A stretch of 64,000 bases of DNA. It comes from an uncultured Acidobacteriota bacterium. Its GTDB lineage: Bacteria; Acidobacteriota; Polarisedimenticolia; Polarisedimenticolales; DASRJG01. Position 1 is the stretch's first letter. Each line of letters opens with the position of its first letter. Shown here one piece after another: positions 1 through 64,000 of this stretch. Where the stretch lies: the NCBI GenBank assembly GCA_964383585.1, contig CAYLHQ010000004.1:10939-74938 (forward strand). The letters run 5' to 3'. A program made the translations under genes and the position numbers. The notes under the pieces were generated by a model. That model did not search any database and had not been told where the DNA came from. It saw nothing but the letters and a program-made list of their open reading frames with translations.

Positions 1-1
1 A

Positions 2-598
2 GAGCGCTCGGTGATCGTCGCCCCCGGCGACGGCGTCGTGCTGCGACGCCTCGTCGAGCCGGGGCAGGAGATCGCCTCGGGATCGGCGGCGCTCGTGTTC
101 GGCTCGGCGGCGGAGGGATGGGTCGTCCGCGCCGGTCTCTCCCAGTCCGACGCCGTGCGGGTAGAGGCGGGGGACGCGGCAGAGGTCGAGTTTCCCGGTC
201 AGGCGGCGCGGGTCGCCGCCTCGGTCACGCGCCTCCACCAGGCGGCCGACCCGGTCACGCGTACGACGACGGTCGAGCTCGAGCTTCGCGCCGTCCCCGA
301 CGGCGTGCGTTCCGGAGACGTCGGCACGGTGGCGATCCGTCGCGCGGCCGATCGCGCGCGGGTCTCGGTCCCGCTCTCGGCCCTCGTCGAGGGGACCGGA
401 AACGATGGTTGGGTCTTTCTCCTCGATCCGGTCTCCTCGACGGTCCGGCGAGCCGCGGTGCGCACCGCGGGGATCGCCGGCGATCGGGCGCTCCTCGACA
501 CGCCGCTCGCGCCGGATGTCCTCGTCGTCATCGTCGGCGCCGAGTACCTGCGCGACGGCGCTTCGGTTCGCGTCGTGCGGGGAGGAGGGACGCGGTGA
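2..598 (+). CDS. efflux RND periplasmic adaptor (membrane-fusion protein), C-terminal part; 5' end outside window
   Basis: The frame is open from the window edge. The sequence ...SVIVAPGDGVVLRRLVEPGQEI...RVEAGDAAEVEF... is typical of the HlyD/MFP beta-barrel and MP-proximal domains. The stop overlaps the next start (GTGA at 595-598). Confidence 0.7.
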   Translation, partial: ERSVIVAPGDGVVLRRLVEPGQEIASGSAALVFGSAAEGWVVRAGLSQSDAVRVEAGDAAEVEFPGQAARVAASVTRLHQAADPVTRTTTVELELRAVPDGVRSGDVGTVAIRRAADRARVSVPLSALVEGTGNDGWVFLLDPVSSTVRRAAVRTAGIAGDRALLDTPLAPDVLVVIVGAEYLRDGASVRVVRGGGTR

Positions 599-3500
599 GG
601 ATCGCGGAGTACGCCGTCCGCAACGGGTCTCTCACCCTCCTGGGCTCGATCCTCCTGGTCGCGGTCGGCGTCGGAGCCTGGATCGACATTCCGCGCGCCG
701 AGGACCCGTCGTTTCCGAACACGAATTTCACGGTGATCGCTGTCTACCCCGGCGCCACCCAAATCGATCTCGAGCAGCTCGTGGTCCGCCCGCTCGAGGA
801 CGCGGTCAAGGAGCTCGACGACCTGGAGACGATCGAGGCTTCGATCGAGGACGGGGTCGCCGTCCTGTCGATCGAGTTCGAAGCGTCTTCCGACGCCGAC
901 GAGAAGTTCGACGAAGTCCTGAGGCAGGTCAACGCGACTCGCGGCGACCTCCCCGCCGAGCTGACGAGCCTCGAGGTCGAGAAGTTCGACACGACGAACG
1001 TCGCGATCCTCCAGCTCGCCCTAGTCTCCGAGGAGGCCTCGTACCGGCGGCTTGACGACCTCGGCGAGGCGCTGCGGAAGCGCCTCGAGGCGGTGCCCGG
1101 GGTCAAGAACGCGAAGACCTGGGCCCTTCCCGAACGCCAGGTACGCGTCTCCCTCGACCTCGACCGGCTCGCCGCGCTCCGGATCCCCGTCGGCCGTGTG
1201 GTCGAGGCGATCCGCGGCGACAACGCGAGCCTCCCCGGCGGCGCGGTCGAACTCGGCCGCCGGCGTCTCAACCTCAAGACGAGCGGGAACTACGCCTCGA
1301 TCGAGGAGGTCGGTCGGACGCCCCTCGACGGGAACGGGGCCGCGGTCGTGAGCCTGCGAGACGTGGCGACCATCGCCTGGGACTACGAGGACCGGGAGTA
1401 CTTCGGCCGCTACGACGGAAAGCGCGCGATCTTCGTGACGGCGACCCAGAGGGAAGGCCAGAACATCTTCCGCGTCCGGGAAGCCCTCATGGCTCAGGTC
1501 GAGGCTTTTCGTGGGTCGCTCCCCGGCGACGTGACCCTCGAAGTCGGTTTCGACCAGTCGGTCAACGTCGCGCACCGCCTCGGCGCCCTCGAGCGCGACT
1601 TTCTGATCGCGATCGGGCTCGTCCTCGTGACGCTCCTCCCCCTCGGGTTACGCGCGTCGGGCCTCGTGATGGTCTCGATCCCGCTCTCCCTCGCGATCGG
1701 TCTGACCCTCCTCCATTACACCGGGTTCAGCCTGAACCAGTTGTCGATCGTCGGCTTCGTGATCGCCCTGGGCCTTCTCGTCGACGACTCGATCGTCGTC
1801 GTCGAGAACATCGCGCGGTTCCGGCGCCAGGGGGTGCCCCCCGTCGAAGCGGCGATCGGGGCGACGCGGCAGATCGGCGTCGCCGTCGTCGGGACGACCG
1901 CGACGATGCTCTTCGCGTTCCTCCCTCTGCTCGCCCTTCCGGAGACCCCGGGGCAGTACATCCGCTCGCTCCCGGTCACCGTCGTCTACACCGTCCTCGC
2001 CTCGATGGTCGTGGCGCTCACGATCGTTCCGTTTCTCGCGAGTCGCGTCCTCACGGGGAGAGAAGACCCGGAGGGAAACGTCTTTCTCCGGGGGATCGAG
2101 CGGGTCATCCACCGCACCTACCGGCCGCTCCTGCACCTCGCGATGCGGAGGCGCCTCGCGACCCTCGGCCTCGCCTTCGCCCTCCTCGCGGGGAGCCTGG
2201 CGCTCGTCCCCGCGATCGGCTTCAGCCTTTTCCCGAAGGCCGGAATGCCCCAGTTCCTCGTGCGGATCGAGGCCCCCGAGGGGACCTCGATCGGCGCCCT
2301 CGACGCGATCGCACGCGAGGCGGAGGGACGCGTCCTCGAAACTCCCGGGATTCGCTCCGTCATGACGAGCGTCGGCCGCGGAAACCCGCAGATCTACTAC
2401 AACGTCGTGCCGCGCAGCCGGAAGTCGAACGTCGCCGAGCTCTTCTGCTCCTTCGAGCGCTACGACTCCGAGGCGAGCCCGGCGGTCCTCCAGGGCCTTC
2501 GCGACCGGCTGGCGGACGTCGCGGGGGCGCGGATCCTCGTCAAGGAGTTCGAGAACGGGCCGCCCATCGAGGCCCCGATCGCCGTTCGTGTCCTCGGTGA
2601 GGACCTCGACGGTCTCGCCCGCGTCGCGGAGGAGGTTGCGGCGATCCTCCGCGACACGCCCGGGACCGCCGACGTCGACAACCCGCTACGCGTGCGCAAG
2701 ACCGACCTGCGGCTCCGGATCGACCGCGACGCGGCGGCGCTTCTCGGCGTCCCCCTCGTCGAGATCGACCGCATGTCCCGCCTCGCGGTGGCCGGGCTCG
2801 TGGTTTCGAGGTTCCGCGAATCGGACGGCGACGAGTACGACATCCGACTGACGGTCCCGCACGGGGAACGGGCCGACCTCTCGGGATTCCGCGCGCTGCA
2901 GGTTCCCGCGGTGACCGGCGCCTACGTCCCCATCCGCCAGGTCGCCGCGCTCGAGTTCGAATCGACCCCGGTGAAGATCGAGCGTCGCGACCGCGAGCGT
3001 GCGGTGACCGTGACCGCGGAGGTCGAGCCCGGCTACAACACCGACGCGTTGACCCGGCAGGTGCGGGACGCCGTCGATGCGAGGGGACTCCCCGCCGGGT
3101 TCCGCTACGAATTGGCCGGGGAGTACGAAAGCCGCGCCGAGAGTTTCGGCGGGCTCGGCACCGCGATCCTCGTGGCCTTCTTCGGCATCTTCGGGATCCT
3201 CGTCGCCGAGTTCAAGAGCTTCCGCGGCACGCTCATCGTCGCCTCGGTGATCCCGCTCGGCGTGATCGGCGGCCTCGTGGGTCTCTTCCTCGCGGGGTAC
3301 ACCCTCTCGTTCACCGCGATGATCGGTTTCGTCGCCCTGATCGGGATCGAGATCAAGAACTCGATCCTCCTCGTTGACTTCACGAACCAGCTTCGGGAAC
3401 AGGGGGTTCCCCTCGACGAGGCGATCGAGCGGGCGGGGGAGGTCCGCTTCCTCCCGGTCGTGCTCACGACCCTCACCGCGGTCGGCGCGCTGATCCCGCT

Positions 3501-3642
3501 CGTCCTCGAGGGTTCGTCGCTCTACTCGCCCCTCGCCCTCGTGATCCTCGGGGGGTTGGTCAGCTCGCTTCTCCTCTCCCGACTGGTCACGCCGGTGATG
3601 TACAGCTTGATTCCGCCGCCGGGGGGAGAGTCGCGCGTGTGA
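595..3642 (+). CDS. RND efflux transporter permease (AcrB/HAE1-like), about 1015 aa
   Basis: GTG at 595 is in frame with track ORF 118-3642. From here the sequence is typical AcrB (RIAEYAVRNGSLTLLGSILLVAVGVGAWIDIPRAEDPSFP..., 12-TM layout, two large periplasmic loops). The Arg-rich upstream 159 codons look like non-coding shadow. Confidence 0.9.
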   Translation: MRIAEYAVRNGSLTLLGSILLVAVGVGAWIDIPRAEDPSFPNTNFTVIAVYPGATQIDLEQLVVRPLEDAVKELDDLETIEASIEDGVAVLSIEFEASSDADEKFDEVLRQVNATRGDLPAELTSLEVEKFDTTNVAILQLALVSEEASYRRLDDLGEALRKRLEAVPGVKNAKTWALPERQVRVSLDLDRLAALRIPVGRVVEAIRGDNASLPGGAVELGRRRLNLKTSGNYASIEEVGRTPLDGNGAAVVSLRDVATIAWDYEDREYFGRYDGKRAIFVTATQREGQNIFRVREALMAQVEAFRGSLPGDVTLEVGFDQSVNVAHRLGALERDFLIAIGLVLVTLLPLGLRASGLVMVSIPLSLAIGLTLLHYTGFSLNQLSIVGFVIALGLLVDDSIVVVENIARFRRQGVPPVEAAIGATRQIGVAVVGTTATMLFAFLPLLALPETPGQYIRSLPVTVVYTVLASMVVALTIVPFLASRVLTGREDPEGNVFLRGIERVIHRTYRPLLHLAMRRRLATLGLAFALLAGSLALVPAIGFSLFPKAGMPQFLVRIEAPEGTSIGALDAIAREAEGRVLETPGIRSVMTSVGRGNPQIYYNVVPRSRKSNVAELFCSFERYDSEASPAVLQGLRDRLADVAGARILVKEFENGPPIEAPIAVRVLGEDLDGLARVAEEVAAILRDTPGTADVDNPLRVRKTDLRLRIDRDAAALLGVPLVEIDRMSRLAVAGLVVSRFRESDGDEYDIRLTVPHGERADLSGFRALQVPAVTGAYVPIRQVAALEFESTPVKIERRDRERAVTVTAEVEPGYNTDALTRQVRDAVDARGLPAGFRYELAGEYESRAESFGGLGTAILVAFFGIFGILVAEFKSFRGTLIVASVIPLGVIGGLVGLFLAGYTLSFTAMIGFVALIGIEIKNSILLVDFTNQLREQGVPLDEAIERAGEVRFLPVVLTTLTAVGALIPLVLEGSSLYSPLALVILGGLVSSLLLSRLVTPVMYSLIPPPGGESRV

Positions 3643-3814
3643 GCGGTGTCACCCCTTCCCCGCGATCCCGTGCCCGTGGAGCCGGGCGTCCGACGGAGAA
3701 TGTTCCACGGCGTCCACCACGTTCGGGGCCCCTCGCGCCCGTTCGGCTTGGCCTGAAGGGCGGGGGGCGACTGGGATGCCGTCGGCCGCGAAAGCGTGCT
3801 AGGTTCCCTTCCCG

Positions 3815-4198
3815 ATGAGAACGGTGAACGACGAGAACCGGATCTCCCTCGACATGCGCCACCGGGCTTCCGTCGCCCGTTTGCGCGAAATCTGCCGCGC
3901 CCGGGAGGTCCTCCTGGACTTCCTGAACGGAGCCAACCAGTACCGATCGACCGAGGCGGACCTCCGGCGCTACTTCGATGCCTTCGCCGTTGCCGCCGCG
4001 AACGAGCGCGTGAGATCTTCCTCGTTGCACCGGTGCCGTACGGCGGCGCCCGCGCGCGCGTTCGCGGGCGGGCACATTTGACCCTGGAAATCGTGCTGCG
4101 ACGACGGCCTGAGGATCGAGTTCCTCGCGGCGCTCAAGAAGCAGGTCGAGCCGATGAACCTCTTCCGGCTGAACAGCAACGTGGCGCCGGCGGCTTGA
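3815..4198 (+). pseudogene. hypothetical protein frame interrupted by in-frame TGA at 4079-4081
   Basis: Track ORF 3815-4081 continues in the same frame to TGA 4196-4198. GC3 stays high and the sequence stays protein-like (PWKSCCDDGLRIEFLAALKKQVEPMNLFRLNSNVAPAA) after the stop. Confidence 0.35.
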
Positions 4199-4220
4199 CG
4201 AGCGGCGAGGGGGGCGCGGT

Positions 4221-5312
4221 TCACCTCGCCCCCCTCGACTCGCGTAGCGAGGCCATGTCGATCACGAAGCGGTACTTCACGTCCCCCCGGAGCATTCGCT
4301 CGTAGGCTGCGTTGATCGACTGGATCGGGATCACCTCGACGTCCGCGGTGATCCCGTGCTCCGCGCAGAAATCGAGCATCTCCTGAGTCTCGCGGATGCC
4401 GCCGATCAGGGAGCCCGCGAGCCGCTTGCGGCCGAAGATGAGGTCGATCGCTCCGACCGGCAGGGGATCGTCCGGGGCGCCGACGAGGGCCATCGTCCCG
4501 TTCCGCCCGAGGAGGGCGAGGTACGGGTTCGGGTCGTAGCGCGCCGAGACCGTGCCGAGGATGAAGTCGAAACTCCCCAGGTGCTTCTGCATTGCCTCGG
4601 TGTTCGTCGAGATCACGGCCTCGTGGGCGCCCAGCCGGATCGCGTCGTCGACCTTGCCCGGGGAGGTCGTGAAGACCACCACCCGCGCTCCGAAGGCGGC
4701 CGCGAACTTGACCGCCATGTGGCCGAGCCCTCCGAGCCCCACGACCCCGACCTTCTGCCCCGCGCGGACGTTCCAGTACCGGAGCGGCGAATAGGTCGTG
4801 ATTCCCGCGCACAGGAGCGGCGCGACCCCCGCGAGGTCCGGTCGATCCGAGACCCGGAGCACGAACCCCTCGTCGACGACCACGCTCTCGGAGTACCCCT
4901 CGAAGGTCGTGCCGCCGAGGTGGAGGTCCGCGGAGTTGTAGGTGAACGTCGCCGGACCCGCGCAGAACTGCTCCTCCCCGTCCCGGCACGCGGGGCAGGC
5001 GCGGCAGGAGTCGACGAGGCAGCCGACGGCCGCGAGGTCGCCTTCCTTGAATCCACGGACGGCGCTTCCCACGCCCGTCACGCGGCCGACGATCTCGTGG
5101 CCGGGGACGCACGGGTAGGTGGTCGGCATGTGGGCCGCCCACTCGTTGCGCACCTGGTGGAGGTCGGAGTGACAGACCCCGCAGAACAGGATTTCGATCC
5201 GGATGTCCTGCGGGCGTGGCGCGCGCCGCCGGATGGTCGTCTGCTCGAGCGGGGATCGGGCGTCTCGGGCGGCGTACGCTCTCACCGAATTCGGGGCGGT
5301 CGCCGTGTTCAT
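4221..5312 (-). CDS. zinc-dependent NAD(P) alcohol dehydrogenase (YahK/cinnamyl-ADH-like)
   Basis: Carries GVCHSDLH, GHEIVG, a structural-Zn Cys cluster CRACPACRDGEEQFC, and the Rossmann motif GVVGLGGLGH. The start was chosen at MNTATAP (ATG 5312), 6 nt after GGAGG; ATG 5318 is also possible. Confidence 0.9.
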   Translation of the reverse strand: MNTATAPNSVRAYAARDARSPLEQTTIRRRAPRPQDIRIEILFCGVCHSDLHQVRNEWAAHMPTTYPCVPGHEIVGRVTGVGSAVRGFKEGDLAAVGCLVDSCRACPACRDGEEQFCAGPATFTYNSADLHLGGTTFEGYSESVVVDEGFVLRVSDRPDLAGVAPLLCAGITTYSPLRYWNVRAGQKVGVVGLGGLGHMAVKFAAAFGARVVVFTTSPGKVDDAIRLGAHEAVISTNTEAMQKHLGSFDFILGTVSARYDPNPYLALLGRNGTMALVGAPDDPLPVGAIDLIFGRKRLAGSLIGGIRETQEMLDFCAEHGITADVEVIPIQSINAAYERMLRGDVKYRFVIDMASLRESRGAR

Positions 5313-5343
5313 CGTCATCCTCCGTTCGGGGGCGTCTGCCCGG

Positions 5344-6534
5344 TCAGAGGCCGCGAAGGGCGACGGCGACCTCGGTCCGCGCCGCGCGGATCGCCGGAAA
5401 GAGTCCGCCAACGAAGCCCATCACGAGGGCGTAGGCGATCCCTCCCGCCAAGAGGGAGGGAGTGACCGTCAGCCGGAAGGCGACCTGGCTGAACGTCTGC
5501 CAGTTGATCGTGGCGGTCTGGTACCCGTTCACGGTGAGCCAGGCGAGGCCCCCCCCGAGGAGCCCGCCGATGACGGCGAGGAGGAGCGACTCGACCAGCA
5601 CCGAAAGGACCACCGGCCCGGCCTGGAACCCGAGGGCGCGCAGGGTCGCGATCTCCTTCCGGCGGGAGGCGACCGCGTTGTACATCGTGTTGAGCGCACC
5701 GAAGGTGGCCCCGACCGCCATGAGCAGCGCGATCAGGTTCCCGAGCACGCCGATCAGCGTGCGGAGCGCGGTCGACTGGGAGGCGTACCACTCGCGCTCG
5801 CGGTGCACGTCGACGTCGAGCCTCGGGTCGGAGGTCAGCGCGTCCTTGAAGGACTGGAACCTCTCCGCCGACTCGAGCCGGACGAAGACCGACTGGAAGG
5901 TGTTGCCGCGGCGGTACGCCGGCTGGACGACCCGGGCGTCCGCCCAGATCTCCGACTCGAAGAGCGAGCCGTTCGCGTCGAATATCCCGACGACCTCCCA
6001 CTCGTTCTCGCCCCAGCGGAGCCGGTTCCCGAGATCGAGTCCCGCGAACTGACTGGACGCTGCCCGCCCGGCGATCACCTCGTTGCGTCCCTCGACGAAC
6101 CGCCTTCCCTCGACGATCCGCACGTCTCCCCGGACGTCGAAGGCGGCGGCTTCCACCCCCCGCAACGGAACGTTGGCGTCGGTGCCCGAGGCGCGGTACG
6201 GCACGTCAACGATCACGAAGAGCTCGGCGGAGGCGACCGGGGCGCCGTCGCGGCGGAGGATGCCCGGCGCGTCCTTCACGATCTTCGCTTGCTCGAGATC
6301 GAATCCGCTCGACATCTCGCTGTCGCTGCCGCCGCGAAGGACGATCGCCACGTCGTCCCGCCCCCCGCTTTCCATCACGTGGCGGAACCCCTCCGCGATC
6401 GAGAGGACGGCGACGAACACGGCGACGACCCCGGCGAACCCGAAGACGGCGACCGCCGACGCGCCGAACCGCTGCGGGAGGCTCCGCAGGTTGAGAAGGC
6501 TCACGACCGCCGTCTGGAAGAGCCAGCGTGTCAT
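5344..6534 (-). CDS. ABC exporter permease, FtsX/MacB-type
   Basis: N-terminal TM helix, large periplasmic domain, and a C-terminal FtsX 3-TM bundle (RRKEIATLRALGF...). The ATG at 6534 overlaps the upstream stop (ATGA). Confidence 0.85.
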   Translation of the reverse strand: MTRWLFQTAVVSLLNLRSLPQRFGASAVAVFGFAGVVAVFVAVLSIAEGFRHVMESGGRDDVAIVLRGGSDSEMSSGFDLEQAKIVKDAPGILRRDGAPVASAELFVIVDVPYRASGTDANVPLRGVEAAAFDVRGDVRIVEGRRFVEGRNEVIAGRAASSQFAGLDLGNRLRWGENEWEVVGIFDANGSLFESEIWADARVVQPAYRRGNTFQSVFVRLESAERFQSFKDALTSDPRLDVDVHREREWYASQSTALRTLIGVLGNLIALLMAVGATFGALNTMYNAVASRRKEIATLRALGFQAGPVVLSVLVESLLLAVIGGLLGGGLAWLTVNGYQTATINWQTFSQVAFRLTVTPSLLAGGIAYALVMGFVGGLFPAIRAARTEVAVALRGL

Positions 6535-7691
6535 CAGGTCCTCCGGAGCGCGTCGACGATCCGGAGGCGCATCGCGTTCCACGCCGGAATCGCGCCCGAA
6601 ACGGCCCCCAGGGCCGCCGCGAGGGCGAGCCCCGTCACGATCGTCGCGCGGGGCACGTAAAAGACCGGGAGGAACATCTCGACGAGGGGGTAGATCTTCG
6701 GCGCCGCGAGCCAGATCAGGGCGAGACCGGTCGCACCGCCCGTCACCGCCAGGAGCAGCGACTCGGCCATCACCATGGTCAGGACGCCCCCGTCGGTGAA
6801 GCCGAGGGTCTTGAGCACCCCGAGTTCGCTCGTCCGCTCGCGGACGGCCTGGGCCATCGTGTTCCCGGCGATCAGGAGGATCACGAAGAAGACGATCGCG
6901 GAGATCGCGGAGAGGATCGCTCCCGTGTCCCCGATCTGTTTGGCGAAGCTCTGCATGAACGCCTTCTCGGTCGTCGTCTTGGTCTCGTTCGGGGAGTTGG
7001 CGAAACGCGCGTCGATCGCCCTCGCGACCTCCACCGCCCGCTCCGGATCCTCGACCTCGACGACGTACCAACCGACCAGCCCGAGGTCGCCCATCCGCTC
7101 CATCAGGTACTTGTGGTGGAAGAAGAACTGGGTCTCGTCGACGTCCGGCCGATCTCCCGTGTAGATCCCGACGAGGTCGAACCGGAACTCCGCCGGACCG
7201 CCGTCCTGCGGCCGCCAGAACGTCGGCACGATCGGAATCGTGTCTCCGACCTTCCAACCGAAACGGGCCGCGAGCTTGCGTCCCGCGATCGCCCCGGAAC
7301 GCGTCCTCTCGAACGCCTCGCGCCGGTCGGCGGGGAGCAGGAACTCGGGGTAGATGTCGAGGTAGGGGCCGGGGACGACGGCGATCTGCGGAAAGAAGTT
7401 CTTGGGGTCCTTGTAAATCCCCCCGAACCAGGTTGCGTGCGTGGCTCTCGCCACCCCGGGAGTCCGTTCGATCTCGAGCAGGTAGCGCTCGGGGAGGAGC
7501 TGGATGATCGAGACCTTGTCGATCGTCAGGAGCCGGTTCTGCCCGGCGATCTGGATCCCCGCGTCGAAGCCGTTGCGCACGGCCATCAGGAGGCCGAAGA
7601 GGAAGAAGGCGACGACGATCGACAGGAAGGTGAACGTCGTCCGGACCTTCTTCCGGGTCAGGTTCCGCCAGAGCAGATGCAAGTATTTCAT
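6534..7691 (-). CDS. ABC exporter permease, FtsX/MacB-type (second copy)
   Basis: [33 protein letters not shown]... with C-terminal [15 protein letters not shown]. The start was chosen at 7691, just below the ATPase stop at 7702. Confidence 0.85.
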
Positions 7692-7701
7692 CGCGCGCGC
7701 C

Positions 7702-8391
7702 TCAGGCTGTCGCCTGCTCGACCAGGACACCCTTGTCGAGGTGGAGCGTGCGCTTCGCGCGTTCGGCGGCCATCGGGTCGTGCGTGACCATGACGACCGT
7801 CTTGTCGTGTCGCTCGTTGAGCGCGACGAGCAGATCCAGAATCTCGCTCGCCGTCTTCCGGTCGAGGTCCCCGGTCGGTTCGTCGCACAGAAGGAGCGAC
7901 GGGTCGTTCACGATCGCCCGCGCGATCCCGACGCGCTGCTCCTGTCCGCCCGAGAGCTGCCGCGGGTAGTGGCGGGCGCGGTCGGTGAGGCCGACGAGCT
8001 CGAGGGCGGTGCGGACGTGCCTTCGCCTTTCGCTCCGCGACAGGCCCGTCAGGAGGAGCGGCAGCTCGACGTTTCGCTCCGCGGTCAGGACGGGGAGGAG
8101 GTTGTAGAACTGGAACACGAACCCGACGTGACGCGACCGGAAGCGCGCGAGGGCCGCGCCGTTCGCGCGTCCGATGTCGGTTCCGTCGACGACGACCTGC
8201 CCCTGGGTCGGCCTGTCGAGCCCTCCGAGGAGATTGAGGAGGGTCGTCTTCCCGGACCCCGACGGTCCCATGAGCGCGAGAAAATCGCCGCGCGGGACGT
8301 CGAGGTCGAGCCCGGCGAGGACGTCGATCCGCTCCGAGCCGCGACGGTAGACCTTGTGCACGCCCTTCACCCGGACGAGCGGTTCACTCAT
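7702..8391 (-). CDS. ABC transporter ATP-binding protein (MacB/LolD-type)
   Basis: Walker [11 protein letters not shown]-loop, signature LSGGQQ-like LSGGQEQR, Walker B LLLCDEPT, and H-loop VTHD. Confidence 0.95.
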
Positions 8392-9623
8392 GGCTTCTCC
8401 CGGACCTCGATACGGGCTCCGTCCGTCAGCTCGGCGGGAGGATCGATCACCACCCGGTCCCCGGCCCGCACGCCCGAAGCGATCGCCCGGCCCCCCGGGG
8501 CCGTCCCGCCGACCGACACCGCCCTCCTTTCGACGGTCTCGCCGTTCACCACGTAGACGTACGTCCGCTCTCCGTCGGACTTCAGGGCCGCTTCGGGGAC
8601 GACGAGGACGGGCTTCGAACCGGTCCCGGAGGGGCCGTCTTCCTCCGCGCGGAAGGAGACCTTCACTCCCATGTCCGGGAGGATCCGCGGGTCGCCGCGC
8701 TCGTCGAAGGCGATGCGGACGCGGACCGTCGCCTTCTGCCGGTCCGCGGCGGGAATCGTCGTGATGACGCTCGCCGGGATCTTCCAGTCGGGGTAGGCGT
8801 CGAGGGTCGCCACGACCCTCTGGCCCGGCTCGACCCGGTGGATGAACGCCTCGTTCACGTCGACCTCGATCTCGAGCGACGCCATGTCGACGATCGTGCT
8901 CACTCCGGTTCGAGTGAAGCTCCCTCCGGCCGACATCGGCGAGATCATCTCGCCGGGCTGCGCGTTCTTCGAGATCGCGACGCCGTCGAACGGCGCGCGG
9001 ACGAGGTGGTCCTCGATCTGTTGCCGGTAGAGGGCGATCTCGCGCTCGGCGACCTCCACGTCGTCCTGGGCGGATTCGAGCCGGGCGACGAGGGAGTCGT
9101 ACTCGGCCTGGGCGAGGTCGAGGTCGCGCCGGCTCGCCACCGCCGAGGCCGCGAGTTCTTGTTGGCGCCCGAGCTCGAGCGCCGCCTCATCCCGCCGGAC
9201 CTCGATCTCCGTGAGACGACTCTTCGCGGCGTCCCGATTCGCCTCGGCCAGGGCGAGCTGCCGCCGGGTCATCGAATCGTCGAGGCGCGCGAGGACCTGA
9301 CCTTCGCGGACCGCCATGCCCTCTTCGACCAGCACTTCTTCGATCTTCCCCGTGATCTTCGAGGAGACCGTCGCCTGCCGGCGCGCGGTCACGTACCCCG
9401 AAGCGTCGAGGACGGAAACCGCGACACGGCCGGCCTCGGCCTGCCGTACCTCGACGACCGCGACGGGGATCGCGGGGTCGCGGAGGAGGAACCACCACCA
9501 GGCCGCGGCGACGGCGGCCACGGCGATCGCGGCGAGCGCGATTCTCCGGGTCCAAGGGCTCCGCTCGTCCGCGCCGTCCCGGTCGATCCGGAGATCGGCG
9601 AGGCGCCCCTTCGGGTCGGTCAT
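8388..9623 (-). CDS. HlyD-family periplasmic adaptor of the ABC exporter
   Basis: MTDPKGRLADLRIDRD..., a TM anchor AAIAVAAVAAAWWWFLL, a coiled-coil hairpin and a beta-barrel. The stop overlaps the ATPase start (ATGA at 8388-8391). The start was chosen at ATG 9623. Confidence 0.85.
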   Translation of the reverse strand: MTDPKGRLADLRIDRDGADERSPWTRRIALAAIAVAAVAAAWWWFLLRDPAIPVAVVEVRQAEAGRVAVSVLDASGYVTARRQATVSSKITGKIEEVLVEEGMAVREGQVLARLDDSMTRRQLALAEANRDAAKSRLTEIEVRRDEAALELGRQQELAASAVASRRDLDLAQAEYDSLVARLESAQDDVEVAEREIALYRQQIEDHLVRAPFDGVAISKNAQPGEMISPMSAGGSFTRTGVSTIVDMASLEIEVDVNEAFIHRVEPGQRVVATLDAYPDWKIPASVITTIPAADRQKATVRVRIAFDERGDPRILPDMGVKVSFRAEEDGPSGTGSKPVLVVPEAALKSDGERTYVYVVNGETVERRAVSVGGTAPGGRAIASGVRAGDRVVIDPPAELTDGARIEVREKP

Positions 9624-9690
9624 GGGTCCTCCGTGACGTGGGAAGCGGCGGTAGTCTAACAAAGGGATTCCATCGGCCCCCGATGGCGGA

Positions 9691-9730
9691 TTGCGTCCAC
9701 TGCATGCACCGCCTATATTCTGTGCATGCA
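9691..9730 (+). promoter_or_regulatory. candidate vapBC promoter/operator
   Basis: TTGCGT (9691-9696), a 17-nt spacer, then TATATT (9714-9719). The vapB ATG at 9726 leaves essentially no leader. The palindrome TGCATGCA occurs twice (9701-9708 and 9723-9730). Confidence 0.4.
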
Positions 9731-9968
9731 ATACACGATTCGCGACGTTCCGCCCCATCTCGACGTCGAACTCCGGGAGCGCGCCCGGCGGGAGGGGAAG
9801 AGCCTGAACCGGGTCGCCCTCGAGGCTCTGGCCGCGGGTCTCGGTCTTGCGGAGACGACGGCTCCGCGAAGGTCGCTCGACGACGTGGCGGGCACCTGGA
9901 AGAAGGACGCCGCCGTCGAGAGGGCGCTCGCCGATCAGGACCGCATCGACCCGACGATGTGGGAATGA
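9726..9968 (+). CDS. vapB: VapB-type antitoxin (ribbon-helix-helix/Arc-like)
   Basis: 80 aa, MQYTIRDVPPHLDVELRERARREGKSLNRVALEAL (RHH N-terminus). ATGA overlap with the PIN toxin gene. Confidence 0.75.
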   Translation: MQYTIRDVPPHLDVELRERARREGKSLNRVALEALAAGLGLAETTAPRRSLDDVAGTWKKDAAVERALADQDRIDPTMWE

Positions 9969-10348
9969 GGGTGGCGTTCGACACGAACCGCTACGTCGAC
10001 CTCTGCAAGGGGGTTCCGGAAACGGTTTCGATCGCGGAAACGGCGGAGGCCGTGTTCCTTCCCTTCGTGGTCGTCGCCGAGCTTCGGGCCGGGTTCGCCG
10101 CGGGACGCCGTCCCGGCGAGAACGAGCGCGTCCTCAGGCGGTTCCTCATGAAGAAGGGGGTCGGCGTCCTCTACGCCGGCGACGGCACCACGCATCGCTA
10201 CGCGGCGATCTTCCGGCAGCTTCGGACGCAGGGGACGCCGATCCCCGCGCACGATCCATGGATCGCAGCGCTCGTCCTCAAGCACGATCTCCTGCTGCAC
10301 TCCCGGGACCGGCACTTCGACCACGTGACGCAGATCGTGAGGGTGTGA
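9965..10348 (+). CDS. vapC: PIN-domain ribonuclease toxin VapC
   Basis: MRVAFDTNRYVD... (first acidic D), ...VVVAELRAG..., ...AHDPWIAAL..., ...LHSRDRHF. This is the classic PIN acidic quartet spacing. Confidence 0.85.
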   Translation: MRVAFDTNRYVDLCKGVPETVSIAETAEAVFLPFVVVAELRAGFAAGRRPGENERVLRRFLMKKGVGVLYAGDGTTHRYAAIFRQLRTQGTPIPAHDPWIAALVLKHDLLLHSRDRHFDHVTQIVRV

Positions 10349-10386
10349 ACCCCGGTGTTGCGGTCTCCCTCACGCTCTTGCATCCT

Positions 10387-10409
10387 GAGCCTCCCAGAAC
10401 AGGAGGCTC
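10387..10409 (+). promoter_or_regulatory. hairpin that pairs the S46 peptidase Shine-Dalgarno
   Basis: GAGCCTCC (10387-10394) and GGAGGCTC (10402-10409) form a perfect 8-bp inverted repeat with a 7-nt loop. The 3' arm contains the AGGAGG SD, 5 nt before ATG 10414. Confidence 0.3.
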
Positions 10410-10413
10410 CCGA

Positions 10414-12597
10414 ATGCGCGCCGCCCTTCGAATCCTCACCCTCCTACCCGTCGCTCTCGCGTCTCCCCTCTCCGCCGACGAGGGGATGTGGCTTCCCCGG
10501 CAGGTGCCGGCGCTCGCCGAGCGGCTCGCTGCGGCGGGCTTCGAGGGAGATGCCCGCGCCTTCGCCGACCTGACCGGGCAGCCCATGGGGGCGATCGTCT
10601 CGCTCGGGGGGTGCAGCGCCTCGTTCGTTTCCCCCGAGGGGCTCGTGGTCACGAACCACCACTGCGTGACCGGGGCGCTGCAGTACAACGCGACCCCGGA
10701 GCGCAATCTCCTCGTCGACGGCTACCATGCCCGCAGCGGGGAGGAAGAGCTCCCGGCAGGGCCCGGCTCGCGACTCTACGTCACCACCCGCGTGAAGGAC
10801 GTGACCGCCGACTTCGAGAAACGGATGAAGCCCGGCCTCACCGACCGCGAGCGGCACGATGTGGTCGATGTCTGGGTCAAGAAGCGGACGGCCGACTGCG
10901 AGAAAGGCGGCTCGAGGTGCCGGATCGCCTCCTTCTTCGGAGGGCTCGAGTGGCTCGAGATCGAGCAACTCGAGATCCAAGACGTGCGCCTCGTCTACGC
11001 GCCTCCCGAGGGGATCGGGAATTTCGGCGGCGAGGCCGACAACTGGCGGTGGCCGCGTCACGTCGGCGACTTCGCGTTCTACCGGGCCTACGTGCGGCCC
11101 GACGGCACGCCGGGCCCCTACGCCAAGGAGAACGTTCCCTACCGCCCGAATCGGTGGCTAGCGGTCTCGCCGAAGGGAGCGAACCCGGGCGATCTCGTCT
11201 TCGTCGCGGGCTACCCCGGTTCGACCGAGCGTCATCAGACCTACGGCGAGATCGCCGAAACGGCGGAGTGGAACCTGCCCCGTTCGATCCGGCGCGCGGA
11301 AGAGCAGATCGCCCTGGCCGACGCACTCGCGGCGGCGGGCACCGACATCGCGATCAAGGTCGAGAACCTGCGCCGGGGTCTCGCGAATGGCCTCACGAAC
11401 AATCGGGGGACGCTCGAGGGAATGAAGCGCGACCGCATCCTGGAACGGAAGAAGGAACGGCAGGACGAGCTGGTCGCATGGATCGCGGCGAGGCCGGAGC
11501 GGACGCGCGAGTTCGGGGGCGTCGTCTCCGACCTGGAGGCGCTCCGGGAAGAGAAGAACCGGACCCGCGAGCGCGACGCGGTGTACCGGGCTCTCGTCGG
11601 CGGACGCGGAGCGCTCCTCTCGGCGGCGGACACGCTGTATCAGCTCTCCCTGAACCGGCCGAAAAAGGACCTCGATCGGGAGAGCGAATACCAGGAGCGG
11701 AACTGGCGGCGCACGCGCGAGTCGCTCGAACGCCTCCAGAAGTACCTCGATCCGACGGTCGACCGGGCCTTTCTCCGGTATGTCGTCGTCGAGGCGGCAG
11801 CCCTCCCCGCGGGCTCGCGCATCGAGGCGATCGACCGGGCGGCTGGGCTCGCGCCCGGGATGTCGCAGGGCGACGCGGAAAAGGCGATCGACGCCTTCCT
11901 CGACCGACTCTACGCGGGTACGAAGCTGTTCGATCGGGAATACAGGGTCGGGCTTTTCGAGAAGTCGACGAAGGAGCTTCTCGCGACGGGGGACACGTTC
12001 CTCGAACTCGCCGCCGCGCTCGACCCGCTGGGGCGCGAGATCCTCGAAGCGTCCAAGGCGAGGGAGGGGGCCCGCTACCGCCTCGTGCCGCGCTACATGA
12101 AGGCCCTTCTCGCACAGGCCGGTGGGCTGACGGCCCCAGACGCGAACGGGACGCTCCGGGTGACCTACGGGCGGGTGCAGGGGGTCGACGGCAAGGACGG
12201 CCTCTTCCTCAAGCCCCAGACGACGCTCGCGGGGATCCCCCCGAAACACACGGGGGAGGGTGAGTTCGACGCTCCCGACCGTCTCCTCGAGGCGATCGAG
12301 AAGCTCCGCTCCGGCGCGAAGACCCCCTATCTCGATCCGGCGCTGGGGGACGTTCCCGTCGACTTCCTTTCGACCGCCGACACGACCGGGGGGAACTCCG
12401 GCTCCGCGACGCTCAACGCGCGTGGGGAACTCTGCGGCCTGCTCTTCGACGGGATGTACGAGACGGTCGCTTCGGATATCCTCTACGATCCCGTGCGCAC
12501 GAGGTCGATCCACGTCGACTCGCGGTACATGCTCTGGGTACTCTCCGAGGTCGCTGGGGCGGAGGAGCTGCTGCGGGAGCTGGGGATGCGGGAATGA
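10414..12597 (+). CDS. S46 family serine peptidase (dipeptidyl-peptidase 7/11-like)
   Basis: Signal peptide followed by the hallmark DEGMWLP, catalytic His in VVTNHHC, and Ser in TTGGNSGSA. About 727 aa. Confidence 0.9.
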   Translation: MRAALRILTLLPVALASPLSADEGMWLPRQVPALAERLAAAGFEGDARAFADLTGQPMGAIVSLGGCSASFVSPEGLVVTNHHCVTGALQYNATPERNLLVDGYHARSGEEELPAGPGSRLYVTTRVKDVTADFEKRMKPGLTDRERHDVVDVWVKKRTADCEKGGSRCRIASFFGGLEWLEIEQLEIQDVRLVYAPPEGIGNFGGEADNWRWPRHVGDFAFYRAYVRPDGTPGPYAKENVPYRPNRWLAVSPKGANPGDLVFVAGYPGSTERHQTYGEIAETAEWNLPRSIRRAEEQIALADALAAAGTDIAIKVENLRRGLANGLTNNRGTLEGMKRDRILERKKERQDELVAWIAARPERTREFGGVVSDLEALREEKNRTRERDAVYRALVGGRGALLSAADTLYQLSLNRPKKDLDRESEYQERNWRRTRESLERLQKYLDPTVDRAFLRYVVVEAAALPAGSRIEAIDRAAGLAPGMSQGDAEKAIDAFLDRLYAGTKLFDREYRVGLFEKSTKELLATGDTFLELAAALDPLGREILEASKAREGARYRLVPRYMKALLAQAGGLTAPDANGTLRVTYGRVQGVDGKDGLFLKPQTTLAGIPPKHTGEGEFDAPDRLLEAIEKLRSGAKTPYLDPALGDVPVDFLSTADTTGGNSGSATLNARGELCGLLFDGMYETVASDILYDPVRTRSIHVDSRYMLWVLSEVAGAEELLRELGMRE

Positions 12598-13304
12598 ATC
12601 GGAGGACACTTCTCGGGCCGGTCTGCGCCGCTCTGTTGCTCGCGACGGCGACCTCCCGAGCGAAACCGGCCGCGGAGCCGTCCGCGACGACTCCGATGGG
12701 GCCCGCGCTACGCCTCCCCGCGACCTTTCGCGGCGACCTCCCCTGCGCCGACTGCGAGGCGATCCGCCATCATCTCGACCTCTGGCCCGACCGTGTGTTC
12801 CACCTGCGGCGGGAGTGGCGCGGGGAAGGCCTGGTCCGCGACGACATCGGGCGGTGGGACTACGACCCGGCGCGCCGCGCGCTCGTCCTCCGGGGCGGCG
12901 CCGAGATGCCCCTCCAATTCGAGATCCTCGCGCCGGACCGGATCCGGGCTCTCGACATGCAGGGAAAACCGATCGTGTCGGACCTCCCGTACGACCTCGC
13001 GACCGACGGGACCCTCGCTCCCACGGACCTCTCCCTCTTCCTCGCGGGCGACGTGCGCTACATGGCCGACGCCGCACGGTTCACGGAGTGCCTGACCGGG
13101 CGGAGCTACCCGATCGCGATGGAGGGGGACTTCGTCGCCCTCGAACGGGCCTACCGCGAGGCCGTCGGCGAGCCGGGTGGCCTTCTCCACGTGACGTTCG
13201 AGGGAGAGATCGTGCCGCGCTCCAAGATGGAGGGAGACGGACTCGAGCGGAGCGTCGTCGTCCGGAAGTTCGTCGGGGTGTGGCCGGGCAGGAGCTGTCC
13301 CTGA
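12594..13304 (+). CDS. NlpE/CutF-like N-terminal-domain lipoprotein (copper/envelope stress family)
   Basis: Signal peptide, then the motif GDLPCADCEAIRHHLDL typical of the NlpE N-domain. ATGA overlap with the S46 stop. Confidence 0.6.
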   Translation: MNRRTLLGPVCAALLLATATSRAKPAAEPSATTPMGPALRLPATFRGDLPCADCEAIRHHLDLWPDRVFHLRREWRGEGLVRDDIGRWDYDPARRALVLRGGAEMPLQFEILAPDRIRALDMQGKPIVSDLPYDLATDGTLAPTDLSLFLAGDVRYMADAARFTECLTGRSYPIAMEGDFVALERAYREAVGEPGGLLHVTFEGEIVPRSKMEGDGLERSVVVRKFVGVWPGRSCP

Positions 13305-13484
13305 CCGGGTGCGGCGGCGCGCGACCGCGACCTCGGCGGGAGTAGCTCCGGCGAGGAGCCCCGAGCCGATGGGAACGACGCAGCGCCCGGCGATCCGCTC
13401 CGCCTCGAGGATCGGAAGAGCGTGAAGGCGCGGATCACCGCGGCGATCGTGACCCCCATCGACCATCTGTTTCCTTGAAGAAGA

Positions 13485-13781
13485 CTACCCGCCGGCGATC
13501 GCGCCGAGGACGACGTACGGCTCGGCTCCTCGCACGACGTCGTCGGGGAGAGGGTCGTCCGGCGCGGCGTCCGAAAGGTCCCGCCCGCACGCGTAGAACC
13601 GCACGTACGCCCGGCGCTTTCCGGTGGCCCGTTCCCGGATCGTTCCGGCGAGCGCCGGGTGGCGGGTTTCGAGCGCATCCAAGAGCGCCCGCTGCGTCGC
13701 CGGCCCTTCGATTTCGAGGACGACACGACCTTCGATCCGTGCGAGAGCCCGGAGCGGCGAGGGGAGGACGACGTGGATCAT
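13485..13781 (-). CDS. MoaD/ThiS-family ubiquitin-like sulfur-carrier protein, C-terminal diglycine
   Basis: 98 aa ending ...VVLGAIAGG followed directly by the stop. The ATG overlaps the stop of the BNR gene (ATGA at 13778-13781). Confidence 0.8.
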
Positions 13782-14893
13782 GGGAGCGTCTGCGCCTCGA
13801 CCGAGAGGACGGCGGGGAGGTCGCGCACGATCGGCGTCCACGAGTCCCCCTCGTCCGAGGATGCGTAAACCTGGCCGCCGGTCGTCCCGAAGTAGACGCC
13901 GCACGGGTCGAGCGCGTCGACGGCCGTCGCCTCGCGGAGGACGTTGACGTAGCAGTGCTCCTGGGGGAGCCCCTTCGTGAGCGGCTCCCACTCGTTTCCA
14001 CCCGAGCGGCTCCTGTAGACGCGCAGCTTTCCCTCCGGGGGGTAGTGGAGCGAATCGCTCGTGAACGGGACGACGTAGATCGTCTCGGGCTCGTGGGCGT
14101 GGACCTCGATCGGGAACCCGAAGTCGGTCGGGAGATTTCCGCTCACTTCCCGCCACGAATCGCCCGCGTCGTCGCTGCGCATCACGTCCCAGTGCTTCTG
14201 CATGAAGAGAACCCCGGGGCGGGACGGATGCATCGCGATGCGATGGACGCAGTGGCCGACCTCGGCTTCCGGATCGGGGAGGTACTCCGACTCGAGCCCG
14301 CGGTTGGTCGGCTTCCAGGTCGCCCCCGCGTCGTCGGAACGAAAGGCGCCGGCGGCCGAGATCGCGATGAAGATCCGACTTTCGTTCGAGGGATCGACCA
14401 GGATCGTGTGGAGGCACAAGCCCCCCGCCCCCGGCATCCACTGCGGACCCGATCCGTGGCCGCGCAGCCCCGCCAACTCCTTCCAGGTCCTCCCGCCGTC
14501 CGCGGTTCGAAAGAGGGCGGCGTCCTCCACCCCGGCGAGAACGACCTCGGGATCGGTGCGCGAGGGTTCGAGATGCCAGACGCGCTTGAATTTCCAGGGA
14601 AGGAGCGAGCCGTCGTAGTCCTGGTGCGTCCCCGTCTCCCCCTCGTAGGCGAACTCGTTGCCGACGGTTTCCCAGTGCTTTCCGCCGTCCTCGGAGCGCT
14701 GCATCACCTGCCCGAACCAGGCGCTCGCCTGCGACGCCCAGATCCGGTCGGGCTCCGCCGGCGAGCCCTTCAGGTGGTAGATCTCCCAGCCGGCGAAGTG
14801 CGGGCCGGAGACCTCCCACCGGAGGCGCTTCCCGTCGGATGTGAGGACGAAGGCCCCTTTGCGCGTTCCCACCAGCAACCGGACACCGCTCAT
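13778..14893 (-). CDS. BNR/Asp-box repeat beta-propeller protein, no signal peptide
   Basis: Five Asp-boxes ([39 protein letters not shown]). The start [15 protein letters not shown] (ATG 14893) is preceded by GGAGGA. Confidence 0.8.
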
Positions 14894-14930
14894 CGTTTCC
14901 TCCTTCTCGAATTTCGGGCAGTATACGGCG

Positions 14931-16067
14931 ATGGCCGGGCTTTCGAACCAGGAAGTGCTCCGGTACAGCCGCCACCTGCTGATGCCGGAGGTGACGCTCG
15001 AGGGGCAGGAGCGGCTCAAGCGGGCGCGCGTCCTCTGCGTCGGGGCCGGAGGGCTCGGTTCCCCGCTCACGCTCTACCTCGCGGCGGCGGGGGTCGGAAC
15101 GATCGGCATCGTCGAGTACGACACCGTCGACCTCACGAACCTTCAGCGGCAGGTGCTTTACGGGACCGGGGACGTCGGCCGGCCGAAGCTCGAGGCGGCG
15201 GTCGCGAGACTCGCCTCCTTGAACCCCGAGATCGAGATCGTTCCGCACCCGGTGAGGCTCACGAGCGCGAACGTGATGGAGACCCTCCGCGGCTACGACG
15301 CGGTCGCCGACGGAAGCGACAACTTCCCCACCCGCTACCTGGTGAACGACGCGTCGGTCCTCCTCGGGAAGCCGAACGTCCATGCGAGCATCTTCCGCTT
15401 CGACGGGCAGGTGAGCGTCTTCGATGCCGCGCGCGGCCCCTGCTACCGCTGCCTCTTCCCCCAACCCCCGCCTCCCGGCCTCGTCCCGTCGTGCGCCGAG
15501 GGCGGGGTGCTGGGGGTCCTTCCGGGGATCGTCGGTTCGCTCCAGGCGCTCGAGGTCCTCAAGATCGTCCTCGGCGTCGGGGAGCCGCTCGTCGGAAGGC
15601 TCGTCCTCTTCGACGCCCTCGGCTTCGTCTTCCGGGAGATCGCGATCGCGAAGGACCCGTCGTGTGCGGTCTGCGGCGATGCGCCCACCATCACCGCCCC
15701 GATCGACTACGACGCGTTCTGCGGCGTCGGCCCGAGCGAGGTCGAAGGGGTTCCGACGATCTCCGTCGAGGAGTTCGAGGCGCGGAGCGCGGACGGCGAG
15801 CGTTTCGATCTCCTCGACGTCCGGGAGCGGCACGAGTGGGAGATCGTGCGCATCCCGGGGGCGACCCTCTTTCCGATGAGCGAAGTCGCGTCACGCCTCC
15901 ACGAGCTCGACCCGACGCGCGCCTACACGATCTCGTGCCACCGCGGGGTCCGGAGCCGGCAGGTGTACCACCTGCTGCGGCGCGCCGGTTTCGAGAAGCT
16001 GACGATCCTCGAGGGAGGGGTCGACGCGTGGGCCGAACGAGTCGATCCGACGATGCCGCGGTACTGA
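14931..16067 (+). CDS. MoeB/ThiF-type E1-like adenylyltransferase fused to a rhodanese domain (MoeZ/MoeBR architecture)
   Basis: [11 protein letters not shown], the nucleotide loop GAGGLGSP, the CxxC pairs CYRC and CAVC, and a C-terminal rhodanese with active-site loop CHRGVRS. Confidence 0.9.
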
Positions 16068-16076
16068 GATGGTCGC

Positions 16077-16490
16077 ATGAGGCGCCCCCGCGGCCGAGCC
16101 CTCGCCCCGGTGGCGGGGGAGTTCCGGGCCCTCGCGGTCACGATCGTGCCCCGTGCCTCCGGTCTCGACGAGAAAGGCTGGCGCATCCTCGAGACGATCG
16201 TGGACGAGGCGCTCGCGCCGCGTCCCGAGGCGATGAAGAGGCAGTTGCGGCTTTTCGTCCGCGTCCTCCAATGGCTTCCGCTCCTCCGCCACGGGCGCAC
16301 CTTCGCCGGGCTCGATCCCCGCCGTCGCCTCGAGTTCCTGCGCGGGATCGAGCGCTCCCGGATTCTCCCCGTCCGCCGGGGGTTCTGGGGATTGCGTACC
16401 CTCGTGCTTCTCGGCTACTGGGGGCGCCCCGAAGCCGCCGCCACGATCGGGTACCGGGCGCACCCCGGCGGCTGGGCCGCGCGGCGATGA
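16077..16490 (+). CDS. small subunit-like protein of GMC dehydrogenases (gluconate 2-dehydrogenase subunit 3-like)
   Basis: 137 aa with ATGA overlap onto the GMC gene. The C-terminal pattern ...RRGFWGLRTLVLLGYW... resembles that family. Confidence 0.5.
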   Translation: MRRPRGRALAPVAGEFRALAVTIVPRASGLDEKGWRILETIVDEALAPRPEAMKRQLRLFVRVLQWLPLLRHGRTFAGLDPRRRLEFLRGIERSRILPVRRGFWGLRTLVLLGYWGRPEAAATIGYRAHPGGWAARR

Positions 16491-18016
16491 TCGAGCGGCG
16501 GGTCGACGTCGCGATCGTCGGGTCGGGGGCGGGAGGGGGCACCGTCGCGCAGGCGCTCGCCCCCCTCGTCCGCGAGGGGCTTTCGGTCGTCGTCTTCGAG
16601 AAGGGCGCGCGGCTCGAAGCGCACGAGTTCACCGGGCGCGAGATCGAGATGGCCTCCGCCCTCTACGAGGACGGCGGCGGGTTCCTCACGGCCGACGGGA
16701 CGCTCACCCTCGCCCTCGGCACCGCCTACGGGGGATCGACCGTCGTCTACACCGGCACGTCGCTCCGGGCACCGGAACGAGTGATCCGCGCGTGGGACGT
16801 CCCCGGTCTCGACCACGCCGACGTGATCGCGCGGTCGGAGCGGTACGAACGGGAGAACCACGTCCAACTCCTCCCCGAGGAGGAGCTCAACGACAACAAC
16901 CGGCTGTTCGTCGAGGGATGCCGCAAGGCGGGATACCGCGCCGAGCAGTTCCCGCTCAACCTTCGCGGCTGCCTCGGCTCGAGCCTGTGCAACCTCGGAT
17001 GCCCCAACGCCGCGAAGCAGGGAACGCACCGGGTGCAGTTGCCGAGCGCGGAGCGGCAGGGAGTGCGGGTCGTCACCCGCGCGGAAGTGCTCCGCGTCGA
17101 GGAGCGCGCTCTCCTCGTCCGCGTCGCGCCGAAGGCTCCCGGCGCGAAGGGGCTCCCCTCCGAGTGGGAGCCCGGGACGTACCGGGTGCGGACCGCGGTC
17201 GTCGTACTCGCGGCGGGATCGGTCGGAACGCCCGCCCTTCTCCTGCGCTCCTCGCTTCCCGGCCTCCCTCGCCGCGTCGGGGAAGGGTTCACCTGCCACC
17301 CCGCGCACATCCTCGTGGGCGAGCACAGGCGGCCGATCACGAACGACGTCGGCCACCCGAAGTCGTTCTACGTCGACCGTGCGGTCGAGGAGGGGTTCCT
17401 CCTCGAGACCTGCATGTACTTCCCGTTCACGACGGCGAAGAACCTCGTCGGGTTCGGGGAGGAGCACGCCCGCTTCCTCGAGGCCTACCCCCACCTTCAG
17501 ATGATTCTCGTCCTCGTCTGCGACCGTGCGACGGCGGGAAACCGCGTCGCGGTCGATCGCGACGGCCGGCCGGTCGTCCACTACCGCTTCACCCCCGAGG
17601 TCGTCCGCGCGCTCGTGCGCGGGACCCGCGCCTCCGCACGGATCTTCTTCGCCGCAGGGGCGCTCCGGGTCCACGCGCCGGAGGCCGACCCACCCGTCCT
17701 GGAGGCGGACGAGGCGCCGCGGATCGACGAGCGGATCCTCGAACGCCACTTCCTTCCGGGGAGGACCTCGGTCTCGGCGGCCCATCCGATGGGAGGGTGC
17801 GGGATGGGCCGCGGGGCCGGAGATTCCGTCACCGACGCGTGGGGAAGGGTGCACGGGATCCCGTGGCTCCGCGTGGCCGACGCGAGCCTCTTCCCCGATT
17901 CGCTCGAGATCAACCCGTACCTGACGATCATGGCCCTGGCCGACCGCGCGGCCGAGGCGGTGCGAACCGACGCGCGGGATCTCCTCGCCTCGGCGCGAAA
18001 GGGGAGGAATGCATGA
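16487..18016 (+). CDS. GMC-family FAD oxidoreductase
   Basis: N-terminal FAD fold VDVAIVGSGAGGG, a C-terminal GMC signature region ...SAAHPMGGCGMG...LRVADASLFP. This is only the last third of the 1513-aa track ORF. Confidence 0.9.
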   Translation: MIERRVDVAIVGSGAGGGTVAQALAPLVREGLSVVVFEKGARLEAHEFTGREIEMASALYEDGGGFLTADGTLTLALGTAYGGSTVVYTGTSLRAPERVIRAWDVPGLDHADVIARSERYERENHVQLLPEEELNDNNRLFVEGCRKAGYRAEQFPLNLRGCLGSSLCNLGCPNAAKQGTHRVQLPSAERQGVRVVTRAEVLRVEERALLVRVAPKAPGAKGLPSEWEPGTYRVRTAVVVLAAGSVGTPALLLRSSLPGLPRRVGEGFTCHPAHILVGEHRRPITNDVGHPKSFYVDRAVEEGFLLETCMYFPFTTAKNLVGFGEEHARFLEAYPHLQMILVLVCDRATAGNRVAVDRDGRPVVHYRFTPEVVRALVRGTRASARIFFAAGALRVHAPEADPPVLEADEAPRIDERILERHFLPGRTSVSAAHPMGGCGMGRGAGDSVTDAWGRVHGIPWLRVADASLFPDSLEINPYLTIMALADRAAEAVRTDARDLLASARKGRNA

Positions 18017-19755
18017 AACCCGGCGCCGAGATCGTGCTCCGTGCGCTCGAGGACGAGCGGATTCCCTTCGCCTTCGGGATTCCGGGGACGCACAACATCG
18101 AGCTGTACGACGCGCTCGGAGCGTCCGAGACCGTACGGCCCGTCCTCGTGACCGACGAGCAGAGCGCTTCCTTCATGGCCGACGCCGTGTGGCGCGCCTC
18201 GGGCCGGATGGCCTGCGTCAACGTCGTCCCCGGCGCGGGGCTGACCCACGCCCTCTCCGGGATCGCCGAGGCGTTCCTCGACAACGTGCCGATGCTGGTT
18301 CTCGGCTGCGGGATCCGTCGCGACACCGGGATGGCCTTCCAGCTCCACGACGTCGACCAGCTCGCGATCACGCGCCCCGTGACGAAAGGAGTGTTCCGCC
18401 CCGAGCGCGGGGAGGAGATCTACGCGACCGTGCGCCGCGCCTGCCGCCTCGCCCGCGAGGGGGTTCCCGGGCCGGTGATGGTCGAGATCCCGGCGAACCT
18501 CTACTTCTTCCGTCACGAGCCGGGGTTCGACGCCTACCGCGAGGAACCGTCCGCCCTCGCGCGGCCGGCGGAGGCCGACGTCGAGCGGGCGGCCGCGATC
18601 CTCTCCCGTGCGAAGGCGCCGCTTCTCTACCTCGGCCTCGGCGCGGTAGGGGCGGGGGAGCGGCTCGTCGCGCTCGCGGAGCGGCTCGAGTCTCCCGTCT
18701 CGTCGACCTTCCAGGGGAAGGGGGTCTTCCCCGAGTCGCACCCGCTCTTCCTGTGGCCGGGATTCGGTGCCGCGGCGCCGCCGTTCGCGCGCGAGATCGC
18801 GAAGGCGTGCGACGCGACCCTCGCGATCGGGTGCCGGTTCGGAGAGGTCGCGACGGGGAGCTACGGCGCGGTCCCTCCGGGACCTCTCGTCCACGTCGAC
18901 CTCTCCCCCGACGTTCCTGGCAGGAACTACCCGGCCGAGGTCGCGATCGAGGCGGACGCCGCCGCGTTCGTCGAGGCGCTCCTTCCGCGCCTCGCGAAGC
19001 GCGCGGCGAATCCGGCGCTCCGAGACGCGATCCGGCAGGGGCATGCGCGCATCGCGGCCGACCGGGGCGCGATCCCCGAGGGAACGGGGGTCGCCCCCGA
19101 GCGCCTCCTTCCGGCGCTCCAGTCGAAATTCGGTCCGGAGACGATCGTCACGACCGACAGCGGGAACGGGACCTTCCTCGCGGTCGAGATGCTCCGCCTC
19201 GACGCGGCCGGAAGGCTCCTCGCCCCGGTCGACTACTCGTGCATGGGGTACGCCGTCCCGGCGGCGATCGGCGCGAAGCTCGCGTGCCCCGGCTCCCCGG
19301 TCGTCGCCCTCGCGGGGGACGGTGCCTTCCTCATGACCGGGCTCGAGCTCCTGACCGCCTCGCAGCTGGGGGTGGGCGTCGTCGTGATCGTGCTCCGCGA
19401 CGGGGAACTCGCGCAGATCGCGCAGTTCCAGGACGTCGCGCTCGACCGGAAGGTCGCGAGCGAGCTTCCGGGCTACGACGTCGCCTCGATCTGCCGCGGG
19501 GTGGGGGTCGAGTGCCTCGCGCTCCCGTCCGATCGGGAGATCGACGCCGTACTCGATCGGGCCCGCGCGATCGCGTCGTCCGGACGCCCGGTCGCGATCG
19601 ACGCCGCGATCGACTACTCGCGGAAGACCTTCTTCACGCGCGGGGTCGTCGCGACGAACCTGCGCCGCCTTCCCTGGCGCGACCGCCTGCGGTTCGTCGG
19701 GCGGGCGCTCGGACGGAAGGCTGCGGGGATCTTGCCCGGCGGAGGGGCTTCCTGA
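18013..19755 (+). CDS. thiamine-pyrophosphate-binding enzyme (acetolactate-synthase-like)
   Basis: N-terminal PYR domain (GIPGTHNIELYDAL) and a TPP-binding motif GDGAFLMTGLEL. ATGA overlap with the GMC stop. Confidence 0.9.
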   Translation: MKPGAEIVLRALEDERIPFAFGIPGTHNIELYDALGASETVRPVLVTDEQSASFMADAVWRASGRMACVNVVPGAGLTHALSGIAEAFLDNVPMLVLGCGIRRDTGMAFQLHDVDQLAITRPVTKGVFRPERGEEIYATVRRACRLAREGVPGPVMVEIPANLYFFRHEPGFDAYREEPSALARPAEADVERAAAILSRAKAPLLYLGLGAVGAGERLVALAERLESPVSSTFQGKGVFPESHPLFLWPGFGAAAPPFAREIAKACDATLAIGCRFGEVATGSYGAVPPGPLVHVDLSPDVPGRNYPAEVAIEADAAAFVEALLPRLAKRAANPALRDAIRQGHARIAADRGAIPEGTGVAPERLLPALQSKFGPETIVTTDSGNGTFLAVEMLRLDAAGRLLAPVDYSCMGYAVPAAIGAKLACPGSPVVALAGDGAFLMTGLELLTASQLGVGVVVIVLRDGELAQIAQFQDVALDRKVASELPGYDVASICRGVGVECLALPSDREIDAVLDRARAIASSGRPVAIDAAIDYSRKTFFTRGVVATNLRRLPWRDRLRFVGRALGRKAAGILPGGGAS

Positions 19756-20196
19756 CAGACTTGTCGCAGAATCCGGTTTGCCTGAGGAGGTCCCGCTCGC
19801 CCCGCCGGGTGAGATCGAGGGGCGCGAGGTGGCCGGCGTGTTCGAGCGGCTCGGGGAGATCCGCGAGCGGGCGCGGAAGCCGTTCGTGTCCGCGCGCGCC
19901 ATCCTCGACGCGGGCCGCAAGCGCTGATCCCGGTTCTTGCGATCCGGTAGCGCTCCTGACTCCGGGATCGAAGTCATTGGCCCTTTCCGGGACGGCGGGC
20001 GGCCCCGCGGCATCCGCGGAGAGAATCTCCCGCACCGCCGACCTCGGTCCTTCCGCGATCGAGGCCTGGTCGATCTGGCCCGGCGGGACGAGCGGGGTCG
20101 TCGGGTCGCCCGCCTCGCTTCGATTCCTCGAGCGGTTCCTAACCGACGACCCGATCCGGGTCCGGCTCGGGAAGGAGGAGGTGAGTCCGTTCGCCG

Positions 20197-21861
20197 TCAC
20201 GGTCGAGTAATACGTGCCGGCTCCCCGGAGGAGATGATCGACGTCCACCGCGTGGGCAACGGAACGATGTAGAAGGGCCCGAACCGGTAGACGGCGCCTC
20301 CCGGCTCGGACAGCAGGCGGTTGAGGCGCGGGAAGTGGACGAGGTGCGTCCCCATCCACGTTCCCTTGTGCTCGACTACCACGTACCGGCAGTCGTTCCG
20401 CCGCATTGCGTCGAGGATCCGGTCCTCGTACCGGTCCCACGCGTCGGTGCCGGGTTCCGGGATCGTCAACCCGAAGTGGAACCAGAGAGCCGGGTTGAGG
20501 GACGGCCGACCGGCGAGCGCGTAGAGGATCGAGGAATCGCCGAGCAGGAAGAAGTTCCCGGGCCTTTCGTCGAAGAACGTGACCACGGAGCCCAAGTGCT
20601 CCGCGCGCACGACGCCGTAGGTGGGATCGGCGGTGTCCTCGGGTTGGGCGAACTCGAGAAAGGCCATCTCCGACGCGATTCGCGCGCCGTCCTCCGTGAT
20701 CGGACGCTCCCGGAAGTCGTTCAAACGGCGCGTTTCGGTCCAATCGGTGTGGAACCGACGGGCTTCCGATGCCCCGACGAGCAGCGCGGCGGCCGTGATG
20801 GCGAGCGCGAGGCGTCTCGCGACGACCGTCGCGTCACCGACGGCAGTTCGCCACGCGATCGCCGTCAGGCCGAGAGAGACCGGCAAGTACCCGAGACCGT
20901 AGGCCTGCTGGTTGTTCGTCACCGCGATGTATAGCACCGAAGAGACGATGAGGCCGGCTCCGAGAAAGTGAATCGGCATCTGGGCTCGAAGGGAGGCGCC
21001 GAGCTTCCGCGGGGTCTTGGGACCGAAGGCGAGGGCGGCGGCGACGAGGAACCCGAGAACCGAGAGGGCGAGCGTCGGGTAGGCGCGCGGCGCGTCGAGG
21101 AGGATCGCCGACCAGCGCGCCTCGGACAACCGGGCCGCGCCCTGGGTCCGAGGAAGGTCGATCCACGCCTCGCGGGCGACGCTCCAGTCCACGCCGAACG
21201 CCTCCCCGGCCGCGAGGAAAAGCAGGACGGCGGCGAAGCCTCCCGCCGCAAACGCGACGCGCCGGCGCGACACGAGGAGTAGCACGGGGAGGAGGAACAG
21301 CGAAGGAACCTGCTTGCTGAAGACACCGAGCACGACGGCGGCCCCCGCGGCGCCGGCCCAGGCCGTGGCGGCGCGGACGTCCTTGCTCCGGTCCGCATGG
21401 AGCAGGAGATAGGCCGCCAGGAGCCCGAAGGCGAACGAGGCGTGGTCGTGAGACGGAACGCCGACTCCCGGATAAAAGAGGAGGGCCGCGAAGAACGCGA
21501 AGCTCGCCGAGACTACCCTCGTGCCGCCCGCGAGCCGGAGGATGCCGAACGTCAGGAGGGCGAACGCCCCGTTGCAAAGCGCCGCGTGGAGACAGTAGGC
21601 GAACCATGTGACGCCAAGAACCCGAAAGAAGGCGGCCTGGATCAGGATCGGAACCAACCCAGAAGGCGTGGTGAAGTCGCGGTAAGGAACCTGACCGGAC
21701 AGGACGCGCCAGCCTCCGTCGAAGGTGATCGAGTGGTCGAGCGGCATGTACCCGCGGCGGCCGTACTCGAGGCAGACGAGCACCCCGAAGAGCGCGACGA
21801 GCAAGACGATCGGGACGTCCCGGCGAGGGTGCGATACGATGCGGCCCGTCACGGAGAACAC
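20197..21861 (-). CDS. polytopic membrane protein, GT-C fold glycosyltransferase-like (ArnT/PMT family 39-like)
   Basis: More than 10 predicted TM helices. The early loop is ...LDHSITFDGGWRVLSGQVPYRDFTTPSGLVP..., and there is a large C-terminal soluble domain. The start is uncertain (GTG 21861 or 21852). Confidence 0.55.
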   Translation of the reverse strand: MFSVTGRIVSHPRRDVPIVLLVALFGVLVCLEYGRRGYMPLDHSITFDGGWRVLSGQVPYRDFTTPSGLVPILIQAAFFRVLGVTWFAYCLHAALCNGAFALLTFGILRLAGGTRVVSASFAFFAALLFYPGVGVPSHDHASFAFGLLAAYLLLHADRSKDVRAATAWAGAAGAAVVLGVFSKQVPSLFLLPVLLLVSRRRVAFAAGGFAAVLLFLAAGEAFGVDWSVAREAWIDLPRTQGAARLSEARWSAILLDAPRAYPTLALSVLGFLVAAALAFGPKTPRKLGASLRAQMPIHFLGAGLIVSSVLYIAVTNNQQAYGLGYLPVSLGLTAIAWRTAVGDATVVARRLALAITAAALLVGASEARRFHTDWTETRRLNDFRERPITEDGARIASEMAFLEFAQPEDTADPTYGVVRAEHLGSVVTFFDERPGNFFLLGDSSILYALAGRPSLNPALWFHFGLTIPEPGTDAWDRYEDRILDAMRRNDCRYVVVEHKGTWMGTHLVHFPRLNRLLSEPGGAVYRFGPFYIVPLPTRWTSIISSGEPARITRP

Positions 21862-21862
21862 G

Positions 21863-22432
21863 ATGGATCGATCCGCTGGACTCGACAAGCCCTTCGGGCT
21901 CGTTATTCTCGGGATCGTGATGGCAGGTTGCGTCGGTTCTTCCGAGGTCGCGACGCCGGAGCGGGAGGAGACCCCGACCGCGACGGAGAAGGTGCCAGAG
22001 GCGGTGCGCGCCGCGGCAGCTGGAATCGTGGCGGTCCTCGGAGAGGGGGTGGTCTGCCGGGAGTGGTTCTGGGACTCCGAAAGCTCCGATTGGGAGTGCA
22101 CCCTCGAGGGGCTTTCGAGGAAGGCCGAGCTCGACCTCGCGACCGACGGGACCTTCCGGGAACTCGAGCTCGTGTACGCCCTCGACGAGGTCGACGCCGC
22201 TCTCCCCGAAACGGGAGCGTGGATCCACCGGACCTGTCGCGATTTCCCCGGGGAGCTCGTCGAGCTGTCCCTGCGCCGCGAGCACCATCTCGACCCCGTC
22301 CCGACGCTCGCGGAGGCGTGGAGACAAGACGGCGTCGTGCTCGAGATCCAGTGCCCCGACGGCGAAGACTACGAGATCGACGCGAGAGGGCTCGGGATCT
22401 CCCACCGGGGGGACGACCTCGAGACCCCCTAG
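21863..22432 (+). CDS. lipoprotein with PepSY-like repeats (hypothetical)
   Basis: The signal peptide ends in ...LGIVMAGC (lipobox). Two segments of the type EKVPEAVRAAAAG...EWECTLEG...ELDLATDGTFRELE are present. Confidence 0.55.
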   Translation: MDRSAGLDKPFGLVILGIVMAGCVGSSEVATPEREETPTATEKVPEAVRAAAAGIVAVLGEGVVCREWFWDSESSDWECTLEGLSRKAELDLATDGTFRELELVYALDEVDAALPETGAWIHRTCRDFPGELVELSLRREHHLDPVPTLAEAWRQDGVVLEIQCPDGEDYEIDARGLGISHRGDDLETP

Positions 22433-22779
22433 CTCTCGATCTTGTCGATCAGGAGATCGATCAGCTCCTCGCCGCGCCCCCGGAAGTCACGGTACTCGTA
22501 TTCGCTCTCGAACCACCGCGAGACGGGGTCGCTCTCCCCGTCCCGGTGCTTGCGGAGCACGGAGGGGCTCGCGGAGGTGAGCTTCACCACCCGCTCCAGG
22601 ATCGGAGAGGCCGCGGGGTCGGACGCGCGGTGCACGGCCCGGAGGTACGAGACGATCGCGTAGACGAGCACCGGATCGATCCGCTCGGCCGCCGCGACCG
22701 CGCTCGAGGAGGCCGGAACGCCGTTCTCGAGGGCGTGCAGCAATTCGACCGCGTCCCGGCGCTCCTGGAGTGCGCTCAT
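22429..22779 (-). CDS. hypothetical protein (116 aa)
   Basis: ATG 22779 (MSALQERRDAVELL...). GC3 is high and composition is protein-like. No family recognised. Confidence 0.5.
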   Translation of the reverse strand: MSALQERRDAVELLHALENGVPASSSAVAAAERIDPVLVYAIVSYLRAVHRASDPAASPILERVVKLTSASPSVLRKHRDGESDPVSRWFESEYEYRDFRGRGEELIDLLIDKIES

Positions 22780-22790
22780 CGGCCCCCACT

Positions 22791-25700
22791 CTACGGGCAA
22801 ACGGACAGTTCGGCATCCCTCCCCGGAAGTTCCGAGGGGGAACCGTCGTCCCACGTGGCGACGCCGGCACAGTTCCGCCCCCGAGCCAGATAGAAGAAGC
22901 CGTCACCCGGGTCGGGAAGGGCGGCGTCCTCGAGCGAGGTTCCCGGAACGTTCGACGCGAGGCAGGTGTCGGCCGCGGCCGTGAAGTCCCCGGCGGACGC
23001 CGCGAGGATGCCGATCGACCCTCGGGCGACGTCGTATCCGGTCGCCTCCGCCACCGTGCTCCAGGAGATCGCGACCCCTCCCGCCGAACGATCGACGGTC
23101 AACGACGGTGACCCGGCGGGGGCGACGAGGAGCGCACAGACGCAGTACCGGCCCCCGCTTCCGAGAAACCCCGCGGAACCGCTTCCGCCCCACACGAGCA
23201 TCTCGTCTCCGGTCCAGACGGCGCCGTGCAGCTCGCGCGGGCTCGGTGCTCCGAGCGTCGCGGTCGAAAACCACGCGTCGAGGTCGGGACGATACCGTCC
23301 TCCCGTACCTTCGAGGGTTCCGCCCGCCCCCCCCCAAAGCAGCATCTCGAGGCCGTTCCACACCGCCGTCGCCCGTTGCCTCGGACTCGGCGCGTCGGCC
23401 TCGCTGAGGGCGGTCCACGCGTCGAGCGCTGGGTTGTACCGCCCCCCGGAGGCGAGGTAGTCGAACTCGAATCCCCCCCACACGATCATTCCGCTTCCGT
23501 CCCACACCGCGGCGTGAGCGTACCGCGCGAGGGGGGCGCCGGTCGCGGCAACCGGCGTCCACGCGTCGGCCGAAGGGTCGTACCGGGCACCGTCGGCATA
23601 CGGGATTTGACCGTCCTGTCCGCCCCACACGATCATCTCGGATCCGGTCCAGACGCTCCGATGGTCGATCCGCTTCGCGGGAGCGCCCGCGGTTGAGATC
23701 GGAGTCCACGCGTCGGCGGTCGGCGCGTAGCGTCCGCCGTCGGCGAGGTTCCCCGACGCTCCCTGACCGCCCCAGACGATCATCGCGTCGCCCGACCAGA
23801 CGGCGGTGTGCCGGTAGCGGCCGCTCGGCGCCCCGGCGAGGCTCGTCGGCGTCCACGCGTCGGAAGCCGGGTCGTACCGTCCCCCGGAGGAGAGGAAGGT
23901 CGCGGCCCTCCCGCCCCACACGATCATCTCCGAGCCGGTCCAAACCGCCTGATGCTCGCTGCGCGCTTCGGGGGCGCCCGCGAGCGCGGTCGCGCTCCAC
24001 GAACCCGTGACGGGGTCGAATCGTCCTCCCGTCGCGAAGTTCCCGCCGATCCCGGTGCCCCCCCAGACGATCGCCTCGGCCCCGGTCCACACGAGGGTGT
24101 GACGGTCGCGGGCGTCGGGTGCGCCGCCGATCCGGACGGGCGTCCACGCATCGCCGGACGGGTCGTAGCGGGAACCGCTCGAGAGGTAACTGAGCGTGCC
24201 GCGCCCCCCCCACACGATCATTTCGGCCCCCGACCAGACGGCGGTGTGCTCGTAGCGTGCGGCGAGCCCCGCGGGGGCGATCGCGCTCCAGGCGTCCCCG
24301 AGGGGATCGTACCGGGCGCCGTCGTCGAGGTACGACGACGTGCCGACCTGTCCCCCCCAAACGACCATCGCGCTCCCGGTCCAGACCGCGGTGTGACGAT
24401 AGCGCGCGGCGGGTGCTGAGGTCGCGGTCGTGGGAGTCCAGCCGTCGGCGGCCGGGTCGTAAACGCCGCCCCCCGAAACCGGGCCCGCCGCGTCGCGACC
24501 TCCCCAGACGATCATCTCGCTCCCGTTCCACACGGCGGTGTGCAGGTAGCGGGCGAGAGGCGCCCCCGTCGCGCTCGTCGGCGTCCACGATCCCCCCACG
24601 GGATCGAATCGCGCGCCGCCGGCGAGCGGTCCCGATGCGCCCTGGCCTCCCCACACGATCATCTCGGTGCCGGACCAGACGGCGGTGTGGTCGAACCGTG
24701 CGGGGGCCGAGGCCGACGCGGGGATCGGCACCCAAACGTCGCCCGCGGGGTCGTAGATCCCGCCGTCGCCGAGAGCGCCCGCGGCGTTCCGTCCTCCCCA
24801 CACGATCATCTCGCTCCCGGTCCAGACCGCCGTGTGAAGGGAGCGCGCGCCTGGTGCGCCGCCCGAGGCGTTCGGCGTCGTCCAGGTGTCGGAGGAGGGG
24901 TCGTAGCGGGCTCCGTCCCCCAGGTAGCCGGCGGCGTTCCGCCCTCCCCACACCACCATCTCGCGACCGGTCCAGACGGCCGTGTGGTCGTAGCGAGGAT
25001 CGGGGGCGTTCAGTGCGCTCGTCGGTCGCCAGGCATCGGTCGCGGGGTCGTAGATCCCCCCGGAATCGAGCGCCCCCGCCCCGTTGTTTCCCCCCCAGAC
25101 GATCATCTCGGCTCCGGTCCAGACGGCGGTGTGCTGGAAACGCTCGTCCGGCTCCGACCGCATCCGCCCCCAGGTGTCGGGGGTGCAGGTCCCGACGGCG
25201 GGGCCTCCGAGCGGGAGCCCGGCCACGCCCTCGACGGGCGAGGGGAGGGGTGCCGGCTGCTTCGCGATCCAGAGGTCGAACGGGACCTTGTCCCAGGTTT
25301 CGATCGAGACCACGACCCGGCCGAATCCCTTGTCGAGCAGGATCGTCCGCGAGAATCCATCCGGTCCCTCTCCGAGAGGTCCCGCCCGGTTCACGGGAAG
25401 CGCATCGAGGGAAACGGTGTCCGTGTCGATCCCCAGACGCACCGCGAGGTCGCCGATCGTGCGCCGCCCGTCCGGTCCTTCGGTCGGGAGTCGGACCACC
25501 GACCGGCGCGGTGCCAAGCCCGCCTCCGCACGAGCGCGCACCGCGGCGTGGAGCGCCGGGTCCCACGCGTAGCGTTCCCTCGCGAGCCGCTCCGCGACGA
25601 TCGGCCGCGCGAGGGTCTCGGCGACGAGCACGGGGTCGTTGTCGAGGGCGGAGAACAGATCGCGTAGAACGTCGGGGCGCCGGGTGTCGCGCACCATCCG

Positions 25701-25979
25701 ATCGATTTCCCTCCGGAGCGCCGATGCGTCGATCCGGATCCCCCAACGGCGTTCGAGCGCGTCCGAGGCGGCGAGGGTCCGGAGAACCTTCGCGTGGACG
25801 GTCTCACGCGAGGGGGGGACGGGAGCCTCTCCTCCCGAGCGAAGGGCGGAATAGACCGACTCCACGCGGGTCCGCAGCTCGACACGGTCGTCGAGCGAGA
25901 GCGGTCGTGAGTCTTCGTCCGCGAGAAGAGAGGAAGGGAGCGCGAGGGAAACAAGGGCGAGGGCGGCGGCGTGACGCAT
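22791..25979 (-). CDS. secreted Kelch-repeat protein: N-terminal unknown domain, 14 Kelch-like blades, C-terminal FN3-like module
   Basis: Signal peptide MRHAAALALVSLALPSSLLA. Fourteen repeats of about 50 aa of the form H-T-A-V-W-T-G-x-E-M-I-V-W-G-G...G-G-R-Y-D-P-x-x-D-x-W. Confidence 0.85.
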   Translation of the reverse strand: MRHAAALALVSLALPSSLLADEDSRPLSLDDRVELRTRVESVYSALRSGGEAPVPPSRETVHAKVLRTLAASDALERRWGIRIDASALRREIDRMVRDTRRPDVLRDLFSALDNDPVLVAETLARPIVAERLARERYAWDPALHAAVRARAEAGLAPRRSVVRLPTEGPDGRRTIGDLAVRLGIDTDTVSLDALPVNRAGPLGEGPDGFSRTILLDKGFGRVVVSIETWDKVPFDLWIAKQPAPLPSPVEGVAGLPLGGPAVGTCTPDTWGRMRSEPDERFQHTAVWTGAEMIVWGGNNGAGALDSGGIYDPATDAWRPTSALNAPDPRYDHTAVWTGREMVVWGGRNAAGYLGDGARYDPSSDTWTTPNASGGAPGARSLHTAVWTGSEMIVWGGRNAAGALGDGGIYDPAGDVWVPIPASASAPARFDHTAVWSGTEMIVWGGQGASGPLAGGARFDPVGGSWTPTSATGAPLARYLHTAVWNGSEMIVWGGRDAAGPVSGGGVYDPAADGWTPTTATSAPAARYRHTAVWTGSAMVVWGGQVGTSSYLDDGARYDPLGDAWSAIAPAGLAARYEHTAVWSGAEMIVWGGRGTLSYLSSGSRYDPSGDAWTPVRIGGAPDARDRHTLVWTGAEAIVWGGTGIGGNFATGGRFDPVTGSWSATALAGAPEARSEHQAVWTGSEMIVWGGRAATFLSSGGRYDPASDAWTPTSLAGAPSGRYRHTAVWSGDAMIVWGGQGASGNLADGGRYAPTADAWTPISTAGAPAKRIDHRSVWTGSEMIVWGGQDGQIPYADGARYDPSADAWTPVAATGAPLARYAHAAVWDGSGMIVWGGFEFDYLASGGRYNPALDAWTALSEADAPSPRQRATAVWNGLEMLLWGGAGGTLEGTGGRYRPDLDAWFSTATLGAPSPRELHGAVWTGDEMLVWGGSGSAGFLGSGGRYCVCALLVAPAGSPSLTVDRSAGGVAISWSTVAEATGYDVARGSIGILAASAGDFTAAADTCLASNVPGTSLEDAALPDPGDGFFYLARGRNCAGVATWDDGSPSELPGRDAELSVCP

Positions 25980-26575
25980 GATGCCTTCTCCGAGGTGCTT
26001 CGGGACCCGTCTCCACGGCGCCGGGTGAGGAGCGACCGCCGGCCGGCGCGGCACCCGGCGCATGAGCGCATTCGGCCGGATTCGGGGGACCGGAAGTATA
26101 CGACGCACGCGAAGATCGACCTCAAAATCCTCGGGGAGGTGGAGGAGGAGCCGTCGCTTCCGGCTTGTGTCTCAGGATTCCCGAGGCCCGGCCGTGGGGA
26201 AAGCCGCCGAGCCGGACGATGGCGGGCACGGCGTGACGCGAATCGTGGGGACGGGAGGATCGGCGGACGCCGCCGAAGTTGCGGTGGGATCTGGGGATTC
26301 CCTTTCCGCGCCGATCGGAAGCCCAGGGCTCGCGAATGCGCCGGACGGGCGTCGCGATGGAACTCTCGGACCCATCGCAACTTCGGCCGCGTGCGCGGCG
26401 CGAGTCCTCCCCACCCTTCGCGCCACCTTGCGACACACAGCGCCGGCACCGAACTCAGGTTGATCCCGGTCGCCTACGTCACCTTGACGGCGTGGGTCCC
26501 GGGCGCCGCGCTCGCCCGCTGGCGCTTCGAGGCGCGGCGGCGGTCCGCCGCGCCCACGGCCGCCCCCGAGTCGTT

Positions 26576-27829
26576 CTAGCCGGGGAACGCCGCCTTCCTC
26601 CTCCTCATTTCGGAGGCCATCTCCCGGATCTCCGAGAGGTCGCGCACCATCTCGCTCCACCCGTACCAGAGGGCGTAGTCGGGGTTCGCGTGGAACGCCC
26701 CCTGGAAGGCGCGCATCCGATGTTCGAGGTGCATCTCGAAGAGGCGCTGCTCGATCGGGGTCGGGGCGTCGTGAAAGGTCAGGAGGTCGGGGAAGGCGTA
26801 CGCGTACGACTCGGGTTTTCTCAGGATCCCGTCCTTGTAGAGCCCGGCGACCACGCGGATCGCCTCGGCGAGGAGGTGATCCGCCTCGCGGAGCAGGTCG
26901 TCCCCTTTTCGGAGCTCGGCGCGCGCGAAGTTCTCCGAGTGGCAGTCGCTGCAAACGGCGATCAGTTTCTCCCGCTCCCGGTCGAACGCCTCCTGGGTCA
27001 GCCGGGCCACGTCGGCCGCCTTCACCACGTCGAGCCGGGCGGTCGGCTTCCCGTCGGGATCGAGCACGCCGAGCGCCTGGAGGATCGTCGTCTGGTCGGC
27101 CTTCCACTGCGGGTCCTCGGAAAGGGGGAGCCGGACCGCGAGGAACCCCCACGCGGTGCGGACCTCGTGGTCCCCCTTCGGCATGTGGCAGTCTTGGCAG
27201 GTCGGGGCCGGGGTCGTCGCGGGGAGGGTCCCGTTCTGCTTGAGGAGGTAACGCACGCCGTGCTTCGAGGAGGACCACATTTCCCACTGCGGGTGGTCGA
27301 ACCCCATGTGGCAGGTCTGGCAGGCCTGGGGCTCGCGCGCCTCCTTGACCGAGAAGGTGTGGCGGGTGTGGCACGAATCGCACGAGGCGTGGCCGAACAC
27401 GGAGCCTTCGGATTTGAGCCGCCCGATCTCGGCGTCGTCCTTGAAACCGATCTTGTGGCAGCCGCCGCATCCTTTCATCCCGCCCGAGAGCGACATCGGG
27501 AGGGCGTGGGTCGTCGGCATCGCCTTGTAGGAGGCCCATCCGAGAGCGTGCTTCCCTTTCGCGAACTGTCCGTGCTGGGTCTCGTGGCAGACGGCGCAGG
27601 TCGCGGCGGTGACCGTCTTTACCTTCGCCACGTCCGCGGCGGAAGCGTGCTCGCCGCCGTGGCAGGCGTCGCATCCCACCCCGCTCCCGGCGTGCGCGCT
27701 CGCCTTCCAGTCGGCGACGAGGTTCGGGGTGAGCTTCCCGTGACAGGCAACGCAGGCGCCGTCGTCGGCCGCGGTCGCTCCCGGTCCGAGCAGCAGGAGA
27801 AGGGCGGGGATCCAGGCTCGCTTCCTCAT
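26576..27829 (-). CDS. octaheme c-type cytochrome, hydroxylamine-oxidoreductase (HAO)-like family
   Basis: Signal peptide and eight CXXCH motifs (CVACH, CDACH, CAVCH, CGGCH, CDSCH, CQTCH, CQDCH, CSDCH). HAO-like C-terminal helical region ...GAFHANPDYALWYGW.... RBS GGGAGG. Confidence 0.85.
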   Translation of the reverse strand: MRKRAWIPALLLLLGPGATAADDGACVACHGKLTPNLVADWKASAHAGSGVGCDACHGGEHASAADVAKVKTVTAATCAVCHETQHGQFAKGKHALGWASYKAMPTTHALPMSLSGGMKGCGGCHKIGFKDDAEIGRLKSEGSVFGHASCDSCHTRHTFSVKEAREPQACQTCHMGFDHPQWEMWSSSKHGVRYLLKQNGTLPATTPAPTCQDCHMPKGDHEVRTAWGFLAVRLPLSEDPQWKADQTTILQALGVLDPDGKPTARLDVVKAADVARLTQEAFDREREKLIAVCSDCHSENFARAELRKGDDLLREADHLLAEAIRVVAGLYKDGILRKPESYAYAFPDLLTFHDAPTPIEQRLFEMHLEHRMRAFQGAFHANPDYALWYGWSEMVRDLSEIREMASEMRRRKAAFPG

Positions 27830-27889
27830 CGTGACCTCCCAGGGGTGAAGCCGGAGAACGATTATGCACGCAAGCGGGGAAAGGGACGC

Positions 27890-27905
27890 TGTGACTTCGG
27901 TCACA
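27890..27905. promoter_or_regulatory. CRP/FNR-family type binding site TGTGA-N6-TCACA
   Basis: TGTGACTTCGGTCACA is a perfect inverted repeat. It is centred in the 122-bp divergent region between the HAO-like gene (ATG 27829) and the hemerythrin gene (TTG 27952). Confidence 0.45.
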
Positions 27906-27951
27906 CCGGAATCGCCCAAGAAGGCGCACGTTCGGCAGGGAGGAGGCGCTC

Positions 27952-28560
27952 TTGAGACCCACCCAAGTGTTGAAGAACGAACACCGCGTGATCGAACTCG
28001 TCCTCGACTGCCTCGACGCGATGGCGGCCCGCTGCGAGGCGGACGGAAGGCTCGACGGCGAATCGGCCCGCGAGGCGATCGGCTTCTTCCGCAACTTCGC
28101 GGACCGATGTCACCACGCCAAGGAAGAGAACCAGCTCTTCCCCCTCATGGAGGCGCGAGGGTTCGACGCGAACGCGGGGCCGACCGCGGTCATGCGGCAC
28201 GAGCACGTGATGGGGCGTGCGTACGTCGCTGCGATGGAACGCGCCGTGCCGGGAGCCTCCGCGGGAGAGGCGGAGCCGCGCGCGGGTTGGCTCGAGGCGG
28301 CCCGTGCCTACTCCTTCCTGCTCCGCGAGCACATCGACAAGGAGGACCATTGCCTCTTCCCGATGGCCGATCAGGGTCTCCTCGCGACCGACGTCGCACG
28401 ACTCACGGAGGAGTTCCTGAGGGTCGAGCGGGAAGAGATCGGGCCCGGGGTCCACGAACGGTACGTCGCGCTCGCGGATGCCCTGGCCGACCGGTTCGGC
28501 GTCAGCAGGGAGGGAGTTCCGGACGCCGCCCGGTCCTGCGGGTGCTCGGGGCAGCATTGA
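27952..28560 (+). CDS. hemerythrin-like (HHE cation-binding) domain protein
   Basis: LKNEHRVIE, CHHAKEENQLFPLM, MRHEH, and HIDKEDHCLFPMAD. TTG start 6 nt after AGGAGG. Confidence 0.85.
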   Translation: MRPTQVLKNEHRVIELVLDCLDAMAARCEADGRLDGESAREAIGFFRNFADRCHHAKEENQLFPLMEARGFDANAGPTAVMRHEHVMGRAYVAAMERAVPGASAGEAEPRAGWLEAARAYSFLLREHIDKEDHCLFPMADQGLLATDVARLTEEFLRVEREEIGPGVHERYVALADALADRFGVSREGVPDAARSCGCSGQH

Positions 28561-29723
28561 GAGGGGCGGTTCCCGCGCTCGTCGCGGCGCTCGCCGTTTC
28601 CGGCGCGGCGGCCGAGGAGAAAGACCTCGGCACGTTCGGGATCGGCCTGCGCTACCGCTACGAGAACGTCTCCGAAGACGCGTTCGCGAAGGACGCCCAT
28701 GCTTCGACGTTGCGGACGAACGTCTTCTACGAGTCCGCCGAGGTCCGCCGCTTCTTCGCCTTCCTCGAGTTCGAGAACACCGCGGACCTCGGCCTCGGCG
28801 ACCAGCACAACAGCACCACGAACGGGATCACCGACCGGCCGGTCGTCGCCGATCCGAAGGGGACCGAGGTCCACCAGGTCTATCTCGGGTACGAAGGGAT
28901 CCCGGGGACGCGAATCCTCGCCGGACGGCAGGAGATCGTCTTCGACGACGCCCGGTTCGTGGGGAACGTCGCGTGGCGGCAGAATTTCCAGTCGTTCGAC
29001 GGAGCGCGCGTGACCCAGCGGTCGATCCCGCGGACGGTCCTCGACTACGCGTGGGTCCGCAACGTCAACACCGTGGTCGGGACGAACCGCGACTCCGACC
29101 ACCACCTCCTGCAGGCGGAGGTCGACGCAGGCCGGTTCGGGAAGGCGCTCGCCTACTTCTACCGACTCGACTTCGGCCCCTCCGCGGCTTCGAGTGCGTC
29201 CGCGACCTTCGGCGTGCGATGGGCGGGGACGATCCGGACGGCTCCGGTCGAGATCCCGTTCCGTGTCGAGGCGGCCCGGCAGGAGGCCGCGGCGGACAAT
29301 CCCGGTCCGCTCGAAGCCGGTTACCTGCGCGCGGTCGCCGGGATCCGACGGGGCGGATGGAAGGCCGACCTCGGGTGGGAGCGCCTCGGCGGGAGCCCCG
29401 GGGAGGGGCAGTTCCAGACCCCGCTCGCCACGCTCCACAAATGGAACGGATGGGCCGACAAGTTCCTGACGACTCCGGCGAACGGCCTCGAGGATCTCGT
29501 CGTGTCGGTCTCGTACGGCGCAGGCGCCTGGTCGGGGGAGATCGCCGCGCACCGCTTCGACGCGGACTCGGGAGGTGCGACGTACGGGCACGAGCTCGAC
29601 GGACAGGTGACCTACCGCGCACGCTGGGGCCAGGAGTTCCTCTTGAAGCTCGCCCTGTATGATGCCGACGCGTTCTCCACGGACACCGAGAAACTGTGGA
29701 TCCAAACGACCTACCGGTTCTGA
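28557..29723 (+). CDS. alginate-export-family outer-membrane beta-barrel porin
   Basis: Signal peptide, FGIGLRYRYENVSEDAF..., ...GRQEIVFDDARFVGNVAWRQNFQSFDG..., and a C-terminal ...TTYRF. TTGA overlap with the hemerythrin stop. Confidence 0.7.
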   Translation: MRGAVPALVAALAVSGAAAEEKDLGTFGIGLRYRYENVSEDAFAKDAHASTLRTNVFYESAEVRRFFAFLEFENTADLGLGDQHNSTTNGITDRPVVADPKGTEVHQVYLGYEGIPGTRILAGRQEIVFDDARFVGNVAWRQNFQSFDGARVTQRSIPRTVLDYAWVRNVNTVVGTNRDSDHHLLQAEVDAGRFGKALAYFYRLDFGPSAASSASATFGVRWAGTIRTAPVEIPFRVEAARQEAAADNPGPLEAGYLRAVAGIRRGGWKADLGWERLGGSPGEGQFQTPLATLHKWNGWADKFLTTPANGLEDLVVSVSYGAGAWSGEIAAHRFDADSGGATYGHELDGQVTYRARWGQEFLLKLALYDADAFSTDTEKLWIQTTYRF

Positions 29724-30238
29724 GCGGCACCCGGGCTCGCGTGGTCGGCGTCGTCGCCCCGAGCGGCACGGGGAAGACGACCCTTCTCTGCCGGGTCGTG
29801 CCGATTCTCCGCGCGCGGGGTCTTCGTGTGGGCGCGGTCAAGCACGCCCATCACGGGTTCGACCTCGACCGGCCCGGCAAGGACAGCCATCGCCTCCGCG
29901 AAGCGGGAGTCGAGCAGATCCTCCTGGTCGGGCCGGAACGGTGGGCGCTTCTCGGGGAGGCGGAGCCCGGAGAACAAGACACCCTCGAACGGGCCCTCGA
30001 GCGGATGGACGCGGAACGACTCGATGTCATCCTCGTCGAAGGGTACCGCGGGAGCCGCTACCCGAAGATCGAGGTCTACCGCGACGCGATCGGAGAGCCT
30101 CCGCTCCACCCCGCCGACCCGAGCGTCATCGCCGTCGCGACGAACGGTCCCCTTCCCGCGCCGACGACTCTTCCCGTGCTTCCGCTCGACGATCCCGAGC
30201 GCGTCGCCTCGTTCCTCCTCCGCTTCGTGCGAAGATGA
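29696..30238 (+). CDS. mobB: molybdopterin-guanine dinucleotide biosynthesis adaptor protein MobB
   Basis: P-loop VVAPSGTGKTTL, KHAHHGFDLDRPGKDS, and LVEGY. The GTG 29696 start overlaps the porin 3' end by 28 nt, so the start is not certain. Confidence 0.85.
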   Translation: MDPNDLPVLSGTRARVVGVVAPSGTGKTTLLCRVVPILRARGLRVGAVKHAHHGFDLDRPGKDSHRLREAGVEQILLVGPERWALLGEAEPGEQDTLERALERMDAERLDVILVEGYRGSRYPKIEVYRDAIGEPPLHPADPSVIAVATNGPLPAPTTLPVLPLDDPERVASFLLRFVRR

Positions 30239-30242
30239 CCGG

Positions 30243-30485
30243 GTGCGCTGGCTCGACCGCATCCCGTGGTTCGTCCTCGTCTTGGCCGCGATTCTTCTCG
30301 GTACGGCGCCGCTCCGGCCCGAGCCCCACCTCTGGCAGAAACTGAAGACGCTGGCGAACGGGACCCGCCTCCGGCCGATCGACGTCTTCGATCTCGCGAT
30401 GCACGGAGCCCCCGTCGCGCTTTTGGCGCTCGAGTTCGTCAGGGAGGCGACTCTGCGGCGAGGCGGCGACCGGTCCTCGAAATGA
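30243..30485 (+). CDS. small membrane protein (80 aa), conserved partner of TusA-like genes
   Basis: GTG start, VRWLDRIPWFVLVLAAILLGTAPLRPEPHLWQKLKTL...IDVFDLAMHGAP. The stop overlaps the tusA-like ATG (ATGA). Confidence 0.5.
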   Translation: MRWLDRIPWFVLVLAAILLGTAPLRPEPHLWQKLKTLANGTRLRPIDVFDLAMHGAPVALLALEFVREATLRRGGDRSSK

Positions 30486-30721
30486 CGGGAGACGCCGCCC
30501 CGACCCTCGAGGCCCGCGGCCTGCGCTGTCCGGTTCCGATTGCTCGCACGCGGGAACGCCTCGCGACGCTTCAGGCGGGGGACCGGCTCGACGTCCTCGG
30601 GGACGACCCGTTCTTCCGCCTCGACATGCAGGCGTTCTGTGCGTGCGAGGGGCACCGGTACCTCGGGGAGAAGCCGGAGCCGGGCGGCGGATGGAGACTC
30701 TCCCTTCGAAAAGGAAGCTAG
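30482..30721 (+). CDS. TusA/SirA-family sulfurtransferase
   Basis: 79 aa, with LEARGLRCPVPIARTRERL containing the conserved CPxP active-site Cys. Confidence 0.8.
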   Translation: MTGDAAPTLEARGLRCPVPIARTRERLATLQAGDRLDVLGDDPFFRLDMQAFCACEGHRYLGEKPEPGGGWRLSLRKGS

Positions 30722-31272
30722 CGGCCCGAGGGAGAAGGGGGCGGATCATCGTCGCCGCCTCCGGCCGCGAGAGCCGCCGCCGCGCCGACGCCGAGCACGA
30801 TGCCGACGATTCCGCCCGGCTTCTTGTACCAGGGCTTCGCCCCCGCAACGCGATCGTCCTCGTTCTCCCCGGTGCTCGGAGCCGGCGCCTGCCGCTGGAA
30901 CGCGACATCGAGCCGGTTCGTTTCAGCCGAGTCGACGTGCACCGGGGGAATGCTCTGGACGGGAAGCGGAACCCCGTCGGGGGCGAGGACGCGGGCGAGC
31001 GTGTACTTGCTACCGACCGGTACCGAGACCGAGTAGGCCCCGTCCGATCCGCTCGGTCCGCTCGTGAACTCCGTACCTCGCTCGATGTCCTTGAGGACGA
31101 CCCGAAAGCCGGCGGCCGGACGACCGTCGGGGTCGAGGATCGTTCCGACGAAGCGAGCGAACTCCTGCGCGGGTACGGGGTTACCGGCAGCGGTGACGAG
31201 GAGGGAAAGGCCCATCGCGATCGCGATCGGAGCGCGCCACGTACGGGGGGATGTAGCGGCAAGTAACGCCAT
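30718..31272 (-). CDS. secreted carboxypeptidase-regulatory-like (CarboxypepD_reg) domain protein with C-terminal TM helix
   Basis: Signal peptide, GTILDPDGRPAAGFRVVLKD...SGSDGAYSVSVPVGSKYTL, and C-terminal GGIVGIVLGVGAAAALAAGG. RBS GGAGG. Confidence 0.6.
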   Translation of the reverse strand: MALLAATSPRTWRAPIAIAMGLSLLVTAAGNPVPAQEFARFVGTILDPDGRPAAGFRVVLKDIERGTEFTSGPSGSDGAYSVSVPVGSKYTLARVLAPDGVPLPVQSIPPVHVDSAETNRLDVAFQRQAPAPSTGENEDDRVAGAKPWYKKPGGIVGIVLGVGAAAALAAGGGDDDPPPSPSGR

Positions 31273-31360
31273 GGGAGAGCCTCCAGAGAATCGCCGTATT
31301 TTCCGGGATCGCTCACGGGGCCGTCAAGGCGGCAGCGACGTGCGATCGCGGGAAAGCGAT

Positions 31361-31407
31361 AAAGGGGACTGGCACCTTTTCGTTCCGAAAAGGTGCCAGT
31401 CCCCTTT
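31361..31407. repeat. REP hairpin doublet (20-bp perfect stem, 7-nt loop)
   Basis: AAAGGGGACTGGCACCTTTT cgttccg AAAAGGTGCCAGTCCCCTTT. It lies in a divergent intergenic region. Confidence 0.9.
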
Positions 31408-31427
31408 TCGTGCAAGAATTCGAAGGG

Positions 31428-32534
31428 ATGAAACGAGCCGCTTTTTTCCTCCTGGCCGCCTCGATCGGCGGTGGGTTCGCGCCGTCGCACGCCGCGGACG
31501 CGGTCCGGGCCCGGGTGTCGGCCGACGTCGGGGGGGCGTCGACCCGCGTCGTGATCACGCTCGACCGGGACCTTGCCCACGAGGTGCGGCGCACGCCGCG
31601 CGGTCTCGATGTCGTCTTCACCGCGCCGGTCGCCCCCGATCCGCGGACCCAGGAACTCGCCGACACGATCCTTTCGGGGTGGCGACTCGACGGAGACCGA
31701 ACGCTCGCGCTCGTGACCGGAGAGGGATACCGGCGCTTCGACGTCTTCGAGTTGAGAAACCCGACCCGGATTGTCCTCGATCTCCAGGGAGAGCGCGCCG
31801 CGCCCCCCACTCCTTCCCCCGTCGCGACGTCCCGGCCCTCGCGTGTCATCGTCCTCGATCCCGGACACGGCGGCGCTGAGGAGGGCGCGAAGGGTCCCTC
31901 GGGCCTTCTCGAGAAGGACGTCGTCCTCGACCTCGCGCGGAGGCTCGAACGGGTGCTCGAACGGAGCGGGACGGACGTCGTGCTGACGCGCGACGAGGAC
32001 CGCCTCGTCCCCCTCGACGAGCGGACGGCGATCGCGAACCAGAACCGCGCGGAGCTGTTCGTGTCGATCCACCTCAACAGCGCACCGACCCGTGCGGCGT
32101 TCGGGGCGGAGACCTACTTCCTCTCCCCCGACGCGACGGACGACGAGGCGCGCACCCTCTCCGCCCTCGAGAACCGCGCGTACGCCGCGGACGTGGGGAC
32201 GCCCGCCGCGGCTCCTCCCGCAGACGGCCTCGAGCTGATCCTCTGGGACCTCGCGCAGAACCGTTACCTGGAAGAGAGCGCGCGGCTCGCCGAAGAGGTC
32301 CAGCGGGAGTTGAACCTCCTCGTCGGGACGCGCGACCGCGGGATCCGCCAGGCCCCCTTCACCGTCCTCATGGGGGCGACGATGCCGGCGATCCTCGTCG
32401 AGGTCGGCTTCGTGTCGAACCCCGAGGAAGAGACGAAGCTCCGGGACGACGCCTACCGCGACCGGATCGTCGAGGCGCTCGCCCGCGCGATCGGCACCTT
32501 CCGTCAGGGCGCCGTCGCGGGAGGGGAGCGTTGA
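31428..32534 (+). CDS. N-acetylmuramoyl-L-alanine amidase (AmiC-like, AMIN domain + Amidase_3)
   Basis: Signal peptide, an AMIN-like N-domain (RVVITLDRD...RIVLDL), and a catalytic region VIVLDPGHGG...ELFVSIHLNS...EVGFVSNPEE. Confidence 0.9.
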   Translation: MKRAAFFLLAASIGGGFAPSHAADAVRARVSADVGGASTRVVITLDRDLAHEVRRTPRGLDVVFTAPVAPDPRTQELADTILSGWRLDGDRTLALVTGEGYRRFDVFELRNPTRIVLDLQGERAAPPTPSPVATSRPSRVIVLDPGHGGAEEGAKGPSGLLEKDVVLDLARRLERVLERSGTDVVLTRDEDRLVPLDERTAIANQNRAELFVSIHLNSAPTRAAFGAETYFLSPDATDDEARTLSALENRAYAADVGTPAAAPPADGLELILWDLAQNRYLEESARLAEEVQRELNLLVGTRDRGIRQAPFTVLMGATMPAILVEVGFVSNPEEETKLRDDAYRDRIVEALARAIGTFRQGAVAGGER

Positions 32535-33145
32535 GAGCGTCGATCGCCATCGCCTCCGCCGTATGCCTCCTCGCGCTCGCTTGCGGAGGCGCCCCCGCTC
32601 CGCCGGCCGACGCGCCCGAGGAGAGCGCCTCGCGCGGCCCCGCGCCGGAAGCGGGCGAGGATCCCACCCCCTCCACCATCCCGCGGATCGAGGTCATCCT
32701 CTGGTTCCCCTCCTCGGCGGCGGATGCCCTCGTCGGGGAGCCGGGGGAGATCTTCTCCACGACCGACCCGGGGGCCCGCGCGAAGCAGATCGTGACCGCC
32801 CTCCTCGCCGGGCCGCAGACGGTCGACGCGATGCCGGCGCTTCCCCCGGAGACGACGCTCCGGCAGGTCTACGTCCTGGACGACGGCACCGCCTGGATCG
32901 ACTTCTCGTCGCAGATCCGGAGGGGCCTCGGGGGAGGAAGCTCCGACGAGCGCCTCGCGGTCTACTCCGTCGTCGATTCGGTCGCGTTCAACGTGCCCGA
33001 GATCGGGCGGGTCGGGATCCTCGTCGACGGAAACCCGGTCGAGACGCTGAACGGGCACCTCGACCTGAGACGGCCCCTTCTCCCGGACCGTTCCCTCCTG
33101 ACCGGCCCCGGGATCGTCGGCGCCCCCGAGAGCGGAGAGATCTGA
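32531..33145 (+). CDS. GerMN-domain lipoprotein
   Basis: Lipobox LLALAC, followed by ...VYVLDDGTAWIDFS...AVYSVVDSVAFNVPEIGRVGILVDGNPVETLNGHLDL. TTGA overlap with the amidase stop. Confidence 0.65.
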   Translation: MRASIAIASAVCLLALACGGAPAPPADAPEESASRGPAPEAGEDPTPSTIPRIEVILWFPSSAADALVGEPGEIFSTTDPGARAKQIVTALLAGPQTVDAMPALPPETTLRQVYVLDDGTAWIDFSSQIRRGLGGGSSDERLAVYSVVDSVAFNVPEIGRVGILVDGNPVETLNGHLDLRRPLLPDRSLLTGPGIVGAPESGEI

Positions 33146-33147
33146 CG

Positions 33148-34002
33148 GTGGACCCGCGGCCGATCGGCGTTTTCGACTCGGGGGTGGGAGGGTTGACCGT
33201 CTTCCGCGCGCTCGAACGGGCCCTCCCGCGCGAGCGCCTCTTCTATCTCGGGGATACCGCGCGCGTCCCGTATGGGCCGAAGTCTCCCGAGACGGTCGAG
33301 CGCTTCGGCCTCGAGGCGGCGCGCTTCCTCCGGAAGCACGACGTCAAGGCGGTCGTCGTCGCGTGCAACACCGTCTCGGCGGTCGCGATCGACGCGGTCG
33401 CCGCGGAGGCCCGCGTCCCGACCGTCGGCGTGATCCTCCCCGGGGCGCGGCACGCGGTGAAGGTGTCGAAGACGGGGCGCATCGGCGTGATCGGCACGCG
33501 CGCGACCGTCGCGAGCGAGGCCTACCCGCGGGCGATCCTCGCCCTCCGCGGCGACGCCGAGGTCTTCAGCCAGGCCTGCCCCCTCTTCGTCCCCCTCGCG
33601 GAGGAGGGGTGGACGGACGACGAGGTCGCGCGCGCGGTCGCCGAGCGCTACCTCGCGACCCTGAAGACGTCGGGGGTCGACACCGTCGTCCTCGGCTGCA
33701 CCCACTACCCGCTCCTGAAGCCGACGATCCAGGACGTGATGGGCGACGCCGTCGTCCTCGTCGACTCGGCGGAGGCGGTCGCGGCCGAGGTCCGCGAGTG
33801 GCTCGCCACCGACGCCGTCCTCGCGGCGCCGGAGCGCGATCCGCGGGAGGGGGGAGGGCACCGCTTCTACGTCACCGACGCGCCGGCGCCCTTCCAGGCG
33901 GTCGCCGAGCGCTTCCTCGGCCGCCCCGTCGGGCTCCTCGGGCGGGCGCGTCTCGAAACGCAGGATGCGGAAAACGCGCCGAGCCCGGGGAGGAAACGAT
34001 GA
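33148..34002 (+). CDS. murI: glutamate racemase
   Basis: IGVFDSGVGGLTV, VVACNTVSA, and LGCTHYPLL (the two catalytic Cys motifs). GTG start. Confidence 0.9.
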   Translation: MDPRPIGVFDSGVGGLTVFRALERALPRERLFYLGDTARVPYGPKSPETVERFGLEAARFLRKHDVKAVVVACNTVSAVAIDAVAAEARVPTVGVILPGARHAVKVSKTGRIGVIGTRATVASEAYPRAILALRGDAEVFSQACPLFVPLAEEGWTDDEVARAVAERYLATLKTSGVDTVVLGCTHYPLLKPTIQDVMGDAVVLVDSAEAVAAEVREWLATDAVLAAPERDPREGGGHRFYVTDAPAPFQAVAERFLGRPVGLLGRARLETQDAENAPSPGRKR

Positions 34003-34748
34003 CCGAGCGCCACGACGGGAGGGGGCCGCGCGACCTGCGCCCGGTGACGATCGAGACCGGATGGCTCAAGCGTTCCCCCGGGAGCGCCCTGATCTCCATC
34101 GGCGACACGCGCGTCCTCTGCTCGGTGTCGGTCGAGGAGCGCGTCCCTCCCTTCCTCGTGGGTACGGGGACGGGCTGGGTGACCGGCGAGTACGGGATGC
34201 TCCCGGGCTCTTCGAACCCGCGAATCGCGCGGGAGTCGTCGAAGGGGAGGCCGTCGGGGCGCACGATGGAGATCCAGCGGCTGATCGGCCGCGCCCTCCG
34301 CGTCGTCGTCGACCGGGTCGCCCTCGGCCCGCGCACCCTCTGGATCGACTGCGACGTTCTCCAGGCCGACGGGGGGACGCGGACCGCGAGCGTGACCGGG
34401 GCGTGGGTCGCCCTCGCCCTCGCCCTCGACCGGCTCCGCGAGGCGGGGACGATCGCCGCTCCCGCCCTCACCGGCCAGATCGCAGCGGTGTCGGTGGGGA
34501 TCGTTGCAGGAAACCCCTGCGTCGACCTCGACTACGTCGAGGACTCGGGCGCGGAGGTCGACATGAACGTCGTGCGCACCTCCGACGGGCGTTACGTCGA
34601 GGTGCAGGGGACGGCGGAGACGACGCCGTTCCGCCGCGACGGTCTCGGCGGGTTGCTCGACCTCGCCGACGACGGAATCGACCGGCTCCTCGCGATGCAA
34701 CGGGAGGCGGTGGGGGAGGCGCTCCCCCGCGTCGTGGCGGTGCCGTGA
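33999..34748 (+). CDS. rph: ribonuclease PH
   Basis: RHDGRGPRDLRPV, GSALISIGDTRVLC, GRTMEIQRLIGRALR, and DCDVLQADGGTRTA. Confidence 0.95.
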   Translation: MTERHDGRGPRDLRPVTIETGWLKRSPGSALISIGDTRVLCSVSVEERVPPFLVGTGTGWVTGEYGMLPGSSNPRIARESSKGRPSGRTMEIQRLIGRALRVVVDRVALGPRTLWIDCDVLQADGGTRTASVTGAWVALALALDRLREAGTIAAPALTGQIAAVSVGIVAGNPCVDLDYVEDSGAEVDMNVVRTSDGRYVEVQGTAETTPFRRDGLGGLLDLADDGIDRLLAMQREAVGEALPRVVAVP

Positions 34749-35335
34749 CGAGGCGACTCCTCGTCGCGACAGGGAACGCGGGAAAGCTCCGCGAGTTCCA
34801 ATCGGCGCTCGCGCCCTACGGGATCGAGGTCGTCGGGCTCGAGGCGCTCGCCGACCGGAGCGAGGACGCGGAGACGGGGAGGACGTTCGAGGAGAACGCC
34901 CGGCTGAAGGCCGAGGCGTACTCGCGGCGAACCGACCTACCGGTCCTCGCCGACGACTCGGGGCTCGAGGTCGATGCGCTCGGGGGACGGCCGGGGGTCC
35001 TCTCCGCGCGGCTCGGCGGGCCCGCGATGTCGGACGCCGCGCGCTGCAAGGCGGTCCTCAAGGGGCTCGTCGACGTCCCCGACGAGGCACGCACCGCGCG
35101 GTTCCGATGCGTTCTCGCCCTCGCCCGCGCGGGGAAGACGGTGGCGGTGGTCGAGGGCTCGGTCGAGGGGACGATCCTGCGGGAGCTTCGGGGTGGCGGA
35201 GGGTTCGGATACGACCCGATCTTCTTCCATCCTCCGTCGGGGAAGACCTTCGCCGAGATGACCCCCGAGGAAAAGGAGCGCGTCTCTCACCGAGGAGAGG
35301 CGATCAGAAAAGGGGACTGGCACCTTTTTCGATAG
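34745..35335 (+). CDS. rdgB: dITP/XTP pyrophosphatase (RdgB/HAM1 family)
   Basis: LLVATGNAGKLREF, DDSGLEVDAL, GFGYDPIF, and SHRG. The last 8 codons (KGDWHLFR) are encoded by a REP arm. Confidence 0.9.
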   Translation: MTRRLLVATGNAGKLREFQSALAPYGIEVVGLEALADRSEDAETGRTFEENARLKAEAYSRRTDLPVLADDSGLEVDALGGRPGVLSARLGGPAMSDAARCKAVLKGLVDVPDEARTARFRCVLALARAGKTVAVVEGSVEGTILRELRGGGGFGYDPIFFHPPSGKTFAEMTPEEKERVSHRGEAIRKGDWHLFR

Positions 35336-36035
35336 GGTCCTCCACTGGCGGGCGGGAACTGCCTTCCTCCGGTCCTTTCCGGATGCGCGGCCGTCCGCGC
35401 TCCCGGAGGCTCCCCTCGAGCCCGAGGTCGCGCGCGGTCTTCACCATCCACGCGGGTTCGCCGTAGGGCCTTCCGCGAACGAGGTGCTTCCGGAGCATCT
35501 CGACATCGGGAACCGGCTGATTCAGGTCGACGCGGGCCTCCCAGTCCTCGGGGCGGTCGATCGGGCCTGGGTCGCCGAACGTCGGCCAAGTTCCGCGCCG
35601 CCACCAGTGGATCGAGGACCACGGCCAGAGGGCGGCGCGCGACGCGAGTCCGGCGCGGACCGGGTTCCGCTCGACGTAAAGGAGCACGCGGAGCAGGTGC
35701 TCGTCTTCCTGAACCGGGAACGACTTGAATCGATCCTGCCAGACCCGTCCGCTCGATTCGTGACGGCCGTGGTATCTACGCACGTGGCTCGTCGTGAGCC
35801 TATGAAGGAAAAGGCTCAGGTCGCCGTCCGCAGCGGGCCACAGCACGAGGTGGAAGTGGTTGGGCATCAGGCAGTACGCCAGCACCCGGACGGGATGAGC
35901 CTCGTACGCGCGGGCAATCAGGTTCACGAATTGCTGATAGTCGGAGGCGTCGTGGAAGACCGTCGCTCGACGGTTTCCCCGGTTCATGACGTGGTAGCAC
36001 AACCCTCCGACGCACATGCGGCGGCCTCTCGGCAT
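35304..36035 (-). CDS. REP-associated tyrosine transposase (RAYT; IS200/IS605 TnpA Y1 HUH family)
   Basis: HUH motif in LMPNHFHLVL and a catalytic-Tyr helix in LLYVERNPVRAGL. About 243 aa, flanked by inverted REP arms. Confidence 0.85.
   Translation of the reverse strand: MPRGRRMCVGGLCYHVMNRGNRRATVFHDASDYQQFVNLIARAYEAHPVRVLAYCLMPNHFHLVLWPAADGDLSLFLHRLTTSHVRRYHGRHESSGRVWQDRFKSFPVQEDEHLLRVLLYVERNPVRAGLASRAALWPWSSIHWWRRGTWPTFGDPGPIDRPEDWEARVDLNQPVPDVEMLRKHLVRGRPYGEPAWMVKTARDLGLEGSLRERGRPRIRKGPEEGSSRPPVEDPIEKGASPLF
35308..35329. repeat. single REP arm, AAAAGGGGACTGGCACCTTTTT
   Basis: Exact match to the repeat-family consensus. It forms the left inverted terminus of the RAYT unit, paired with 36143-36163. 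Confidence 0.85.
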
Positions 36036-36110
36036 GGTTCGATTCCGGGGAGGCGGGCGGGACGCCAGCGAAAAACTAGGGCTCTTCGTGGCGGAACGCA
36101 AGGAGAGTGG

Positions 36111-36163
36111 AAAAAGGGGACTGGCACCTTTTCCGTCGAGGGAAAGGTGCCAGTCCCCTTTTT
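36111..36163. repeat. REP hairpin doublet (21-bp stem, 11-nt loop) with flanking T/A runs
   Basis: AAAAAGGGGACTGGCACCTTT tccgtcgaggg AAAGGTGCCAGTCCCCTTTTT. It lies 11 nt below the stop of gene 36174-37802, in a terminator-like position. Confidence 0.9.
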
Positions 36164-36173
36164 CCGCCAGCCT

Positions 36174-37802
36174 CTAGTCCACCAAGTACCAGTAGCTTTG
36201 CGGCGCGCTCAAAGCGCCGGCGTCGACGTAGGAGGTCCCCGAAGCGCCGGCGTCGACGGACGAGTCGAAGTGCGCGGGGGTCGGGCCGAGCGCGCGCCGC
36301 ACGAGGAAGGGGGCGGCGCCGTTGTCGTTCCACGAGAGCTTCACGCCGCTGGTCGCCGCGTCTTTCTCGAGGCGCACCGTGATCCGGGTCGTCGTCACCG
36401 TGAGGGCGAGCCTTGGCCCCTCGCCGCTCTCCCTGCTCGACCACTTCGCGAGCTCCGGTTCGACTCCCTCGATCACGAGTGTCACGATTCCGTCGGCGTC
36501 CCCCTTGACCGTCGACGTCACGCCGTGCGACATCGACCCATCCGGCGTCCACTCGGGGATCGCGCCCAGGTTCCCGGGGTCGAGCGCAGGTGCGTTCGCC
36601 CAGGTGATCGTCTGCTCCCCCCACGAAGTCCCGGCGGACGAGCGCATCAACCCCGTCCCCTTCGTGATCGTGCGCAGGCTCAGCTTCGCGTGGCGGATCT
36701 TCGTGCGCTCGATCCCGGAGAGATCGAACTTCATGTAGGCGCGCGCGACGTTCGTCGGGCCCGAGGTGCGGAGGTAGGTGAGAGAGCCGGAGTTCGACGA
36801 TGGCGCTCCCGACTCGACCGACGCGTCGGCGATCGCGTCCACCGTGACCAGATCGGTCAGGGAGTCCTGCCCCCACCAGCCCCTCGCGGTCGGCTCGGTC
36901 TCGAAAAACCGGTGGAGGAGGTCCGCGACTTTCTGCTCCCCCGAAGGGCGCAGGTGGATCCCGTCGTTCTCGAGGTCGTCGTAAAGCCAAACGAGCCCGT
37001 CATCCCGGCCGAGTTCACCGTCGGTCCACAGATACGGCCCCCACAGAAGGACCGGCGCCTCGACCGGGCCGCGCGCAGCGACCGGGTTGAGTGAGGGGTC
37101 GCCCTCGATCTGGTCCTCCACGAGCCACTTCACCGCGAAGCCGGTTTCGTAGCAGAGCGGTTCTCCGTGGTCGGGGCGATCGCTCCATCCGCCGTAGGTG
37201 CGCGACGAGACGTAGGCGAGGGCGACGTTCGGATACTTGTCCTTGACGTTGCGGGCGATCGCGGCGAGGTCGTCTCGGAGGGCGAGGGCGTGTTCGGGGA
37301 AGAGAAGGGTCGTCTGCGAGCCCCCGCCATGCTTGAGCCAGACGACCTGGACCTGCTCGGGGGTGATCCCGCTCGCGCGAACCCGGGCCTCGAGCTGCTC
37401 CCAGACCGGATCGCCCGGATTCCTCCACTCGAGGCTGCTCGCGGCGCCGACCGCGCCGTTCACGAGGACGAGGCGGCCGTTGCGCCGCACGTCCCGGTCG
37501 GCGTCACGCTCGAAGACCTTGGTCTCCTGGACGGTGTTCGACATCCCGATCGAGATCCAGCCGACCAAACCGTCCGGCGAGGGGACGCCGAGCGCGTCGC
37601 GAGAGACGATCGTCGCAGCGGCGTCCATCGCGATCGCGAGGTGGTCGCCCGGAGGGACGTTCGTCCCGCCGGGGTAGAGACCTCCTTGCTGCGCTTTGTA
37701 GAGCCCGGTCCCCAACTCGTCGAGCGGCGTGAAGCCGGTCGACGGGCCCGCCCACGAATACATCGAAAACAGGGCAACCGCCCCGAGAGCCCCCCACCGC
37801 AT
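36174..37802 (-). CDS. secreted protein: esterase-like N-domain (GMSNT motif), DNRLRE/CBM96-like domain, FN3-like C-terminus
   Basis: Signal peptide MRWGALGAVALFSMYSWA. Also WISIGMSNT, ...ADASVESGAPSSNSG...RAYMKFDLSGI...SWGEQTITWANAP, and the end ...SYWYLVD. Confidence 0.7.
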   Translation of the reverse strand: MRWGALGAVALFSMYSWAGPSTGFTPLDELGTGLYKAQQGGLYPGGTNVPPGDHLAIAMDAAATIVSRDALGVPSPDGLVGWISIGMSNTVQETKVFERDADRDVRRNGRLVLVNGAVGAASSLEWRNPGDPVWEQLEARVRASGITPEQVQVVWLKHGGGSQTTLLFPEHALALRDDLAAIARNVKDKYPNVALAYVSSRTYGGWSDRPDHGEPLCYETGFAVKWLVEDQIEGDPSLNPVAARGPVEAPVLLWGPYLWTDGELGRDDGLVWLYDDLENDGIHLRPSGEQKVADLLHRFFETEPTARGWWGQDSLTDLVTVDAIADASVESGAPSSNSGSLTYLRTSGPTNVARAYMKFDLSGIERTKIRHAKLSLRTITKGTGLMRSSAGTSWGEQTITWANAPALDPGNLGAIPEWTPDGSMSHGVTSTVKGDADGIVTLVIEGVEPELAKWSSRESGEGPRLALTVTTTRITVRLEKDAATSGVKLSWNDNGAAPFLVRRALGPTPAHFDSSVDAGASGTSYVDAGALSAPQSYWYLVD

Positions 37803-37918
37803 ACGGACCGGGACATTACGAAGAGCGCGTCCGTTTTTCCAGAGGTTCCTTCGGGTATTTCCGCGAGACGAACCCGGAAAAGGGCGGTATCGCTTCCGCA
37901 CGATGCCGCAAAAGCAAG

Positions 37919-37967
37919 AAAGGGGACTGGCACCTTTTCCGTTTTGGAAAAGGTGCCAGTCCCCTTT
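37919..37967. repeat. REP hairpin doublet (22-bp stem, 5-nt loop)
   Basis: AAAGGGGACTGGCACCTTTTCC gtttt GGAAAAGGTGCCAGTCCCCTTT. The right arm abuts and overlaps the TAA stop of gene 37966-39579. Confidence 0.9.
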
Positions 37968-39579
37968 AATCGACCAGGTACCAGTAGCTTTGCGAATCGT
38001 CGAGCGCGCCCGCGTCGGAGAACTCCGTTCCCGGGACCGGTGTGCTCACGGCCTTCTCGAAGTCCGCGGGGGTCGGCCCGAGCGCGCGCCGCACGGCGAA
38101 GGGACGGAGCCCCGTGTCGTTCCAGCGGAGGACCACGCCCGCGCTCGCGAGGTCCTTCTCCAACCGCAGCGTGATCCGCGCGGTCGGAACGGTGAGTATC
38201 AGGCGCGGCGGCTCGCCGCTCTCCCGCGCCTGCCACCGCCGCACCGTCGCGTCGGCCCCCTCGACGACGAGCGTGACGACACCGTCGGCGTCTGCGCCCA
38301 CCGTCCCGGTCACGTCGTGCGCCATCGAGGAGTCGTGGCTCCATTTCGGAATCGCCCCGAGCGAGCCGGGATCGGGAGGAGGGGCGTTCGCCCAGGTGAT
38401 CGCCGCCTCGCTCCAACCCGTGTCGGCCGACGACCGCAAGAGTCCGAGCCCCTCGCTCAACGTCCGAAGCGAGAGCTTCGCGTGCACGACGTCCCGTCCG
38501 CCGACGTCGAACTTCAAGTACGCCCGCCCGACCGAGATCACTCCCACCGTACGCAGGAACGTGTTCCCCCCGTTGTTGAGGGAGGGGGACGCCGAGTCGA
38601 CCGACGCGTCGGCGATCGCGTCGATCGCGACGCGGTCGGTCCCGTCATCCGGCCCCCACCACGCCCGCGCGGTTTCCTCGACTTCGAAGAAACGAAGGAG
38701 GAGATCGCCGACCTTCCGCTCCCCCGACGGGGACGGATGGATCGCGTCGGCCTCGAGGTCCTCGCGCAACCACGCGAGCCCGTCCGCGCGCGGCACCTCC
38801 CCGTCCGCCCAGAGGTACGGCCCCCAGAGGAGGAGCGGCGCCTCGACCGGTCCGCGGACGGGATCGAACTCGAGGCCCGGATCCCCGGCGATCTGGTCCT
38901 CGATCAGCCACTTCACCGAGAATCCCGTCTCGTACGAGAGCGGCTCCCCGCGATCGGGCCGGTCGCTCCAGCCGCCGTAGATGCGGGACGACAGGTAGCA
39001 GAGCCTCGCGTTCGGGAAACGGTCGCGCAGGTTCCGCACGATGAGGCGGAGGTCGTTCTCGAGATCGAGGGCATGGGCCGGGAAGGCGGTCGTGGCCGGC
39101 GCACCCTGCGCCGTCTTGAGCCACACGACTTGCACCTGAGCCGCCGCGAGTCCCGCCGCCTCGAGCCGTTCCTCGAGCATCGTCCAGACCGGATGCGCGA
39201 TGTCGCGCCACTCCTGGCTGCTCATCCCCCCCGCCGCTCCGTTCACGAGGACGACCCGCGCATTGCGGCGCGGATCGGCGTCGGAATCGCGTTCGAAGAC
39301 CTTGAACTCCTGGGTCGTGTTCGACATCCCGATCGAGACCCACCCGATGAGCCCGTCGGAGGAGGGGTTCCCCGCCGCGTCGCGCGGTACGACCTCGTGC
39401 GCCTCGGCGAAAGCCGCGTCGAAGTGGCCCGGAGGAGGGACGTTCGCGCCGCCGGGATAGAGCCCGCCCTGGACCCCGAGGTACGTTCCCGGCCCCAGTT
39501 CGTTCAACGGCGTCAGCCCCGCCGCCGCGCCGGCCGGCGAAACGAGACACGCGAGGGAGAGGATCGCCGCGATCCGCAT
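37966..39579 (-). CDS. tandem paralog of 36174-37802 (esterase-like + DNRLRE-like + FN3-like)
   Basis: Collinear with its neighbour along the full length (WVSIGMSNT, RAYLKFDVGG, GWSEAAITWANAP, ...SYWYLVD). Signal peptide MRIAAILSLACLVSPAGA. Confidence 0.7.
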   Translation of the reverse strand: MRIAAILSLACLVSPAGAAAGLTPLNELGPGTYLGVQGGLYPGGANVPPPGHFDAAFAEAHEVVPRDAAGNPSSDGLIGWVSIGMSNTTQEFKVFERDSDADPRRNARVVLVNGAAGGMSSQEWRDIAHPVWTMLEERLEAAGLAAAQVQVVWLKTAQGAPATTAFPAHALDLENDLRLIVRNLRDRFPNARLCYLSSRIYGGWSDRPDRGEPLSYETGFSVKWLIEDQIAGDPGLEFDPVRGPVEAPLLLWGPYLWADGEVPRADGLAWLREDLEADAIHPSPSGERKVGDLLLRFFEVEETARAWWGPDDGTDRVAIDAIADASVDSASPSLNNGGNTFLRTVGVISVGRAYLKFDVGGRDVVHAKLSLRTLSEGLGLLRSSADTGWSEAAITWANAPPPDPGSLGAIPKWSHDSSMAHDVTGTVGADADGVVTLVVEGADATVRRWQARESGEPPRLILTVPTARITLRLEKDLASAGVVLRWNDTGLRPFAVRRALGPTPADFEKAVSTPVPGTEFSDAGALDDSQSYWYLVD

Positions 39580-39619
39580 GCCGCCCCAGACTGTACGGCG
39601 CGACCCGGGGTTTAGCGAG

Positions 39620-39642
39620 AAAAGGGGACTGGCACCTTTTCC
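39620..39642. repeat. single REP arm
   Basis: AAAAGGGGACTGGCACCTTTTCC, 4 nt from the stop codon of the DDE integrase gene. Confidence 0.85.
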
Positions 39643-39646
39643 GACC

Positions 39647-40927
39647 TCACGCCGCCCGCTCGAGCGCGACGACCGGCAGGTGGCGCCGGCCGTCCAAGAA
39701 CCTCACCCGCACGTCGGGGACGGCCCCCGGGGAACCGGCGCCTCGCAACGCCGTGGGCGGGCCTCCCGAGTACGCCTCGTCCGGCGTCGCCCCCGCAAGC
39801 CTCTCGTGCGGTCGCAGCCCGTTGTACCAGCACCGGAAGAGCGAAAGCTCCTCCCGAAGGGCGGCCGCCGAGTAGGCGACGACGACCCGCCGCGTGCACT
39901 CGCGCTTCATCGTCTGGATCAGCCGCTCGATCACCGCGATGCTCCCGAACTGACCGATCGCCCCGAACCACTGCCGCATCCCGAGGCGTGCGCACCACGT
40001 GCGGAACCTCCGCTCGCGAAACTGCCAACCGTGATCCGTGACGAGAACCCGCGGCCGGCTGCCCGACTCGCGCACGACGCAGCCGAGAAACCTCCGCACC
40101 GCCCGCGCGGACGGCTGCCCCCTGAAGACCTCGAACCCGAGGAGGCGTCGCGAAAAGTGGTCGGCGACGACCGCGACCCACCAGCAGTAGGGCCAGCGCT
40201 GCGGGAACGAGAAAGGAAACCACGAAACCCACAAGCCCAGGGAGGTCGGGACGATCGTGAGGTCGCAATGCCAGACATGATTCGGATAGCGCCCGACGAT
40301 CCGCCGTCCCGGCGTGCGCTCGGCGACGGGGTCCCTCCCGGCGCCCGGGTTTCCCTTCTCGCGGAGCATCCGCCGGACCGTGGTCGCCCCGAGATGCAGC
40401 CCTTCGCGGCACAGCACCTGCGCGATCTTCTTGTAGCCGAGACTCGGGCACAGGAGCTTCAATCGCCGTACGATGTACGAGACGAACTCGGGGAACTTGT
40501 TCACGGGAGTGGGGAGTTGAACGACCGCCGTGGGACCTTCGTCTCTCAGCCGCCGCATCCAGGCAGACACGGTGGCGGGGGAGACCAGAAGCCGGTTCGC
40601 GGCCTGCGTGAGGGACCATCCGCGGCAGGCGCGCAGCTCGAGGATGGCGAGCCGTTCGGTCGGTGCGTAGTGCGGCCGCTCCGGCGCGGGGATTCGGGCC
40701 ATGCGGGCGTCCTTGATGCGGATTTCCTCCTGGAGCAACGCCACCTCCTGGCGCAGCCGATCGACCTCGGTCTTCAGACGGACCCGGGCACTGCGATGAT
40801 TCGCCGCCCAGCCGCGGCTCGTGACGAGCGCGGTGTGGGCGAGCGCGCAGACGTGGATGACGGCGGAGCGGACCCGCTTCGGCCACCCCTTGGGAAGCAC
40901 GGCGCCGAAGTTCGGTTGATGGGTCAT
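39647..40927 (-). CDS. DDE-type integrase/transposase (rve core; IS481/IS3-superfamily-like) with N-terminal HTH
   Basis: HTH in RGWSLTQAANRLLVSPATVSAWMRRL. DDE triad: HVWHCDLT, LVTDHGWQF, and E 36 residues later in AVIERLIQTMKRE. RBS GGGAGGA before ATG 40927. Terminal inverted repeats were not identified. Confidence 0.85.
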   Translation of the reverse strand: MTHQPNFGAVLPKGWPKRVRSAVIHVCALAHTALVTSRGWAANHRSARVRLKTEVDRLRQEVALLQEEIRIKDARMARIPAPERPHYAPTERLAILELRACRGWSLTQAANRLLVSPATVSAWMRRLRDEGPTAVVQLPTPVNKFPEFVSYIVRRLKLLCPSLGYKKIAQVLCREGLHLGATTVRRMLREKGNPGAGRDPVAERTPGRRIVGRYPNHVWHCDLTIVPTSLGLWVSWFPFSFPQRWPYCWWVAVVADHFSRRLLGFEVFRGQPSARAVRRFLGCVVRESGSRPRVLVTDHGWQFRERRFRTWCARLGMRQWFGAIGQFGSIAVIERLIQTMKRECTRRVVVAYSAAALREELSLFRCWYNGLRPHERLAGATPDEAYSGGPPTALRGAGSPGAVPDVRVRFLDGRRHLPVVALERAA

Positions 40928-41151
40928 GGATCCTCCCGAAACGGTCGTGAAACGAACCGAGAACATGCGTCGATAACCCTTTACGTGGCAACATCTTCGC
41001 CGCAATTCGGCACCGTTCAGAATCGCTGGCACCGCCTCCGTGGGCCGGCGTTTTCGCGTGGGCTTCGATCGTTGACGCTTTCCCGGGCCCGGTGGTACAT
41101 TTCCGCGGCTGTTCGGGCCGATTCCTCAGGGAAGAGGCCACGTGCGGATGT

Positions 41152-41226
41152 TCCTGAGTAGCTCAGTGGTAGAGCAGGCGGCTGTTAACCGCCGGGTCGG
41201 GGGTTCAAATCCCTCCTCAGGAGCCA
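41152..41226 (+). tRNA. tRNA-Asn (anticodon GTT), CCA encoded
   Basis: Acceptor TCCTGAG/CTCAGGA, D-stem GCTC/GAGC, anticodon stem GGCGG/CCGCC with loop CTGTTAA, T-arm GGGGG-TTCAAAT-CCCTC, discriminator G plus CCA. Confidence 0.95.
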
Positions 41227-41406
41227 GCCCGTACTCACTTCGAAATCAGGGCTCTCTGGTGAACAGGCGTGCGCGGGAAGGCGCGAGGTGTCGCCGAAAT
41301 CGCCAATTGTGAACGGCGTTCAGATTCTCGTGATTCGAACCGGGTGGCGTCGGCAACGCGTTCGGGTGGACAACGGCTCTTTCGCGCTTCCACTCAGTTC
41401 AGAGAG

Positions 41407-41449
41407 CCGCGCAACCCACCGGGGTTCTAGAAAATCCGGCTTCGCACCC
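41407..41449. repeat. left copy of an imperfect direct repeat of about 42 bp flanking the hicAB cassette
   Basis: CCGCGCAACCCACCGGGGTTCTAGAAAATCCGGCTTCGCACCC versus 42109-42151. About 33 of 42 aligned positions are identical by eye. Confidence 0.5.
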
Positions 41450-41455
41450 CCGCGC

Positions 41456-41484
41456 TTGCGTGTGTACACATATACGTGTACATT
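41456..41484 (+). promoter_or_regulatory. candidate hicAB promoter/operator
   Basis: TTGCGT (41456-41461), a 17-nt spacer, then TACATT (41479-41484). GTGTACAC palindrome at 41462-41469 and GTGTACA repeated at 41476-41482. The GTG at 41491 would be almost leaderless. Confidence 0.4.
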
Positions 41485-41490
41485 GGCCGC

Positions 41491-41673
41491 GTGAAGCGCA
41501 AGGAGCTGGAGCGACGGCTGCGCGAATTGGGTTGGACGCTGCAGCGCCATGGAGGCAAGCACGACGTCTGGGTCAGCATCGACGGTTCGTTCACGGAGTA
41601 CGTGCCGAGGCATCCCGATGTCAACGAGAAGCTGGCACGGGCGATTCTGAGACGGGCCGAGGAGAGGCGATGA
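41491..41673 (+). CDS. hicA: HicA-family mRNA interferase toxin
   Basis: VKRKELERRLRELGWTLQRHGGKHDVW...HPDVNEKLARAILRRA. The alternative GTG at 41476 is the track start. The stop overlaps the hicB ATG (ATGA). Confidence 0.8.
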   Translation: MKRKELERRLRELGWTLQRHGGKHDVWVSIDGSFTEYVPRHPDVNEKLARAILRRAEERR

Positions 41674-42083
41674 GATTTTCAGGGAGAATCAAGAAGGACG
41701 GGAAATTCTGGCTCGTGGAGATTCCGGCGTTCGATGCGGTGACGCAGGGGCGCACCAAGCGTGAAGCGTTCGAGATGGCTGAGGATCTGATCGAGACGAT
41801 GGCAGGTGTCAGGGGATTCCGAGCCACAGTCTATCCCACGGGCGGGGAGACCTTTGAGATCGGAGCGAATCGCGTCGGTGTGCTCCTCGCGCTCCTGTTG
41901 CGCCGACAGCGAGAGCGTCAAGGCTTGACGTTGGCGGAGGTCGCAGAACGACTGGGGCAACGTTCCAGGAACGCCTACGCACGGTATGAACAAGGACGGG
42001 CGATGCCGACCGTCGAGAAACTGGAGCAACTCCTCAAGGCGATCGCACCCGACCAGACGATCGTGTGGCACGTCGCGGCCTGA
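41670..42083 (+). CDS. hicB: HicB-family antitoxin with C-terminal XRE-type HTH
   Basis: The N-terminal HicB fold (GKFWLVEIPAFDAVTQGRTKREAFEMAEDLI) and C-terminal HTH (QGLTLAEVAERLGQRSRNAYARYEQG). Confidence 0.8.
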   Translation: MRFSGRIKKDGKFWLVEIPAFDAVTQGRTKREAFEMAEDLIETMAGVRGFRATVYPTGGETFEIGANRVGVLLALLLRRQRERQGLTLAEVAERLGQRSRNAYARYEQGRAMPTVEKLEQLLKAIAPDQTIVWHVAA

Positions 42084-42108
42084 GCGGAACTTGGACGAAA
42101 CCTGCTCC

Positions 42109-42151
42109 TCCGCAATCCCCACCGGGGCCCCAGAAAACCCGGCTGCGACCC
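42109..42151. repeat. right copy of the direct repeat flanking hicAB
   Basis: TCCGCAATCCCCACCGGGGCCCCAGAAAACCCGGCTGCGACCC, 25 nt after the hicB stop. Confidence 0.5.
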
Positions 42152-42257
42152 GTGAAAGGTCGCATAAACCCCTATCCGGCCTGGTCTTGCGGAGTCGGAC
42201 CGACCGCTCAGTTTCGCTAGCACCCAGTGCGGCGGGCTACTTCCACACCCCGCCGGA

Positions 42258-43957
42258 GTGGTGCTCACCTTCGAGGCTCTCGGCCGCGCCGTCGAGGAGG
42301 CCGCGCTCGGCTTCGAGGCGATCGGCGTCCGGCCGGGGGACCGCGTCGGCATCCTCTCCTACAACCGCCCGGAGTGGGCCGTCCTCGACCTCGCGATCAT
42401 GTCCTTGGGCGCGATCTCGGTGCCGATCCACCACGTCATGTCGCGGACCCAGGTCGCCTACGTCCTCCGCGACGCCGAGGTGACGACGCTCGTGGTCGAA
42501 AACCCGGAACAGATGGCGAAGGTCGGGGCCGCGCGCGGGGCTTCGCTCCGGCGAATCGTCGCGCTCGACCCGCTCGACTCCTCGGCAGTCCCGGCGGTTG
42601 CGTTCGACGAGCTGTGCGCGCGGGGCCGTGCGCGGCGCGAGGAGGACGCCGGGGCCTTCGCCCGATTCCTCGAGGCGCTCGACCCCGCCGCCCCGTGCAG
42701 CGTCGTCTACACGTCGGGCGCGATCGCCGACCCGAAGGGGGTGGTGCTCTGCCATCGCGGCTTCCTCACGGTCGTCCTTTCGAGCGAGAGCGTCTTGAAC
42801 CTCCGCACGGACGACGTCTTCCTGTCGCATCTCCCGTTGAGCCACCTGTACGAGCGGGTCGCGGGGCACTGGTGCCCGCTCTACCGGGGGTGCACGATCG
42901 CGTACGCCCGCGACGTCCGGGCGGTGGTCGAGGATCTCGCGAGGGTGAGGCCGACCGTCATGGTCAGCGTGCCTCTCGTCTACGAGAAGATGCGAGAACG
43001 TGTCGAGGGGGCCGCATCGAAGGCCGGACGGCGGTCGGAGCGGATCTTCCACCGGGCGATCGCCGCGGGGCGGGCGTACCGTCAGGCGCGCGCGGCAGGG
43101 CGGGCCGGCCTCGTGCTCGCGGCCGCGAACGCAGTGGCCGAACTTCTCGTCTTCCGGCGCGTGCGGGAGCGCCTCGGAGGACGCTTCCGCTTCCCGATCT
43201 CGGGGGGAGCGCCGCTGTCCGTCGACACGCTCGCCTTCTTCGAGGCGATGGGGTTCCCGATCGTCGAGGGGTACGGCATGACCGAGACCCACCTGATCGT
43301 CACCCTGACGCCCCCCGGAAGCACGCGCCACGGTTCGTGCGGCCGGCCGATCCCGGGCGTCACGGTACGGATCGCGGCGGACGGCGAGGTCCTGGTGCGG
43401 GGGGACACCTTGATGCTCGGCTACCTCGGCAACGAGGAGGCGACCCGCGAGACGATCGAAGCGGACGGATGGCTCCACACGGGCGACATCGGCCGCCTCG
43501 ACGCGGACGGGTTCCTCCACGTCACCGATCGCAAGAAGAACATCATCGTGAACCAGGGGGGGAAGAACATCGCCCCCGCCCCGATCGAGAACGCCCTCCG
43601 GGCGAGCCGGTACATCGCCGACGTCTGCGTCGTCGGAGACCGGCGCACCTACCTCGTGCGCTCGTCGTCCCCGAGTTCGAGATGCTCGAGACCTGGGCGC
43701 TCGCGCGGGGTCTCGACCCCTCCGACCGCGACGCGCTCGCCGCCCACCCGGACCTGAGCGCCCTCCTCATGGAGGAGATCCGGGCCCGGCAGGAGGACGT
43801 CCCCCCTCACGAGCGGGTGCGGAAGTGCCACGTGCTCACGGAGCCGTTCTCGATCGAGCGCGGGGAACTCACGGCGACGCTCAAGGTGCGCCGCAAGGCG
43901 GTCGAGGAGAACCGCCGCGAGGCGATCGAGCGGCTCTACTCGGCCGACCCGCGCTAG
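42258..43957 (+). pseudogene. long-chain acyl-CoA synthetase (AMP-binding family), frameshifted
   Basis: Frame 0 (42258-...) carries GDRVGILSYNRPEW, GYGMTE, WLHTGDIG and NIAPAPIENAL up to ...VVGDRRTYLV. The C-terminus (ALVVPEFEMLETWA...RRKAVEENRREAIERLY) continues in another frame from about 43658. A likely N-terminal extension ...AAGYFHTPPEW lies in a third frame up to about 42261. Confidence 0.7.
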
Positions 43958-43959
43958 GA

Positions 43960-44003
43960 TCCTCTCGACGCCCGCGCGCCGCGCGCGGGCCCCGTCGAGA
44001 GGA
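43960..44003 (+). terminator. GC-rich interrupted hairpin after the acyl-CoA ligase stop; its 3' arm overlaps the SD of the next gene
   Basis: Outer arms TCCTCTCGACG/CGTCGAGAGGA and inner arms CCCGCGCG/CGCGCGGG. There is no T-run. GAGGAG of the 3' arm lies 5 nt before ATG 44009. Confidence 0.35.
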
Positions 44004-44008
44004 GGGCC

Positions 44009-44623
44009 ATGAGCTCGGAGCCTCGCGTCCTGCGCGTCCTGCGGAACAAGTTCTTCGCGGGACTGATGATCCTGATCCCGATCGTGATCACCACGAAGGT
44101 CCTGTGGTGGCTCTTCGCCTACGTCGACCAGCACGCCCGCCCGCTCCTCCAGACCCTCCTCGGCCGGGACGTCCCGGGCGCGGGGTTCGCGATCACGGTC
44201 GCGATCGTCCTCTTCACCGGGATCCTCTTCTCCGTGAGGCCGCTCAGCCGGCTGCTCGAGGTGCTCGTCGACGTCCTCGAGAGCGTTCCGGTCTTCGGGC
44301 CGGTGTACGGGACGATCCGCAAGGTGCTCTCGGGATTCGGGAGCCCGGAGGCGCGGCAGGCGTTCCAGCGATTCGTGCTCGTCCGCCGCGGGGAAACGCT
44401 GAGGCCCGGCTTCCTGACCGGATCGCTCGTTCTCGCGCGTAAGGACGGGACGACGGAGATCTTCCACTCCGTCTACGTCCCGACGAACCACCTCTACCTC
44501 GGGGACGTCGAGATGCTCCCTGCGGTCGACGTCATCCCGACCGACGTTTCGGTCGAGGACGGGATCGGCCTCGTCCTTTCGGCCGGTGCGTCGATTCCGG
44601 TGGAGGTGCGGGAGCCTGCCTGA
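44009..44623 (+). CDS. DUF502-family membrane protein
   Basis: LRNKFFAGLMILIPIVITTKVLWWLF, two TM helices, then ...SVPVFGPVYGTIRKV...VYVPTNHLYLGD. Confidence 0.8.
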   Translation: MSSEPRVLRVLRNKFFAGLMILIPIVITTKVLWWLFAYVDQHARPLLQTLLGRDVPGAGFAITVAIVLFTGILFSVRPLSRLLEVLVDVLESVPVFGPVYGTIRKVLSGFGSPEARQAFQRFVLVRRGETLRPGFLTGSLVLARKDGTTEIFHSVYVPTNHLYLGDVEMLPAVDVIPTDVSVEDGIGLVLSAGASIPVEVREPA

Positions 44624-44626
44624 GAG

Positions 44627-44683
44627 CCGGTGCCCGGGACCGCTGGCGCGGCTGCGTGAAAGTGGGTAGACCGGTGCCCGGGA
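44627..44683. repeat. two perfect 13-bp direct repeats CCGGTGCCCGGGA spaced 44 bp
   Basis: Copies at 44627-44639 and 44671-44683, upstream of the 44726 operon. Confidence 0.35.
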
Positions 44684-44725
44684 GCGTCCAGAAGGTTCCC
44701 GTCCCGATGGGAGGGGAGGTGAGCG

Positions 44726-45151
44726 ATGAAGCGGACCTGGGCGATGATCCCGGTTTCCCTCCTCCTGCTCGTCACGTCCGCCTGAGGCTCGACGCTCGAG
44801 TTGGGCGATCCGACCTGGCGTGCGGACGGGGAGGGGGGCGACCAGGGAACGCTGGTGATCGACTTCGGCGGCCGCGACGCATTCGGCCCGATGTCGAGCT
44901 TCGACGTCGACATGACCCTCCATGGCCCGGCGTGCGAGTCTCCCGACGGGGTCCAGGGTCGCGGCAGGCAGACGGCGGCGGAGTTGCCCCCGGCGGTCCA
45001 TTTCGCCGTCCAGATCGGAAGCTCGGTCTACCGCTTCGACGGGACCCGGAGCGGTTATGCGATGAGCGGCACCTACGCGCGCGTGAGCGGCCCCTGCATC
45101 CCCTGCGAGTGCGGCCTCGGCGAGAGCGGGACCTGGGAGGCGTCGTCGTGA
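44726..45151 (+). pseudogene. secreted/lipoprotein-like small protein interrupted by in-frame TGA (44783-44785)
   Basis: A strong SD (GGAGGT) precedes ATG 44726. The signal peptide MKRTWAMIPVSLLLLVTSA is followed by TGA, and then the same frame continues GSTLELGDPTWRADGEGG... to 45151. Confidence 0.5.
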
Positions 45152-45768
45152 GACGCGCGAGCCCGCTGGCCGCGGCCACGCTCCTGGTGCCTGCCATGAT
45201 CGGCTCGCCGGTCCCGGCGCAGACCCACGAGGAGAAGACGACGATCGGCGTCGAGGTCGGGAGAATCACGATCGACGCGAGAAGCTTCGACAGCGACGCG
45301 ACTTGATTCAACCTCCGCGTCGGCCGCGAGCTCGGCGGATCACTCGGGGCGGAGTTGAGCCTGTTCGGGGCGAGTGCGGAGGAGGACCCCCTCCCCGGGG
45401 TGACGCGGAGCGTGAGAGAGATCGTCCTCGCCGGGAACGTGCTCTACGGCTTCCGCCCGCGCGAGAGCGTTTCTCCCTACTTCCTGGTCGGGGCGGGGAT
45501 CGGGAGTGTCGAGTTCGAGGCGATCGGCCTTTCCGACAGCGAGTTCGCCCTCGGGATCCACGGCGGGGCCGGATGCCGGTTCCGGTTCGGAGAGAGCCGT
45601 CGCTCCGCGATTCGCGTGGAGCTGTTGCTCGGCGTCATGCAGGGTGTCTCGTGGAGCACGGACACGGACGAGGGGTACGTACGCTCCGCGAGCGTCGGCA
45701 TCGGCTTCGAGCACGTGCTCGGCGAGCCCGGACGGACCCCTACGGCCCCTCCTGGTGGCAGGCGTTGA
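45148..45768 (+). pseudogene. outer-membrane beta-barrel (OMP_b-brl-like) protein interrupted by in-frame TGA (45304-45306)
   Basis: GTGA overlap with the upstream gene. The signal peptide is VRRASPLAAATLLVPAMIGSPVPAQT. The sequence ...SFDSDAT is followed by TGA, then FNLRVGRELGG...YFLVGAGIGSVEFE...ASVGIGFEHV continues in the same frame. Confidence 0.55.
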
Positions 45769-48700
45769 CCGCGCGGACCTCGAAGAAGGTCACCGCAGGC
45801 GTCGTGTTCGCCCCGTCCTCGAGGGTGAACGACGTCTCGGTCGTCGTGGTACCGAGAAGCTCCACGGTGCTCCCGAAGGACGGGTCGGCCGACTGCAGGA
45901 CGTGGTACCCGGCGCCCGCGACCGCGCTCCAGTCGAACGCGAGATCGATCCGGGCTCCGGCGTCGACGCGGTTCACGCGGAGGTCCGGCGCGGCGGTCGG
46001 CTTCGGCTCGCCGCAGGGGCGGGGTTCGCATCCGAACCCGCCGACGATCGTCGCGTGGAGGGTGCGCGGCCGGATGTAGCCGTCGGTCGTGACGCCGGAT
46101 CCGTCGACGTCCTGGACCGAGAGCGTCCACAGGCCGTTCAGCGGCTCCCCGGCGAAGTCGGCCATCGCGCCGGGTCCGTCCGGAACCCGATCGCGGTCGA
46201 AGCGGATCTGGATCCCGTACCCGTTCCCGGCGGTCCGATCGTGCAGGCGGACGCGCGTCCCCGACGGAGACACCAACTCGACGACGAGTTGCGTCGGGGC
46301 CTGGTGGAAGATGTCGAGCGTCACGTCGAGATCGGCGATCGTGCGAGCGTCGGCGACGTTCCAGTAGACCTCCACCGGAGCGGCGGTGAGGTAAGGGATC
46401 GGCACGATCTCGGTTTCGGGGTAGTCCCGGAAGGGCGTACCCATCGGGATGCGGATCTCACTCGAGAGAGGCGCGGAGTTCGCCGCGGTGGCGTCGAGGG
46501 CGAGGACGAGCTCCTCGCCGCAGGCCGCCTCTTCGAGCACCACGACCCGGTGGTGGGGGGGGAGGCTCTCCGCCGTCGTGCCGGGGTCGATCGCGGGCCA
46601 CGAAGCTCCCGGCCGGAGCACGCGGACGTCCCCCGGGGCGACCGCTCGCAGCGTCGCCGCGACCGACAGGGCGGGATCGGCGCCGGCGTTGAAGAGCGAG
46701 ACCGGAAGGTCGAACGTCTCCCCCGGCTCCGGGACGCCGTCCTCGCCGTCCTCGACCCGGTGCGAGGCCATCTGGAGCCGGCTTCCGGGCGGGGCGCCGA
46801 CGCAGTTCGAAACCCTGCTGAAGCAGGCCCGGTTCGCGGCGAAGGCCTCGACCCGGTAGTGGCGAAGGACCTCGGAATCGGCGCTTTCGTCGACGAACGT
46901 CGTCTGTCCCGCGGGAAGCGACGCGATCGGGACTTGCTGCCGGTCGCAGCCGAGTTCCCCTCGGTAGACGCGGGTCTCGGCGGCCCCGGGAACGGCGGTC
47001 CAGGACAGCTCGACCCCGGCGGGCGTCATCGCCCTCGAGAGCACCGGCGTCGGGAGCGACGGGCAAGACGAGGTGCTCTGGTTGGTCGCGTCGGTCACGG
47101 CGCCGCAGGCGATGTCGTGGCGCCGGAAGGCGGCGAAGAGCGCGGCGGCGTGCGGGGTTCCGTTCGCGAGGTTGCCGTCGTCGTCGTCGGCGACGCGCAT
47201 CCTCTGGTACCAGCTCGTCGAACCGCAGGAGTTCGAGAGGGTCGAAAGGCAGGTGTACGCGTCCCCTCCCGATCCCGGCCGGGTCAGGTACCAGAGCCGC
47301 TCGACGAGCTGCCAGGCGCTCGCCGCGTCCATCCCCGTCGCGGGAAGGTCGCGCGTCGCGAGGTCGTACATCGCCTCGCTCGAGACGTACGACTCGCAGT
47401 GGGGCTCGCGGCGGCACGGTCCGGAGAAACTGCTCGTGTCGGTGGGACAGTAGACTCGCACGAAGTTCGAGGGGGTCGCCGGGGTGTTCGACTCTCGCTT
47501 CGTCCAGTCGAACTCGCGAAAGCCGGTGCAGGTGAGGCACGTGTCGCCGTACCCGGTGCAGGTGCTCCCGTCGTTGTACGTCCCCTGGCCCATGCAGGAA
47601 TCGCGCGAGGTGAGAATCGCCACGATGTCCGAGTACGCCTCGGAGGGCCGGTCCCTGCCGCCGCCGTCGTTCTGGTCGTAGCCGTGGCCCCATTCGTGGA
47701 CGAGGATGTCGGCGCTCTCGCCGGTGTTGTTGCAGTTGCCTCCGGCGCCGTACATGTTGATGACCGACCCGCTCCAGTTGGCGTTGCAGCTCGAGGAGAG
47801 GTTGACGTTGACCGTGAGCGGGCTCCGGAGCCAGGCGTTGTCCGTGTGGTAGAAGCGGGCGAGCTCGGCGATCCGGTTGACGTGGTAGAACGAGGTCCTC
47901 GCCGCCGCGGTGTTCCCGTCAGACGCGCCGGGCTGGACCGTGCAGTTCTCGCCGGCCTTCATGCCGAGGTCGGCGCCCGAATCGCACGCTCCGATCTCCG
48001 AGGTCGTTCCGCACGCATCGGCGACGTGCACGTAGGGCCCGCTCAGGTTCGTCTCGAACGTCGCGCCCGGATCGAGACAGGTCAGGTTTCCGTACGCGTC
48101 CGCGTACGTTTCGGCCTGGCCCGATTCGGTCGTGTCGGCGAACGGCATCGGGAAGCCGGCGACCTCGCACCCCCCCTCCGCGCAGTCGCCGTCGGGAGAG
48201 CGCGGGAAGACGCCGCCGCGTACCGCCGCGTTCACGCTTCCCTCGTAGAAGGCGACGATCGAACCGTCGCGCGCGTCGACCTCGCCGACCCAGGAGGTCG
48301 GGGCGCCGCGCTCGTCGAAGCGGAACCGCCAAACGAGGACGTGGCGGATTCCCGCACCGCGCGGGCCGGACCACGCGCGCGACTCCCCGTCGTCCGGCTC
48401 GGCGGCCACCGGGAGGAGGATCAACTCCGGCTCCCCGGCGGGGACGAGGCGGGACGCATCGCCGCCCACGAACGAATCCAGCCGTCGGCGAGCGGAGGCC
48501 GCGTCGAGCGCGGGAGAGCCTCCGACGCGCGGACGGGTCCAGAGGTGGGCGCCCATGAGGACCATCCGCCCCCGCACGACGTGGAAATCGAGCCTCGCGT
48601 TCTTGACGGGGACGGAGTCGACGCGCTGGCGATAGACGAGCTGAACGTGACCCTCCCGCAGTTCGAGGCTCGCCGCGCGGTCGAGTTCCAGAAGATCGGA

Positions 48701-49087
48701 CCACGCGCCGAGCCTCGCGACGTTTTCCGCGAGGAACCTCCGCGCGATCGTGTCGAGATCGTCGAGCGTGGCCTCCGCGGCTCCGCCTTCCGGCACGAAG
48801 GGGATCCCGGGGCCCGAGAGCAGGGTCGGAAGGCCTGTGCGCTCGTCGAGGTACACGGTCCAATCGGATCCGTTCCGGAGGCGAAACTCCTCCCACGCCG
48901 CCCGGAGGCCGTCCGAGGAGGAGAGGCTTTCCAGCGGGATGGGGAGGACCGAGATCGCGGCACCGGCGCGGTGGAGGACCCGGGCGTCGAGGGGGGACGG
49001 GGCGCGCCGCTCGCGGGCGGCGTGGGTCGCCGTGAAAGCGAAAAGGATCGAAAGGACCGTGAGGGCGCTTGGAATCGGGCGGTTCAC
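45740..49087 (-). CDS. secreted zinc metalloprotease (HEXXH) with thermolysin/fungalysin-type propeptide, FN3-like, proprotein-convertase P-domain and C-terminal FN3-like module
   Basis: GTG 49087 overlaps the stop of the S8 gene (GTGA). Signal peptide VNRPIPSALTVLSILFAFTATHAA. Active site ADILVHEWGHGYD. P-domain: IADLDVTLDIFHQAPTQLVVELVSPSGT...LNGLWTLSVQD. Confidence 0.8.
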   Translation of the reverse strand: MNRPIPSALTVLSILFAFTATHAARERRAPSPLDARVLHRAGAAISVLPIPLESLSSSDGLRAAWEEFRLRNGSDWTVYLDERTGLPTLLSGPGIPFVPEGGAAEATLDDLDTIARRFLAENVARLGAWSDLLELDRAASLELREGHVQLVYRQRVDSVPVKNARLDFHVVRGRMVLMGAHLWTRPRVGGSPALDAASARRRLDSFVGGDASRLVPAGEPELILLPVAAEPDDGESRAWSGPRGAGIRHVLVWRFRFDERGAPTSWVGEVDARDGSIVAFYEGSVNAAVRGGVFPRSPDGDCAEGGCEVAGFPMPFADTTESGQAETYADAYGNLTCLDPGATFETNLSGPYVHVADACGTTSEIGACDSGADLGMKAGENCTVQPGASDGNTAAARTSFYHVNRIAELARFYHTDNAWLRSPLTVNVNLSSSCNANWSGSVINMYGAGGNCNNTGESADILVHEWGHGYDQNDGGGRDRPSEAYSDIVAILTSRDSCMGQGTYNDGSTCTGYGDTCLTCTGFREFDWTKRESNTPATPSNFVRVYCPTDTSSFSGPCRREPHCESYVSSEAMYDLATRDLPATGMDAASAWQLVERLWYLTRPGSGGDAYTCLSTLSNSCGSTSWYQRMRVADDDDGNLANGTPHAAALFAAFRRHDIACGAVTDATNQSTSSCPSLPTPVLSRAMTPAGVELSWTAVPGAAETRVYRGELGCDRQQVPIASLPAGQTTFVDESADSEVLRHYRVEAFAANRACFSRVSNCVGAPPGSRLQMASHRVEDGEDGVPEPGETFDLPVSLFNAGADPALSVAATLRAVAPGDVRVLRPGASWPAIDPGTTAESLPPHHRVVVLEEAACGEELVLALDATAANSAPLSSEIRIPMGTPFRDYPETEIVPIPYLTAAPVEVYWNVADARTIADLDVTLDIFHQAPTQLVVELVSPSGTRVRLHDRTAGNGYGIQIRFDRDRVPDGPGAMADFAGEPLNGLWTLSVQDVDGSGVTTDGYIRPRTLHATIVGGFGCEPRPCGEPKPTAAPDLRVNRVDAGARIDLAFDWSAVAGAGYHVLQSADPSFGSTVELLGTTTTETSFTLEDGANTTPAVTFFEVRAVNACHQEGP

Positions 49088-51816
49088 GGCTGCCCTCCCG
49101 AGTTCTCGGCGATCACGCGGTACACGAAGGACTCGGAAGCGAGCGCGGCATCGACGTCGACCCACCGGGTCGACGTCGCGGAGCCGGCCTCGACCCAGGG
49201 GCCCTGCGCCGACGACGCGCGTTCGATCCGGTAGAGCGTCGCCGCGTCGTGGCCCGCGTCGACGGGAGGGGCGTCCCACGTCAGCACCGCATGGACTCCG
49301 TCGAGGGAAACGCGGAGCGTGTTCCCGACCGGGTTGGGCGGCCGCTGAACCGGCGGCAGGTAGTCCTGGCAGTCGACCCATCTCCCGGTGACGTGCACCT
49401 CGTCGATCGCCGCCTCGACGACGCTGTCGGTGCCGCCGTCCGTTGCGGTGAAACGCAACCGCATGTCGTCGCTCGGCGCGATCACGGAAAGGAGATCGAC
49501 GCTGTACGTGCCCCATCCGTTCGTCGGCGTGACGCGCTGCTCGAGGAGCGTCCAGGTCGATCCGCCGTTGTTCGAGATCTCGGCCTTGAGCGAGTCGCTC
49601 GACGCGGAATCGTCGTAGTACCAGCGGTCGAAACGGAGGGACATCCGGTCGATGTGCGGCTCTCCGAACGCGGGGGAGTGGAGGTACGTGGAGCCGCCGT
49701 CGACGTCGTTCTGGTTCGCGCTCCCGCCCCCGCTCCCGGTCACCCAGCAGGCGACGCCGGGGGCCGGGGTCGTGTCGTCCTCGGGGTTGCTCAACCCGCC
49801 GGTGACCGGGACGCCGACCGGGTCCTCGCGAACCCAGGTCCCCTTGCTCGCCGTGCCGGGGTCGGAGGTCCAGCCGGCGACGGTTTCCATGTCCCAGTCG
49901 AGCGCGAGCGGCGTTTCCGTCCCGACGCGCACCCGGAAGGTCGAGCGGCGCACCGAGCCGTCGTAGCGAAACTCGAGGTCGAAGACGGCGATCGCGGCGC
50001 ACGCTCCCGGGTCGACCGAGAGCGAGAAATGCGGGGCGAGGCTCGTCGCGGTGCCCCCCGCGGGGAGGGGCGGAAAGTACCCGACGCGGTCATGGATCGT
50101 GATGCCCGGAGTGGCGGTGGTCAGGATCGCCTGGAGGCCGTCGATCGGGGCGTCGGTCCGGCTCTCGACCGTCACGGAGAGCACGACCTGTTCGCCGGGG
50201 TCGAGCCCTGCGTCGCCGTTCCCGAACGCGGAATCGTCGAAGGCGTGGGCGTGGTACACGACCCCGGACTCCACCGCGAGCACCGCGGGGTGGGCCTGCA
50301 GGAACCCCGCTCCGTAGACGTTGTCCTTGCCGGGGTCTCCGCGAGGTTCGGCCGTCGTCATCAGCGCCTGCGCCAGCTCCTCGGGCGTCGCGTCGGGGTT
50401 GGCCTGCAGCATCAGGGCGATCGTCCCCGAGACGTGGGGCGCGGCCGAGGACGTGCCGCTGAAGCTGCAGTAGCTCGGTCCGGGGCAGGTCGACGTCGTC
50501 CCGGATCCGTAGGCCGAAAGATCCGGCTTGATCAGCCCCAGCTGCGCGCCGTTCTCGTACGGGTAATCGAGGTACTCCGGGGGGTTGACGTGCGGGAAGG
50601 TCGGGTCGGTGTTCGCCTGGATGTCCTCCCAGGCGGAGGGACCACGCGACGAGGACGACGCGATGACGCCGGTGCCGAGGTGGATGTCTCCCACCGCCAG
50701 GATCGACGACGTGCCCCCGACGAGGGTCTGGTCCGGGTGAAGCCACGGAGGGGGACCGTTGGCCGGGGCGGAGACGTTGTAGGGAATCGGGTAGGTTTCC
50801 AGACTTCCGCCGTGGTTTCCGGCGGAGTTGACGTGGACGATTCCGGCCGCGAGTTCGACGTCGGTCTGGCGCCGGAATGCCTCGTAGTCGGGCCGGTCGG
50901 TCCACCACCAACTGTAGGACTGCGAGAGGACGTGGGCGCCGTGGGCGATCGCGTAGTCGCTCGCCTGCCACGCCCGCGACGGCGTGTCGCAGTCGATTCC
51001 GAGAACCATGATCTCCGCATCGGGGGCCATGCCGGTGACCCGCCCGTTCGTTCCGTCCCCCGCGACCTGTCCCGACACCTCGGTGCCGTGCGTCTGGACG
51101 ACCGGCGGGGTGCCGAGGCAGAAGTCCCATCCCCAGGTATCGTCCACGAATCCGTTCCCGTCGTCGTCGAGGCCGTTTCCGGGGACCTCGCCGAGGTTGG
51201 TCCAAATGTGGTCGGCCAGGTCGGGGTGCGTTCGATCCACCCCGTCGTCGACGACCGCGACGATGACCCCGACTCCCGTGTAACCGAGTTCGTCCCAGAC
51301 CCGCTTCGCGCCGTGAGCGATCACGTCCGGGTTCACCGTGGCGTCGGGGTTCGGACCCGAGGTGTCGCCCCCGGTCGGTCCGGTGTCCTTGCCGTCGGCG
51401 TGCGCCGTCGCGCGGTCGTACAGAACCCAACGGACCTCCGGAATCGCGGCGAGACGGGCGATCAGGTCCGGCGTCGCCTCGAGCGCGAGACCGTTGATCC
51501 CCCAGAGCACCCGGATGTCGTTCGCGGCCGCGGGTTCGGCGTGGATCTTCTCCCGCACCGCGCGCTGGCTCCGATCCGCCAGGGCCTTCAGGGTCGAGAC
51601 GACATGCGCCCTCCGGCGATCGCGGGTCATTCCCCGGACCTCGCGCAGGAGTCGCTCGCGGTCGGGGAACTCCTCCATGACCACCACGACCGGAAGGCGC
51701 TCCTCCGGCCCGCCGCCGTCGAGCGCGTCGCGCAGACGGGGGCTCGGGGAGCCCGCGGACGCGGGGATCGACGCGGTCAGGGCCGCAGCGAAAAAGACGA
51801 ACCGAACGACTCGCAA
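49084..51816 (-). CDS. secreted S8 subtilisin-like serine protease (910 aa)
   Basis: TTG start after GGAGGGG, followed by a signal peptide. Triad: D in VAVVDDGVD, H in HGTEVSG, S in SGTSSAAPHVSG. FN3-like C-terminus. Confidence 0.9.
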   Translation of the reverse strand: MRVVRFVFFAAALTASIPASAGSPSPRLRDALDGGGPEERLPVVVVMEEFPDRERLLREVRGMTRDRRRAHVVSTLKALADRSQRAVREKIHAEPAAANDIRVLWGINGLALEATPDLIARLAAIPEVRWVLYDRATAHADGKDTGPTGGDTSGPNPDATVNPDVIAHGAKRVWDELGYTGVGVIVAVVDDGVDRTHPDLADHIWTNLGEVPGNGLDDDGNGFVDDTWGWDFCLGTPPVVQTHGTEVSGQVAGDGTNGRVTGMAPDAEIMVLGIDCDTPSRAWQASDYAIAHGAHVLSQSYSWWWTDRPDYEAFRRQTDVELAAGIVHVNSAGNHGGSLETYPIPYNVSAPANGPPPWLHPDQTLVGGTSSILAVGDIHLGTGVIASSSSRGPSAWEDIQANTDPTFPHVNPPEYLDYPYENGAQLGLIKPDLSAYGSGTTSTCPGPSYCSFSGTSSAAPHVSGTIALMLQANPDATPEELAQALMTTAEPRGDPGKDNVYGAGFLQAHPAVLAVESGVVYHAHAFDDSAFGNGDAGLDPGEQVVLSVTVESRTDAPIDGLQAILTTATPGITIHDRVGYFPPLPAGGTATSLAPHFSLSVDPGACAAIAVFDLEFRYDGSVRRSTFRVRVGTETPLALDWDMETVAGWTSDPGTASKGTWVREDPVGVPVTGGLSNPEDDTTPAPGVACWVTGSGGGSANQNDVDGGSTYLHSPAFGEPHIDRMSLRFDRWYYDDSASSDSLKAEISNNGGSTWTLLEQRVTPTNGWGTYSVDLLSVIAPSDDMRLRFTATDGGTDSVVEAAIDEVHVTGRWVDCQDYLPPVQRPPNPVGNTLRVSLDGVHAVLTWDAPPVDAGHDAATLYRIERASSAQGPWVEAGSATSTRWVDVDAALASESFVYRVIAENSGGQP

Positions 51817-52074
51817 CCGTACCCCTCCCCGATTGAACGGCCAAGGTTATAGAGCGAATCGGCGCGAACGCCCGTCAGGGAATCCCCTACTTTCCGGGGG
51901 TTTCCCGCTGAGGGCGGCGGCCTCGATCTTCGCCCCGGTTTCGTCCGTGGACTTTCCTTCCGGAAGTAAGGAGAACCCCGACCGACGGGACACGCCGTTG
52001 CTCGGATACTCCGGGCTCGTCGCCGCATGTCCTGGCCCGGGATCGGGCTTCGACGGGCGGCGGCAGGAGCACAC

Positions 52075-52518
52075 ATGAGTCGGGCGAGGATGCTCCTTGT
52101 GGCCGTGAACGACGACCTCCTCGATGGGATCGTCGGTTGGGTCGCCGCCGGTGACCGGATCGAGGTCGTCGGCCGGGCGCATTCGGGGTCGTTCGCACTG
52201 GAAAGACTGGACGCGATGGAGGTCGACGTCGTTCTGGTCGACGTCACGCTTCCCGACGTGAGCGGGTTCGAACTCGCGCGCCGGATCAAGTCCCGCCCGA
52301 ATGCTCCGGCGGTGGTCCTCCTGTCGTTCCACGACAGCCAGGTGGCCCGCCACGAGGCGGCGTTTGCCGGGGCGGACGGCTTCGTGTCGATGCCCGAAAC
52401 CGCCGAATGTTTGCTACCGCTGGTCGAGGGTCTCCTCGACGGGCGTGCCGCAGGGGTCCCGAAACACGGTTCCTTTTCTCCAACACGGCGGGTGCATTCC
52501 ACGGAGGTCTCCGAGTGA
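52075..52518 (+). CDS. stand-alone response-regulator receiver domain protein
   Basis: MLLVAVNDD (acidic pocket), VVLVDVTLPDVSG (phospho-acceptor Asp), VVLLSF. The conserved Lys position reads SMP instead of KP. AGGAG lies 6 nt before the ATG. Confidence 0.75.
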   Translation: MSRARMLLVAVNDDLLDGIVGWVAAGDRIEVVGRAHSGSFALERLDAMEVDVVLVDVTLPDVSGFELARRIKSRPNAPAVVLLSFHDSQVARHEAAFAGADGFVSMPETAECLLPLVEGLLDGRAAGVPKHGSFSPTRRVHSTEVSE

Positions 52519-52553
52519 GTCCGAGAAGGTTGCGATCCGCGAAAGGGGGGTCC

Positions 52554-54269
52554 ATGAAGAAGAGTTTCGTTCTGCTGGGACTGGCGGCACTGGCCGTCCT
52601 CCTGGCCACCTCGGCCTCCGCGGACAACCGCGGAGTTTCGTTCACCGGCATCGGGTTCATCGAGAACCCGGGTCCGTTCCCCGCTTCGCAAGTCTGGGCG
52701 ATGAACCCGGACGGAACGGTGTTTCTCGTCTCGCCGTCGTTCCAGGCCGGTTACATCGCCACGTGGACCCGGGAGGGCGGCTGGGGTGAGCTGGTCGGCA
52801 GCGCGAACGCGGGCACGGCCGACATCTCCCCGGGCGGCGTGATCATGGCCAGCGGGATCTATCCCGGCTCGAACCCGCCCTACCTCTGGCCGGGAACCTG
52901 GACCGGCGTGACCGACGTGTGGGACCCGATTTCGGCCGATTCCGGCTACGCCCCCTGCGGCTCCTCCCGCATGTCCCATTACGACATGGGCGGCGAGGGC
53001 GACTTCGGCGTCGGGCTGACCTGGCGAGGATGCTCGTTCGCCCAGGGCTACCTCTGGGACAAGGCCACCAACACGTCGATCGGCCTCGGCAGCCCCAACG
53101 GCAAGAGCACGCGCGCGAACGCCGTGACCGCGGACGGAACCAAGGTGATGGGTTGGGGCACGGCCCTGTTCGGCACGCGGCGCGGTGCCTACTGGCAGAA
53201 CGGAATCTGGACGTTCTACGGCGACCCGGAAGGCCGGGAGCCCAAGATCTGCAGCCAGAGCGGACAGTACTGCACGTTCAACGGGAGCGGGACGAACGGT
53301 TGTCCCGAGTTCGTCGACGACGGGTTCTGCCCGAACGACAGCAAGGGGACCTGCGTTTCCGGCGTCTGCGTCGGCGGGTACGACGCCGGCAACACCTGCA
53401 CCTCGAACAGCCAGTGCGGCGGAACGTGCGTCGGGCCGAACGCCGGCGCTCGTTGCACCTCGAACGGCCAGTGCCCCGACACGCTTGTCTGCATCCCCAA
53501 CCCGGAATGGACCGACGACCTGTTCAAGGGAGAGGTCTACAGCGCGACCGACGACGGCAGGTACGCCACCGGCCGGAACTTCGACTCCGGCGCGAAGTCG
53601 AACAGCGGCTTCCGCGCCAACCCCGACGGCACCTTCACCGAGATTCCCCCGCCCGAGACCTGGCCCTACCTCGTCGACCCGTACGGCGGGATCAGCGCGG
53701 ACGGCAAGGTGATCGGCGGCGTCGCCGGTACCCGTTTGACGGGCACCGCCCCGATCGTGTGGATCGAGGGGGTCGGGACGCTCGACTTCCAGCTCTTCCT
53801 CATCGCCCAGGGTCTCGACGAGCTCTACTTCTGGTACCTCGCCCAGGTCAACGCGGTCAGCGCCGACGGGACCGTCGTCGCCGGCTTCGGATACAACCCC
53901 GACAACCGGATGGAAGGGTTCGTCGTCGACATGAGCAAGCTCTGGGTGTGCCACGCGCCCCCCGGACAGCCGGAGCGCGCGCGCACCCTCGGCGTCAGCC
54001 TCGAGGGCGTCGCCGACCACGTCGCGCACGGTGACTTCCTCGGGACCTGCGAGTTCCTGAACTCGGGCGGGCTGTCGCGGGCCGCCGATCTGCGCAAGGA
54101 GCTCGCGGAGCTCGCGCAGAAGCACGCCGCGGACGATGCCCGACTCGACGGCATCGGCAGGAGGGGCACGGACATCGATCCGTGGACCCCGACGACCACC
54201 ACCACGTCCCGGGAGCGGTCCGGCGCGTCGCAGGAGCGACGGGCGCAGGGAGCGCGCCGGGAGCACTGA
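52554..54269 (+). CDS. secreted repeat protein with central Cys-rich region and C-terminal CH..PG...HxxHGDxxGxC motif
   Basis: Signal peptide MKKSFVLLGLAALAVLLATSASA. HAF-like repeats (STRANAVTADGTKVMGWG...GAYWQNG). Twelve or more Cys in CSQSGQYC...CPDTLVC. The tail is WVCHAPPGQPERARTLGVSLEGVADHVAHGDFLGTCE. Confidence 0.7.
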   Translation: MKKSFVLLGLAALAVLLATSASADNRGVSFTGIGFIENPGPFPASQVWAMNPDGTVFLVSPSFQAGYIATWTREGGWGELVGSANAGTADISPGGVIMASGIYPGSNPPYLWPGTWTGVTDVWDPISADSGYAPCGSSRMSHYDMGGEGDFGVGLTWRGCSFAQGYLWDKATNTSIGLGSPNGKSTRANAVTADGTKVMGWGTALFGTRRGAYWQNGIWTFYGDPEGREPKICSQSGQYCTFNGSGTNGCPEFVDDGFCPNDSKGTCVSGVCVGGYDAGNTCTSNSQCGGTCVGPNAGARCTSNGQCPDTLVCIPNPEWTDDLFKGEVYSATDDGRYATGRNFDSGAKSNSGFRANPDGTFTEIPPPETWPYLVDPYGGISADGKVIGGVAGTRLTGTAPIVWIEGVGTLDFQLFLIAQGLDELYFWYLAQVNAVSADGTVVAGFGYNPDNRMEGFVVDMSKLWVCHAPPGQPERARTLGVSLEGVADHVAHGDFLGTCEFLNSGGLSRAADLRKELAELAQKHAADDARLDGIGRRGTDIDPWTPTTTTTSRERSGASQERRAQGARREH

Positions 54270-54294
54270 GCGGTAGTACAGTCTGACGGATGAC

Positions 54295-54326
54295 GGCGGC
54301 GGCCTCTTCGGGGGCCGCCGCCTTTT
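54295..54326 (+). terminator. rho-independent terminator
   Basis: GGCGGCGGCC tcttcggg GGCCGCCGCC followed by TTTT, 26 nt after the stop at 54269. Confidence 0.7.
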
Positions 54327-54348
54327 GCGCGTTTTCGGGGGAGGGTCG

Positions 54349-57300
54349 ATGAGGTTCGCCGCCATGCTCGGGGCGTTCGCGATGGCGGCGTCGTTCGCGC
54401 ACGCCGGCTCCCCTCCCGATCCCGCGGGCCCGGCGACGACCGACCACACCTTGCGCCTCGGGGGCTTTGCGTTCGACCCGCTTGCCGGGGAGCCCTCCCT
54501 CCCGGAGGGCTGGAGCCGGTCGCTGACGGCGGTTCCTGACCTCCATTTGGTGCAATTCGACGGACCGATTCCGGGCGACGCTCCCGCGGGGATGCGCTCC
54601 GCCGGCCTCGAGCCGGTCCGTTACGTTTACCCCGACACCTACATCGTGTGGGGGCGGACGCTCGACCGGGATTCGCTCCGAGGCAAACCGAGAGTCCGTT
54701 GGACCGGCGACTTTGCGCCGGCCTACCGGGTGCTGCCGGAGCTTCGAGACCGCATCGGCGAGACCCTCGACGTTCGCATCCTCATTTATCGCGGGGCGGG
54801 GACCGACACCGTCGTGGAGGCGCTCTCGCGGCTCGGATCTCCGATCGGACGCCGCACCGTTCTCGACGACACGCTCGAAATCGCCGGGTTCCGGATTCCC
54901 GGGGAGCGAATGCGTTTCGCCGCCGCGGTCCCCGGCGTCTACTCCATCCAACCGTTGACGGGCGAGTGGGCCGCACGGGCGGAGATGTCGTCGCAAGTGA
55001 ACGTCGGAAACGTCGACGGATCGGGCATCCCGTTTCCCGGCTACGCCTCCTGGCTCTCGAGCGTCGGCGTCGACGGGAACGGCGTCACCGTGGCGATCGT
55101 CGACGAAGGGGTCGATGAGGGCCACCCCGACCTCGCAGCCGGCCATCTCCCGTGCGTGGGGCCGAGTTGCACCGTGCCCGCGAGCATCCACGGCACCCAC
55201 GTCGCCGGGATCGTGACGGGAGACGGCACGAGCGGAGTCACGGATTCGTACGGATTCCTCCGCGGGCTGGGCGTGGCGCCCGGCTCCGCGTATTTCGAGC
55301 AAGAGTTCGTCATGTTCCGCTTTCTTCCCGGCGGGGTCTCGGAATTGATCGCCGACTCCCGCCGGAACGGCGCGACGATCTCGAACAACAGCTGGGGGAC
55401 TTCGTCGATCGCGAGGGGGTACAACGCCGACGCGCTGATGCTCGACATCGGCGTTCGCGATGCGGATCCGGAGGAACCGGGAAATCAACCGCTGTTCTAC
55501 GTGCAAGCCATGGGCAACGGCGGAGGCGGGGTCTCGTCGCAGGGGGCGCCCGACGAGGCCAAGAACGTGATCGTCGTCGGCTCGACTTGGGCGGCGGACC
55601 TCGAGGGGAACCCGATCCCGAACATCGACAGCCTTTCGGACAACAGCGCCCACGGGCCGGCCCTGGACGGGAGGACCATTCCCCACGTCGTCGCGCCGGG
55701 ATGCCGGGTCGACTCGACGACTCCGGACAACGGCGAGGGGTACGGCCACCTCTTCCAGTGCGGCACCTCGATGGCCGCGCCGCAGATCTCCGGCGCCGCA
55801 GCGATCTTCACCCAGCACTACCGGGGCCTGCCCGGCGCCCCGGGCGACCCGAGTCCGGCCCTGATCAAGGCGGCCCTGCTCGCGACCGCCCGCGACCTCC
55901 ACGGCAACCAGGACGCCGACGGCGCGACGATGGGCCACCGGCCCGACAGCAAGCAGGGATGGGGGCGGCTCGACCTGAGGGCGCTCGTCTCGCAGCCCGC
56001 GGGAAGCGTGCTCTACTTCGACCAGGGACGGATCTTCGAGGAGACCGGCGAGAACTGGCTGCGCGAGGTCGTGCCCGTCCAACCGAGCGAGCCGATGCGC
56101 GTGATGCTCGTCTGGACCGACGCGCCGGGACACGGCCTGGGAGGGAACACCCCCGCGTGGAACAACGACCTCAACCTGGTCGTCGACGTGGGCGGAAACT
56201 CCTACCTGGGAAACGTGTTCGGAGGCGACGGGTGGTCGACGACCGGCGGAACCGCGGACACCAGGAACAACGCCGAGGGCGTGTTTTTCGCCGTTCCCCC
56301 GGAGCGGGTCACGATCCGCGTGGTCGCCTCGAATCTCAACTCGGACGGCGTTCCGAACGCCGGGGACAAGATCGACCAGGACTTCGCCCTCGTATGCGTC
56401 AACTGCGCCTACGCCCCCGGATTCGACCTCGACCCCGTCCCCGTCACCCGGAACGTTTGTGCGCCGCAGACGGCCGTCTACGACGTCGAGGTCGACTCGC
56501 TGTCCGGCTATGTCGAGCCGGTGACCCTCTCGCTCGCGGGCCTCCCCGCGGGCGCAAGCGCCACCTTCGACGTGAACCCGGTCGTACCCGGCGGCCGATC
56601 GCTCCTCTCGATCGATCCCGGGACCGTCGCGGACGGCGACTACGCGTTGAGCCTCCACGGGGACGCGGCGTCCCTCGCCCGGGCACACCCGCTCTACCTG
56701 CGCCTCCGCACGGCGTCGCCCGCTCCGGCCGTCTTGAGCCTCCCCGCGGACGGCTCGACGGACGTCTCTCCGCAGCCGACCCTCGAGTGGACCGCTGTCC
56801 CGTGGGCGGCGAGCTACGTCGTCGAGGTCTCGACCGACCCGACCTTCCAGACCGTGTTCTACACGGCCTACTCGGAGACCCCGGTCCACAAGGTCCGGGA
56901 GATTCTGGCGCAGGGGACCCCGTACTTCTGGCGCGTGCGATCGCGAAACGCCTGCGGATTCGGGGCGTTCTCGACGGTTCGGAGCTTCACCACCCGCGAC
57001 CTTCCTCCCGTGCTCCTCGTCGACGACGACTGGGACTACTGGGGCGACTACCAGCCCGATTACCGAGCGGCGATGGACGCGCTCCCGCTTTCCCCCTACT
57101 TCTATCCCGTGACGTACGACGTCTGGGACGTGTACGCGGGGATGGCCGGGGAAGAGCCGGACTACGCGACGCTCGCCCTCTACCCGAAGGTGATCTGGTG
57201 GACGGGCCGGGAGGACTTCTACGCGGGGCCGGAGTCGTTCTCGGAGTCCGAGCTCGCGAGGTGGTTCGACGAGCGGGGAGGCTGCTTCTTCCTGACGAGC

Positions 57301-58026
57301 GCCGACTACGTCTTCGCGCGGGACGGCGTGAACGGCTTCATGCGGGAGCGCCTGGGCGTCGCGACCGTCGCCGAGGACACGGGGCAGGGCCAGGTGACCG
57401 GCCAGGGCACGGTGTACGGCGCGCTGGGGACGATCACGCTCAGGAACCTCAGCAGCGACTATTCCGACTCGGTGTCCCCCGACGCGACCGCCGAGCTGGC
57501 TTTCTCCGGGAATCGCGGGAATGCCGGAGTCGACAAGAACGGGTCCTTTTACCGGACGACCTTCCTGGGCTTCGGCATGGAGCGGTTGTTCTCCCCCGCA
57601 GACCGCCAGAAAACGCTGCTCGCGTTCCTCCAGTGGTGCGACGGACTTCCCGGCCTCGACGGCGACGGGGATGCGGTTTCGAACGGCGCCGACTGCATGC
57701 CGGGCGTGGCGGAGGCGTGGACCGCGCCCGCTCCCGTGACCGACCTGCGCCTGCACAAGGCGGAGAACGGATTCACCTGGTCGCAACCCGTGAGCGGCGC
57801 GGGGGCCGTCTACGACCTCGTGCGGAGCGGGAACGCCGGGGACTTCTGGAACGCGACGTGCGTCGCAGCGGGGAGGGAGGAGACCTCGGTGCCCGCGGCG
57901 TGGGACAGCGAGCCGCGCCCGGGAGAGGTCGTCTTCTATCTGGTGAGGGCGTCGAGCCCCTGCGGCACCGCGCCCATGGGCAACGCGTCCGACGGGACGG
58001 GCCGGCAGGGAACCGCCTGCCGATGA
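54349..58026 (+). CDS. secreted S8 subtilisin-like serine protease (about 1225 aa) with FN3-like and other C-terminal domains
   Basis: Signal peptide MRFAAMLGAFAMAASFAHA. Triad: VAIVDEGVD, HGTHVAGIV, GTSMAAPQISG. Internal FN3-like segment (YFWRVRSRNACGFG). C-terminal module ...VVFYLVRASSPCG.... Confidence 0.9.
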   Translation: MRFAAMLGAFAMAASFAHAGSPPDPAGPATTDHTLRLGGFAFDPLAGEPSLPEGWSRSLTAVPDLHLVQFDGPIPGDAPAGMRSAGLEPVRYVYPDTYIVWGRTLDRDSLRGKPRVRWTGDFAPAYRVLPELRDRIGETLDVRILIYRGAGTDTVVEALSRLGSPIGRRTVLDDTLEIAGFRIPGERMRFAAAVPGVYSIQPLTGEWAARAEMSSQVNVGNVDGSGIPFPGYASWLSSVGVDGNGVTVAIVDEGVDEGHPDLAAGHLPCVGPSCTVPASIHGTHVAGIVTGDGTSGVTDSYGFLRGLGVAPGSAYFEQEFVMFRFLPGGVSELIADSRRNGATISNNSWGTSSIARGYNADALMLDIGVRDADPEEPGNQPLFYVQAMGNGGGGVSSQGAPDEAKNVIVVGSTWAADLEGNPIPNIDSLSDNSAHGPALDGRTIPHVVAPGCRVDSTTPDNGEGYGHLFQCGTSMAAPQISGAAAIFTQHYRGLPGAPGDPSPALIKAALLATARDLHGNQDADGATMGHRPDSKQGWGRLDLRALVSQPAGSVLYFDQGRIFEETGENWLREVVPVQPSEPMRVMLVWTDAPGHGLGGNTPAWNNDLNLVVDVGGNSYLGNVFGGDGWSTTGGTADTRNNAEGVFFAVPPERVTIRVVASNLNSDGVPNAGDKIDQDFALVCVNCAYAPGFDLDPVPVTRNVCAPQTAVYDVEVDSLSGYVEPVTLSLAGLPAGASATFDVNPVVPGGRSLLSIDPGTVADGDYALSLHGDAASLARAHPLYLRLRTASPAPAVLSLPADGSTDVSPQPTLEWTAVPWAASYVVEVSTDPTFQTVFYTAYSETPVHKVREILAQGTPYFWRVRSRNACGFGAFSTVRSFTTRDLPPVLLVDDDWDYWGDYQPDYRAAMDALPLSPYFYPVTYDVWDVYAGMAGEEPDYATLALYPKVIWWTGREDFYAGPESFSESELARWFDERGGCFFLTSADYVFARDGVNGFMRERLGVATVAEDTGQGQVTGQGTVYGALGTITLRNLSSDYSDSVSPDATAELAFSGNRGNAGVDKNGSFYRTTFLGFGMERLFSPADRQKTLLAFLQWCDGLPGLDGDGDAVSNGADCMPGVAEAWTAPAPVTDLRLHKAENGFTWSQPVSGAGAVYDLVRSGNAGDFWNATCVAAGREETSVPAAWDSEPRPGEVVFYLVRASSPCGTAPMGNASDGTGRQGTACR

Positions 58027-58036
58027 GGGGATCGGA

Positions 58037-61000
58037 ATGAAAGCTCCCTGGAGTGTGATTGTCGCCGGGCTCGTGGCGCTCGCGTATTCCGTCCCGTCGG
58101 GCGCGTCCGACGGGAAGGTCTCCCTCCGATCGACTGTGATCGACGGCAGCCGAGCGGACGGCACGGTCCCGACCGCCGGACCGGGGGAGACCGCACGATG
58201 GGTCGTCCGGTTCCAGCGCAATCCCGGATGGCTCGAGAGGGCCGCGCTCGAGGCGGCGGGGGCCCGCGTCGTGGCTCCGCTCCCGGGGCAGGCCTATCTG
58301 GTCGACGTTCCGCCCGGTCGACCCGTCGCCCTCGCGGCGATCGCCGGAGTCGACTGGGCCGCTCCGTATCTGCCGTCGGACAAGATCGCTCCGGAGGTCG
58401 CGGCGTCGCTCGGCTCCGGCGACGACGCGGATCTCGCGGTCGTGGTTCAACTGTTCGGCGACGCAGACCCCCACACGGTGGCGGCCGAACTCCGCGCCTC
58501 CGGCTTCCGGGTTGCCGGTTCCGGGCGCGGGGGGACGTTCGGCCGCCTCGTGATCCTCGCCACGCCGGAGGAGGTGCGGAATCGGGTGGCCGTCCTGGCC
58601 GGGCGGAACGACGTGTTCTGGATCGGGCTTCGTGGCCGGCGGACGCTCGCCAACGACAACGCGATCTGGGTCGGCCAGTCCGGCTTGAACGGAGGGCAGA
58701 CGACCCCCGTCTTCCAGAAAGGAATCCGCGGCGAGGGACAGGTTGCGGCCATCCTCGACACCGGACTCGACGCCGACATGTGCTACTTCCGGGATCCGGT
58801 GCTCGGGCTTCCGCTCGCCAACATCGGAACCGGATCGGCCGCAGTCGATCCGAGCCATCGCAAGGTGCTCGCGGTCGATTTCCTTTGGAACGCCGACGAT
58901 CCGGCGGATCCTGCCGACTGGGACAACCAGGGGCACGGCACGCACGTGGCGGGAACGCTCGCGGGGGACGACCTCGCGAACCCGATCGTTCACGACACCG
59001 GAGACGGTCACGCGCCCGCGGCGAAGATCGTCGTGCAGGACGCCGGCTATGCCGCCGACGCGTGCGGCGATCTCCCCGGCATCGGGTGCCCGGTGACCGA
59101 TCTCAACCCCGTCTTCCAGCAGGCGTACGACCAGGGAGCGCGCGTCCACTCGAACTCCTGGAACGACAACGAGAACGCGACCGTGCAGAACACCTACACC
59201 GACGCCTCGGTCGACGTGGACGAGTTCATGTGGAACCACCCCGACTTCCTGATCGTGTTCGCCTGCGGCAACCATGCGCTCGGCGGCGTCGGCACGATGG
59301 GAAGCCCGTCGACCGCGAAGAACGGGGTGGCGACGGGGGCCACCTACAACGGCCAATCCTCGATCTACCTCTCCGACATCTCGGCATGGGGGCCGACGGC
59401 GGACGGCCGGATCAAGCCCGACGTCGTCTTCCCGGGCGCGAGCATCCAGTCGGCGGGGAACGACAGGAACGTCGGGACGAACAACTGTGGAACGTCCGGA
59501 ATGACGGGGACGTCGATGACCGCGCCCGCCGTCTCGGGCCTGGCCCTCTTGACCCGACAGTACTTCATGGAGGGATGGTACCCGACGGGGTCGCCCGTTC
59601 CCGCCGACGCCTTCACGCCGACGGCTGCGCTGCTCAAGGCGATGCTCGTCAACTCGGCCGTCGCGATCCCGTTCGACGCGGAGGGTCGGCCGATCACGAT
59701 CCCGTCGAACGAGCAAGGCTGGGGTCGCGTGCTGCTCGACCATGCGCTGCATTTCTCGGGGGATGCCCGCGGCCTCTGGGTCGCGGACGACGTCGGCGAC
59801 TTCACGTCCCCCTCCGACCCGCCGGTGATCTTCCAGCTCGACATGCAGGACACGGGGGAGCCGCTCGAGGTGACGCTCGCGTGGACCGACTATCCGTCGA
59901 CGACGGCCGCCGCGACCAACCTCGTGAACGACCTCGATCTGCGGGTCGACGGGCCGAGCGGCGGATTCTGGGGGAACGACTTCTTCCAGGGGGTCTCGAA
60001 GACCGGCGGATCGCCCGACCGCCTGAACAACCTGGAGCAGGTGCTGATCGCCGATCCCGCGCCGGGGAACTACTCGATCCAGATCTCGCCCCACGCGATC
60101 CCGGCCGGGCCGCAATCGTTCGCCCTCGTCGTGACCGGCGGGCGGTTCACGGTCACCTCGGGTCCACATCCGTCCTACTGGTCGCACGTCGTGGACGATT
60201 CGGGGCCCAACGGAAACGGCGACGGCGTGCTGGATCCGGGGGAGTCGGCGCGAATCCAGGTGACGCTCCGGAACGCCGGCGACGCGCCGGCGACCGCGGT
60301 CGTCGGCCAACTTTTCTCGGCCTACCCCGACGGACTCAAGGTCTACGGCGGGACCGCGTCGTACCCGAACATGGCGGTCGGAGCGCAGGGAACCTCGGCC
60401 TCCCCCCACTACGACGTCACGCTCGAGCCCTCGGCGCAATGCGGGCAGATCCTCGGCGCGACGATGCGGATCACGGGGAACGGGTTCGACGTCGGGAGCG
60501 CCTTCACGACCGACATCGGGGTTTACGAGAAGGACTACCCGTCCACCGACACGCCCCTCTCGATCCCGCGGAGCAGTTCGACCGGCGCGAATTCCTATCT
60601 CAGCGTGCCCGTGAGCTTCCCGTTGACCGAGGTGGACGCCACCGTCAACATCGCCCACACCGACATCGGGGACCTGGAGGTCCTCCTGTACCGGCCCGGA
60701 ACGAGCAACCCGCCGGTCTACCTGCACAACAACACGGGGGTCGGCGTCTCGGGAATCCACACGACCTATGACGAACTGACCGAGCCCGACGGCCCCGGCA
60801 GCCTCGACAGTTTCGTGGGCGGCGAGCCTCGGGGAACGTGGCGCCTCAAGGTGACCAACGCCGGCAGCAAGAACGGGACGCTCGAGAACTGGACGCTCCA
60901 CCTGAAGAGCGACGTGCCGTTCAACTGTACGCCGCGGGGATGCGGGCAGGGAGTGCCGCCTGCGGTCGCGAACACGCTGACGGTCGAGAAATCGGGGGCG

Positions 61001-61204
61001 GCGGACGTACGGGTCGCGTGGACCGGCGTGGGTGCCTCGAACTACAACGTCTGGCGATCGAGCGACGCTCAGTTCGGGACGGCGGTCTTCGCGGGGGCCT
61101 CCGGGGGGGCGACGAGCTTCACGGATGCGGGCGCGCAGAACCTCCCCGGTCTCCACTACTACCTCGTGCGCTCCGTCAATTCGTGCCGCTGGGAGAGCGA
61201 CTGA
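58037..61204 (+). CDS. secreted S8 subtilisin-like serine protease (1055 aa) with P-domain and C-terminal FN3-like module
   Basis: Signal peptide. Triad: AAILDTGLD, HGTHVAGTL, GTSMTAPAVSG. P-domain: IGDLEVLLYRPG...GTWRLKVTNAG...WTLHL. The end is ...HYYLVRSVNSCRWESD. Confidence 0.9.
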   Translation: MKAPWSVIVAGLVALAYSVPSGASDGKVSLRSTVIDGSRADGTVPTAGPGETARWVVRFQRNPGWLERAALEAAGARVVAPLPGQAYLVDVPPGRPVALAAIAGVDWAAPYLPSDKIAPEVAASLGSGDDADLAVVVQLFGDADPHTVAAELRASGFRVAGSGRGGTFGRLVILATPEEVRNRVAVLAGRNDVFWIGLRGRRTLANDNAIWVGQSGLNGGQTTPVFQKGIRGEGQVAAILDTGLDADMCYFRDPVLGLPLANIGTGSAAVDPSHRKVLAVDFLWNADDPADPADWDNQGHGTHVAGTLAGDDLANPIVHDTGDGHAPAAKIVVQDAGYAADACGDLPGIGCPVTDLNPVFQQAYDQGARVHSNSWNDNENATVQNTYTDASVDVDEFMWNHPDFLIVFACGNHALGGVGTMGSPSTAKNGVATGATYNGQSSIYLSDISAWGPTADGRIKPDVVFPGASIQSAGNDRNVGTNNCGTSGMTGTSMTAPAVSGLALLTRQYFMEGWYPTGSPVPADAFTPTAALLKAMLVNSAVAIPFDAEGRPITIPSNEQGWGRVLLDHALHFSGDARGLWVADDVGDFTSPSDPPVIFQLDMQDTGEPLEVTLAWTDYPSTTAAATNLVNDLDLRVDGPSGGFWGNDFFQGVSKTGGSPDRLNNLEQVLIADPAPGNYSIQISPHAIPAGPQSFALVVTGGRFTVTSGPHPSYWSHVVDDSGPNGNGDGVLDPGESARIQVTLRNAGDAPATAVVGQLFSAYPDGLKVYGGTASYPNMAVGAQGTSASPHYDVTLEPSAQCGQILGATMRITGNGFDVGSAFTTDIGVYEKDYPSTDTPLSIPRSSSTGANSYLSVPVSFPLTEVDATVNIAHTDIGDLEVLLYRPGTSNPPVYLHNNTGVGVSGIHTTYDELTEPDGPGSLDSFVGGEPRGTWRLKVTNAGSKNGTLENWTLHLKSDVPFNCTPRGCGQGVPPAVANTLTVEKSGAADVRVAWTGVGASNYNVWRSSDAQFGTAVFAGASGGATSFTDAGAQNLPGLHYYLVRSVNSCRWESD

Positions 61205-61282
61205 CGGGAGGCGGGCTGCGGGAAATTCCTGGCAGCCTCGAGGGTCGACGTGGCCGGAATGGAGACGCGAACCGGGGCGCGC

Positions 61283-61522
61283 TCAGCCCTTCACGCGGAT
61301 TCCGCGCGCCGCCAGGATCTCGCGAAGGCGCTCGCGCCGGTCCCCGTGGAGCTCGACCGTTCCCTCCACGACCGCGCCGCCGGTGCCGAGCGCGCGCTTC
61401 CACTCGCGCGCGAGTTCCTCGAGGGCGGCGGGTTCGACCGAGAGGTCGTAGACGACGGTCACCGCCTTCCCGCCGCGGCCCTTCTTCTCGAGCCGGAGCT
61501 TCGCGACGGGCGGAGGGGTCAC
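61283..61522 (-). CDS. SUI1/YciH-family translation initiation factor-like protein (core domain only, 79 aa)
   Basis: KLRLEKKGRGGKAVTVVYDL...LAREWKRALGTGGAVVEGTVELHGDRRERLREILAARGIRVKG. GTG 61522 overlaps the upstream stop (GTGA). Confidence 0.7.
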   Translation of the reverse strand: MTPPPVAKLRLEKKGRGGKAVTVVYDLSVEPAALEELAREWKRALGTGGAVVEGTVELHGDRRERLREILAARGIRVKG

Positions 61523-61839
61523 GGGCCGGGCTCCGCGCCGGGCACGATCCGGTCTCCCCGGACGACACGATAGGCGTCGAGCGCGATCGGGACGTAGCGG
61601 ACCGCCGCGCCGAGCGCGCGGAGGACTCGGCTCGGACCCGCGATCATCACGACCCCCGCGACGAGCGCGATCACCGGCCCGGAGCGGCGGAGCGCGGTGG
61701 CGGCGCGCACGAGCGTCGCGACCCAGCCGATCTCGCCGCGGATACGCGCGGCGCACGACCCGATCTCGTCCCGTTGCGCGTGCGAGCGCTCCACGAGAGC
61801 CTCGCGCCTCGCGGCAAGGTCGGCCAGGTGCGATCTCAC
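61519..61839 (-). CDS. YqjK-like small membrane protein
   Basis: 106 aa with an N-terminal coiled segment (LAARREALVERSHAQRDEI) and one hydrophobic helix. Its position after the yqjE-like gene matches the E. coli yqjDEK order. GTGA overlap. Confidence 0.5.
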   Translation of the reverse strand: MRSHLADLAARREALVERSHAQRDEIGSCAARIRGEIGWVATLVRAATALRRSGPVIALVAGVVMIAGPSRVLRALGAAVRYVPIALDAYRVVRGDRIVPGAEPGP

Positions 61840-62213
61840 CGTTTCTCCTCGAGCGACTCGTAGTCCCGCTCGAGCTCGGTGAGGCTCGCGTCGAACATGC
61901 GGGGCTTCGACTGGACGAGCCCCCGCACGTACAGGTACGAGCCCCCCGCCGCCGCGAGGAAGACGGCCGCCAGGATTCCTGCGGCGAGCGGCCGGTGCGA
62001 CTCGTCCACGCTCAGGAGGACGAGCACGGCGATGAAGGTGAGTCCCACGACCGCGCAGAGGAGGGCCGCGAGGCTCCAGATCAAGACGGCCACGAGCCGC
62101 GCGAGCTCCTCCTGCAGTTCCGTCGAGAGGAGCTCGACGCGGTTGTGCACCATGGCGACGAGCGTCGCGAGGAGCGCCTTCAGCGAGTCGAGGATCCCCA
62201 AGGGGCCGCTCAA
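61836..62213 (-). CDS. YqjE-like (holin-X/DUF1469-type) membrane protein
   Basis: LLATLVAMVHNRVELLSTELQEELARL followed by two TM helices. TTG start overlapping the upstream stop (TTGA). Confidence 0.65.
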   Translation of the reverse strand: MSGPLGILDSLKALLATLVAMVHNRVELLSTELQEELARLVAVLIWSLAALLCAVVGLTFIAVLVLLSVDESHRPLAAGILAAVFLAAAGGSYLYVRGLVQSKPRMFDASLTELERDYESLEEKR

Positions 62214-62512
62214 CGACGGTTCGCGAGGGACCCGACGATGAAGCCGAGACCGGCGGCGATCGCGATCGCCGTCCAGGGGTTCTCGTGGACGTACTCGTCG
62301 GTCGACTTCGCGGCGGCCTTCGCGCGGGCGCCGATCTCGGCCCCCGCCTCCTTCATGCGCTCGCGGGCGGCGGCGAGCGATTCCTTCGCGCGGGCGCGGA
62401 CCTGCTCGATCTTCTCTCCGGTCTGGCCCGCGGTCGCGGCGAGCAGCGCCTCCGCGTCCTCGACGACCACCTTGAGGTCCCGGAGGAGCTTGTCGGTCGT
62501 GACCTGTTCCAT
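62210..62512 (-). CDS. ElaB/YqjD/DUF883-family membrane-anchored ribosome-binding protein
   Basis: LLRDLKVVVEDAEALL...TDEYVHENPWTAIAIAAGLGFIVGSLANRR (canonical C-terminal anchor). Start at MEQVTTDK (ATG 62512). Confidence 0.8.
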   Translation of the reverse strand: MEQVTTDKLLRDLKVVVEDAEALLAATAGQTGEKIEQVRARAKESLAAARERMKEAGAEIGARAKAAAKSTDEYVHENPWTAIAIAAGLGFIVGSLANRR

Positions 62513-62566
62513 GCGTGTCTCCTTATCGATGTCGATGATCCATCCTTTCACTCTACCGGACCGGGG

Positions 62567-62929
62567 CTATCTTCGCTCCAGGATCTCGATGTCGTAACCG
62601 TTCGGGTCCTTGACGAAGATGTAGCGGGACCCGACCTCCGGCCGGGACCGGCGGTACCACCATCCTCTGGCCTCCACCTCCCGCACCACCGATTCGAGGT
62701 CGTCCGTCCGGAAGGCGAGGTGGCCGAACTGGTCGCCCAGCGTGTACTCGGAGCGGCCGTGGTTGTACGTGAGCTCGACGGTCCGGCCCCCGCCGTCCTC
62801 GAGGAAGACGAGCGTCGCCTCGTCCCCGATCGACTTCCGGCGCGTCTCCTCGAGACCGAGGAAGTCGCAGTAGAACTCGAGCGTCCGGTCGAGGTCCTTG
62901 ACGCGGATCATCGTGTGGGCGAATTCCAA
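62567..62929 (-). CDS. gloA: lactoylglutathione lyase (glyoxalase I)
   Basis: FAHTMIRVKDLDRTLEFYCDFLGL, VELTYNHG, FGHLAF, and FVKDPNGYDIEILE align motif-for-motif with E. coli GloA. Confidence 0.85.
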   Translation of the reverse strand: MEFAHTMIRVKDLDRTLEFYCDFLGLEETRRKSIGDEATLVFLEDGGGRTVELTYNHGRSEYTLGDQFGHLAFRTDDLESVVREVEARGWWYRRSRPEVGSRYIFVKDPNGYDIEILERR

Positions 62930-62959
62930 CGGGAGTCCTCCGGAGCGCCGCTCTGGGCG

Positions 62960-63259
62960 CTAGGAAACTTCCTCGAGCACCTTGAGGAAGGCGTCGTAGG
63001 GGAGGGCCTGCCAGCTCTCGGCCGACGTCGCCCCTTCCGAGCGGGAGATCAGAGAGACCCGGTGTGCCGTCTCGACGTCGGGCGCCTCGTAGAGGTCCAT
63101 GAAATCGTACGGGCCGAGGATGGCGTAGTGCGCGATCCACTTCACCTCGGGGCAGCGTTCTTTCACCTTCTTGAGCCAACCCTTGCCGGTCTTGCGCCGG
63201 CCTTCGGCATCGTGGAGGGTTTCGGGGCCGAGTCGCGACATCAGGACGAAGGTGGGCAT
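62960..63259 (-). CDS. GYD-domain protein (99 aa)
   Basis: MPTFVLMSRLGPETL...WIAHYAILGPYDFMDLYEAPDVETAHRVSLI. AGGAGG RBS before ATG 63259. Confidence 0.8.
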   Translation of the reverse strand: MPTFVLMSRLGPETLHDAEGRRKTGKGWLKKVKERCPEVKWIAHYAILGPYDFMDLYEAPDVETAHRVSLISRSEGATSAESWQALPYDAFLKVLEEVS

Positions 63260-63759
63260 GGCGGAACCTCCTTTCCGCAGCGGGTGGAACTCGACTCTTC
63301 GCCATCCTACTCTAGACATTCCGGTTGGGACTAGAGTTCGGTCGCGGGGTCCGATGAGCCCGCGGACCCTGCCGTCTCGAGGCATGAGCACGGCGAGCCG
63401 GGAACGGCGAGAGTCGGCATGTGGGACGGGAACTCGGACTCCTCGTGATCCTTGCGCGCTCGGTGGTTGGGACGTTGTTTCGGCGGCGGAGGGACCGAAC
63501 GTCGTGAGGTCCGGGGCGGGCGACGTCGCGCCGGCGGGGACCTTCCGGGACCCGTTTCGATCCGTGAGGACCTCGACGACGGGACGACGCTCGCCTTCGA
63601 AGGGACGCTCACGCTCGAACCGCAGCCGGAGGTGGCGTTCTTTTTCGCGTACGGGCGCACCTCGACACGGAAGCCGACGCGGAGAACCGCGAGTTGGCGG
63701 CGACCCGATCGACGTGACCCTCTGGGTCGCGCAGCTCTCGGCGGGCGTGATTGAGGAAC

Positions 63760-63806
63760 GGGGACAGGCACCTTTTCGAGCACGAAAAGGTGCCTGTCCC
63801 CTTTTT
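63760..63806. repeat. variant REP hairpin (19-bp stem, 4-nt loop) followed by T5; terminator-like
   Basis: GGGGACAGGCACCTTTTCG agca CGAAAAGGTGCCTGTCCCC TTTTT. It differs from the main family (ACTGG becomes ACAGG) with a matching change in the other arm. Confidence 0.8.
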
Positions 63807-63885
63807 ATCCCCCGCGGGCCGGGAAGATTGACAAGACCTCCGCGGCGCGGTACGTCTACCCCTCTTTGACCCAGGGGGGCAATCG

Positions 63886-64000
63886 ATGAAATGGATCGGC
63901 TTCGGAACCGTCCTCGTGGTGGTGTGCGCACTCGCGGCCGCGGCATCGGCCGCCTCGCCGGTCTTCGTCGACGCCGGTCGGACCGTCACGGTCGACCCGG
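63886..64000 (+). CDS. 5' part of a secreted protein gene (runs off the window)
   Basis: ATG 63886 follows a G-rich SD. MKWIGFGTVLVVVCALAAAASAASP is a clear signal peptide. TTGACA at 63828-63833 is a possible -35. Confidence 0.45.
   Translation, partial: MKWIGFGTVLVVVCALAAAASAASPVFVDAGRTVTVDP

Follow-up and report, generated by a model that had tools for sequence, protein, structure and literature searches.

A fixed TIRYT-type Y1 gene and its dispersed flanking arms: a probable TIRtron in an uncultured acidobacterium

In 2013, Di Nocera et al. (PMC3733652) described RAYT-like genes lying between terminal inverted repeats (TIRs), named TIRYT/TIRtron, and ascribed a shared motif, GGGGWSAS, to many, though not all, of the TIRs; in the same study, TIR families were found to be sometimes amplified, as singles, dimers or clusters. 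The TIRYT/TIRtron was later equated with subclass 2.1, which corresponds to Group 1 of Bertels and for which no REP-like repeats were reported (Quentin et al. 2018, PMC6006769). Group 1 has the highest duplicate rate of the true RAYT groups, 6.3%, which is exceeded only by that of Group 6, a group clustering inside IS200, and some Group 1 copies lie on plasmids (Bertels 2017, PMC5581495). The taxonomic spread of subclass 2.1/Group 1 is wide and patchy. In the TIRYT and RAYT literature cited here, we found no biochemical characterisation of any TIRYT. Two further kinds of system invite comparison, namely the E. coli TnpA_REP/REPtron and Pseudomonas RAYT-REPIN systems (Nunvar 2010; Bertels & Rainey 2011; Messing 2012), and the IS200/IS605 elements such as IS608 and ISDra2.

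The locus considered here lies within a 64-kb stretch of DNA from an uncultured Acidobacteriota bacterium, the whole of which was analysed and is referred to as the window. A sequence-only reading of this DNA had recognised a 243-aa protein with the HUH motif (NHFHLVL) and catalytic-Tyr helix (YVERNPVRAGL) of a Y1 transposase in its RAYT form. Both motifs are present, and the residues H60, H62 and Y120 are invariant across 29 homologues aligned with the protein, which also carries WQ and WSS motifs. Its C-terminus comprises a helical extension (about residues 142–210) and then an RGRPR tail, the RGRP motif of which is found in 113 of 120 homologues. The ATG start (MPRGRRMC...) is kept in a syntenic orthologue and across the family; a longer ORF with a TTG start, reaching 36101, was considered and found to be unsupported, the ATG being the conserved start.

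The protein is matched by the Pfam model Y1_Tnp at 1.6e-13 and marginally passes NCBIfam NF047646 (REP_Tyr_transpos), with 83.3 bits where the cutoff is 80. Its top sequence match in the PDB is 4ER8, the E. coli TnpA_REP (1.4e-8), and the same search returned no IS608 or IS200 match; when an AF2 model of the protein (pLDDT 82.7) was used in a fold search, 4ER8 again came first (E 6.5e-9, TMt 0.75), with IS608 and ISDra2 ranking behind. Neither a TnpB nor a second copy of the Y1 gene is found in the window. On sequence and predicted fold, the protein belongs with the RAYT-type Y1 enzymes and not with IS200 TnpA, as the sequence-only reading had proposed. It shares with the TnpA of IS200/IS605 elements the HUH/Y1 fold and, presumably, a single-strand DNA chemistry, but those enzymes are of about 150 aa with a Y---Q motif, and their elements carry subterminal hairpins without TIRs, frequently a TnpB, and occur in many identical copies; the window protein has YVERNP, and its TIR-flanked gene stands as a single copy between CBM96 and Ham1p neighbours. 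The E. coli TnpA_REP, though the best PDB match, is also unlike it in having 165 aa, no C-terminal domain and only 24% identity to the window protein.

Closer kin are found among the published TIRYTs, to which BLASTP gave identities, over about 217 aa, of 51% (dau 2153), 47% (gbm 2474) and 43% (rba 2408); for the RAYTs E. coli b228 and pfs 3939 the values were 24% over 144 aa and 29% over 92 aa. The protein shares with the TIRYTs a RAYT-like HUH/Y1 make-up, a size of about 220–240 aa and a long C-terminal extension, and its gene is flanked by TIRs rather than by GTAG-tagged REP palindromes; these TIRs have a head that matches GGGGWSAS at all but one position and, as is sometimes the case, overlap ORF ends. 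Several features of subclass 2.1/Group 1 are likewise evident in its length (243 aa, where the median is 238), its NH[YF]H, WQ and SS (WSS) motifs and its conserved C-terminal extension. There are departures: the subclass motifs are NHVH or NH[YF]H, W[EQ], and YIELNP or Y[IV]HLNP, and the YVERNP of the window protein differs from these at two positions. In addition, the C-termini of the subclass resemble Bac_DnaA_C, HTH_23 or HTH_28, whereas the window protein gives no such Pfam signal. A Pfam search with the isolated C-terminal 107 aa and with three homologues (E up to 10, HMMER filters) recovered no HTH and no DnaA_C, the sole signal being a sub-threshold AT_hook (E = 0.15) in one homologue.

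The gene is bracketed by arms of the sequence AAAGGTGCCAGTCCCCTTTT, which the sequence-only reading had located correctly and described as exact inverses; they are perfect inverses across 20 nt (Table 1). The arm on the downstream side stands alone as a half-site and codes for the final residues both of the Y1 protein (KGASPLF and the stop) and of the convergent Ham1p/RdgB-like protein (KGDWHLFR and the stop). The Ham1p/RdgB-like gene itself is context only and lies outside the element. On the upstream side, the single arm that had been described is the outer half of a complete doublet, which lies 12 nt beyond the CBM96 gene 1 stop codon and is separated from the Y1 ATG by 77 nt. The spacing between its arms is 5–11 nt, varying with how far the pairing is extended, and as single-stranded DNA it folds at −28.9 kcal/mol (z = −10.4).

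Table 1. Positions of the Y1 gene, its arms and the related repeats in the window
Feature	Position	Strand	Remarks
TIRYT-type HUH/Y1 gene	35304..36035	−	243 aa; stop codon 35304-35306
Convergent Ham1p/RdgB-like gene	34745..35335	+	3′ end shares 32 nt with the Y1 gene, within the arm
3′ lone arm of the Y1 gene	35308..35329		+ strand reads AAAAGGGGACTGGCACCTTTTT; identical in the 82% orthologue
Outer upstream arm	36143-36163		Reads AAAGGTGCCAGTCCCCTTTTT; inverse partner of the 3′ arm
Upstream doublet hairpin	36109..36165		Outer arm 36143-36163, inner arm 36113-36131
Dispersed doublet hairpin	31361..31407		22/22 pairing; ~25 nt ahead of the start of the amidase_3 gene
Dispersed doublet hairpin	37919..37967		Adjoins the CBM96 gene 2 stop codon
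Lone arm	39621..39639		Between the rve-family IS transposase stop (39647) and the CBM96 gene 2 start (39579)
Dispersed doublet hairpin, variant arm type GGGGACAGGCACC	63757..63804

The arm sequence is repeated well beyond this bracket. A search with its 19-mer core, allowing up to 3 mismatches, found 10 copies at 6 sites in the window, where 0.00 were expected (100 shuffles); four of the sites are intergenic doublets with 22-bp stems and two are singles. The description of the arms as scattered through the window as hairpins therefore holds insofar as the same sequence does form dispersed hairpins, but it overstates their spread, since 5 of the 6 sites fall within 8.3 kb around the Y1 gene (31.3–39.7 kb) and only the variant doublet lies elsewhere. 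Given this clustering, local duplication could explain some of the copies. In the variant doublet, a T-to-A change is found in both arms, so pairing is preserved. Folding energies of the doublets range from −26 to −30 kcal/mol (z about −10), while the lone arms, at −3.9 to −5.5 kcal/mol and z about −1.7, do not fold significantly, so that the canonical mode of recognition, by a hairpin plus a 5′ guide tetranucleotide, may not apply here. None of the six arm sites shows a visible target-site duplication, and Rfam, run on the entire window, matched a tRNA-Asn alone and nothing at the hairpins. A literature search with the arm sequence returned one unrelated match only. The lone arm at 39621 was considered as one half of a doublet split by an IS, but no partner is found near the other end of the rve IS or elsewhere (up to 3 mismatches).

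The head of the arm, GGGGACTG, matches 7 of the 8 positions of GGGGWSAS, the motif published for TIRs, and departs from it with a T at position 7; the sister arms GGGGACAG and GGGGTCAG, from homologue loci, match the motif in full. It had been noted that a GTAG-type head is not evident in this REP family. That is true of this copy, but the two commonest sister arm types read GTAG where the window arm reads GGTG (AAAA-GTAG-CCTGTCCCCTTTT), and the window head is a variant of GTAG rather than unrelated sequence. The string CCAGTAGCTTTGCG beside two of the doublets was examined as a candidate GTAG head and rejected, being the coding 3′ end (QSYWYLVD and the stop) of two CBM96 paralogues. The canonical REPs of subclasses 2.2/2.5 (Groups 2/3) fold on themselves as imperfect palindromes and carry a 5′ GT[AG]G foot, in contrast to the window arm with its GGTG and weak fold.

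In keeping with the TIR families of Di Nocera et al., the arms form a repeated family of singles and dimers, here two singles and four doublets in 64 kb. In this respect the locus is unlike subclass 2.1, for which Quentin et al. reported no REP-like repeats: its arms clearly recur as hairpin doublets. It is also unlike the described TIRtrons in that its upstream flank is a full doublet, set farther from the ATG than is the norm for the family. The likeness to the REPtron and RAYT-REPIN systems lies in the arrangement of a vertically inherited gene, present once in the window, with inverted copies of a dispersed repeat on its two sides, and the doublets resemble REPINs (Bertels & Rainey 2011) in being two inverted copies of the flanking repeat that form one hairpin, are extragenic and follow genes. 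Judged by its protein and its architecture, the element is probably a TIRYT/TIRtron, the kind equated with subclass 2.1 and Group 1, and a clean new example of it. The suggestion of a distinct RAYT/REP class falls with this assignment: the class has already been named TIRYT/TIRtron and placed as subclass 2.1.

Evidence that the bracket is a property of the family comes from the homologue loci, about 78 of which have flanks that can be used; most of these carry it. Its upstream half, AAAAGGGG[AT]C...TTTT, lies ahead of the ATG, most often 33–45 nt away, and its downstream half, the inverse of the upstream arm, lies 0–30 nt past the stop codon. The upstream arm of the window locus, at 77 or 107 nt from the ATG, is farther out than the family-typical distance of about 38 nt. 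Arm and protein co-vary: in a neighbour-joining tree, arm type clusters with protein clade, and among proteins with an identical 13-nt arm core the median pairwise identity is 52–65%. Arm type GGGGACTGGCACC surrounds no other TIRYT locus among those sampled; other arm types distinguished from the window arm are GGGGACATTCTAC and GGGGACAGGCTAC.

These results bear directly on an account by coincidence, in which ordinary intrinsic terminators resemble one another by chance and the Y1 gene merely happens to lie between two of them. The doublets do have a terminator-like shape, and a generic terminator scan called one of them (only one, because its rule counts a T-run outside the stem). Coincidence is nonetheless scarcely credible here, and is effectively refuted by the copy number of the 19-mer, by the recurrence of the same bracket in most of the homologues, which come from unrelated metagenomes, and by the tracking of protein clade by arm type.

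How the gene and its arms behave over time can be seen by comparison with a related metagenome-assembled genome (MAG), which contains at least 23 arm sites on 14 segments. Its orthologue, 82% identical at the amino acid level, shares the CBM96-Y1-Ham1p-RNasePH-MurI neighbourhood, the arms and the Ham1p overlap, and the Y1 locus diverges between the two genomes at the rate of its flanks (86.6–87% nt). The doublet sites are less constant: the doublet near the amidase_3 gene is a single arm at the matching place in the relative, and the one adjoining CBM96 gene 2 is missing at the corresponding point. The gene has thus stayed fixed, in synteny, while the arms turn over between species. Although the two CBM96 paralogues are only 71% identical in nucleotides, the doublets that come after them have identical arms, which points to turnover or homogenisation.

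Could the arm-gene-arm unit be an autonomous IS-like element, transposing as a whole, with the doublets as MITE-like deletion derivatives moved by a selfish transposase? A TIR-gene-TIR layout is classic IS architecture, the duplicate rate and plasmid copies of Group 1 (PMC5581495) are compatible with such a life, one homologue locus (L102) has two arm-bearing copies, 92% identical and 4 kb apart, and the GC3 of the Y1 gene (0.81) is below that of its neighbours (0.87–0.94). The single copy in 64 kb argues otherwise, as do the syntenic orthologue with its shared Ham1p overlap and flank-like divergence, the six sites without a visible target-site duplication, and the many homologue loci that have two flanking arms only and no further copies of the unit; we therefore regard this account as unlikely.

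The fixed position of the gene might also be taken to mean that the enzyme is fully domesticated and that the arms serve the host as regulatory or terminator hairpins, which the enzyme processes or maintains, for example in hairpin resolution at replication forks or in autoregulation through the flanking arms, with no ongoing replicative spread. The placement of doublets right after stop codons with T-runs flanking them would fit this idea, as would the far greater conservation of the arms than of the proteins, and an arm at about 38 nt from the ATG, as in most homologues, would suit an operator. Against it stand the variation in presence or absence and in doublet or single state between two close species, the identical arms behind old paralogues, and a doublet density that varies greatly among homologue loci, from five in 6.5 kb at one of them (L123) to none past the flanking arms at many others. 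Site differences, identical arms after paralogues and uneven density all point to events of copying or loss, and domestication of this complete kind seems quite improbable.

We consider it probable that the element is a TIRtron, in which a fixed gene for a TIRYT-type HUH/Y1 single-stranded DNA nuclease-ligase is bracketed by its own recognition arm of about 20 nt. This arm has the layout A(3-5)-GGGGAC-TGGCACC-T(3-5), and a doublet amounts to the gene-bearing unit minus its gene, structurally equivalent to a REPIN. The protein is envisioned to bind the arms and then to cut and rejoin one DNA strand, its substrate being a doublet extruded as a 22-bp hairpin on single-stranded DNA. Specificity would come from the conserved GGGGAC head together with a variable segment of about 8 nt, and the conserved C-terminal RPRGRPRK tail, which is AT-hook-like, may touch the A/T tracts that bound the arms. 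Doublets would be copied, deleted or homogenised in trans, while the enzyme's own gene stays put. Nuclease activity and in-trans mobilisation of arms are extrapolated from E. coli TnpA_REP and IS608. Since doublets lie directly after stop codons and present T-runs on both strands, a further role for them as bidirectional terminators or 3′-end stabilisers is probable.

The exact 19-mer is not confined to this lineage and, among the matches listed, occurs as doublets or multi-copy repeats in genomes of Planctomycetota, Firmicutes and Actinobacteria. About 4 occurrences of a given 19-mer are expected by chance in 596 Gb, and isolated single matches, as in Arcobacter, Diplocloster and Pseudobdellovibrionaceae, may be of this kind; the multi-copy and doublet matches are not chance. 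When the Y1 protein was compared by tblastn with 95 8-kb segments containing the 19-mer (from Planctomycetes, Collinsella and others), a Y1 gene was found only in the contig of the orthologue. One speculative and rather doubtful explanation is that TIRYT arms are a few ancient, strongly conserved "address" sequences, each read by a matching protein clade, with the RPRGRPRK tail docking on the A/T tracts. It is suggested by the tracking of clade by arm type, by the identical arm cores of proteins whose median pairwise identity is 52–65%, by the recurrence of the exact 19-mer across phyla and by the near-universal RPRGRPRK tail.

Because both the architecture and the name of such elements exist already, the discovery is incremental. 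What it adds to a poorly studied branch of Y1/HUH enzymes is a well-resolved acidobacterial example, in which the gene is fixed and has a syntenic orthologue, the arms are perfect and the local doublets turn over, and the co-variation of arm and protein offers substrate-enzyme pairs with which DNA recognition by TIRYTs can be tested. If the "address" explanation is true, TIR doublets would make up a family of mobile bidirectional terminators that spans phyla, and they would embody a readable code of protein-DNA recognition that went undetected by Quentin et al. for subclass 2.1.

The two arms that the sequence-only reading had placed around the Y1 gene, AAAAGGGGACTGGCACCTTTTT at 35308-35329 and AAAGGTGCCAGTCCCCTTTTT at 36143-36163, are exact inverses across 20 nt, although the upstream flank proved to be a complete doublet (two inverted arms, one hairpin) rather than one arm. 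With up to 3 mismatches, the 19-mer arm core occurs 10 times in the window against 0.00 expected from 100 shuffles, and these copies are arranged as four inverted doublets plus two lone arms; a search of the window with the 13-mer core found no additional degenerate copies. The arm had been described as scattered in hairpins through the window, and the hairpins are real, but five of the six arm sites fall in a stretch of 8.3 kb around the Y1 gene. Folded as ssDNA, the doublets give stems of ~22 bp with energies of -26 to -30 kcal/mol (z about -10); the folding of lone arms does not surpass that of shuffled sequences (z about -1.7). Every arm is flanked by A/T tracts, conspicuous in a 70% G+C genome (69.7% in the window). 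The doublets directly follow stop codons and have T-runs on either strand; a further role as bidirectional transcription terminators is probable.

Arms, doublets and genes at and around the Y1 gene in the window
Feature	Position	Strand	Details
Doublet	31361-31407		
Y1 gene	35304-36035	-	243 aa, N-terminus MPRGRRMC
Lone arm	35309-35327		downstream flank of Y1 gene
Doublet	36109-36165		upstream flank of Y1 gene
CBM96 paralogue	36174-37802	-	tandem
Doublet	37919-37967		
CBM96 paralogue	37966-39579	-	tandem
Lone arm	39621-39639		
Transposase gene	39647-40927	-	rve-integrase + HTH domains, IS481/IS3-like, 426 aa
tRNA-Asn(GTT) gene	41152-41226	+	
Doublet	63757-63804		variant arm

A mechanical ORF list prolongs the Y1 gene to a TTG at 36101; the ATG was chosen as the start because it is conserved in the orthologue of a related Acidobacteriota MAG (CAZVOE01) and in 28 homologues starting MPR..R. 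The profile search that the sequence-only reading had proposed came out in favor of a RAYT-type enzyme, the protein matching Pfam Y1_Tnp at 1.6e-13 and NCBIfam REP_Tyr_transpos at 83.3 bits (cutoff 80). The sole meaningful match in a PDB sequence search was 4ER8, E. coli TnpA_REP (1.4e-8), with none to IS200 or IS608, and no TnpB was found among the gene's neighbors, so the protein is not an ordinary IS200 TnpA with a TnpB. An AlphaFold model built from 29 sequences (mean pLDDT 82.7) also retrieved 4ER8 as the top match in a fold search (E 6.5e-9, TMt 0.75), with IS608 and ISDra2 TnpA ranking below.

RAYT-like genes lying within long terminal inverted repeats (TIRs), and not GTAG REPs, were described by Di Nocera et al. 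2013 (PMC3733652), who named the proteins TIRYT and the units TIRtrons. They reported GGGGWSAS as common to many TIRs, similar TIR-ORF distances, TIRs that may overlap ORF ends, and moderately abundant TIR families in some genomes (for instance those of Stenotrophomonas maltophilia and of an acidobacterium, Koribacter versatilis), present as singles, dimers or clusters. Quentin et al. 2018 (PMC6006769) treat the TIRYTs as their subclass 2.1, which has a median of 238 aa, NH[YF]H, W[EQ] and SS motifs and a C-terminal extension, for which no REP-like sequences were reported, and which corresponds to Group 1 of Bertels et al. 2017 (PMC5581495), a widely distributed group with modestly abundant flanking 16-mers, about 12 per replicon. 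When membership was checked against sequences from the supplementary alignment of PMC3733652, the window protein showed identities over ~217 aa of 51% to dau 2153, 47% to gbm 2474 and 43% to rba 2408, all of them TIRYTs, versus 24% to the E. coli RAYT. It departs from subclass 2.1 in its Y motif, YVERNP, and in having no HTH domain that could be detected, and otherwise fits. Judged by sequence, it belongs with the Y1/HUH enzymes of the TIRYT branch. The suggestion of a RAYT with cognate REPs stands for the enzyme and its arms, but this is not a new class, since TIRYT/TIRtron and subclass 2.1/Group 1 already describe such units; the bracketed architecture is known, and the window locus is a new, unusually tidy example.

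The homologue database search returned 6184 proteins, of which the best 120 are mostly 51-61% identical to the window protein and come from Planctomycetota, Woeseiaceae, Nitrospirales and others. H60, H62, Y120 and the WSS motif are all invariant in the alignment, which also conserves a helical extension of ~80 aa that the 165-aa E. coli enzyme lacks. In the window protein this extension terminates in RPRGRPRK (residues about 209-217, alignment A1); RGRP is found in 113 of the best 120 of the 6184 homologues, and tails of the same type are visible in many published TIRYT sequences too. The RGRP tail resembles the AT-hook core, but Pfam AT_hook reached only E = 0.15 at best, in one homologue, and no HTH families were detected in the extension with Pfam. 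The searched text of Quentin et al. 2018 (PMC6006769) makes no mention of the RPRGRPRK tail.

The arms were followed across the family in 80 loci from one metagenome scan with protein alignment and four genomic loci, taking the best inverted match between 250 nt upstream and 250 nt downstream wherever there was enough flank. The same inverted bracket appears in most of the ~78 usable loci. On the sense strand the upstream arm reads A(3-6)GGGG[AT]C, ~8 variable bases and a T-run; its end is most often 33-45 nt ahead of the ATG, and its inverse begins 0-30 nt past the stop. The most frequent types are AAAAGGGGACATTCTACTTTT, AAAAGGGGACAGGCTACTTTT and AAAGGGGTCGGGAGTCTTTT, and on the other strand the first two have GTAG where the window arm reads GGTG; the GTAG head is absent from the window arm, as had been noted. 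In a neighbor-joining tree of 79 proteins, arm type tracks protein clade. Where the 13-nt arm core is identical, the proteins show median pairwise identities of only 52-65%. Conservation of the arms thus greatly exceeds that of the proteins, which is what cognate binding sites should show. A coincidental association of unrelated arms and gene is excluded by the copy number in the window, by the bracket at most homologue loci and by the agreement of arm type with clade; these sequence patterns point to a Y1 enzyme with cognate inverted arms. Many homologue loci have the two flanking arms only, and some have further doublets nearby in the flanks (L123, with five in 6.5 kb; also L102, L103, L112, L117 and L155). 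The arms at L123, AAAAAGGTTCCTGACACCTTTTT, are closest in form to the window's.

Upstream of the Y1 gene lie the two CBM96 genes; downstream are a convergent Ham1p/RdgB gene, RNase PH, glutamate racemase and a Germane-domain gene. The convergent ORFs overlap by 32 nt (35304-35335) inside the arm, and both C-termini are repeat-encoded, KGASPLF-stop for Y1 and KGDWHLFR-stop for Ham1p/RdgB; homologue P0003 has a similar C-terminus, KGDCPLF. At G+C 0.665 and GC3 0.81, the Y1 gene is below all seven neighbor genes (GC3 0.87-0.94), which would fit either weak expression or a foreign origin of older date. The CBM96 paralogues are only 71% (nt) and 61% (aa) identical, and each ends QSYWYLVD-stop; yet the doublets that follow them have arms 100% identical, with loops that differ. 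Their shared 3' coding sequence imitates a GTAG-containing repeat beside the doublets. The related MAG has apparently just one CBM96 copy at this position. The rve transposase gene sits between a lone arm and the tRNA gene, and a search for a second half-arm at the far end of this IS found none. Logan assembly L096 matches the source contig and terminates within the IS.

CAZVOE01 carries an 82%-identical Y1 orthologue in the same gene neighborhood, at a locus nucleotide identity of 86.6-87%. Its 3' arm and the 32-nt Ham1p overlap (L097 2980-3011) are identical, and the upstream hairpin is present, though with an N-gap in the assembly, and two Logan contigs end there. On this evidence the Y1 gene is fixed and has been vertically inherited across the divergence. 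The 31361 doublet has only a single arm in the relative and the 37919 doublet is missing, so that the gene has been kept more stably than its arms. This turnover argues against a fully domesticated enzyme serving static regulatory hairpins. An autonomous IS, with the whole unit mobile, is a rival that gains from locus L102, where two TIRYT genes (6131-6841 and 10001-10684), 92% identical and 4 kb apart, have the same arms around each and may be a unit duplication, and from the Group 1 duplicate rate, which is top of the true RAYT groups, only Group 6 (inside IS200) being higher (PMC5581495); the synteny of the Y1 gene and its single copy in the window speak against it here. In CAZVOE01, N-runs lie inside or beside hairpins (L007, L022, L040/L097 about 2183-2193, L076), and Logan contigs (L098, L099 ends) begin within the upstream hairpin. 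Assemblies break at doublets, and repeat counts based on MAGs are therefore underestimates.

A genome contig scan for the exact 19-mer gave 95 stretches among the matches listed; about four are expected by chance, by arithmetic, for any given 19-mer in this collection, so isolated single matches carry no weight. In the related MAG at least 14 segments carry the 19-mer. Among the matches listed it is also in perfect doublets on at least six contigs of a MAG labelled Alcaligenaceae, on at least eight contigs of a Limnoglobus MAG, in long-spacer doublets in two MAGs, one of Planctomycetia and one of Thermoguttaceae, in a Clostridiales MAG and Desulfoscipio geothermicus, and, in dozens of Collinsella genomes, at the apex of a conserved hairpin, which it forms. 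The longer Collinsella hairpin, ACCACCAC-arm-GTGGTGGT (L001, L004, L005, L008, L009 and about 50 further Collinsella/Coriobacteriaceae loci), usually occurs once per fetched 8-kb segment, with three in L008. In Limnoglobus (L019, L023, L036, L042, L045, L049, L068, L090) the arm continues into a conserved extension, TTGATTGGCnGATTTTT, which at L045 pairs with an inverted copy into a longer composite hairpin, a different doublet architecture on the same arm. The variant arm at 63757-63804, GGGGACAGGCACC, has a T-to-A change in both doublet arms that preserves pairing, and recurs in the related, Thermoguttaceae and Clostridiales MAGs (L010 445; L077 3817; L078 7336); an arm flanking a TIRYT at L130, GGGGACAGGCACG, is a near match. 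Apart from the orthologue contig, no Y1 gene was found in the listed 8-kb 19-mer segments, nor was the window arm type found around the other TIRYT loci sampled.

The layout of a doublet is that of the gene-bearing unit minus its gene, and arms turn over around a Y1 gene that stays fixed. By analogy with IS608 and E. coli TnpA_REP, the TIRYT enzyme would bind arms on single-stranded DNA, with the doublet extruded as a perfect hairpin, and would then cut and rejoin one strand, whereby doublets could be copied, deleted or homogenised in trans. Specificity would come from the variable 8-nt arm segment, and the RPRGRPRK tail may touch the A/T tracts bordering each arm. Specialists have three modest leads here: arms that co-vary with the protein, a tail resembling an AT-hook, and an arm sequence that recurs across phyla.
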